A stretch of DNA of 10,560 nt. It comes from a virus (taxonomy: Duplodnaviria; Heunggongvirae; Uroviricota; Caudoviricetes). A program made the position numbers and the translations under genes. The stretch lies in the IMG/VR virus record IMGVR_UViG_2734482784_000004. The stretch is one strand, 5' to 3'. Numbering within the stretch: position 1 is the first letter of the stretch; the number at the start of each line of letters is the position of its first letter. This document shows positions 1-10,560 of the stretch, piece after piece. The notes under the pieces are model-generated. The model did not search any database. It was not told where the DNA came from and worked only from the letters and a program-made list of their open reading frames with translations.

Positions 1-378
1 TTATTTCGAACAATCAGCATCCATCTCCAATCGGAGATCCAACACCATCAGCATGCCCTCCACTACGCCCTCAGCTTTCTGGAGCATCCTGCCAACCCAA
101 CAATCAGATCGCCCATGCTTACGTGCAAGCGCCATAAAAGTCATGCCGCCGACATAATAGTCCACCAATAAATCATGTAAATCGCTGTTGTTTTTTTTCA
201 GGCGAGCCATACATTCACAAATGATCATCGCGTCATCGTCACAGCATTGCGGACGAGATCTTACTTTTGAAGGAATTAATCCCTTAAAACCGGCGGCAAT
301 GGACGACCAGGTCACATCTTCATGATTATTAGCCGCCCATGCCCCCCAACGCTCAAGAACCATCTGAATATCACGCAT
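1..378 (-). CDS. Phage late-gene antitermination protein Q family (QuuD-like, 125 aa)
   Basis: Complete minus-strand ORF with TAA stop at 1..3. ATG at 376..378 is preceded by GGAG (complement of 386..389) with a 7-nt spacer; the ORF-track start at 393 is a TTG extension. The translation [26 protein letters not shown]...[12 protein letters not shown] is Cys-rich and matches my memory of short Q antiterminators (DLP12 QuuD type). It sits immediately downstream of the DUF968 gene, as Q does in Qin-like prophages. Confidence 0.75.
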
Positions 379-395
379 CAACTTACTCCACAAAA

Positions 396-1445
396 TTAGG
401 CCAGCACACCAATTGCCAGCGCGCGATCGATAAATCGAAAAATCAGCTCCAGTTGGGAGCCATACTTCTCTTCAAATGCCACGGTATCCGTATGCAACTC
501 GTCGTGATGCTTTCTGCACAAAGGCAACACAAAGAGATCATGTGCTTTGGTTCCCATTCCGCCCTGCCCGTGACCAATCAGATGATGCGGATCGTCGGCT
601 GGCATACCGCAGCAAGCACACGGCTGTGTCTTAACCCAGCGTGTGTATTTCTCCTTAACCCAACGGTGACGTTTAGGCAGCTTCATGAAAGATTCCGGAG
701 ACTCTGGATCAACGGTGATGCTTACCACCGTCTTTTCCTGTGATGGGTTTTGTTGCTGGTGGGCGTGAGGCAACGGTGCAAGATTTTTTGTGCGCTGTTT
801 CAATATGCTGGTGGCGGTCTGCTCTCCCGGTACGATGTCGCTTTCGCGGTACACCGAGCAGTTTTTTTCCGCTGGTAATCCCAGCGAGCGACGTAATACC
901 ACTTCCGGTAGCGCGTCCGCCACCTGATTGCGGACCGCCCACCAGGATAATTCAGCCAGAGATAATTCACGCTCCTGCGTACCGCTTATTGCGTGACCGA
1001 TGACGTCAATCATCCATGCTGACAGGTTTTGATGAGCAAGTTGCTCGAGTGATTCGGATGTCTGGTCACGCAGCTGGTTGTCGCAGTGCCAGCACAACAC
1101 CATTGCGCCGGTACCATAACGGTGAATAACGGTTTCGCTGTGATGATAATCGCCGTGTGGCCACTGGCAGGATTTAATATGGCGCAACAGCCAGTCAGAC
1201 AATGCACCAGCACCACCAGCAGCACGAATTACCCGTGCGTTACTGAAAAACGGCAGCAATGTTTTGTCTTCCACCAGCGGCTGGCGAACGGCAGGAACGA
1301 CCCCGGACGGCAGATTACGCATGCTTTTCGGTTCCGGCTCCACCAGTACCCGGGTATTGTGGAATACCGGCATGGATTCACGGCCCGGCTTAACGACCAC
1401 CAGCCCGAGTTCCGGTACCAGAACAGGTCGAAGTAATACCCGCAC
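396..1445 (-). CDS. ydfU: DUF968-family prophage protein, YdfU-like (349 aa)
   Basis: 349-codon minus ORF with GTG start at 1443..1445 preceded by GGAG and a 5-nt spacer, TAA stop at 396..398. Length and N-terminus ([14 protein letters not shown]...) match my recollection of Qin YdfU. A C-terminal Cys/His cluster ([21 protein letters not shown]...CRKHHDELH) suggests a metal-binding or HNH-like motif. Confidence 0.75.
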
Positions 1446-1446
1446 G

Positions 1447-1725
1447 TTACCTCCAGATGCGTTGCTGGAATGTACGGGACGGACGCGGTGGGCGTTCGGA
1501 GTAAGGCAATCTGACTGAGATTATCCAGTGACGGTAGTCGAGACTAAGAGCTTTCTTAACCTCGTATCCGCGCCTGCGGTAACACTGAATTATCCATTCA
1601 GCCTGCTCTTCAGTGCATGGAGGGTGCTGGAACCATTCAGACTTGAATGCGTGAGAATACCGCTCGTGCGTGCAGGCAAGAACGGGCGAATTATCAGAAT
1701 TGTAATATTTTACGTTGCGTGCCAT
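1447..1725 (-). CDS. Hypothetical Cys/His-containing small protein (92 aa)
   Basis: ATG at 1723..1725 preceded by GGAG with a 7-nt spacer. TAA stop at 1447..1449 is separated by one base from the GTG start of the downstream DUF968 gene, suggesting translational coupling. No family recognised. Confidence 0.5.
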   Translation of the reverse strand: MARNVKYYNSDNSPVLACTHERYSHAFKSEWFQHPPCTEEQAEWIIQCYRRRGYEVKKALSLDYRHWIISVRLPYSERPPRPSRTFQQRIWR

Positions 1726-1791
1726 CGGTTTTCTCCGGTGGCACGGTGTTACTCAGCGGGAGTTCAGCCCCGCGCAAGATTGTAGATGAGT

Positions 1792-2043
1792 TTATTCTTC
1801 TGCAAAAGCTGAAAAGCCTGCTTTTATTCCGATCTCTTTCAGTGCCTGTAATGAAGTGACAAACTCACCTTCGCGCAAGATAAATCCGTCTGTCACTCGA
1901 CCATCCACAAAATTAATTAACGCAGCCCCATTCTTTCGCAAACACATAATGCGGTAATGACTAACAAGATTTCCATTTTCAACGCACACAGCATAGAGGC
2001 CATCTTCACAAAAAATTTTACGCAGTTCTTCGATGTTCATCAT
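1792..2043 (-). CDS. rem: Rem-like small prophage protein (83 aa)
   Basis: 83-aa minus ORF starting with tandem ATG codons, preceded by GGAAGG with a 6-nt spacer. Position between the YdfU-like gene and hokD, and the 83-aa length, fit the Qin rem gene; the sequence identity is not verified from memory. Confidence 0.55.
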   Translation of the reverse strand: MMNIEELRKIFCEDGLYAVCVENGNLVSHYRIMCLRKNGAALINFVDGRVTDGFILREGEFVTSLQALKEIGIKAGFSAFAEE

Positions 2044-2121
2044 CAGAATCCTTCCGGATAATTAGCTCTCCCCTTTAAGGGACCATCCCTCTTATCCCTG
2101 CGCGCTACTTAAGTATTTTTG

Positions 2122-2151
2122 ATTCTATTCCGGCACCGTCCAGAACTTCAA
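2122..2151 (-). promoter_or_regulatory. Candidate sigma70 promoter for the rem-like gene (-35 TTGAAG, 18-nt spacer, -10 TAGAAT on the minus strand)
   Basis: Hexamers read from the reverse complement of 2122..2151, located just downstream of the hok terminator and about 70 nt upstream of the rem-like start codon. Confidence 0.25.
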
Positions 2152-2159
2152 ACGCGTTG

Positions 2160-2191
2160 AAAATAAAAACAAAAACCCGCCGAAGCGGGTT
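2160..2191 (-). terminator. Rho-independent terminator downstream of hokD
   Basis: On the minus strand, ACCCGC-ttcg-GCGGGT hairpin followed by TTTTTGTTTTTATTTT (complement of 2160..2191). Confidence 0.6.
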
Positions 2192-2259
2192 AAGTGCGGG
2201 TGCGTTGAGGATGCCTGCCACATCAGAGGTGGCGAGGGATTTCTCCCTCGCCGGGTCTC

Positions 2260-2415
2260 TTACTCCTCAGGTTCGTAAGCTGTGAAGACAGCGACCTCCG
2301 TCTGGCCGGTTCGGATTCGTACCTCGCAGAGGTCTTTCCTCGTTACCAGTGCCGTCACTATGACGGTTAAACAGATGACGATCAGGGCGATTAACATCGC
2401 CTTTTGCTGCTTCAT
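2260..2415 (-). CDS. hokD: Hok-family type I toxin (HokD/RelF-like, 51 aa)
   Basis: Translation from the internal ATG at 2413..2415 is MKQQKAMLIALIVICLTVIVTALVTRKDLCEVRIRTGQTEVAVFTAYEPEE, which matches HokD/RelF as I remember it. AAGGAG lies 9 nt upstream. A GC-rich hairpin (2231..2252, GGCGAGGGA-tttc-TCCCTCGCC) follows the stop codon and the terminator lies further downstream. Confidence 0.9.
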   Translation of the reverse strand: MKQQKAMLIALIVICLTVIVTALVTRKDLCEVRIRTGQTEVAVFTAYEPEE

Positions 2416-2672
2416 AGCCTGCTTCTCCTTGCCTTTCGGCACGTAAGAGGCTAACCTACATGTGTCTAGCATGAAATTGGCCTCAGATTAATGTTAAGCG
2501 TCTTGCAGGACGCGTAATGTTAACTGGGGCTTTTCTCTACCTGCCGTTGGTGTTCGTGCCCGAGGCAGATAGCCTCAAGCACCCGCAGTCATTCTACTTA
2601 ACTAAGATTTCCCCGCAAACCGTTTTGTCCAGCACAGTAAATATCCAACTAAACCAATGGAGTTCGCTGTAT

Positions 2673-2852
2673 TTACCGCCAGTATTCAATGCACATGACC
2701 GCCATGAACACCCCTAAAAAAAGGGCATTTATATATCCAAATATTAATATCAAAACATCAACTTTTTCCATATACCTTGCTGTGAAGATGATGGGCATAC
2801 ATGATGCGAACAACCAGAACGCAACAAACAAAAACTGCAATGCGTTTTTCAT
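2673..2852 (-). CDS. Small predicted two-helix membrane protein (59 aa) in an AT-rich islet
   Basis: ATG at 2850..2852 preceded by GGGGGA; the ORF-track GTG at 2891 has GAGG directly abutting it, so the shorter form is preferred. The product (MKNALQFLFVAFWLFASCMPIIF...VDVLILIFGYINALFLGVFMAVMCIEYWR) has two hydrophobic stretches. Surrounding DNA is visibly AT-rich. Confidence 0.4.
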   Translation of the reverse strand: MKNALQFLFVAFWLFASCMPIIFTARYMEKVDVLILIFGYINALFLGVFMAVMCIEYWR

Positions 2853-3215
2853 TATTCCCCCTACAATCAATGTGCAATAACATTTAAACACACCTCAATT
2901 TAGCCGGACATATAAATATCTAAACCAGAAAAAATCACTTACATAGCGTTACAAACTCTTTAGTCTAAATATTCATCGTAAAACATTCCCCATACTTATC
3001 AGCCCGTTCTGCGCCAGGTAGCTCATTGCCTTATCTGGGAACCTGTAATCAGGTTTCCGGATGCTGGTGGATTTTCGCGTTTTAGTTGTTCATAAAAGTG
3101 CACAGCTTTAACCAGTTCTTCTGATGTAACCGGGACTGGCGGGGCAGTGAATAAGGCCTGAATTTCATAGTTCGGCCTATCGTTACAATCCTCTTTTTTC
3201 GGTACATATTTCCAG

Positions 3216-3338
3216 TCACCAGACCACTACTTCCCCTGAAAGTCCGTAACGCCTTTTTTTCACGTAGCGATATCGCCATGCCACTGTTTTTGCTTGCCCC
3301 GCCGTTTCATGCCCTTCCTGATAATTAACCTCGCTCAT
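3216..3338 (-). CDS. Hypothetical 40-aa basic peptide, start overlapping the stop of the upstream 58-aa ORF (ATGA)
   Basis: ATG at 3336..3338 overlaps the TGA at 3335..3337 of the upstream ORF. Translation MSEVNYQEGHETAGQAKTVAWRYRYVKKRRYGLSGEVVVW. Below the ORF-track length cutoff and competes with a different-frame 65-aa ORF at 3082..3279. Confidence 0.25.
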   Translation of the reverse strand: MSEVNYQEGHETAGQAKTVAWRYRYVKKRRYGLSGEVVVW

Positions 3339-3511
3339 TCATCGCCCCACTCATCACAATATGCTTCGACCGGAGTTTTTCCTGCTTCATAATCATCACG
3401 CCATGCTTCAGCATCAGCAGCACTGCTACCACGTAACTCTGCATAGTCCATTAACAGTTCATGCCATTCTTCAAAACCGACGTTGTATTTAGTTGAACCA
3501 AAATCAGCCAT
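3335..3511 (-). CDS. Hypothetical small acidic protein (58 aa)
   Basis: ATG at 3509..3511 preceded by GAAGAGGAAG about 6 to 8 nt upstream. Translation MADFGSTKYNVGFEEWHELLMDYAELRGSSAADAEAWRDDYEAGKTPVEAYCDEWGDE is strongly acidic with a protein-like composition. Not in the ORF track because it is under 60 aa. Confidence 0.45.
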   Translation of the reverse strand: MADFGSTKYNVGFEEWHELLMDYAELRGSSAADAEAWRDDYEAGKTPVEAYCDEWGDE

Positions 3512-3548
3512 TTTGTTCTTCCTCTTCGTCTTTTATTTCGTGATATGA

Positions 3549-3686
3549 TTAATTGCAGTAGTTAAAGAAAATATCTTTTGCTTCGTCATGTATTTCATCA
3601 GGCGTCGCATCATTATCCACTTCGAATTCATCCTCGAAATCTCCACCGGCTATTCCCGTTTCAATAATTATTTTAAACTTTCGCAT
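3549..3686 (-). CDS. Hypothetical small acidic protein (45 aa)
   Basis: ATG at 3684..3686, TAA at 3549..3551. Translation MRKFKIIIETGIAGGDFEDEFEVDNDATPDEIHDEAKDIFFNYCN. AGGAGG lies upstream but is separated from the ATG by a GC hairpin (3698..3715). Confidence 0.3.
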   Translation of the reverse strand: MRKFKIIIETGIAGGDFEDEFEVDNDATPDEIHDEAKDIFFNYCN

Positions 3687-3697
3687 TTAACTACCGC

Positions 3698-3715
3698 CCT
3701 TTCGGGCGGCCTCCT
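3698..3715 (-). promoter_or_regulatory. GC-rich hairpin (GCCGCCC-gaaa-GGGCGGT on the minus strand) between an AGGAGG motif and the start of the 45-aa ORF
   Basis: Inverted repeat read directly from the sequence. No U-run follows on either strand, so it is unlikely to be an intrinsic terminator; it could bring the SD-like motif close to the start codon or act as an RNA processing or stability element. Confidence 0.3.
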
Positions 3716-4193
3716 GATGTTCTGAGGGTGCAGAAATCCCTCCGGTTAAGGATTAAATTTTTAACAGTGCTAAATTTAATTATTCAGTTCTGGATTTTGT
3801 CACCCTGCGTATCCGCGCTTTCCCGTTACGCTCAATCTGAATTAGCTTTTCTATATTTTTTCGCCTTTCCCGTTCCTCCTGGCGCAAGAGCCTTACATCA
3901 TCTGCCAGTCTGGTTTCTCTTTTCGCCACAGAGAGCATCCAGTCAAATGGCTCCACAACTGCACCTCAGATTTTACAGCGGACCTGACGCTCTTTTTCGT
4001 CAACCCGGACAGAAGCGTGATGGCAATATGGTCTTTCCGATGGCTCATAAAGAAAATTAACCTGATTACGAGGGTCATCCTCTTTTATCGGAAATAAAAC
4101 GATATTGCTTAACTAATCCTCTGGTTTTATTTCCATGCTCCTCTCCTTTGATGCGAATGCCAGCGGTAATTGAAGCCTGATAGCTAATTTCAC

Positions 4194-4616
4194 TCACAGT
4201 ACCGCCTCCTGAAAATTACCCTGATAGAAAGCCAGTACACGCTGCATAGCTTCACTCTTCCGGCACTCGCGACAGATTATGTTTAGACGACTGTCGTAGC
4301 GACGTATTTCTCCATCAGGTAACGACCAGATAAGGTCCGGATCAACCACAGCTGTTTTCTTCACCTTTGCCCTCGAGAGTTTTTTGCGGGCGTTTTGCCA
4401 GTCCTTACGCGCCTGTTCAGACGGGAATAACCCGTAGCCGGAGTTGTATACATCGCCACTGGCTACCAGCTCTCTGGCAAGAACGCTCATCAGATATCTA
4501 GTCGCACCTGTTTTAGCTTCCAGTTGCCGTAACGTCTCACGACCGCTCTGGCGCACGAGTTCCACCACCTGCCCTTTAATTTTTTCCCGCTCTTCTTGTG
4601 TAAAAACTTTTGCCAC
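4194..4616 (-). CDS. Hypothetical 140-aa protein, possible regulator
   Basis: GTG start at 4614..4616 preceded by AAGGGGGA with a 3 to 4-nt spacer; TGA at 4194..4196. Basic and soluble, with a helix-rich N-terminus (RETLRQLEAKTGATRYLMSVLAREL) that could be HTH-like. No family confidently recognised. Confidence 0.65.
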   Translation of the reverse strand: MAKVFTQEEREKIKGQVVELVRQSGRETLRQLEAKTGATRYLMSVLARELVASGDVYNSGYGLFPSEQARKDWQNARKKLSRAKVKKTAVVDPDLIWSLPDGEIRRYDSRLNIICRECRKSEAMQRVLAFYQGNFQEAVL

Positions 4617-4656
4617 AAGTCCCCCTTAAAATTACCTCATGACCTGAAATCAAAAC

Positions 4657-4785
4657 TTATCCTCTGAAACCAGGCGGAATTTCTGTATCCGGTTCAGAAA
4701 TATGATTAACACAACGCTGTACAGGTGAACGCCCCAGGCGGATGACCAGTTCGTCCCATTTTTCGCGGAGCTTTGACGGGCTCAT
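4657..4785 (-). CDS. Possible 42-aa upstream ORF
   Basis: ATG at 4783..4785, TAA at 4657..4659, translation MSPSKLREKWDELVIRLGRSPVQRCVNHISEPDTEIPPGFRG. Weak ribosome-binding site; lies in the divergent intergenic region and may be non-coding. Confidence 0.2.
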   Translation of the reverse strand: MSPSKLREKWDELVIRLGRSPVQRCVNHISEPDTEIPPGFRG

Positions 4786-4942
4786 GATGTTTTTTACCCA
4801 GAATGGATCCCGCTGTATGTGGCGTGTTCCCCAACCAGGACGGTACGTTCACCGCGATGACATATACCAAAAGCAAAACGTTTAAAACCGAATCTGGCGC
4901 GCGTTGCTGGTTAGCCAGAAACACTGACTGATGAGGCTGACG

Positions 4943-5308
4943 ATGGAATTTAAAGATTTACCGTCTGATGTACAGAAAACAGCAGCTCATACATTGCATT
5001 CTGTGCTGCGAGAAATCGGGAAAGATATTGCAAGCGAGCCAGCAAAAGATCTGGCCCGGAAAATCAAGACCGCTTTCGTTGAGCTTTATAATGTTGGCAC
5101 TGACTCTGAAACTGTCGAGACCAAGACCGTAAGTTCACCAATATTCTCACTTGAGCCAGGCGTATTAGCAGGTGAAATATGCACCGAGATTTCCAGCGAA
5201 CTGCTTCCGGTAATACGAGAAGCAATTTGCCGTCGCGGTTTGGATGGAAGTTACGATCATGACGTCCTGCAAGTTCTCAGGACAATGGTGACTTCACTGG
5301 GGATTTGA
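4943..5308 (+). CDS. Hypothetical acidic protein (121 aa)
   Basis: ATG at 4943 preceded by GAGG (4933..4936) with a 6-nt spacer; the ORF-track start at 4931 lacks an RBS. TGA at 5306..5308. No motif recognised. Confidence 0.6.
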   Translation: MEFKDLPSDVQKTAAHTLHSVLREIGKDIASEPAKDLARKIKTAFVELYNVGTDSETVETKTVSSPIFSLEPGVLAGEICTEISSELLPVIREAICRRGLDGSYDHDVLQVLRTMVTSLGI

Positions 5309-5477
5309 TCCCTGCGTCCTCTAACCTTTTGATATAGCGGTCCTCCAAGAAGCGGTAAATTTTGTCGAAATCATCTTTCCCCTCTGGTTTATTCAGAGGA
5401 TTACAGGACCCGTAAGTAGCGGCATACATTTCAACCGTTTTATCAAAAATATAAGAGACAAATTCTTCTTTAGTCAT
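5277..5477 (-). CDS. Hypothetical 66-aa protein, convergent with and overlapping the 121-aa gene
   Basis: ATG at 5475..5477 preceded by AGAAGGAA with a 7-nt spacer; TGA at 5277..5279. The longer ORF-track form from 5564 has a low-complexity N-terminus and no RBS. The 3' end overlaps 4943..5308 by 32 nt. Confidence 0.45.
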   Translation of the reverse strand: MTKEEFVSYIFDKTVEMYAATYGSCNPLNKPEGKDDFDKIYRFLEDRYIKRLEDAGIKSPVKSPLS

Positions 5478-5752
5478 ATAGATTTCCTTCTTGGTTATTC
5501 GGGATAAGAAGGATACCACCTCGCCTGACGTGGTTAAAAGCAGGCACACAACACGAAAGCGCACGGCGAAGTTCGTCTCACTGTACGGTGTCGTTAAATT
5601 TAATTCGACCGTGCGCTTCCGGTTGTGGCAACCCGCGAAATGGCGCGGCGGTAAGTATGGCGGGGTTATTCCTTCCCCGTTGAGGACACCGAGTTGTCAG
5701 GTTGACCATACGCTTAAGTGACAACCCCGCTGCAACGCCCTCTGTTATCAAT

Positions 5753-5810
5753 TTTCTGGTGACGTTTGGCGGTATCAGTTTTACTCCGTGACTGCTCTGC
5801 CGCCGTTTTT
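5753..5810 (+). ncRNA. dicF: DicF small regulatory RNA (ftsZ-targeting, Hfq-dependent)
   Basis: Sequence TTTCTGGTGACGTTTGGCGGTATCAGTTTTACTCCGTGACTGCTCTGCCGCC followed by GTTTTT matches DicF as I remember it, including the GGCGG/CCGCC terminator stem and U-tail. It lies immediately upstream of dicB, as in Qin. Confidence 0.85.
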
Positions 5811-5979
5811 AAAGTGAATTTTGTGATGCGGTGAATGCGGCTAAGCGCACGCGGAACAGTTAAAACCAAAAACAGTGTTATGGGTGGATTCTCTGTATCC
5901 GGCGTTAATTGTTAACTGGTTAACGTCACCTGGAGGCACCAGGCACTGCATCACAAAATTCATTGTTGAGGACGCGATA

Positions 5980-6168
5980 ATGAAAACGTTATTACCAAAC
6001 GTTAATACGTCTGAAGGTTGTTTTGAAATTGGTGTCACTATCAGTAACCCTGTATTTACTGAAGATGCCATTAACAAGAGAAAACAAGAACGGGAGCTAT
6101 TAAATAAAATATGCATTGTTTCAATGCTGGCTCGTTTACGTCTGATGCCAAAAGGATGTGCACAATGA
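5980..6168 (+). CDS. dicB: Cell-division inhibitor DicB (62 aa)
   Basis: ATG at 5980 preceded by GAGGA with a 7-nt spacer. Translation MKTLLPNVNTSEGCFEIGVTISNPVFTEDAINKRKQERELLNKICIVSMLARLRLMPKGCAQ corresponds to K-12 DicB from memory. The ORF-track 97-aa form is an in-frame upstream extension. Confidence 0.9.
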   Translation: MKTLLPNVNTSEGCFEIGVTISNPVFTEDAINKRKQERELLNKICIVSMLARLRLMPKGCAQ

Positions 6169-6356
6169 ATTCAGCATTTGCGCTTGTTCTGACAGTTTTT
6201 CTTGTTTCCGGAGAGCCAGTTGATATTGCAGTCAGTGTTCACAAGACAATGCAGGAGTGTATGACTGCAGCAACCGAACAGAAAATTCCCGGTAACTGTT
6301 ACCCGGTCGATAAAGTTATTCACCAGGATAATATCGAAATCCCGGCAGGTCTTTAA
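6165..6356 (+). CDS. ydfD: YdfD-like small lysis protein (63 aa)
   Basis: ATG at 6165 overlaps the dicB TGA (ATGA at 6165..6168). Translation MNSAFALVLTVFLVSGEPVDIAVSVHKTMQECMTAATEQKIPGNCYPVDKVIHQDNIEIPAGL has a hydrophobic N-terminus and fits Qin YdfD in length, position and sequence as recalled. Confidence 0.85.
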   Translation: MNSAFALVLTVFLVSGEPVDIAVSVHKTMQECMTAATEQKIPGNCYPVDKVIHQDNIEIPAGL

Positions 6357-6449
6357 AACAGTTCCGTAATAAATATCCGGTTTCATTCTTATATGCCAGC
6401 AATGGCAGGGATTTGTTCATCCTTAAATCTGTCATGAGGTTAAAACAAA

Positions 6450-8894
6450 ATGAGTAAAGTCTTTATTTGCGCCGCTATTCCTGACGAACTGGCAACAAGG
6501 GAAGAAGGCGCTGTGGCTGTAGCCACAGCCATTGAAGCTGGCGACGAACGCCGTGCTCGAGCAAAATTTCACTGGCAGTTCCTGGAACATTATCCGGCTG
6601 CTCAGGACTGCGCTTATAAATTTATTGTCTGCGAGGATAAACCTGGCATACCCCGCCCTGCCCTCGATTCATGGGATGCTGAATATATGCAGGAAAACCG
6701 CTGGGATGAGGAGTCTGCTTCTTTTGTCCCGGTTGAGACTAAATCCGATCCGATGAACGTCACTTTTGACAAGCTGGCCCCTGAAGTACAGAACGCTGTC
6801 ATGGTTAAGTTCGACACATGTGAAAACATCACCGTTGATATGGTTATTAGCGCACAGGAATTGTTGCAGGAAGACATGGCAACATTCGACGGACATATCG
6901 TTGAAGCGTTGATGAAAATGCCAGAAGTTAACGCCATGTTTCCGGAGCTTAAGTTGCACGCCATTGGGTGGGTTAAGCATAAATGTATTCCTGGTGCTAA
7001 ATGGCCCGAAATTCAGGCAGAGATGCGCATCTGGAAAAAACGTCGCGAAGGTGAACGCAAGGAAACCGGAAAATACACGTCTGTTGTTGATCTCGCCCGC
7101 ACCAGAGCCAATCAACAGTACACTGAAAATTCAACAGGAAAAATCAGCCCGGTCATTGCTGCCATTCATCGCGAATACAAGCAGACATGGAAAACACTGG
7201 ATGACGAACTGGCCTACGCTCTCTGGCCTGGTGATGTGGATGCCGGAAACATTGACGGCAGCATCCATCGCTGGGCAAAAAAAGAAGTTATCGACAACGA
7301 CCGCGAAGACTGGAAGCGTATCTCGGCATCAATGCGCAAACAGCCTGATGCCCTTCGCTGCGCCCGCCAAACTATTTTTGGCCTTGTCCGTGAGCGTCCG
7401 ATCGACATTCACAAAGATCCCGTAGCACTGAACAAATATATCTGCGAATACCTGACGACAAAGGGCGTGTTTGAGAATGAAGAAACAGACCTGGGCACTG
7501 TTGATGTTCTCCAGTCATCAGAAACACAAACTGATGCAGTGGAAACTGAGGTATCTGATATCCCAAAAAATGAAACCGCGCCGGAAGCTGAACCATCTGT
7601 AGAGCGTGAGGGGCCGTTCTATTTCCTCTTCGCAGATAAGGACGGAGAAAAATACGGTCGCGCAAACAAACTTTCTGGTCTGGATAAGGCACTGGCTGCT
7701 GGCGCCACTGAAATCACAAAAGAAGAATATTTTGCCCGAAAAAATGGCACATACACGGGCTTACCGCAAAATGTAGATACCGCTGAAGATTCAGAACAAC
7801 CAGAACCGATAAAAGTTACCGCTGACGAAGTAAACAAAATTATGCAGGCAGCCAATATCAGCCAGCCTGACGCCGATAAGTTGCTTGCTGCATCACGTGG
7901 TGAATTTGTTGAAGGGATTAGTGACCCGAATGATCCGAAATGGGTTAAGGGGATCCAGACCCGCGATTCTGTGAACCAGAACCAGCATGAATCGGAACGG
8001 AACTACCAAAAAGCGGAACAAAACAGCCCAAATGCGTTACAAAACGAGCCAGAAACGAAACAGCCTGAACCAGTGGCGCAACAGGAAGTGGAAAAAGTCT
8101 GCACCGCCTGCGGTCAGACCGGCGGCGGCAACTGCCCTGATTGTGGCGCGGTGATGGGCGACGCAACATACCAAGAAACATTCGATGAAGAGTATCAGGT
8201 TGAAGTTCAGGAAGATGATCCGGAGGAAATGGAAGGCGCTGAACATCCACACAAGGAGAACACTGGCGGCAATCAGCATCACAATAGCGATAATGAAACT
8301 GGCGAGACGGCAGATCACTCAATTAAGGTGAACGGTCATCACGAAATCACATCCACCAGCAGGACGTGTGACCATCTAATGATCGACCTTGAAACCATGG
8401 GAAAAAATCCTGATGCCCCGATCATCTCAATAGGTGCAATATTTTTCGATCCGCAAACCGGAGATATGGGACCGGAATTTAGTAAGACTATCGATCTGGA
8501 AACTGCTGGCGGAGTCATTGATCGGGACACCATTAAATGGTGGCTTAAGCAATCACGCGAAGCGCAATCTGCCATTATGACCGATGAAATCCCGTTAGAT
8601 GATGCACTGTTACAATTGCGGGAATTTATCGACGAAAACTCCGGTGAATTTTTTGTTCAGGTTTGGGGAAATGGAGCCAACTTCGACAACACGATTTTGC
8701 GCCGTTCATACGAACGGCAGGGGATCCCCTGCCCGTGGCGTTACTACAACGATCGCGATGTACGCACAATCGTTGAGCTGGGGAAAGCCATAGACTTCGA
8801 TGCCAGAACGGCTATTCCATTCGAAGGTGAGCGCCATAATGCACTTGATGACGCCCGTTACCAGGCAAAATACGTTTCAGTTATCTGGCAATAA
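6450..8894 (+). CDS. RecE-like (exodeoxyribonuclease VIII family) protein with C-terminal DnaQ-like DEDDh 3'-5' exonuclease domain; full-length YdfE-type (814 aa)
   Basis: ATG at 6450, TAA at 8892..8894. The central segment ([30 protein letters not shown]...[21 protein letters not shown]...[10 protein letters not shown]) resembles the RecE linker and zinc-ribbon region as I recall it. The C-terminus carries DEDDh-type motifs ([27 protein letters not shown]) rather than a RecE-type 5'-3' nuclease fold. The N-terminus resembles the truncated K-12 YdfE. Confidence 0.85.
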
Positions 8895-8932
8895 CTGATC
8901 CCGAGTCAGGCTGATTCTTAATGTTCAACTGT

Positions 8933-8964
8933 CGCCGGTTGTGACTGGTATTCTGCAACCGGCG
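8933..8964 (+). promoter_or_regulatory. Perfect 9-bp inverted repeat (CGCCGGTTG ... CAACCGGCG) with a 14-nt loop, between the exonuclease and excisionase genes
   Basis: Read directly from the sequence; no U-run follows, so it is not a canonical terminator. Could be an attenuator, an RNA processing site or a protein-binding site. Confidence 0.3.
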
Positions 8965-8993
8965 CTCGTCTGATGTAAGAGATAAAGAAATCG

Positions 8994-9245
8994 ATGAGCG
9001 AAGTAATCATGATTGTCTCTCCCGGCAAATGGGTATCCGAAGAGCAGTTAATTGCGCTGAAAGGAATAAAAAAAGGTACGTTAAAAAAGGCCCGGGAAAA
9101 ATCGTTTATGGAAGGAAGGGAATATAAGCATGTCGCTCATGACGGTATGCCATGGGATAACAGTCCATGCTTTTACAACCTGGAAGAAATTGATCGCTGG
9201 ATTGAGCGCCAGGCATCAGCGAGACCAAGACGTCATCTTACTTGA
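8994..9245 (+). CDS. Excisionase-like protein (83 aa)
   Basis: Small basic protein immediately upstream of the integrase on the same strand. Size, position and sequence character fit the prophage excisionase-like family. The start codon is uncertain (ATG at 8994 or 9009, both with weak RBS). Confidence 0.65.
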   Translation: MSEVIMIVSPGKWVSEEQLIALKGIKKGTLKKAREKSFMEGREYKHVAHDGMPWDNSPCFYNLEEIDRWIERQASARPRRHLT

Positions 9246-9279
9246 CTAAAAGCCACACTAACTAATGAGAGAAGTTGAA

Positions 9280-10560
9280 ATGAAATATCCGACAGGCGTG
9301 GAAAACCATGGAGGGAAATTACGTATCTGGTTTGTTTATAAAGGCGTAAGAGTCAGGGAAAATCTGGGGGTTCCTGACACAGCAAAAAACAGGCGCGTTG
9401 CAGGTGAACTACGCTCCTCTGTTTGTTACGCAATAAAAACTGGTGTTTTCGACTATGCAAAACAGTTTCCCTCCTCACGCAATCTGGAAAAATTTGGTGA
9501 GGCCCGACAAGATTTAACCATAAAAGAACTGGCTGAAAAATTTCTGGCACTGAAAGAAAATGAAGTCGCCAAAACATCACTCAACACATACCGTGCCGTC
9601 ATCAAAAATATCCTGAGCATAATCGGTGAAAAAAATCTTGCCTCATCGATTAATAAAGAAAAATTACTGGAGGTTCGTAAAGAGCTACTGACTGGATACC
9701 AGATCCCCAAAAGTAACTATATTGTTACACAACCAGGGAGATCGGCTGTAACTGTAAATAATTACATGACAAATCTTAACGCCGTGTTCCAGTTTGGTGT
9801 TGATAACGGTTACCTGGCAGATAATCCGTTTAAGGGGATCTCGCCATTAAAGGAATCAAGAACCATTCCGGATCCTCTTTCGCGGGAGGAATTTATCCGT
9901 CTTATCGATGCGTGCAGAAATCAGCAAGCAAAAAATTTATGGTGTGTTTCTGTTTATACTGGCGTTCGCCCTGGTGAGCTGTGTGCACTTGGATGGGAGG
10001 ACATAGATCTGAAAAATGGAACAATGATGATCAGGAGAAATTTAGCAAAAGACCGTTTCACGGTACCAAAAACACAGGCGGGAACCAATCGGGTCACTCA
10101 TCTTATTAAGCCAGCAATCGACGCTCTCCGGAGTCAGATGACATTAACGAGACTGAGTAAAGAGCATATCATTGATGTTCACCTCAGAGAGTATGGCAGA
10201 ACAGAAAAACAAAAATGCACCTTTGTTTTTCAACCTGAAGTGTCAGCGAGAGTAAAAAATTATGGTGACCATTTTACCGTTGACTCAATAAGGCAGATGT
10301 GGGACGCAGCGATAAAACGTGCCGGACTCCGCCATCGAAAATCATATCAATCGAGACATACTTATGCCTGCTGGTCGCTGACAGCTGGTGCTAACCCGGC
10401 ATTTATAGCAAACCAGATGGGCCATGCAGATGCGCAAATGGTATTTCAGGTATACGGAAAATGGATGTCTGAAAACAATAATGCACAGGTAGCTTTGTTA
10501 AATACACAGTTAAGCGAGTTTGCCCCAACCATGCCCCATAACGAAGCAATAAAAAATTAA
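9280..10560 (+). CDS. Phage tyrosine integrase (site-specific recombinase), complete
   Basis: ORF from ATG 9265 (preferred start ATG 9280, with GAGAAG 5 nt upstream) to TAA at 10558..10560. Catalytic-domain-like C-terminal residues are present (GVRPGE, SRHTYACW, HADAQMVFQVYGKW). Terminal position in the pL-like operon after the excisionase-like gene. Confidence 0.9.
   Translation: MKYPTGVENHGGKLRIWFVYKGVRVRENLGVPDTAKNRRVAGELRSSVCYAIKTGVFDYAKQFPSSRNLEKFGEARQDLTIKELAEKFLALKENEVAKTSLNTYRAVIKNILSIIGEKNLASSINKEKLLEVRKELLTGYQIPKSNYIVTQPGRSAVTVNNYMTNLNAVFQFGVDNGYLADNPFKGISPLKESRTIPDPLSREEFIRLIDACRNQQAKNLWCVSVYTGVRPGELCALGWEDIDLKNGTMMIRRNLAKDRFTVPKTQAGTNRVTHLIKPAIDALRSQMTLTRLSKEHIIDVHLREYGRTEKQKCTFVFQPEVSARVKNYGDHFTVDSIRQMWDAAIKRAGLRHRKSYQSRHTYACWSLTAGANPAFIANQMGHADAQMVFQVYGKWMSENNNAQVALLNTQLSEFAPTMPHNEAIKN

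Follow-up and report, generated by a model that had tools for sequence, protein, structure and literature searches.

A putatively complete hok/mok/sok toxin-antitoxin cassette of the hokD/hokW lineage in a Qin-like lambdoid prophage

Introduction

The closest described relatives of the locus analysed here are the hok/sok (parB) system of plasmid R1, the hokW-mokW-sokW locus of the phages 933W and Sp5, and hokD (relF) of the Qin prophage of Escherichia coli K-12. In R1, the mRNA elements tac and fbi, the ucb box and the mok Shine-Dalgarno sequence GAGG are combined with a Sok promoter overlapping the hok Shine-Dalgarno region, a Sok terminator hairpin and a 3' stem-loop, and it is the translation of mok that matters, not its product (PMC9841398). 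The R1 Hok peptide is 44% identical to HokW (PMC8621323). The record of phage 933W (AF125520, Plunkett et al.) carries annotations for hokW, mokW and a 71-nt sokW antisense RNA. The Sp5 copy has been studied experimentally: HokW is toxic and located in the inner membrane, sokW RNA and hokW mRNA are both visible on northern blots, and RNase III and Hfq contribute to the system (Takada et al. 2021, PMC8621323). The -10 element of sokW was shown with the mutagenic primers YO-421/422 to be TAACCT; its replacement abolished antitoxin activity, the protection lost in the mutant being partly restored in trans, and upon prophage induction sokW disappears and HokW speeds lysis (PMC8621323). K-12 hokD belongs to the relBEF operon; according to PMC12214031, which cites Pedersen & Gerdes 1999, it lost its activity when parts of the canonical system were eliminated in a genomic rearrangement.

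The window considered here, i.e., the whole stretch of 10,560 nucleotides from a Caudoviricetes record of IMG/VR (IMGVR_UViG_2734482784_000004), carries a hok gene on its minus strand. The first-pass annotation had taken its product for HokD, had remarked on the lack of relBE genes and on a structured region upstream, and had asked whether antisense control of the mok/sok type is present. Judged by its sequence, the region 2165-2605 (~440 bp) very probably holds the whole of a hok/mok/sok type I toxin-antitoxin cassette that belongs to the hokD/hokW lineage and whose control elements are all of the hokW/sokW type.

Results

The toxin gene occupies positions 2260..2415 of the minus strand, is preceded by the Shine-Dalgarno sequence GGAG (2428..2425) and encodes a peptide of 51 residues, MKQQKAMLIALIVICLTVIVTALVTRKDLCEVRIRTGQTEVAVFTAYEPEE, which matches the Pfam family PF01848 (HOK_GEF) with 82.9 bits against a cut-off of 22. 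In a tblastn comparison the peptide proved identical to HokD of K-12 MG1655 at 51 of 51 positions, in agreement with its initial identification. HokW of 933W is identical at 47 of 51 positions, with four differing residues at the C-terminus (TAYEPEE in the window, VDYESEK in 933W). The Tyr47 codon of hok, UAC, is followed by G (2277..2274, minus) and thus presents the TadA editing motif UACG; for hokD mRNA, about 6% A-to-I editing with recoding of Tyr to Cys has been reported (PMC12214031). A TadA-like, tRNA-like stem-loop around this motif was considered and rejected, the local fold being no better than those of shuffled sequences (z -0.06).

Positions 2188-2626 are 99% identical to phage mEp460 and 92.5% identical, over 439 bp, to 933W. 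The order of the elements and an extended Sok terminator hairpin containing two repeats are common to the window and 933W/Sp5, and the stretch from ACACATG to the hok AUG, comprising the mok region and the -35, spacer and -10 of the Sok promoter, is base-for-base identical. Besides the Hok C-terminus, the differences are a few substitutions in the Sok 5' tail and mok start region, an intrinsic terminator of the window's own past fbi, where the 933W sequence diverges, and the place in the phage genome, the window locus having rem as one neighbour and the early region of a Qin-like prophage as the other. The architecture described above for R1 is likewise common with the window, and the blocks GCTTGAGGCT.TCTGCCTC, AGCCTCTTAC and GCAAGGAGAAG are conserved between R1-type loci and the window. 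The Rfam family sok (RF01794), whose model in fact represents the leader of the hok mRNA as far as the hok AUG, matches positions 2584..2410 on the hok strand along the full model (1-157) with 107.8 bits, the gathering score being 59. The locus departs substantially from this model at one place only: the tip of the model's second hairpin carries 16 extra nucleotides, corresponding exactly to the GC hairpin noted in the first-pass annotation.

The full-length hok (mok-hok) mRNA is predicted to span 2165..2584 (minus, ~420 nt), running from GGGUGCUUGAGG, its conserved 5' end, to the T run of an intrinsic terminator (2164..2191, minus; hairpin 2191..2174). The promoter read from the sequence upstream of it (2591..2619, minus) would consist of a -10 TAGAAT at 2596..2591 and a weak -35, TTTGCG/TTGCGG, at ~2619..2613. 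The conserved GGGTGC/GGCGC 5' end follows this -10 at a distance of 6 nt, and other hok lineages have TATAAT or TAGAAT at equal spacing. Neither promoter, that of hok or that of Sok, was picked up by a simple sigma-70 consensus scan of positions 2100-2700, since the hexamers of both score below its thresholds, and the promoter assignments therefore rest on homology to 933W/Sp5 and to R1-type loci.

When folded at full length (2586..2165), the hok mRNA reaches -177.5 kcal/mol (z -7.5), with its 5' end paired to its 3' end. The 5' partner is tac (GGGUGCUUGAGG, 2573..2584, minus), and the 3' partner is the complementary fbi element (UCCUCAACGCACCCGC, in RNA CCUCAACGCACCCGC; 2196..2211, minus), their duplex amounting to -21.5 kcal/mol. 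A set of 99 unique hok mRNAs, drawn from plasmids, phages and many Enterobacterales, shows concerted changes of the 5' end and its 3' partner, giving such pairs as GGCGCUUGAGG/…AAGCGCC, GGGUGCUCUGGAUC/GAUCCAUGAGCACCC, GGGCGCCUGAGGC/GCCUUCAGGCGCCC and GGGUGCUUGAGAC/GGCUCAAGCACCC, with compensatory changes among the R1-type, Serratia, Buttiauxella, Pantoea and hokD/W lineages. The window carries the majority pair of its own lineage.

The ucb or anti-Shine-Dalgarno box (AAAAGCCCCAG, in RNA AGCCCCAG; 2524..2534, minus) pairs in the full-length fold with CUGAGGC, the segment that holds the mok Shine-Dalgarno sequence. In the Rfam consensus and in the minimum free energy (MFE) structure of the first 59 nt (-26.2 kcal/mol), its AGCCCC is paired instead with tac. 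An enforced tac/ucb stem in the mRNA truncated before fbi lies 3.2 kcal/mol above the MFE and leaves a target hairpin with the loop CUAGACA in place. The unconstrained MFE of the truncated mRNA contains a 5' metastable hairpin and not the tac/ucb stem; this hairpin corresponds to the metastable structure described for R1 (PMC9841398).

The mok reading frame (2260..2472, minus; 70 codons) opens with an AUG at 2472, shares the frame of hok, which starts 57 nt further on, and stays open through the hok AUG. Eight nucleotides upstream of the mok AUG, a Shine-Dalgarno sequence GAGG can be read at 2481..2484 (minus), which is sequestered in the full-length mRNA fold. The Mok/Hok product is 65/70 (93%) identical to MokW of 933W. 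Among hok lineages the mok start is offset by 57 nt (in frame), by 58 nt (+1 frame, as in true R1) or by 56 nt (+2 frame), the in-frame offset of the window being that of most lineages. This variability of the frame fits the published view, cited above, that mok translation counts rather than its product (PMC9841398). Some Serratia loci have no AUG-initiated mok at all.

Beyond the toxin gene, 8 nt past its stop codon, a perfect hairpin of 9 bp is found at 2231..2252 (minus; GGCGAGGGA/TCCCTCGCC), with -19.7 kcal/mol and z -4.7. Relative to 933W it shows one compensatory pair change, from A·U to G·C. By analogy with the R1 system (PMC9841398), it is likely the 3' stem-loop that protects hok mRNA once this has been processed to its truncated form. 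Both downstream features claimed initially, the GC hairpin after the stop codon and the intrinsic terminator, were thus recovered.

On the opposite strand, the Sok promoter (2429..2457, plus) is assigned by homology to a -35 TTGCCT at 2429-2434 and a -10 TAACCT at 2452-2457, separated by a 17-nt spacer; its position matches that of TTGCGC/TATCCT in the R1-type locus. The coordinates of the Sok RNA itself, 2464..2534 (plus, ~71 nt), were transferred from the sokW feature of 933W. The RNA so delimited would begin with a single-stranded 5' tail of 15 nt covering the mok start, continue with a terminator hairpin at 2479-2530 and end in UUUU at 2531-2534, and its predicted fold (-28.7 kcal/mol, z -5.1) consists of precisely this 15-nt tail and a terminator hairpin of 23 bp. 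With a promoter and a terminator of its own and with complementarity to the mok start, Sok has the attributes of a cis-encoded antisense RNA as far as these can be read from the DNA.

The hairpin and the flanking direct repeats that had been described as a structured region upstream of hok belong to this terminator. Both are present as described, save that the first repeat lies at 2489-2497, one base off the 2488-2496 given initially. The repeat, TAATGTTAA, recurs at 2515-2523; these are its only two copies in the window, with 0.11 expected from shuffles. Between them lie GCGTC (2498-2502), TTGCAG (2503-2508), GACGC (2509-2513) and G2514. The segment 2489..2523 makes up the upper portion of the Sok terminator stem-loop, which reads on the Sok strand GCCUCAG-A-UUAAUGUUA-A-GCGUCU-UGCA-GGACGC-G-UAAUGUUAA-CUGGGGC-UUUU. 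If G·U pairs are allowed, UUAAUGUUAA is complementary to itself, so that the two direct repeats of the DNA can pair with each other in the RNA. The repeats and the GC-rich tip are thereby predicted to extend the Sok terminator to 23 bp. Folded alone, the hairpin reaches -26.6 kcal/mol on the Sok strand and -17.6 kcal/mol on the hok strand, where the G·U pairs turn into A·C mismatches. A structured upstream region is therefore confirmed, although not as a separate feature, since it is the Sok terminator stem-loop together with its mirror in the hok mRNA leader.

In every hok lineage tabulated, the R1-type sequences being outside this tabulation, the equivalent position carries a Sok terminator hairpin with a U run after it. 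In the hokD/hokW lineage the hairpin measures 51 nt and -22 to -30 kcal/mol (window about -27), while in the other lineages measured it has 30-35 nt, -15 to -21 kcal/mol and many compensatory changes in the stem. The insert formed by the repeats and the tip is 37 nt long in 92 of the 92 tabulated matches of the hokD/hokW lineage (mostly matches on viral contigs, plus phage and genome loci), with few substitutions, and it is not found in other hok lineages. Within the lineage, variants of the extended hairpin are too few to prove it by covariation, and some of them break pairs. Given this constant length and the few substitutions, the extension is supported by thermodynamics and position and not by within-lineage covariation. 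The lineage-specific extension of the Sok terminator is not discussed in the hok/sok papers cited here.

Two variants of this hairpin were encountered among related sequences. In a few relatives (viral contigs L143, L103, L069, L091 and L148), the 6-nt loop of the GC tip, equivalent to 2503-2508, is inverted, so that the hok strand reads TTGCAG and not CTGCAA, which suggests a small polymorphism by inversion of the loop, mediated by the stem. In an uncultured Enterobacteriaceae MAG (L006, ~240-290), a 16-nt tandem duplication, TTAACATCAACCTGAG x2, occupies the equivalent spot in the Sok terminator hairpin; as it is independent, duplication at this spot appears to have arisen more than once.

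Comparison with K-12 shows how the two hokD contexts differ. From the terminator to position 2429, 15 nt upstream of the hok AUG, the DNA of the K-12 Qin hokD locus is identical to the window but for one base, and the homology ends at 2429..2430; past this point the K-12 sequence runs on into relE, at the 3' end of that gene. With the Sok -35 and all that lies upstream of it cut off at this breakpoint, K-12 lacks the promoter of hok, tac, ucb, the start of mok, and Sok with its promoter, and carries relE-relB in their place. Since the homology stops so close to the hok ATG, K-12 has lost the leader, mok and sok, and remnants of a hok leader were found nowhere else in K-12 Qin. On a larger scale, window positions 396-2429 are 94% identical to the K-12 ydfU-rem-hokD region, and 2430-4820 has no counterpart in K-12 Qin; because this segment and the K-12 segment from relE to ydfX are unrelated, the difference points to mosaic replacement and not to a simple insertion.

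The absence of relBE, noticed initially, is real: K-12 RelE and RelB have no tblastn match anywhere in the 10.5-kb window, and relB and relE do not lie directly upstream of hokD as they do in the relBEF operon. Its reading as an anomaly does not hold. Queries of 121 bp, with at least 80% of the query covered, found the intact junction (window 2370-2490) in 4027 of 5426 complete E. coli genomes (~74%), and the K-12 relE-hokD junction in 1167 of them (~22%). K-12 relBE-hokD is thus the derived and minority form, a rearranged and truncated derivative. Moreover, 1057 records match window positions 2100-2720 at 99% identity or more, and PGAP labels the gene hokD.

The cassette has rem on one side and genes of unknown function on the other, and belongs to the nin-like region of a Qin-like lambdoid prophage. 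The assignment to a Qin-like prophage follows from the presence of the DicF sRNA (5754-5805, plus; Rfam RF00039, 72.5 bits) and, past it, of DicB (within 5875-6168), a ydfD-like ORF, an intact exonuclease of 814 aa (6450-8894), xis and an integrase. The K-12 counterpart of the exonuclease is truncated by IS2. Although dicF and dicB are present, a dicA/dicC-like repressor pair was not evident at 4617-4803. An AT-rich region just upstream of the hok promoter contains a strongly hydrophobic ORF of 72 aa (2673-2891, minus), which has no Pfam match and is unannotated in the RefSeq genome examined.

Discussion

The locus is an ordinary copy of the already described, RNA-controlled hok/sok toxin module of the hokW/sokW type, residing in a Qin-like prophage of E. 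coli. Every element of the module is present, in position and conserved, so that the question of mok/sok-type antisense control raised in the first-pass annotation may be answered in the affirmative on sequence grounds; in particular, the antisense promoter whose absence would have spoken against such control is there, and it is identical to the validated promoter of sokW in 933W/Sp5. What emerges is a correction of perspective: the textbook relBE-hokD arrangement of K-12 is the truncated derivative, and the form found in the window is the common, intact one. There is a practical side to this as well: where annotation stops at "hokD", as it does in thousands of genomes, the locus also encodes a mok frame and a Sok RNA that has gone unannotated.

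By analogy with the work on R1 and Sp5, a scheme may be proposed for the transcription, 3' processing, refolding, toxicity and antitoxin action of the window copy. A weak constitutive promoter would give rise to a stable hok mRNA of ~420 nt, in which the 5' tac would pair with the 3' fbi and the ucb box would mask the mok ribosome-binding site; owing to this pairing and masking, the full-length mRNA is proposed to be inaccessible to translation and to Sok alike. As its 3' end is slowly trimmed down to the post-stop hairpin, fbi would be lost, whereupon tac would pair with ucb, and the mok Shine-Dalgarno sequence and the Sok target would be freed. Ribosomes starting at mok would then run into the hok start, and Hok, a membrane-depolarising peptide, would be made. 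Meanwhile, the convergent promoter TTGCCT-17-TAACCT would supply a labile Sok RNA of ~71 nt, the 5' tail of which could pair with the mok start region, blocking translation and triggering cleavage of the duplex.

Other readings of the locus concern either its origin or its activity. That the upstream region is a remnant of relE or relBE, the window having been derived from a K-12-like relBEF operon by deletion, has a negligible probability and can be regarded as refuted: there is no RelE or RelB protein match, comparison of K-12 relBE DNA with the window yielded only chance matches of 10-18 nt (E >= 0.23), positions 2430-2584 align instead with leaders of hok loci from R1-type plasmids, from 933W and from many Enterobacterales, and K-12 keeps no leader anywhere in Qin. 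A sequence-intact but functionally silent locus, i.e., a decaying chromosomal hok copy without active toxin-antitoxin behaviour, appears very unlikely. The surrounding prophage does look cryptic, being mosaic relative to K-12 and showing no dicA/dicC-like repressor pair, and both promoters are poor matches to the consensus. Furthermore, chromosomal hokA, hokB and hokC gave no post-segregational killing in earlier tests (summarised in bioRxiv 10.1101/2025.08.07.668861), so that an intact sequence is no guarantee of classical killing activity; it is on account of these loci that a small probability is kept for a silent copy. Against decay stand the intactness of every regulatory element, the identity of the peptide to HokD, which served as a known-toxic control in the overexpression assays of a 2025 survey (bioRxiv 10.1101/2025.08.07.668861), the activity of the sister locus hokW-sokW with its identical Sok promoter (PMC8621323), and the copies of at least 99% identity in more than 1000 records, which argue for maintenance.

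Within the hok/mok/sok cassette, only the lengthening of the Sok terminator hairpin in the hokD/hokW lineage is mildly unexplored. The hairpin and its 9-bp repeats might be the footprint of a small insertion or duplication, resembling a target-site duplication and having no function of its own. The insertion is indeed lineage-specific when compared with the Rfam consensus and all other hok lineages, the independent 16-nt tandem duplication in the Enterobacteriaceae MAG affects the equivalent spot, and the 6-nt loop occurs in both orientations among relatives, as expected of an unconstrained loop. Still, we consider a mere footprint unlikely, as the repeats and tip keep their 37 nt in all 92 tabulated matches of the lineage, the repeats form a continuous stem exactly inside the Sok terminator, and no transposase or terminal-repeat element is associated with them; moreover, such a footprint would concern origin only and is compatible with the hok/mok/sok cassette. 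It is tempting to speculate, conversely, that the lengthened terminator is functional, making SokD/SokW a substrate of RNase III or a better client of Hfq and thereby adjusting how fast Sok is turned over, such that induction of the prophage, and not loss of the element, would set off the toxin. The chances of this being so seem slim; if true, the module would be a lysis-timing device specific to lambdoid prophages.

In the course of the lineage comparison, hok leaders of the E. coli/plasmid type were also seen on short contigs (L015, L049, L014, L044, L052 and L032) labelled as Xanthomonas pisi, Streptomyces morookaense, Collinsella, Ferruginibacter, Oscillibacter and Haemophilus, most likely as a result of assembly contamination.

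Follow-up and report, generated by a model that had tools for sequence, protein, structure and literature searches.

The window, a stretch of 10,560 nucleotides, comes from a Qin-type lambdoid prophage of E. coli, and its part from 2400 to 3300 is 100% identical to several E. coli chromosomes, e.g. that of strain CP53. In the CP53 neighbourhood, PGAP annotates tail genes, hokD, DUF7167, Cro/CI-type regulators, dicB, ydfD, an exonuclease, an excisionase and an integrase, and within the window DicF was found by Rfam at 5754-5805 on the plus strand. The minus strand carries, by increasing position, a rem-like gene (1792-2043), hok, the hok leader, a 59-codon ORF, a frameshifted gene and more small nin-region genes (Table 1). 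The ORF, the subject of this analysis, belongs to the nin region, with the replication genes on one side and Q on the other, and is oriented as those genes are. It stands directly upstream of a complete hok/sok locus, with 257 nt between it and the hok ATG. On its other side, the last ~90 nt of the frameshifted gene belong to the mosaic block of the ORF in most relatives, with breakpoints near 3041-3063.

Table 1. Features of the hok-ORF region, in window coordinates
Feature	Position	Strand	Basis
hok (annotated hokD), toxin CDS, downstream neighbour of the ORF	2260-2415	-	Pfam PF01848 HOK_GEF, E=3e-23; PGAP in the identical CP53 chromosome
hok mRNA leader with mok/sok regulatory region, type I toxin-antitoxin	2410-2584	-	Rfam RF01794, full length, 107.8 bits, E=2.6e-24
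Tail 3' of the ORF, running into the hok promoter region	2627-2672	-	Alignments
Predicted gene for 59-aa two-helix membrane protein	2673-2852	-	Stop codon 2673-2675, ATG 2850-2852
Run of seven T (A on the plus strand) within the ORF, frameshift hotspot	2716-2722	-	Origin of the 55-aa variants
AT-rich leader, from the end of the upstream gene (stop codon at 2973) to the ATG	2853-2972	-	GC 0.308; four-lineage alignment
Shine-Dalgarno AGGGGG, 4 nt before the ATG	2857-2862	-	Read from the sequence
TGTTTAAAT motif, TGnTTAA[A/C]T in all four lineages	2882-2890	-	Alignment; ends 29 nt upstream of the ATG
Upstream neighbour, nin-region gene of unassigned role, frameshifted in the window	2973-3338	-	PGAP pseudogene in CP53

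An earlier note on this DNA had described positions 2673-3000 as visibly richer in AT than their flanks, and the GC calculation bears this out. The GC content of this segment is 0.348 against 0.467 for the whole window, which is essentially the lowest value of all segments of 328 nt (minimum 0.345, start at 2670); only 0.13% of these segments are this low in GC, and all of them overlap the same spot. For the flanks, the values are 0.504 (hok locus, 2260-2626) and 0.467 (upstream gene). Delimited by comparison with relatives, the low-GC unit runs from 2627 to 2972 (GC 0.355) and is made up of a 120-nt leader, the 180-nt ORF (GC 0.372) and a 46-nt tail. The GC content of the ORF is 0.32-0.38 in every lineage versus 0.46-0.48 in the surrounding loci.

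The same note had taken the patch for separately acquired DNA, which proved to be right in part. The patch is accessory: relBE takes its place in K-12 Qin, and the genes found upstream of hok in phage 606R7 are different ones. The 94% match of K-12 Qin to the window does not go past 2429, a point 14 nt upstream of the hok ATG, beyond which stands relE-relB; in phage 606R7 the ORF is absent and other genes lie between the nin genes and hok. In the Stx-phage hokW loci, similarity to the window stops at 2626. On the other hand, the ORF and hok travel as a single mosaic block (see below), and the patch is therefore not a separate insertion beside hok.

Evidence for a protein-coding gene

Translation of the ORF gives a product of 59 aa, MKNALQFLFVAFWLFASCMPIIFTARYMEKVDVLILIFGYINALFLGVFMAVMCIEYWR. 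The purine-rich Shine-Dalgarno sequence in front of its ATG has a counterpart in the three other versions described below, GGGGGG in E. coli TA280, AGGGAC in the paralog and AGAGAC in lineage 3, and this internal ATG is the only start at which a ribosome-binding site is common to all lineages. A 72-aa form starting from GTG 2891 is annotated in many GenBank records. We rejected this longer form: no usable ribosome-binding site precedes the upstream start, the upstream frame of the paralog stops just before the ATG and out of frame, and that of lineage 3 stops after five codons. The length of the ORF is not significant by itself, since an ATG-initiated ORF of at least 59 aa occurs in 12.5% of dinucleotide shuffles of 2627-2972; ORFs that are equally long and equally hydrophobic occur in 0.3% of them. 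The reality of the gene appears to be settled by the comparative evidence and not by these shuffle statistics.

Among complete E. coli genomes the patch is always found at 95-100% identity, and more distant relatives were therefore needed to judge whether the gene is real. When 1.84 billion representative proteins were searched exhaustively with a HMMER profile, a paralog (P0036/P0041) came up, and a second profile search yielded a third lineage (P0093). With the ortholog of E. coli TA280, this makes four diverged versions in Escherichia/Shigella prophages, the others being 41-78% identical in amino acids to the window protein: 78% for TA280 (85% at the nucleotide level), 54% for P0093 and 41%, gap-free, for P0041. 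All four are exactly 59 aa long with no indels, and 20 residues are invariant (M1, L5, L8, W13, S17, C18, P20, I21, I22, L36, F38, G39, A43, G47, V48, F49, I55, E56, W58 and R59). The ORF that the earlier note had picked out is thus conserved. An apparent tandem duplication in TA280 was discarded as a scaffold-gap artefact, as the identical copies flank a run of N.

Between the window and TA280, the differences fall at the three codon positions as 8/4/15 and dN/dS is 0.32; the antisense frame gives 0.31, i.e. the two strands are equal in that single comparison. The paralog separates them. Its ORF aligns to that of the window with 59% nucleotide identity and no gaps, and pS reaches 0.72 (saturated) versus a pN of 0.34 in the sense frame, while in the antisense frame the values are 0.44 versus 0.39 and the paralog has two stops. 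In the window, TA280 and the paralog, the frame on the minus strand has no internal stops, and across all four versions it alone remains open. Because the length is fixed at 59 aa, 20 residues are invariant, one frame alone stays open, and synonymous sites are saturated where non-synonymous sites are not, the minus-strand ORF 2673-2852 appears to be a true protein-coding gene that purifying selection has maintained over the long term.

It is accordingly most improbable that the minus strand of the patch is non-coding and that the gene is instead the plus-strand ORF 2689-2880, or that the patch is a small-RNA or regulatory element. This 63-aa ORF is open in the window and in TA280, has the dN/dS of 0.31 just given in that comparison, and is annotated as 'hornerin' in the phage records ON470612 and ON470619. 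However, it is broken by the two stops in the paralog, where pS and pN are about equal, and it is best seen as a mirror image of what looks to be the real gene. As for an RNA element, no Rfam match was found in the patch either at gathering thresholds or at E<=5. Folding of the leader and tail, together with RNAalifold, revealed no stability beyond that of shuffles and no convincing covariation or conserved structure; plus-strand folds of the patch are weaker than those of shuffles, and a hairpin overlapping the stop codon of the ORF has a z-score of 0. Pas sRNAs, reported near Sok in prophages, were also considered and set aside, since they adjoin lysis genes and end in terminators, and no terminator was detected in the patch.

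We also looked at variation among close copies. Within lineages, non-synonymous and synonymous polymorphisms stand at 6:1 (lineage 1) and 3:0 (paralog). This is the neutral expectation and is too sparse to test selection, so that recent selection is not demonstrable. Could the gene have been functional once and now be drifting neutrally in cryptic prophages, with no present role in this genome? The mostly non-synonymous polymorphism would agree with this, and so would the frameshifted and read-through or fusion variants that arise at the T-run and at the 3' end of the ORF, the pseudogene state of the upstream gene here, and the fact that PGAP leaves the ORF uncalled. The 55-aa frameshift variants, which end in ...FFRGVHGGHVH, are a minority of database entries, and one degraded copy (L006) is known. 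We nevertheless hold such drift to be improbable: the frame, the length and the 20 residues were kept across lineages with saturated synonymous sites, more than 99% of the sampled copies are intact, and the exact window protein is present on at least 1000 contigs. In loci taken from viral, genomic and metagenomic collections, 152 of 153 full-length copies of lineage 1 are intact, as are 18 of 18 copies of the paralog.

Of the complete E. coli genomes, 5426 in number, 1570 (~29%) have the patch and 1045 (~19%) the paralog. Carriers of the window lineage include ATCC 25922 and Shigella flexneri, and ATCC 11775 is a carrier of the paralog. The ORF is not annotated in any of the RefSeq records sampled (0 of 25 sampled rows for the paralog), and the 59-aa family protein bears the label 'hypothetical protein' in many GenBank submissions. 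No family in Pfam, PHROGs, NCBIfam or PADLOC matched the ORF (Pfam and PADLOC at E<=1). With all lineages and Pfam at E<=10, the sole hit was a sub-threshold DUF4212 (E=0.03, paralog lineage), which we take as compositional. A PDB profile search gave no match for the 59-aa protein, Foldseek against viral models gave nothing at E<=0.001 and only generic hairpins, and a full-text literature search did not find the peptide sequence. These results point to a small, so far undescribed family restricted to Escherichia/Shigella lambdoid prophages and their remnants. With its presence in ~29% and ~19% of the genomes and no entry in the family libraries, it would be a widespread case of the small membrane proteins in prophages that annotation overlooks. 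For annotation, a family model can be added and the plus-strand 'hornerin' entry should be removed from the phage records.

Linkage to hok and signals for expression

The position next to a Hok toxin, to which the earlier note had drawn attention, is not an accident of this window. In lineage 1, the hok leader lies directly downstream of the ORF in 126 of the 127 loci with enough flank, and the hok ATG follows at 257-260 nt in 82 of the lineage-1 loci. In 43 loci of this lineage the hok ATG is the precise insertion point of an IS element, and these loci keep an intact ORF. The paralog, only 41% identical, is found at the ttcA (Rac attachment) site in what remains of a decayed prophage, flanked by an integrase fragment, sit-gene fragments, uspF and ompN, and is itself intact. 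A truncated hok lies 54 nt downstream of it in 15 of 16 loci; this 3' fragment is 80% identical to the window hok over 66 nt. Lineage 3 is rare. It was found in a Stx prophage, where it has no hok, adjoins a P1-like c4/isrK/ant region and lies on the strand opposite to its neighbours. Conversely, the hokW loci of Stx phages are hok loci with no such ORF. From these comparisons, the ORF and a complete hok/sok immediately downstream ancestrally formed one mosaic block. The pairing is thus old; the ORF appears to be independent of hok, and hok loci also occur without the ORF.

One reading of this linkage is that the gene is a functional partner of Hok, acting either as a modulator or immunity factor at the protein level or through a transcript that reads into the hok mRNA and tunes it, in which case hok/sok would be a three-part module in these prophages. 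Two lineages whose amino-acid sequences differ by 59% both keep the two genes side by side, a consensus scan detected no terminator between the ORF and the hok promoter region, and all lineages share a conserved stretch of ~35 nt directly behind the stop codon. Still, we give this reading little weight. Hok is absent in lineage 3, the ORF stays intact after loss or disruption of hok, and similarity of the Stx-phage hokW loci, which do without the ORF, ends at the limit of the patch. Moreover, hok/sok of plasmid R1 functions without such a gene, and common descent of one mosaic block is enough to explain the linkage. In its strongest form, this reading would give prophage hok/sok loci a third part of their own: the 59-aa protein would be a specialised membrane partner of Hok, gating it, neutralising it or acting together with it, and perhaps anchored by a lipid. 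We regard this as quite doubtful too. If true, chromosomal and prophage hok would ancestrally consist of protein, protein and RNA, and the plasmid and K-12 loci would be reduced forms.

How the gene is expressed was considered from the same alignments. In the leader, partial conservation across all lineages extends over the ~45 nt next to the ATG. This stretch includes the TGnTTAA[A/C]T motif, a weak candidate for an extended -10 element, and a home-made position-weight promoter scan gave a low score of ~5 bits. A consensus scan of 2200-3400 detected no consensus sigma-70 promoter and no intrinsic terminator on either strand; for the plus strand, where no promoter- or terminator-like site came up, this is to be read with the fact that the same scan also missed the known sok promoter. 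As the ORF is oriented like the replication, nin and Q genes, its transcription in this window probably comes from read-through out of the early-right operon, and it may have a weak promoter besides. In lineage 3, a promoter of its own is implied by the position of the gene on the strand opposite to its neighbours.

Predicted architecture of the protein

The earlier note had read the product as almost entirely two hydrophobic segments, and this is what the calculations return: 19-residue Kyte-Doolittle peaks of 2.1 and 2.4, a GRAVY of 1.27, and AlphaFold2 helices at 2-26 and 31-58 with a mean pLDDT of 72. The topology was derived with the positive-inside rule from charges counted by hand in the N-terminus, the loop and the C-terminus. 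In all lineages the N-terminus is basic (K/R at 2-3); the C-terminus is EYWR in the window, with W58-R59 invariant; and the net charge of the loop is 0, -5, -1 and -2 across the four lineages, i.e. neutral to strongly acidic. We infer from this that the product is an inner-membrane helical hairpin. Given the basic N-terminus, the neutral-to-acidic loop and the W-R C-terminus, both termini are probably cytoplasmic, and the short, mostly acidic loop 26-32 is probably periplasmic.

The conserved residues are placed in a suggestive manner. Helix 2 holds an invariant zipper, G39xxxA43xxxG47, along with a conserved G39-[H/Y]40-x-N42, and helix 1 holds a conserved S17-C18-x-P20 at about the same membrane depth as the latter, in the outer half of the bilayer. 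Lying at one level, S17-C18-x-P20 and the helix-2 motifs suggest helix packing or oligomerisation, or a face for docking of a partner. Both the Ser-Cys-x-Pro and the GxxxAxxxG are ready targets for mutagenesis.

Segment 1 can also be read as a putative lipoprotein signal peptide, with cleavage by signal peptidase II and lipid modification of Cys18. This would leave a lipopeptide of 42 residues held in the inner membrane by helix 2 and would be compatible with any of the functional readings below. The PROSITE-type rule for lipoproteins asks for a basic N-region, an uncharged hydrophobic region and a lipobox ending in Cys at 15-35. All four lineages have K/R at 2-3, then an uncharged stretch of 13-14 residues, then [F/T/V]-[A/I]-S-C18; in its permissive form the rule picks out Cys18 in all four, versus 2.5% of shuffles. 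S17 and C18 are invariant at an overall identity of 41%, and MKKTL- is a typical start of a signal peptide. We consider this lipoprotein reading rather unlikely all the same, because the lipobox is atypical, with F or T at -3 in three lineages and S at -1, the strict [LVI][ASTVI][GAS]C lipobox is found in the paralog only (V-I-S-C), and seven hydrophobic residues follow the Cys, so that 4-25 reads as one continuous transmembrane helix of 22 residues. Very small lipoproteins are known from mobile elements, among them the colicin lysis/release proteins, T5 Llp and Cor. The 59-aa protein shares with them a short precursor whose basic N-terminus is followed by a hydrophobic stretch and, after a small residue, by a conserved Cys, but it differs in its atypical lipobox, in having no homology to them, and in its would-be mature part, which is a transmembrane helix and not soluble or amphipathic.

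Taken as a whole, the picture of a real and selected gene, from a small undescribed family, that moves as a block with hok and encodes a membrane hairpin seems to us rather more probable than otherwise.

Readings of function in the light of known systems

Among the roles that the earlier note had listed for small prophage membrane proteins, superinfection exclusion and abortive infection are plausible. Tentatively, we propose that the 59-aa protein would be a non-lethal accessory membrane factor of the prophage, which may intervene where phage-phage conflict passes through the membrane (superinfection exclusion or defence) or may target a membrane protein of the host. We put this first because the ORF is intact beside a broken hok and in decayed remnants, because lineage 3 stands alone on the opposite strand, because no antitoxin signal was seen, and because moron-encoded exclusion proteins offer a precedent. 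T4 Imm and P22 SieA are moron-type inner-membrane exclusion proteins of temperate phages, grouped with gp15 of HK97. Like these three, the product of the ORF is a small membrane protein on accessory DNA of deviant composition, and the gene is present in some lambdoid prophages and missing from close relatives. It differs from them in that it has no sequence similarity to them and lies in the nin region and not in a tail operon. HK97 gp15 is a moron-encoded superinfection-exclusion factor of the inner membrane (PMC3594210), a moron being, in the sense of Juhala and Hendrix, extra DNA that is absent between the same neighbours in relatives, deviates in composition and has its own promoter and terminator (PMC3594210). 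Of these features, the ORF patch shows the patchy presence and the deviant base composition, but it travels as a block with hok and not as a clean single-gene insertion, and the consensus scan detected no promoter or terminator of its own.

The earlier note had also raised the possibility of a type I toxin in tandem with Hok, for which we found no support. A protein of 59 aa with the GRAVY given above is within the size range of such toxins (~60 aa or less, hydrophobic), but two hydrophobic segments are unusual for a class in which one is the rule. There is no match to Hok/Gef or another toxin family and none in Rfam, lineage 3 has no hok, and the ORF is intact where hok is destroyed. Compared with Hok/Gef proteins, the product is likewise a short hydrophobic inner-membrane protein encoded on a prophage and is linked to hok in two lineages. 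In contrast to them, it does not match PF01848 in the search that found the neighbouring hok (Table 1), it has two hydrophobic segments where Hok has one and a periplasmic tail, and no mok-like overlapping frame, sok-like RNA or fold-back leader was detected for the ORF. A free-standing type I toxin would therefore be less likely than the accessory factor.

A broader alternative is an effector that damages the membrane in the manner of a toxin, holin or pinholin. The protein would oligomerise through its glycine zipper and depolarise or permeabilise the inner membrane during lytic growth, thereby adding to Hok-assisted lysis or to abortive infection. The conserved pairing with hok and the glycine zipper fit such a pore-forming or lysis-assisting role equally well, and we see it as a possibility to be taken seriously, albeit an unlikely one. 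The product is short and very hydrophobic, its GxxxAxxxG is invariant, and a Hok toxin adjoins it in two lineages. The hokW-sokW of a lambdoid prophage assists lysis and doubles phage release (PMC8621323), and an effector encoded beside hok in the same operon direction would fit in with this. The early-right direction would also limit expression to the lytic cycle, which would make an antitoxin unneeded. On the opposite side, no match to Hok/Gef, GhoT/OrtT, holins or any toxin family was found, no antisense RNA signals were detected, the gene is kept intact in decayed remnants and beside an IS-disrupted hok, and in lineage 3 it is oriented against the lytic operon.

Two classes of membrane protein bear directly on this alternative. 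GhoT and OrtT are two-helix membrane toxins of about 57 aa, comparable in size to our protein and alike in predicted helical-hairpin architecture; unlike them, it gives no Pfam match to their family at E<=10 in any lineage and has no GhoS-like partner gene. Class II holins or pinholins, e.g. S21 of phage 21, have two transmembrane helices and a charged cytoplasmic C-terminal tail and are encoded in the lysis cassette. Here, the likeness consists in two transmembrane helices, probably N-in/C-in, in glycine-zipper-type motifs and in the lambdoid phage origin. The differences are that the ORF is not beside an endolysin gene but outside the lysis cassette, between the nin-region genes and hok/rem/ydfU/Q, that the C-terminus is the four-residue EYWR and not a charged tail of the holin type, that no PHROG holin matches, and that the Foldseek matches to holins are non-significant (E>3).

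A search of the known anti-phage defence systems in PADLOC-DB 2.0 gave 0 families at E<=1 for the ORF. Since sequence or context speaks against each of them, we do not count the protein among Hok/Gef toxins, holins or catalogued defence systems. In kind, it resembles the small accessory membrane proteins of prophages. Since hok/sok is among the best-studied toxin-antitoxin systems, the recurrent association with it offers a clear experimental handle on the protein.

Completeness of the hok locus in the window and IS disruption of hok in related loci

We compared the hok locus of the window with that of the K-12 Qin prophage. The locus of the window is complete, with a full-length Rfam match to the leader/sok. 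Similarity to K-12 Qin ends at window position 2429; there K-12 has relBE in place of the AT-rich patch as well as the leader of hok. The window thus holds the fuller form of the arrangement annotated in K-12 as hokD. A match to DicF confirms that the window also holds a Qin-type immunity and division-inhibition region.

Features of the hok locus, its upstream neighbours and the immunity region
Feature	Position	Strand	Remark
hok CDS	2260-2415	minus	toxin gene of the complete locus
hok leader/sok	2410-2584	minus	full-length Rfam match
63-aa ORF	2689-2880	plus	labelled 'hornerin' in two phage records, ON470612 and ON470619
AU-rich imperfect hairpin	2912-2975	minus	directly after the upstream gene's stop codon
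Gene upstream of the AT-rich patch	2973-3338	minus	frameshifted in the window
58-aa protein gene	3335-3511	minus	small nin-region gene; phrog_519 match, C-terminal half only
DUF7167 protein gene	3549-3686	minus	small nin-region gene; phrog_1997
DicF small RNA	5754-5805	plus	Rfam, 72.5 bits

An IS interrupts the start codon of hok, always at the same point (ATG to AT|T..., equivalent to window 2413-2415), in 43 related loci, about a third of those related to the window; in the related locus L112, for example, it lies at about 2948. The transposase ORFs of this IS start about 110 nt downstream. In these same loci hok is inactivated, yet the upstream 59-aa gene is intact.

Upstream neighbours and rejected candidates

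A frameshift divides the gene upstream of the patch into two ORFs (3216-3338 and 3082-3279), and PGAP annotates the copy in E. coli CP53 as a pseudogene. Mosaic breakpoints relative to other phages fall within this gene, at about 3041-3063. The hairpin that follows it lacks a U-tail, the fold of the segment holding it (2845-2975) gave z = -1.5, and no conservation was seen by eye in TA280. Further upstream, the 58-aa nin-region protein is suggested to be truncated, because its match covers one half of phrog_519.

The plus-strand 'hornerin' ORF, annotated as a hypothetical protein in PV340562, contains stops in the paralog and is an antisense shadow of the real 59-aa gene. An apparent tandem duplication of the 59-aa gene in TA280 (L003 4215-4480) is an assembly artefact around an N run in the scaffold, with identical sequence on either side.

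Loci of the paralog and of lineage 3

The paralog gene (5001-5180 in L091-L098) is the sole intact ORF of an AT-rich prophage remnant of about 2 kb at the ttcA/Rac attachment site, flanked by an integrase fragment on one side and by sitD fragments, uspF and ompN on the other. Among 5426 E. coli genomes, 1045 carry this remnant, and in the 25 RefSeq rows that were sampled the stretch has no annotated feature.

In the Stx prophage carrying lineage 3 (L179), a palindrome, TTGTCAAC-N16-GTTGACAA (4865-4896), sits about 105-135 nt upstream of the gene and adjoins Rfam matches to C4 antisense RNA, isrK and sRNA-Xcc1. This palindrome may serve the lineage-3 copy as an operator or promoter, or be a piece of the neighbouring ant-immunity module.

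Follow-up and report, generated by a model that had tools for sequence, protein, structure and literature searches.

A decaying accessory-gene module of lambda-like phages and its putative hairpin-bridged ribosome-binding site

The stretch of DNA analysed here (the window) comprises 10,560 nucleotides of the Caudoviricetes record IMGVR_UViG_2734482784_000004. It holds 122 open reading frames (ORFs) of at least 30 amino acid residues, so that small ORF size alone is nothing unusual. A sequence-only reading had singled out three consecutive small ORFs on the minus strand and regarded all of them as lying below annotation cutoffs and easily missed. Their coordinates and their sizes (45, 58, and 40 residues) were reproduced, whereas the third did not hold up as a small gene, and PGAP/RefSeq in fact annotates all three: ORF1 carries the label "DUF7167 family protein", ORF2 is listed as a hypothetical protein, and ORF3 falls within an annotated pseudogene. 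In this region, a mobile accessory-gene module of lambda-like phages is present as a degenerating copy, in a defective Qin-like prophage, where it has the replication genes on one side and the Q antiterminator on the other. This kind of module is common and already annotated in E. coli lambda-like prophages; the 801-bp region matches 2588 of the 5426 complete E. coli genomes. The features of the locus are as follows.

2973..3338, minus strand: gene-3 pseudogene at its full extent, mapped from positions 5874-6239 of locus L001
3216..3338, minus strand: ORF3, 40 residues, a 5'-terminal fragment of a disrupted gene of the DUF551 family
3335..3511, minus strand: ORF2, an intact 58-residue acidic protein of an unnamed family, a predicted three-helix bundle
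3504..3548, minus strand: former 3' end of ORF1 (codons 47-60 and a TGA stop), now untranslated, from the alignment with five relatives
3549..3686, minus strand: ORF1, DUF7167 family protein, a 45-residue allele with TAA at codon 46 (3551-3549)
3687..3692, minus strand: A/U-rich spacer, which together with T3693 gives 7 nt from the 6-bp stem to the ATG
3693..3710, minus strand: GNRA hairpin with the stem CCGCCC/GGGCGG, a closing G.U pair, and the loop GAAA (3703-3700)
3710..3715, minus strand: Shine-Dalgarno (SD)-like AGGAGG, 23 nt ahead of the ATG (3686) in the linear sequence
3716..3753, minus strand: conserved non-coding element 5' of the SD, ATCCTTAACCGGAGGGATTTCTGCACCCTCAGAACATC, near-identical in most cassette copies
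3780..4097, minus strand: upstream pseudogene with an internal stop, from the PGAP annotation mapped from L001 6681-6998
4815..4817, no strand: deletion junction, 2231 bp missing relative to NZ_AP021891, from blastn of the window against L001 and the L001 feature table

The neighbouring genes are arranged in the order Q, ydfU, rem, hokD ... DUF977 ... dicB, ydfD, exonuclease, xis, int. The 2231-bp deletion took a replication-like gene, ydaT, a cro/dicC-like gene, and a dicA-like repressor, and with them the divergent early promoter region expected to drive the operon of ORF1, ORF2, and gene 3; a consensus scan of the minus strand from 2400 to 4800 gave no sigma-70-like promoter. The last 58 codons of the upstream pseudogene match phrog_1621 (E = 1.4e-23). 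ORF2 is the sole intact gene of the module in the window.

We read the frame of gene 3 against its intact homologues and reject ORF3 as a tiny protein gene, since it consists of 28 native codons followed by 12 out-of-frame codons and belongs to a frameshifted DUF551-family pseudogene. A run of seven A residues at 3254-3260 stands against the six of the intact copies, a TAG lies in the native frame at 3227-3229, and PGAP tags gene 3 as "frameshifted; internal stop" in a 99.98%-identical genome. The 40-residue product would be basic, with a pI of 9.6. The intact relatives are 104 to 252 residues long and share the N-terminus MSEINYQEGHETAGQAKPVAWRYRYVKK, and the 252-residue relative carries DUF551 at residues 184-249; the window copy has no intact frame ending in DUF551.

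ORF1 and ORF2 had both been described as highly acidic, and both are. ORF1 has a pI of 4.05, a D+E content of 29%, and a net charge of -9. It matches Pfam PF23768 (DUF7167) with an E-value of 2.1e-10 and 41 bits, above the curated gathering threshold of 24.4, and phrog_1997 with an E-value of 2e-23. The Pfam match covers profile positions 1-52 of 60 and the last 8 are absent, whereas the 60-residue DUF7167 relatives, such as P0113 with 54 bits, match the whole profile. In these relatives, codon 46 is TAC or TAT, and the TAA of the window replaces Tyr46; unlike the full domain of the family (Pfam DUF7167, PHROG 1997), the window allele ends after residue 45. The AlphaFold model of ORF1 adopts a β-β-α-β fold, in which, for the 60-residue form, the third strand spans residues 45-51 and a terminal helix spans residues 53-59, and the window allele is thus predicted to lose the third β-strand, the terminal helix, and the acidic tail. 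The exact 45-residue protein is present on at least 1000 contigs. A scan of genome contigs for DUF7167 gave three loci only, and the locus in a Bacilli MAG, which lay below Pfam significance, was dropped.

ORF2 has a pI of 4.05, a D+E content of 28%, and a net charge of -12. It matches phrog_519 (E = 5e-21) at profile positions 76-137 of 143, and gave no match in Pfam or NCBIfam. Its family comprises 61 representative relatives with identities down to ~35%, and the alignment shows conserved residues A2, F13, W16, W37, Y41, and G44. The AF2 model, with a pLDDT of 88.7, contains three helices at residues 13-26, 34-42, and 47-55. The mean net charge of the family is -9.4 and 12 alignment columns contain at least 60% D/E; the acidity is therefore conserved.

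The relatives of ORF2 are found in diverse surroundings. They lie directly behind an Ead/Ea22-like gene in Enterobacter prophages and directly behind gpA (replication gene A) in P2-like phages; furthermore, 198 phage records, mostly virulent Ackermannviridae, contain a relative, as does a KP34-like podophage. Among plasmids, relatives are present on 554, of which 516 are conjugative. Approximately 415 plasmid relatives have identities of 80-90%, and in this band all of the plasmids among the matches listed are of IncI2 size (~60 kb), the one inspected being typed IncI2. On this plasmid, a CaiF/GrlA regulator and SPFH/NfeD genes are found in the operon of the relative, which is situated on the far side of repA at a distance of ~18 kb from the presumed oriT, for which reason we do not assign it to the leading region.

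In intact relatives of the module, genes 1 and 2 overlap by 8 nt and genes 2 and 3 by 4 nt. The 8-nt overlap was found in 37 of 46 related loci, and gene 3 starts within ATGA in nearly all of the 46. In the window, the reported ATGA overlap of ORF2 and ORF3 lies at 3338-3335, and the ancestral ORF1 stop and the ORF2 start overlap inside ATGGCTGA. The intact module consists of three translationally coupled genes, encoding a 60-residue DUF7167 protein, a 58-residue acidic three-helix protein, and a larger protein that ends in a DUF551 domain in some relatives. The arrangement for translational coupling, which the sequence-only reading had seen at the second junction, is strengthened by the overlap of the first two genes in the intact relatives. 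Ribosomes that complete gene 1 would start again on gene 2 and then on gene 3; in the window, the nonsense codon at position 46 uncouples gene 1 from gene 2.

Conservation of the reading frames had been named as a check on all three ORFs. The in-frame pN/pS values are 0.11 for ORF1 (in its 60-residue form) and 0.12 for ORF2, compared with 0.7-4.7 in the other two frames. The reading frames of ORF1 and ORF2 are conserved; that of ORF3 is not, with its frameshift and internal stop relative to the intact relatives. We take ORF1 and ORF2 to be real genes because of this conservation and their family matches, and not because of their size. The comparisons support ORF1 and ORF2 as genuine, conserved genes for small acidic proteins in a phage early operon.

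It had been suggested that the acidic proteins are anti-defence proteins, namely, DNA mimics or inhibitors of restriction-modification, RecBCD, or other defence systems, and we consider this possible but doubtful. The strong, conserved negative charge of DNA mimics is present (-9 and -12, with a mean of -9.4 in the ORF2 family), and both are small, stably folded products of early-operon accessory genes under purifying selection. Members of the ORF2 family occur in phages, both temperate and virulent, and on conjugative plasmids, and each of these has to overcome host defences at entry. In Klebsiella Guernseyvirinae, a probable DUF7167 relative, just under the Pfam cut-off, overlaps the start of a PD-(D/E)XK nuclease gene, a position that presumably recalls that of T7 gene 5.9 beside gene 6. 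We reject a general linkage between DUF7167 and exonuclease genes, since this arrangement was found in the Klebsiella Guernseyvirinae only, and the "exonuclease" neighbour of DUF7167 in Enterococcus, which had seemed a second case, is a DUF3850/ASCH protein. The weak fold matches of ORF1 include phage p56 (an Ung inhibitor) and T7 Gp2, with E-values of ~0.7-1. On the other hand, neither protein has a significant sequence, profile, or fold match to solved anti-defence proteins: single-sequence and profile searches of PDB chains gave no match for ORF1 or ORF2, the best Foldseek match against the PDB had an E-value of 0.37 for ORF1 and 4.5 for ORF2, PADLOC gave no hits, and NCBIfam gave nothing. 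Homology to a characterised DNA mimic or inhibitor (Ocr, ArdA, Gam, gp5.9, p56, and others) showed up in none of these searches, and literature searches on DUF7167, DUF1187, and the RefSeq accessions found no papers. ORF1 and ORF2 are similar to T7 Ocr, gp5.9, lambda Gam, the phi29-type p56, and T7 Gp2 in that they are small and strongly negative with early expression, but differ from them in having no significant similarity of sequence or fold. In addition, the model of ORF2 is a compact bundle of 58 residues instead of an elongated DNA-like shape. With ORF1 truncated and the operon promoter lost, no anti-defence activity is expected from the window copy.

The genomic positions of the module also bring to mind the exo-xis region, whose proteins are small, early, and non-essential and affect lysis versus lysogeny (PMC10834534). 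Stx phages and Enterobacter prophages carry the module in the exo-xis/ea region, beside Ead/Ea22-like genes, and ORF2 relatives directly follow replication gene A in the P2-like phages; ORF1 and ORF2 might accordingly be modulators of phage development that control lysis-lysogeny, replication, or recombination, which we consider unlikely. The ORF2 family is also present in strictly virulent phages and conjugative plasmids, which have no lysis-lysogeny decision, and the PDB searches showed no homology to solved exo-xis proteins. Compared with the lambda/Stx exo-xis proteins (orf60a, orf61, orf63, orf73, and Ea22), the module genes are alike in being small, early, non-essential, and mosaic accessory genes; however, no homology was detected, ORF2 relatives occur outside temperate phages, and the module of the window lies across the immunity region from there, in a nin-like region.

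Our best guess is that the ORF1 and ORF2 proteins are early-expressed binders of a host protein or of a protein related to incoming DNA, and that their interference could include counter-defence. We infer this from the conserved acidity, the small stable folds, the purifying selection, and the spread of ORF2 over unrelated phages and conjugative plasmids. Two observations weigh against host interference: the inspected IncI2 relative of ORF2 lies outside the typical leading-region cluster of anti-defence genes, and accessory proteins of the lambda exo-xis type are reported to modulate lysis-lysogeny and not to counter defence (PMC10834534).

The most interesting part of the region is the arrangement of SD, hairpin, and AUG ahead of ORF1. 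As previously noted from the letters, a GNRA hairpin is located between AGGAGG and the ORF1 start; it reads CCGCCC-GAAA-GGGCGG at 3709-3694 and directly follows the AGGAGG. The hairpin is present in both the minimum-energy and the centroid folds of a 91-nt context, with -14.4 kcal/mol when folded alone. In the conserved element 5' of the SD (3716..3753), GGAGGG and CCCUC are predicted to form a hairpin, and a UCCU is able to pair with the AGGA of the SD. The element is missing where the SD and hairpin immediately follow a stop codon, as they do in a second class of copies. Neither the hairpin nor the intergenic region matches an Rfam family. We also considered a lambda-type nut site (boxA and a boxB hairpin with a GNRA-like loop, just behind an early promoter) and rejected it despite the GAAA loop, since no boxA-like CGCTCTT was read upstream, and since the hairpin is placed immediately ahead of a start codon within the nin-like region, with no Rfam match.

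The AGGAGG is situated 23 nt from the AUG, beyond the spacing of about 20 nt from which a split site would be called, and the hairpin would loop out 16 nt; in the folded mRNA, the distance from SD to AUG would be ~7 nt, within the range of ~5-11 nt and enabling initiation of gene 1. No other SD lies between the stem and the start, the spacer 3687..3692 containing no SD-like sequence. Translation of gene 1 most likely starts from a portable SD-hairpin initiation cassette, as far as comparisons between cassette copies can tell, and the earlier suggestion that the hairpin shortens the effective distance from SD to start gains comparative support from the constant SD, the 6-9 nt spacing, and the low divergence described below.

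An SD-like purine-rich hexamer was found beside the hairpin in all 125 copies sampled from IMG/VR (AGGAGG in 93, GGGAGG in 16, AGGAGA in 11, CGGAGG in 3, and others in 2). The unit of SD and hairpin precedes at least five unrelated gene families, DUF7167, DUF4014, MTELTKEQ (DUF551-type), MAELTREW, and MQDIKEN, with 6-9 nt from stem to start. The spacers TAGTTAA, TAGTGAA, TAAGAA, TAATAAATA, and TAATGAAAA contain no G-rich motif and no other SD. The divergence per site is 0.014 in the SD and hairpin, and 5-6 times higher (0.076-0.09) at neighbouring third codon positions; compared with the latter, the element 5' of the SD shows 0.029, and the spacer, with 0.068, is at about the neutral rate. Among 21 hairpin variants, 97% of the cells are paired, and the one-sided changes are mostly to G.U. 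The stem variants are mainly C-to-U, for which G.U pairing is kept only in the sense-strand RNA; in a few cases (CCGCCA/GAGCGG and CCGTTC/TGGCGG), the change weakens the stem. No pair in the 21 variants is altered on both sides, with shuffles matching the observed values, and a covariation test of the whole 86-nt cassette showed no compensatory changes. Because there is no compensatory covariation, the structural support for the hairpin comes from thermodynamics and sequence conservation, and the latter could equally be explained by recent horizontal spread or by a role of the DNA in recombination. A generic scan for SD, GNRA hairpin, and start in 1.7 Mb of loci, which were chosen for carrying the cassette and are thus uninformative on its rarity, gave only this cassette family.

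A GC-rich GNRA hairpin of such stability is typical of stems that protect 3' ends or terminate transcription, and the spacer and first codons downstream are A/U-rich; the hairpin might thus serve in mRNA processing or stability, or act at the end of the upstream gene as an attenuator or weak terminator, followed by S1-dependent initiation without the upstream SD. We regard this as very unlikely. There is no U-tract behind the stem and the terminator scan made no call at the cassette, a consensus scan of the minus strand from 3690 to 3760 showed no promoter-like or terminator-like site, and the Rfam search was negative here too. Such an element would leave the invariant adjacent SD unexplained, and one class of copies has the hairpin 2-3 nt past a stop codon, with the same gene and spacing downstream.

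The cassette marks boundaries where different accessory genes were swapped in. Locus L006 differs from the window in the downstream genes and locus L005 in the upstream sequence, one class of mosaic junction keeps only the SD and hairpin, and on several contigs two cassette copies 1064 nt apart bracket a DUF7167-ORF2-Ead block. The junctions on both sides of the cassette and its paired copies, together with the lack of covariation behind the RNA structure, would fit a cassette that is conserved mainly as DNA, as a linker or boundary for the homologous recombination that swaps accessory genes, its position before start codons being incidental to tight gene packing. A comparable mechanism is described for the PeSL cassettes of T4-type phages, short conserved intergenic units with a stem-loop that are repeated in hyperplastic accessory regions (PMC2839356) and flank small non-essential genes exchanged by inter-cassette recombination (PMC2839356, Arbiol et al. 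2010). We consider a mainly DNA-level role a plausible but less probable explanation. It does not account for the constant SD-like hexamer beside the stem, the absence of an SD of their own in the downstream genes, the fixed distance of 6-9 nt from stem to AUG despite the drift of the spacer, or the preference of stem substitutions for changes after which the sense RNA still pairs. The linker and translation roles of the cassette are not mutually exclusive. Similar to the PeSLs, the cassette is a repeated, conserved intergenic unit that flanks exchangeable genes, with two copies bracketing a gene block; however, a PeSL unites a terminator stem-loop and a strong early promoter, whereas the cassette has neither a consensus promoter nor a U-tract, and what it carries is an SD whose distance to the start codon is fixed.

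With regard to translation, the closest counterparts of the cassette are the split sites of T4, where the SD spacing is cut from 22 nt to 5 in gene 38 and from 27 nt to 11 in gene 25 (PMC3014915). In both cases, a distant good SD is bridged by a stable stem-loop (23 to ~7 nt here) and the arrangement is kept among relatives. There are also differences between them: the cassette belongs to temperate lambda-like phages and is unrelated in sequence, it is reused before at least five unrelated genes, and it coincides with mosaic junctions. Furthermore, the T4 sites have mutational and probing evidence, whereas the cassette is predicted from sequence and shows no covariation.

Taken as a whole, an explanation that combines a decaying module, a split-SD start, coupled genes, and the host-interference guess seems to us somewhat more probable than its opposite. 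That the unit of AGGAGG and GNRA hairpin is a portable, plug-in translation start with homology for swapping, and that, at the same time, the DUF7167 and ORF2 cargo are new inhibitors of host defence or DNA repair, is a joint claim that we consider quite unlikely. The window's own copy is of little importance, as a decayed remnant in a defective prophage. The ORF2 family, unnamed, well folded, very acidic, and spread over phage and plasmid types, is a reasonable, cheap candidate for screens for anti-defence or host interference.

The module with its cassette matches about half of the complete E. coli genomes. If the split SD is true, it would be a second, independent, and far more widespread example of hairpin-bridged ribosome binding, would connect a signal for translation with the mosaic swapping of accessory genes between phages, and would aid gene callers in placing start codons that seemingly have no SD. 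If the plug-in unit is true, expression would be guaranteed for any accessory gene that comes to lie behind it, in what would be a translational counterpart of the T4 PeSL.

The DNA of the window is that of a Qin-like lambdoid prophage from E. coli, and its sok and DicF RNAs are those expected of such an element. An ORF scan found the three small minus-strand ORFs exactly where the sequence-only reading had placed them.

Features of the window
Left end: Q antiterminator, ydfU and rem
2410-2584, minus strand: hokD with sok RNA (Rfam, sok antitoxin RNA, 107.8 bits)
2973-4097: region of interest
3216-3338, minus strand: ORF3, 40 aa
3335-3511, minus strand: ORF2, 58 aa
3549-3686, minus strand: ORF1, 45 aa
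4194-4616: DUF977
5754-5805, plus strand: DicF sRNA (Rfam, 72.5 bits)
Right half: dicB, ydfD, an 814-aa exonuclease, xis and int

We judge that ORF1 and ORF2 genuinely encode proteins and that purifying selection acts on them in functional phages, because the in-frame pN/pS across related loci is 0.11 for the 60-aa form of ORF1 and 0.12 for ORF2, against 0.7-4.7 in the other two frames. Both products are strongly acidic, as had been claimed, with a pI of 4.05 each and net charges of -9 and -12, respectively. ORF1 matches Pfam DUF7167 at 41 bits (cut-off 24.4) as well as phrog_1997, and an in-frame TAA directly 5' of the start that follows the cassette, the AGGAGG-hairpin unit ahead of the ORF1 ATG, rules out a longer start. 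The DUF7167 protein is usually 60 aa long (39 of 51 related copies); codon 46 is TAA in the window instead of the TAC or TAT of aligned relatives, and the exact 45-aa protein is common, being recorded on at least 1000 contigs. AlphaFold models the 60-aa form as beta-beta-alpha-beta-alpha (pLDDT 77), and on this model the window allele would end just short of strand 3. In the full-length gene, the terminal TGA overlaps the ORF2 start inside ATGGCTGA; this 8-nt overlap, present at 37 of 46 loci, lends support to the suggested translational coupling.

The ORF2 frame is intact in the window. Its sole family match is phrog_519 (positions 76-137 of the 143-position profile), with no family in Pfam or NCBIfam. 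An exhaustive HMMER search yielded 61 representative relatives, mostly of 50-65 aa, with identities down to ~35%. Across a 28-sequence alignment, residues F13, W16, W37, Y41, and G44 vary little or not at all, 12 columns are at least 60% Asp/Glu, and the mean net charge of the family is -9.4. Structure prediction gives a three-helix bundle with high confidence (pLDDT 88.7).

ORF3, which is basic, overlaps ORF2 by the ATGA described earlier, and was rejected as a gene. Its frame is disrupted relative to intact homologues of 104-252 aa, which start with MSEINYQEGHETAGQAKPVAWRYRYVKK and represent the full gene 3; the 252-aa homologue carries a DUF551 domain at its end. The poly-A run of gene 3 at 3254-3260 on the minus strand is A7 in the window versus A6 in intact relatives, and a TAG at 3227-3229 interrupts the native frame, so that ORF3 consists of 28 native codons followed by 12 out-of-frame codons. 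With A8, as in phage vB_EcoS-640R1, an out-of-frame ORF of 85 aa arises, which carries a protein annotation in that phage, and the run, with A6, A7, and A8 among relatives, looks like a slippage hot spot. Of the proposed operon of small proteins, ORF1 (in truncated form) and ORF2 are retained as genes, and ORF3 is a product of gene decay. Nor had the ORFs escaped annotation: RefSeq lists ORF1 as 'DUF7167 family protein' and ORF2 as 'hypothetical protein', and treats the region of ORF3 as pseudogenic ('frameshifted; internal stop'), so the genes were already catalogued.

Two further small minus-strand ORFs lie nearby. The 40-aa ORF at 4075-4197, whose GTG start overlaps the DUF977 stop, is probably a real small gene, since it matches phrog_37408 (E 1.4e-31). 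The 72-aa, very hydrophobic ORF at 2673-2891, between hokD and the gene 3 pseudogene, had no match in Pfam, PHROGs, NCBIfam, or PADLOC and could be spurious or could encode a small membrane protein.

Of 5426 complete E. coli genomes, 2588 match the 801 bp around the ORFs, the top one at 99.9% identity. Compared with the near-identical genome of E. coli 2017.01.04CC (NZ_AP021891), the window lacks an ISApl1 insertion, which in that genome interrupts the counterpart of the 4075-4197 ORF. It also carries a 2231-bp deletion (junction at 4815-4817) that takes out a replication-like gene, ydaT, a cro/dicC-like gene, a dicA-like repressor, and the 5' end of a DUF1391 gene. Lost with them is the divergent early promoter region with both its promoters, one of them the would-be driver of dicB. 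Since a promoter scan of minus-strand positions 2400-4800 gave no sigma-70-like call either, the operon has probably lost its transcription signal here; the window copy of the module is a probably promoter-less remnant. Two records with sequence >90% identical to the E. coli prophage module, PP818812.1 (deposited as 'Actinobacillus phage vB_Apl-pPE4') and JAIHTM010000290.1 (a 3-kb contig in a Collinsella MAG), have host or bin assignments that look doubtful.

In the cassette, AGGAGG (3715-3710, minus strand) is followed directly by CCGCCC-GAAA-GGGCGG, 7 nt, and the ORF1 ATG. The GNRA hairpin noted earlier is predicted in both the minimum-energy and the centroid folds of the 91-nt context, and its energy by itself is -14.4 kcal/mol. 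The site is not terminator-like in a terminator scan and matches no Rfam family. IMG/VR was searched with the hairpin only, not requiring a Shine-Dalgarno (SD) sequence, which avoids the bias of an SD-containing query; an SD-like hexamer adjoined the stem in all 125 copies sampled (AGGAGG in 93, GGGAGG in 16, AGGAGA in 11, CGGAGG in 3, and others in 2).

Pairwise divergence per site
SD plus hairpin: 0.014
Spacer: 0.068
Codon position 3 in the two neighbouring genes: 0.076-0.09

Stem variants are chiefly C-to-U changes in the 5' arm and sometimes a change of the closing G.U to A-U, both of which leave the sense-strand RNA able to pair. In no pair of the hairpin were both sides altered, and shuffle controls equalled the real data. 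A conserved 40-nt non-coding element 5' of the SD (3716-3753, minus strand), missing in one class of cassette copies, contains a predicted GGAGGG/CCCUC hairpin and a UCCU able to pair with AGGA within the SD; the element might mask the SD or set it free.

The cassette recurs at other gene junctions. An IMG/VR scan with the pattern TCAGGAGG-N6-GAAA-N6-TA returned 120 stretches, ~90 of them true copies, and at least five unrelated gene families stand behind it: DUF7167, DUF4014, MTELTKEQ... (sometimes ending in DUF551), MAELTREW..., and MQDIKEN.... The distance from stem to start codon is 6-9 nt in every family, and no G-rich motif was found in the spacers before the five. In E. coli O157-type genomes, ~67 nt including the hairpin match alone, 5' of a DUF4014 gene, and a Stx-phage-like prophage retains only TCAGGAGG and the hairpin, right after the stop of a different upstream gene. 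The proposal that the hairpin shortens the SD-to-start distance draws support from this reuse, the narrow range of spacing, and the SD-like hexamer at every copy, but not from covariation. Cassette pairs 1064 nt apart in the IMG/VR contigs L027, L056, L104, and L114, and also present at 1500-2600 in L005, bracket a block of DUF7167, ORF2, and a partial Ead/Ea22-like gene, with the second cassette 5' of a DUF4014 gene. Insertion or excision of gene blocks through recombination between cassettes would be expected to leave such a pattern.

Among cases established by experiment, T4 genes 38 and 25 come closest: a stem-loop splits their ribosome-binding sites and brings the SD from 22 nt to within 5 nt of the AUG in gene 38 and from 27 nt to within 11 nt in gene 25 (PMC3014915). 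In the predicted fold, the cassette spacing would likewise shrink, to 7 nt instead of 23. In its reuse at mosaic junctions and its block-bracketing pairs, the cassette also resembles the PeSL mobile regulatory cassettes described in T4-type phages (PMC2839356), but neither a promoter nor a terminator is recognisable in it. From its sequence, we read it as a probable translation signal of an already known type and, in addition, a mosaic junction.

Sequence and profile searches of the PDB, PADLOC, and a literature search returned nothing for ORF1 or ORF2. Relatives of ORF2 lie directly 3' of an Ead/Ea22-like gene in Enterobacter prophages and of replication gene A in P2-like phages; they occur in 198 phage records, mostly virulent Ackermannviridae, in one KP34-like podophage, and on 554 plasmids, of which 516 are conjugative. 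About 415 plasmid matches share 80-90% identity with ORF2, and those in this band, among the matches listed, are IncI2-sized (~60 kb) throughout. In the one plasmid inspected, the conjugative IncI2 plasmid CP088666.1 (6348-8980 of locus L194), the relative (86% identity) lies in an operon headed by a CaiF/GrlA-family regulator and continuing with DUF1187, ORF2, SPFH/Band 7, and NfeD, upstream of type IV secretion genes; the DUF1187 gene shares 8 nt with that of ORF2, as the DUF7167 gene does in phages. Two groups of virulent phages have probable DUF7167 relatives, with scores slightly under the Pfam cut-off: in Klebsiella Guernseyvirinae the gene runs into the start of one for a PD-(D/E)XK nuclease, and in Enterococcus Herelleviridae it lies 3' of a DUF3850/ASCH gene. 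In Klebsiella phage VLCpiS11a (3001-4525 of locus L189; 22.9 bits), the overlap with the 454-aa DUF2800/PD-(D/E)XK nuclease gene is 11 nt, and the surrounding replication-recombination module also holds genes for a Gp2.5-like SSB and for a DNA polymerase.

The comparable lambda exo-xis proteins reportedly modulate the choice between lysis and lysogeny (PMC10834534), a role that sits poorly with the virulent phages and plasmids that carry the ORF2 family. A small, stably folded protein of conserved acidity in many phages and plasmids would fit interference with a host function met on entry, counter-defence being one option; as the anti-defence proteins envisaged from sequence, ORF1 and ORF2 are tentative and rather unlikely candidates. 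As general objects of study, the cassette and the ORF2 family are somewhat more rewarding than the window locus itself.

Follow-up and report, generated by a model that had tools for sequence, protein, structure and literature searches.

The stretch of DNA analyzed here (the window, 10.5 kb) is a defective lambdoid Escherichia coli prophage of the Qin/mEp460-like type, and it carries a convergent pair of small genes that we call A and B. Gene A (positions 4943-5308, plus strand) encodes 121 amino acids, from the ATG at 4943 to the TGA stop codon at 5306-5308, and is preceded by a ribosome-binding site (GAGG, 4933-4936) located six nucleotides 5' of the ATG. An alternative ATG at 4931 would extend the protein to 125 amino acids and overlaps the stop codon of the preceding ORF (TGATG). 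Gene B (5277-5477, minus strand) encodes 66 amino acids, with its ATG at 5477-5475 and its stop codon at 5279-5277. A Shine-Dalgarno sequence (AAGGAA, 5484-5489, minus strand) lies about 7 nucleotides 5' of this ATG and is conserved in an alignment of upstream sequences. The two genes overlap tail to tail by 32 bp (5277-5308), where the plus strand encodes the end of A (...RTMVTSLGI, stop) and the minus strand encodes the end of B (...SPVKSPLS, stop). An earlier interpretation made from the letters alone (the sequence-only reading) had proposed two genes with good ribosome-binding sites and overlapping stop codons at these positions, and its coordinates are exact.

Because the window contains 91 ORFs of at least 40 amino acids, an ORF by itself is weak evidence for a gene. 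PGAP calls both A (WP_023281935 / WP_001320327) and B (WP_000159335) in 385-392 of the 5,426 complete Escherichia coli genomes, in each case as a hypothetical protein, and both genes are annotated in the viable phage mEp460_ev081. Profile matches to PHROG families span both proteins completely (A: phrog_33007, 4.1e-82, residues 1-121 of 121; B: phrog_34441, 1.5e-50, residues 1-66 of 66). The window proteins are thus full-length members of, or identical to, existing PHROG and RefSeq entries, which record neither a function for A and B nor the overlap, the cassette, and the shared element described below. Searches of Pfam, NCBIfam, PADLOC, and PHROGs matched only families of unknown function. 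The HTH, Cro, CI, and Apl families of Pfam and NCBIfam were matched by neither protein, and profile searches of the PDB returned nothing under an E value of 0.1. A keyword search of titles and abstracts did not return a description of a convergent, overlapping antisense arrangement of this kind in lambdoid phages.

In the AF2 model of A, residues 1-50 (4943-5092) make up a helical hairpin at the N-terminus, residues ~51-86 a disordered linker, and residues ~79-121 (5177-5305) a second helical hairpin at the C-terminus, all encoded on the plus strand. The predicted helices span residues 8-25, 32-50, 88-98, and 104-119, residues 53-86 fall under a pLDDT of 50, and the model as a whole is of low confidence (pLDDT 58). 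B is predicted to form a helical hairpin (helices 3-22 and 31-54, pLDDT 82.8) followed by a low-confidence tail (residues 55-66), which is encoded in the overlap. Both proteins are acidic and soluble by prediction, with B being mildly acidic (pI 5.3) and lacking a transmembrane segment. Neither is hydrophobic, as the maxima of the 19-residue Kyte-Doolittle mean are 1.18 for A and 0.31 for B.

The gene pair is located in a recognizable prophage neighborhood. A truncated ydfA-like ORF is followed by A and B, the gene for DicF small RNA (5754-5805, plus strand; Rfam RF00039, 72.5 bits), dicB, and ydfD, after which come a large exonuclease gene, xis, and int. The window also contains a Q-like antiterminator fragment, a DUF968 gene, rem, a DUF977 gene, and, away from A and B, hokD/sok (Rfam sok, 107.8 bits). 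Gene order is the same in mEp460_ev081 (LR597641; L004 in our locus set), where dicC, dicA, and ydfA are intact. By blastn, window positions 4212-4817 correspond to positions 3035-3641 of the phage and window positions from 4815 onward correspond to phage positions from 5873 onward, such that about 2.2 kb (phage positions 3641-5873) is missing at a junction near 4815. Lost with this segment are ydaT, dicC, dicA (which encodes the repressor), dicBp (the operon promoter), and the initial codons of ydfA. The junction (~4813-4817) falls inside a chimeric, truncated ydfA-like (DUF1391) ORF (4803-4931, plus strand), of which residues 5-42 are matched by phrog_751.

These findings alter one claim of the sequence-only reading, which had described B as antisense to the direction of a dicF-dicB operon. 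The direction is right, with dicF and dicB both 3' of A and B on the plus strand, but the operon is not intact here because dicA, dicC, dicBp, and the 5' end of ydfA are missing. The loss of dicBp leaves the plus-strand operon without its native promoter, and a simple consensus scan of the window predicted no plus-strand promoter between 4500 and 6200. Since the early promoter is deleted, B alone is likely expressed in the window. DicF is processed out of the polycistronic dicBp mRNA (PMC10448788). The same paper covers dicBp, DicA, Rem, and the processing of DicF, and it mentions mEp460_ev081 by name but not the A and B genes (PMC10448788). In intact relatives, DicF is made from the same early-left transcript as A, and transcription of this operon must traverse B before reaching dicF and dicB.

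Coding potential and conservation of the overlapping genes

We estimated dN/dS by the Nei-Gojobori method among five close lineages. For B codons 1-55, which are outside the overlap, values range from 0.11 to 0.28 in 10 pairs. Among pairs with enough substitutions, the N-terminal 50 codons of A give 0.07-0.43, and A codons 51-78 give 0.18-0.56. Comparison of lineages L007 and L008 likewise yields approximately 0.25 for A and 0.2 for B. Relative to a Cedecea prophage (L005), synonymous differences are saturated both in B (pS 0.77, pN 0.15) and in the C-terminal domain of A outside the overlap (pS 0.86, pN 0.20). Judging by these substitution patterns, A and B evolve under protein-level purifying selection outside the overlap.

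The reading lengths are also preserved. B homologs at 89, 88, 73, 57, and 54% identity are all 65-66 amino acids long, and one at 42% identity has 73 amino acids. Length and convergent overlap are kept in homologs down to 54% identity for B and, in the C-terminal domain, 23-33% identity for A. Both genes are protein-coding, and the view of the sequence-only reading that they are real genes is borne out by the PGAP calls, the PHROG matches, the length-keeping homologs, a conserved 66-amino-acid frame, and dN/dS values of about 0.1-0.4 for both. The family is very narrow, as a search of 1.84 billion representatives returned only 13 matches. Scans of metagenomes and GTDB added no lineage beyond those known, and a profile search with the C-terminal domain of A alone gave no match.

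Conservation is strongest around the overlap itself. In the last 10 codons of A (5276-5305, approximately the overlap), pS falls to 0-0.35 versus 0.86-0.94 just outside, which is what dual coding predicts. An alignment of the overlap from eight lineages contains an 18-nucleotide, near-invariant core (ATGGTGACTTCACTGGGG, 5285-5302; consensus ATGGYRAYTTCACTRGGG). Among close relatives, only 8 of the 120 columns in positions 5213-5332 are variable and none is variable in 5251-5302, compared to about 25-45% of columns in most 30-nucleotide windows of the flanks. This trough in variation reaches beyond the 32 bp that are dual coded.

A search of Rfam with a permissive threshold found nothing except DicF between 4800 and 5850. 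The predicted fold has a z score of -2.45 for the minus strand at 5130-5300 and of 0.13 for the plus strand at 5260-5420. A hairpin at the B stop codon (5264-5283) lacks a U-tract and is not conserved in L007 and L008, and the window, L005, and L007 have no predicted intrinsic terminator between A and B or beyond them. Given this lack of a predicted terminator, the A and B mRNAs would necessarily be complementary if both are transcribed, and the proposal of the sequence-only reading that they are mutually complementary holds on that condition.

These data bear on the idea that B is never translated and that its transcript serves only as a cis-antisense RNA to damp leaky expression of the early operon. 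The geometry resembles that of lambda OOP, a convergent transcript that overlaps the 3' end of the early gene cII, and the strongest nucleotide conservation is indeed centered on the overlap. However, the substitution pattern of B disfavors this idea, with dN/dS of only 0.11-0.28 in the codons outside the overlap and the same excess of synonymous change relative to Cedecea. Likewise, B keeps its length through considerable divergence, has a strong Shine-Dalgarno sequence, and is assigned a confident fold by AF2. We therefore regard an exclusively antisense role as highly improbable.

A promoter-like element shared by unrelated backward genes

A candidate sigma-70 promoter for B is located at 5510-5538 on the minus strand, as judged by conservation and geometry. 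It consists of an extended -10 element, TGgTATCCT (TATCCT at 5515-5510, TG at 5518-5517), and a weak -35 element, TTTAAC (5538-5533), separated by a 17-nucleotide spacer. Transcription would be expected to begin near 5503 and to yield a leader of about 25 nucleotides, and the spacer contains an inverted repeat (ACCAC at 5516-5520, GTGGT at 5530-5534). The consensus scan of the window did not flag this candidate because its -35 element has just three of six matches. In the alignment of upstream sequences, GGTGGTATCCTT is invariant even in the lineage in which B is only 57% identical (L007/L008), and a wider motif, CCAC..TCAGGC..GGTGGTATCCTT, is kept there as well. The flanks have diverged in lineages where GGTGGTATCCTT stays invariant.

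A 35-nucleotide element that includes most of this region (5511-5545) is common to prophages carrying different backward genes. It occurs in about 2,030 of the 5,426 complete E. coli genomes, of which only 392 have B. We surveyed 118 IMG/VR loci that carry the exact element. More of them encode an unannotated, hydrophobic protein of 106 amino acids that is probably a membrane protein (56 loci) than encode either a 66-amino-acid zinc-ribbon protein of the ECs_2282 family (34 loci; NF047912, 1e-15) or B (24 loci). Examples of the alternative genes are found in strain 190 (L094) and O157:H7 (L095). The three genes are unrelated, yet all are on the minus strand, have their own Shine-Dalgarno sequence, and begin with an ATG 32-34 nucleotides from TATCCT. 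A literature search found no paper that mentions the RefSeq accessions of A and B or ECs_2282.

From a comparative standpoint, this pattern speaks well for a fixed backward promoter behind which accessory genes are exchanged, and we infer that the candidate promoter is active for B. Alternatively, conservation of the 35-nucleotide element could reflect its place in the plus-strand dicF precursor or its use as a recombination boundary. The sequence-only reading had overlooked both this shared promoter-like element and the unit that B forms with the C-terminal domain of A.

A co-inherited unit beside the immunity switch

Comparisons among lineages indicate that the co-inherited unit is not the complete A-B pair, but rather the C-terminal helical hairpin of A (~45 amino acids), B, and about 60 bp 5' of B. 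The window and the Cedecea prophage share homologous DNA only at positions 5186-5499, which comprise the C-terminal domain, B, and the B leader. In Cedecea, the homolog of the C-terminal domain is a stand-alone ORF (MGKEQVILTGELTIEIAGEVLPVIREAIRRKGLEGDYDH...) with its own ribosome-binding site and is convergent with B. Loss of the stop codon of this ORF has lengthened the overlap there to 197 bp. The overlap is 32 bp in the E. coli type and in L009, L016, L069, and L071, and it is 56 bp in L007 and L008. The most distant B homolog (L075) has a 35-bp convergent overlap with the small first gene of an early-left operon, whose 63-amino-acid product has no significant homology to the C-terminal domain of A (hhalign E value of 0.28). 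The pair is therefore kept in five lineages: E. coli, L009/L016/L071, Cedecea, L007/L008, and, more loosely, L075.

The N-terminal hairpin of A has a different distribution. It is widespread, being found with other C-termini, in Stx2a phages, and in the absence of B. Gene A thus seems to have arisen when a widespread early-gene N-terminal domain was fused to the small sense gene of the cassette, and the relaxed, disordered linker of A fits such an origin. In Serratia and Enterobacter kobei, the N-terminal domain is joined to other C-termini that are overlapped by backward ORFs. We considered whether these represent allelic cassettes like those of polymorphic toxins, but the backward ORFs are mutually unrelated and one is not called as a gene. 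Truncated copies of B in L073 and L074 were also considered as alternative cassettes and were ruled out because they result from IS1 insertions; A is also missing in L074.

One must consider whether A and B are unrelated genes that were packed together by mosaic recombination, with an overlap that reflects compaction and involves no regulatory or physical coupling. Consistent with this view, the two other backward genes on the same element lack an overlapping partner, the N-terminal domain of A is common without B, and no homology between the L075 partner and the C-terminal domain is detectable. Incidental juxtaposition leaves unexplained, however, the joint move of the C-terminal domain and B into the Cedecea pR operon with their sense and antisense orientations kept. 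Moreover, the convergent overlap is present in five of five lineages, and among approximately 170 loci examined there is no case of an intact B without a convergent, overlapping small ORF. On balance, we find it doubtful that the arrangement is incidental.

The cassette and its orientation are also conserved with respect to the immunity region. In each of the six contexts examined, the cassette adjoins the immunity switch and B faces early lytic transcription. It follows dicA-ydfA in L004 and L096, is directly 3' of an S24 repressor gene in L007, L008, and L009, and comes after another repressor gene in L075. In Cedecea it resides within the pR operon, between cro and a cII-like gene. DicA-type and S24-type repressors are both represented among its neighbors. 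In L007 (TTGACT-16-TAATAT) and L075 (TTGACA-17-TAATAT), a pL-like promoter close to consensus (9-10 of 12 hexamer matches) is located directly 5' of the sense gene. In the Qin prophage of K-12, ydfB-ydfC is present in place of the module at 4923-5535, and the region is kept from 5536 on.

The sequence-only reading had likened the pair to a toxin-antitoxin system. In such a system, A might be toxic, for example as an early host-killing protein that is neutralized by constitutively made B, or the B transcript might be a type I antisense RNA that silences a toxin mRNA. A and B are indeed small, co-inherited, and always adjacent. Some type I systems, including txpA/RatA and bsrG/SR4, have a convergent layout with 3' overlap, and a genuine type I system (hokD/sok) is found elsewhere in the same prophage. 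However, searches of Pfam, NCBIfam, and PADLOC gave no match to a toxin, antitoxin, or defense family. The features of type II systems are lacking, since A and B do not form a co-directional operon and neither has a known toxin or antitoxin family assignment or a DNA-binding domain. The same is true for type I systems, as neither protein has a hydrophobic segment that would suggest a toxin peptide, B evolves as a protein rather than as a noncoding antisense RNA, and DicF is the only RNA found in the region by Rfam. The interruption of B by IS1 in some prophages has no obvious consequence, although this is weak evidence because A is also missing in L074. The likeness to toxin-antitoxin systems is not supported by these findings, and we consider this explanation quite unlikely.

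A proposed cassette for reciprocal expression

We favor, with a probability of roughly one half, a reading in which B is a moron-type gene that is paired with an early-lytic partner, A, in a two-gene accessory cassette whose members are reciprocally expressed. This cassette would reside at the head of the early-lytic operon in Qin/mEp460-like and other lambdoid prophages. B would constitute an independent backward unit transcribed from an extended -10 promoter of its own (TGgTATCCT, 5510-5518), and the prophage would express it, in the manner of a moron, while the early promoter (dicBp, pL, or pR) is repressed. A would be read from the early promoter, and its C-terminal hairpin would be the cognate partner that travels with B. 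Upon induction, the strong early promoter would fire, A would be made, and B would be turned off through polymerase collision and a fully complementary antisense RNA. The outcome would be production of B in the lysogen and of A during lytic growth.

Two aspects of the locus relate to these steps. The genes are convergent and overlap without a terminator, and firing of the early promoter should therefore switch B off; the geometry makes transcriptional interference between the A and B transcripts plausible. In this window, interference cannot operate as described because dicBp is deleted. The A and B proteins may in addition influence one another, possibly by direct contact, or share a target, as the co-inheritance of the C-terminal domain of A with B suggests a relationship at the protein level.

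Several observations count for or against the proposed cassette. The replacement of the module at 4923-5535 by ydfB-ydfC in K-12 is a presence/absence polymorphism typical of morons. Counting against the proposal, no terminator was found for B, whereas classical morons have one. In addition, A and B are both acidic and offer no obvious charge complementarity, and the L075 partner lacks detectable homology to the C-terminal domain of A.

The proposed cassette shares features with several well-studied arrangements and matches none of them completely. Morons, a concept associated with Hendrix and Juhala, are autonomous accessory transcription units in lambdoid prophages. Like a moron, the cassette is present or absent at a fixed site where alternative genes are found, and B has its own promoter-like element and an orientation independent of the operon. 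Unlike a moron, B has no detectable terminator of its own, and part of a sense early gene both overlaps it and is inherited with it. The resemblance to OOP and cII would lie in a convergent B transcript that arises beside the immunity region and can pair with the 3' end of an early-lytic gene, and in Cedecea the cassette is even located between cro and a cII-like gene. The difference is that B is a conserved protein-coding gene, with no sequence or Rfam relationship to OOP.

Coliphages 186 and P2 have lysis/lysogeny switches built from convergent promoters that are subject to transcriptional interference. Here too, promoters would be arranged face to face beside a repressor gene, with a lytic pL-like promoter (L007 and L075) opposed to one presumed to be active in the lysogen. 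In contrast to the 186 and P2 switches, whose promoters are tens of base pairs apart, the promoters are separated by about 0.5-0.6 kb, and the lytic promoter is deleted in the window. No family test identifies B as a repressor, the products are not recognizable as lysis/lysogeny regulators, and phages with different repressors exchange the cassette, which is dispensable.

A further parallel is provided by pore-forming colicin operons, which have immunity genes on the opposite strand, and by the exclusion-escape logic of SieB/Esc in P22 and lambda. In these cases, as in the proposed cassette, a small constitutive gene is placed backward or independently within an inducible operon, the cognate determinant is on the inducible gene, and the small gene would vary together with its partner domain as B does with the C-terminal domain of A. 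The likeness is one of layout only, as there is no homology and B is a soluble rather than a membrane protein.

A bolder reading joins two ideas, namely that A and B form an exclusion-and-escape or lysogeny-lock pair and that the 35-nucleotide element is a previously undescribed backward promoter site. Under the first idea, B made in the resting prophage would block an early phage step or a host process. At induction, the C-terminal hairpin of A would neutralize B by forming a four-helix bundle with it, while convergent transcription would simultaneously clear the B mRNA. Under the second, the backward promoter site of Qin/mEp460-like prophages would be present in more than one-third of complete E. 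coli genomes, and the lysogen-expressed effectors swapped there would include B, the 106-amino-acid hydrophobic protein, and the ECs_2282 zinc-ribbon protein. We consider this combined reading speculative and rather unlikely to be correct in full.

If these proposals are true, a very common E. coli prophage region holds a fixed backward promoter for interchangeable small proteins of the lysogen. The region concerned is dicBF, which is already known for inhibition of cell division and for phage resistance. A conserved gene overlap would link one of these small proteins to a partner made early in lytic growth, providing a compact case in which convergent coding genes are expressed reciprocally in lysogeny and lytic growth. 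Furthermore, three uncharacterized small proteins would become candidates for roles in phage exclusion or host modulation. If the proposals are false, A and B are merely correctly annotated hypothetical prophage genes that chance to overlap. The A-B cassette is also present in NEBExpress, a derivative of the E. coli B strain, where the dicA/dicC switch is intact.

Overlap of genes A and B

The 32-bp tail-to-tail overlap (5277-5308) between gene A (4943-5308, plus strand) and gene B (5277-5477, minus strand) lies at the center of a trough in nucleotide variation that spans 5213-5332 and thus extends beyond the overlap itself. Inside this trough is an 18-nt core, ATGGYRAYTTCACTRGGG (5285-5302), that is retained even between lineages sharing only 57% protein identity. 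Dual coding accounts for only part of the trough and its core.

The N-terminal domain of A is also found with other C-termini, namely in Serratia (4001-4791 of related loci L011 and L012) and in Enterobacter kobei (3989-4469 of locus L010). These C-termini likewise overlap tail-to-tail with backward ORFs, which are mutually unrelated. The Serratia partner is a called gene (81 aa) with a 26-bp overlap, and the E. kobei partner is an uncalled ORF (76 aa) with a 131-bp overlap. An additional backward gene in the Serratia loci encodes a Cys-rich protein of 63 aa.

PGAP places the start of A at position 4943, and the conserved N-terminus of the protein begins with MEF. An alternative A start at 4931 overlaps the stop of a ydfA-like ORF through the sequence TGATG (4929-4933), and because of this stop/start overlap, the arrangement suggests possible translational coupling between the two reading frames. 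Gene B is interrupted by IS1 after codon 15 in two related loci, L073 (from 4046 onward) and L074 (from 2002 onward). The L073 sequence stops within IS1, and neither A nor the remainder of B has a detected homologous counterpart in L074.

Alternative genes behind the 35-nt element

The 35-nt element upstream of B (5511-5545) also precedes other backward genes. Present in 56 of 118 IMG/VR loci is a gene for a 106-aa hydrophobic protein (MSQPPINPLKNMKIDYWYK...), exemplified by E. coli strain 190 (L094, 2147-2467, minus strand), where it carries no RefSeq annotation. This product is probably a membrane protein, and it has no match in Pfam, PHROG, or NCBIfam. The plus-strand ORF called "ydfB" runs antisense through its gene. 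The third alternative is a 66-aa CxxC zinc-ribbon gene of the ECs_2282 family, found in E. coli O157:H7 TR01 (L095, 2267-2467, minus strand), where it follows relBE, a gene pair that has been inserted into the early-left operon. Similarity of this protein to Lar restriction-alleviation proteins is weak and sub-threshold.

The promoter proposed for B contains in its spacer an inverted repeat, ACCAC-N9-GTGGT (5516-5534), whose conservation is shared with that promoter. The repeat could serve as an operator or, in the dicF precursor transcribed from the plus strand, could fold into an RNA hairpin.

Deletion at the dic immunity region

Compared with phage mEp460_ev081, the window is missing 2.2 kb within the region at 4617-4931 (junction at about 4813-4817). 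The deletion took out ydaT, dicC, dicA, and dicBp along with the 5' portion of ydfA. What remains is a chimeric ydfA-like ORF of 42 aa and a dicF-dicB operon that has lost its native promoter. The identical right-hand junction occurs in many E. coli genomes, where it is joined to a different left flank (dicC fragment to ydfA fragment, as in L001 and L002), which suggests that the breakpoint is recurrent.

The A/B cassette occurs together with intact dicC, dicA, ydfA, dicB, and ydfD in E. coli NEBExpress, a derivative of the B strain that is in common laboratory use (L096, 3039-5192), where rspB adjoins this gene region. The dicBF operon carries ydfB-ydfC in K-12, whereas it carries the A/B cassette in this B background.

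The same prophage also encodes a real antisense-regulated toxin, the type I toxin-antitoxin locus hokD/sok (2260-2584, minus strand; Rfam sok, 107.8 bits), which is located only 2.7 kb from the A/B pair.
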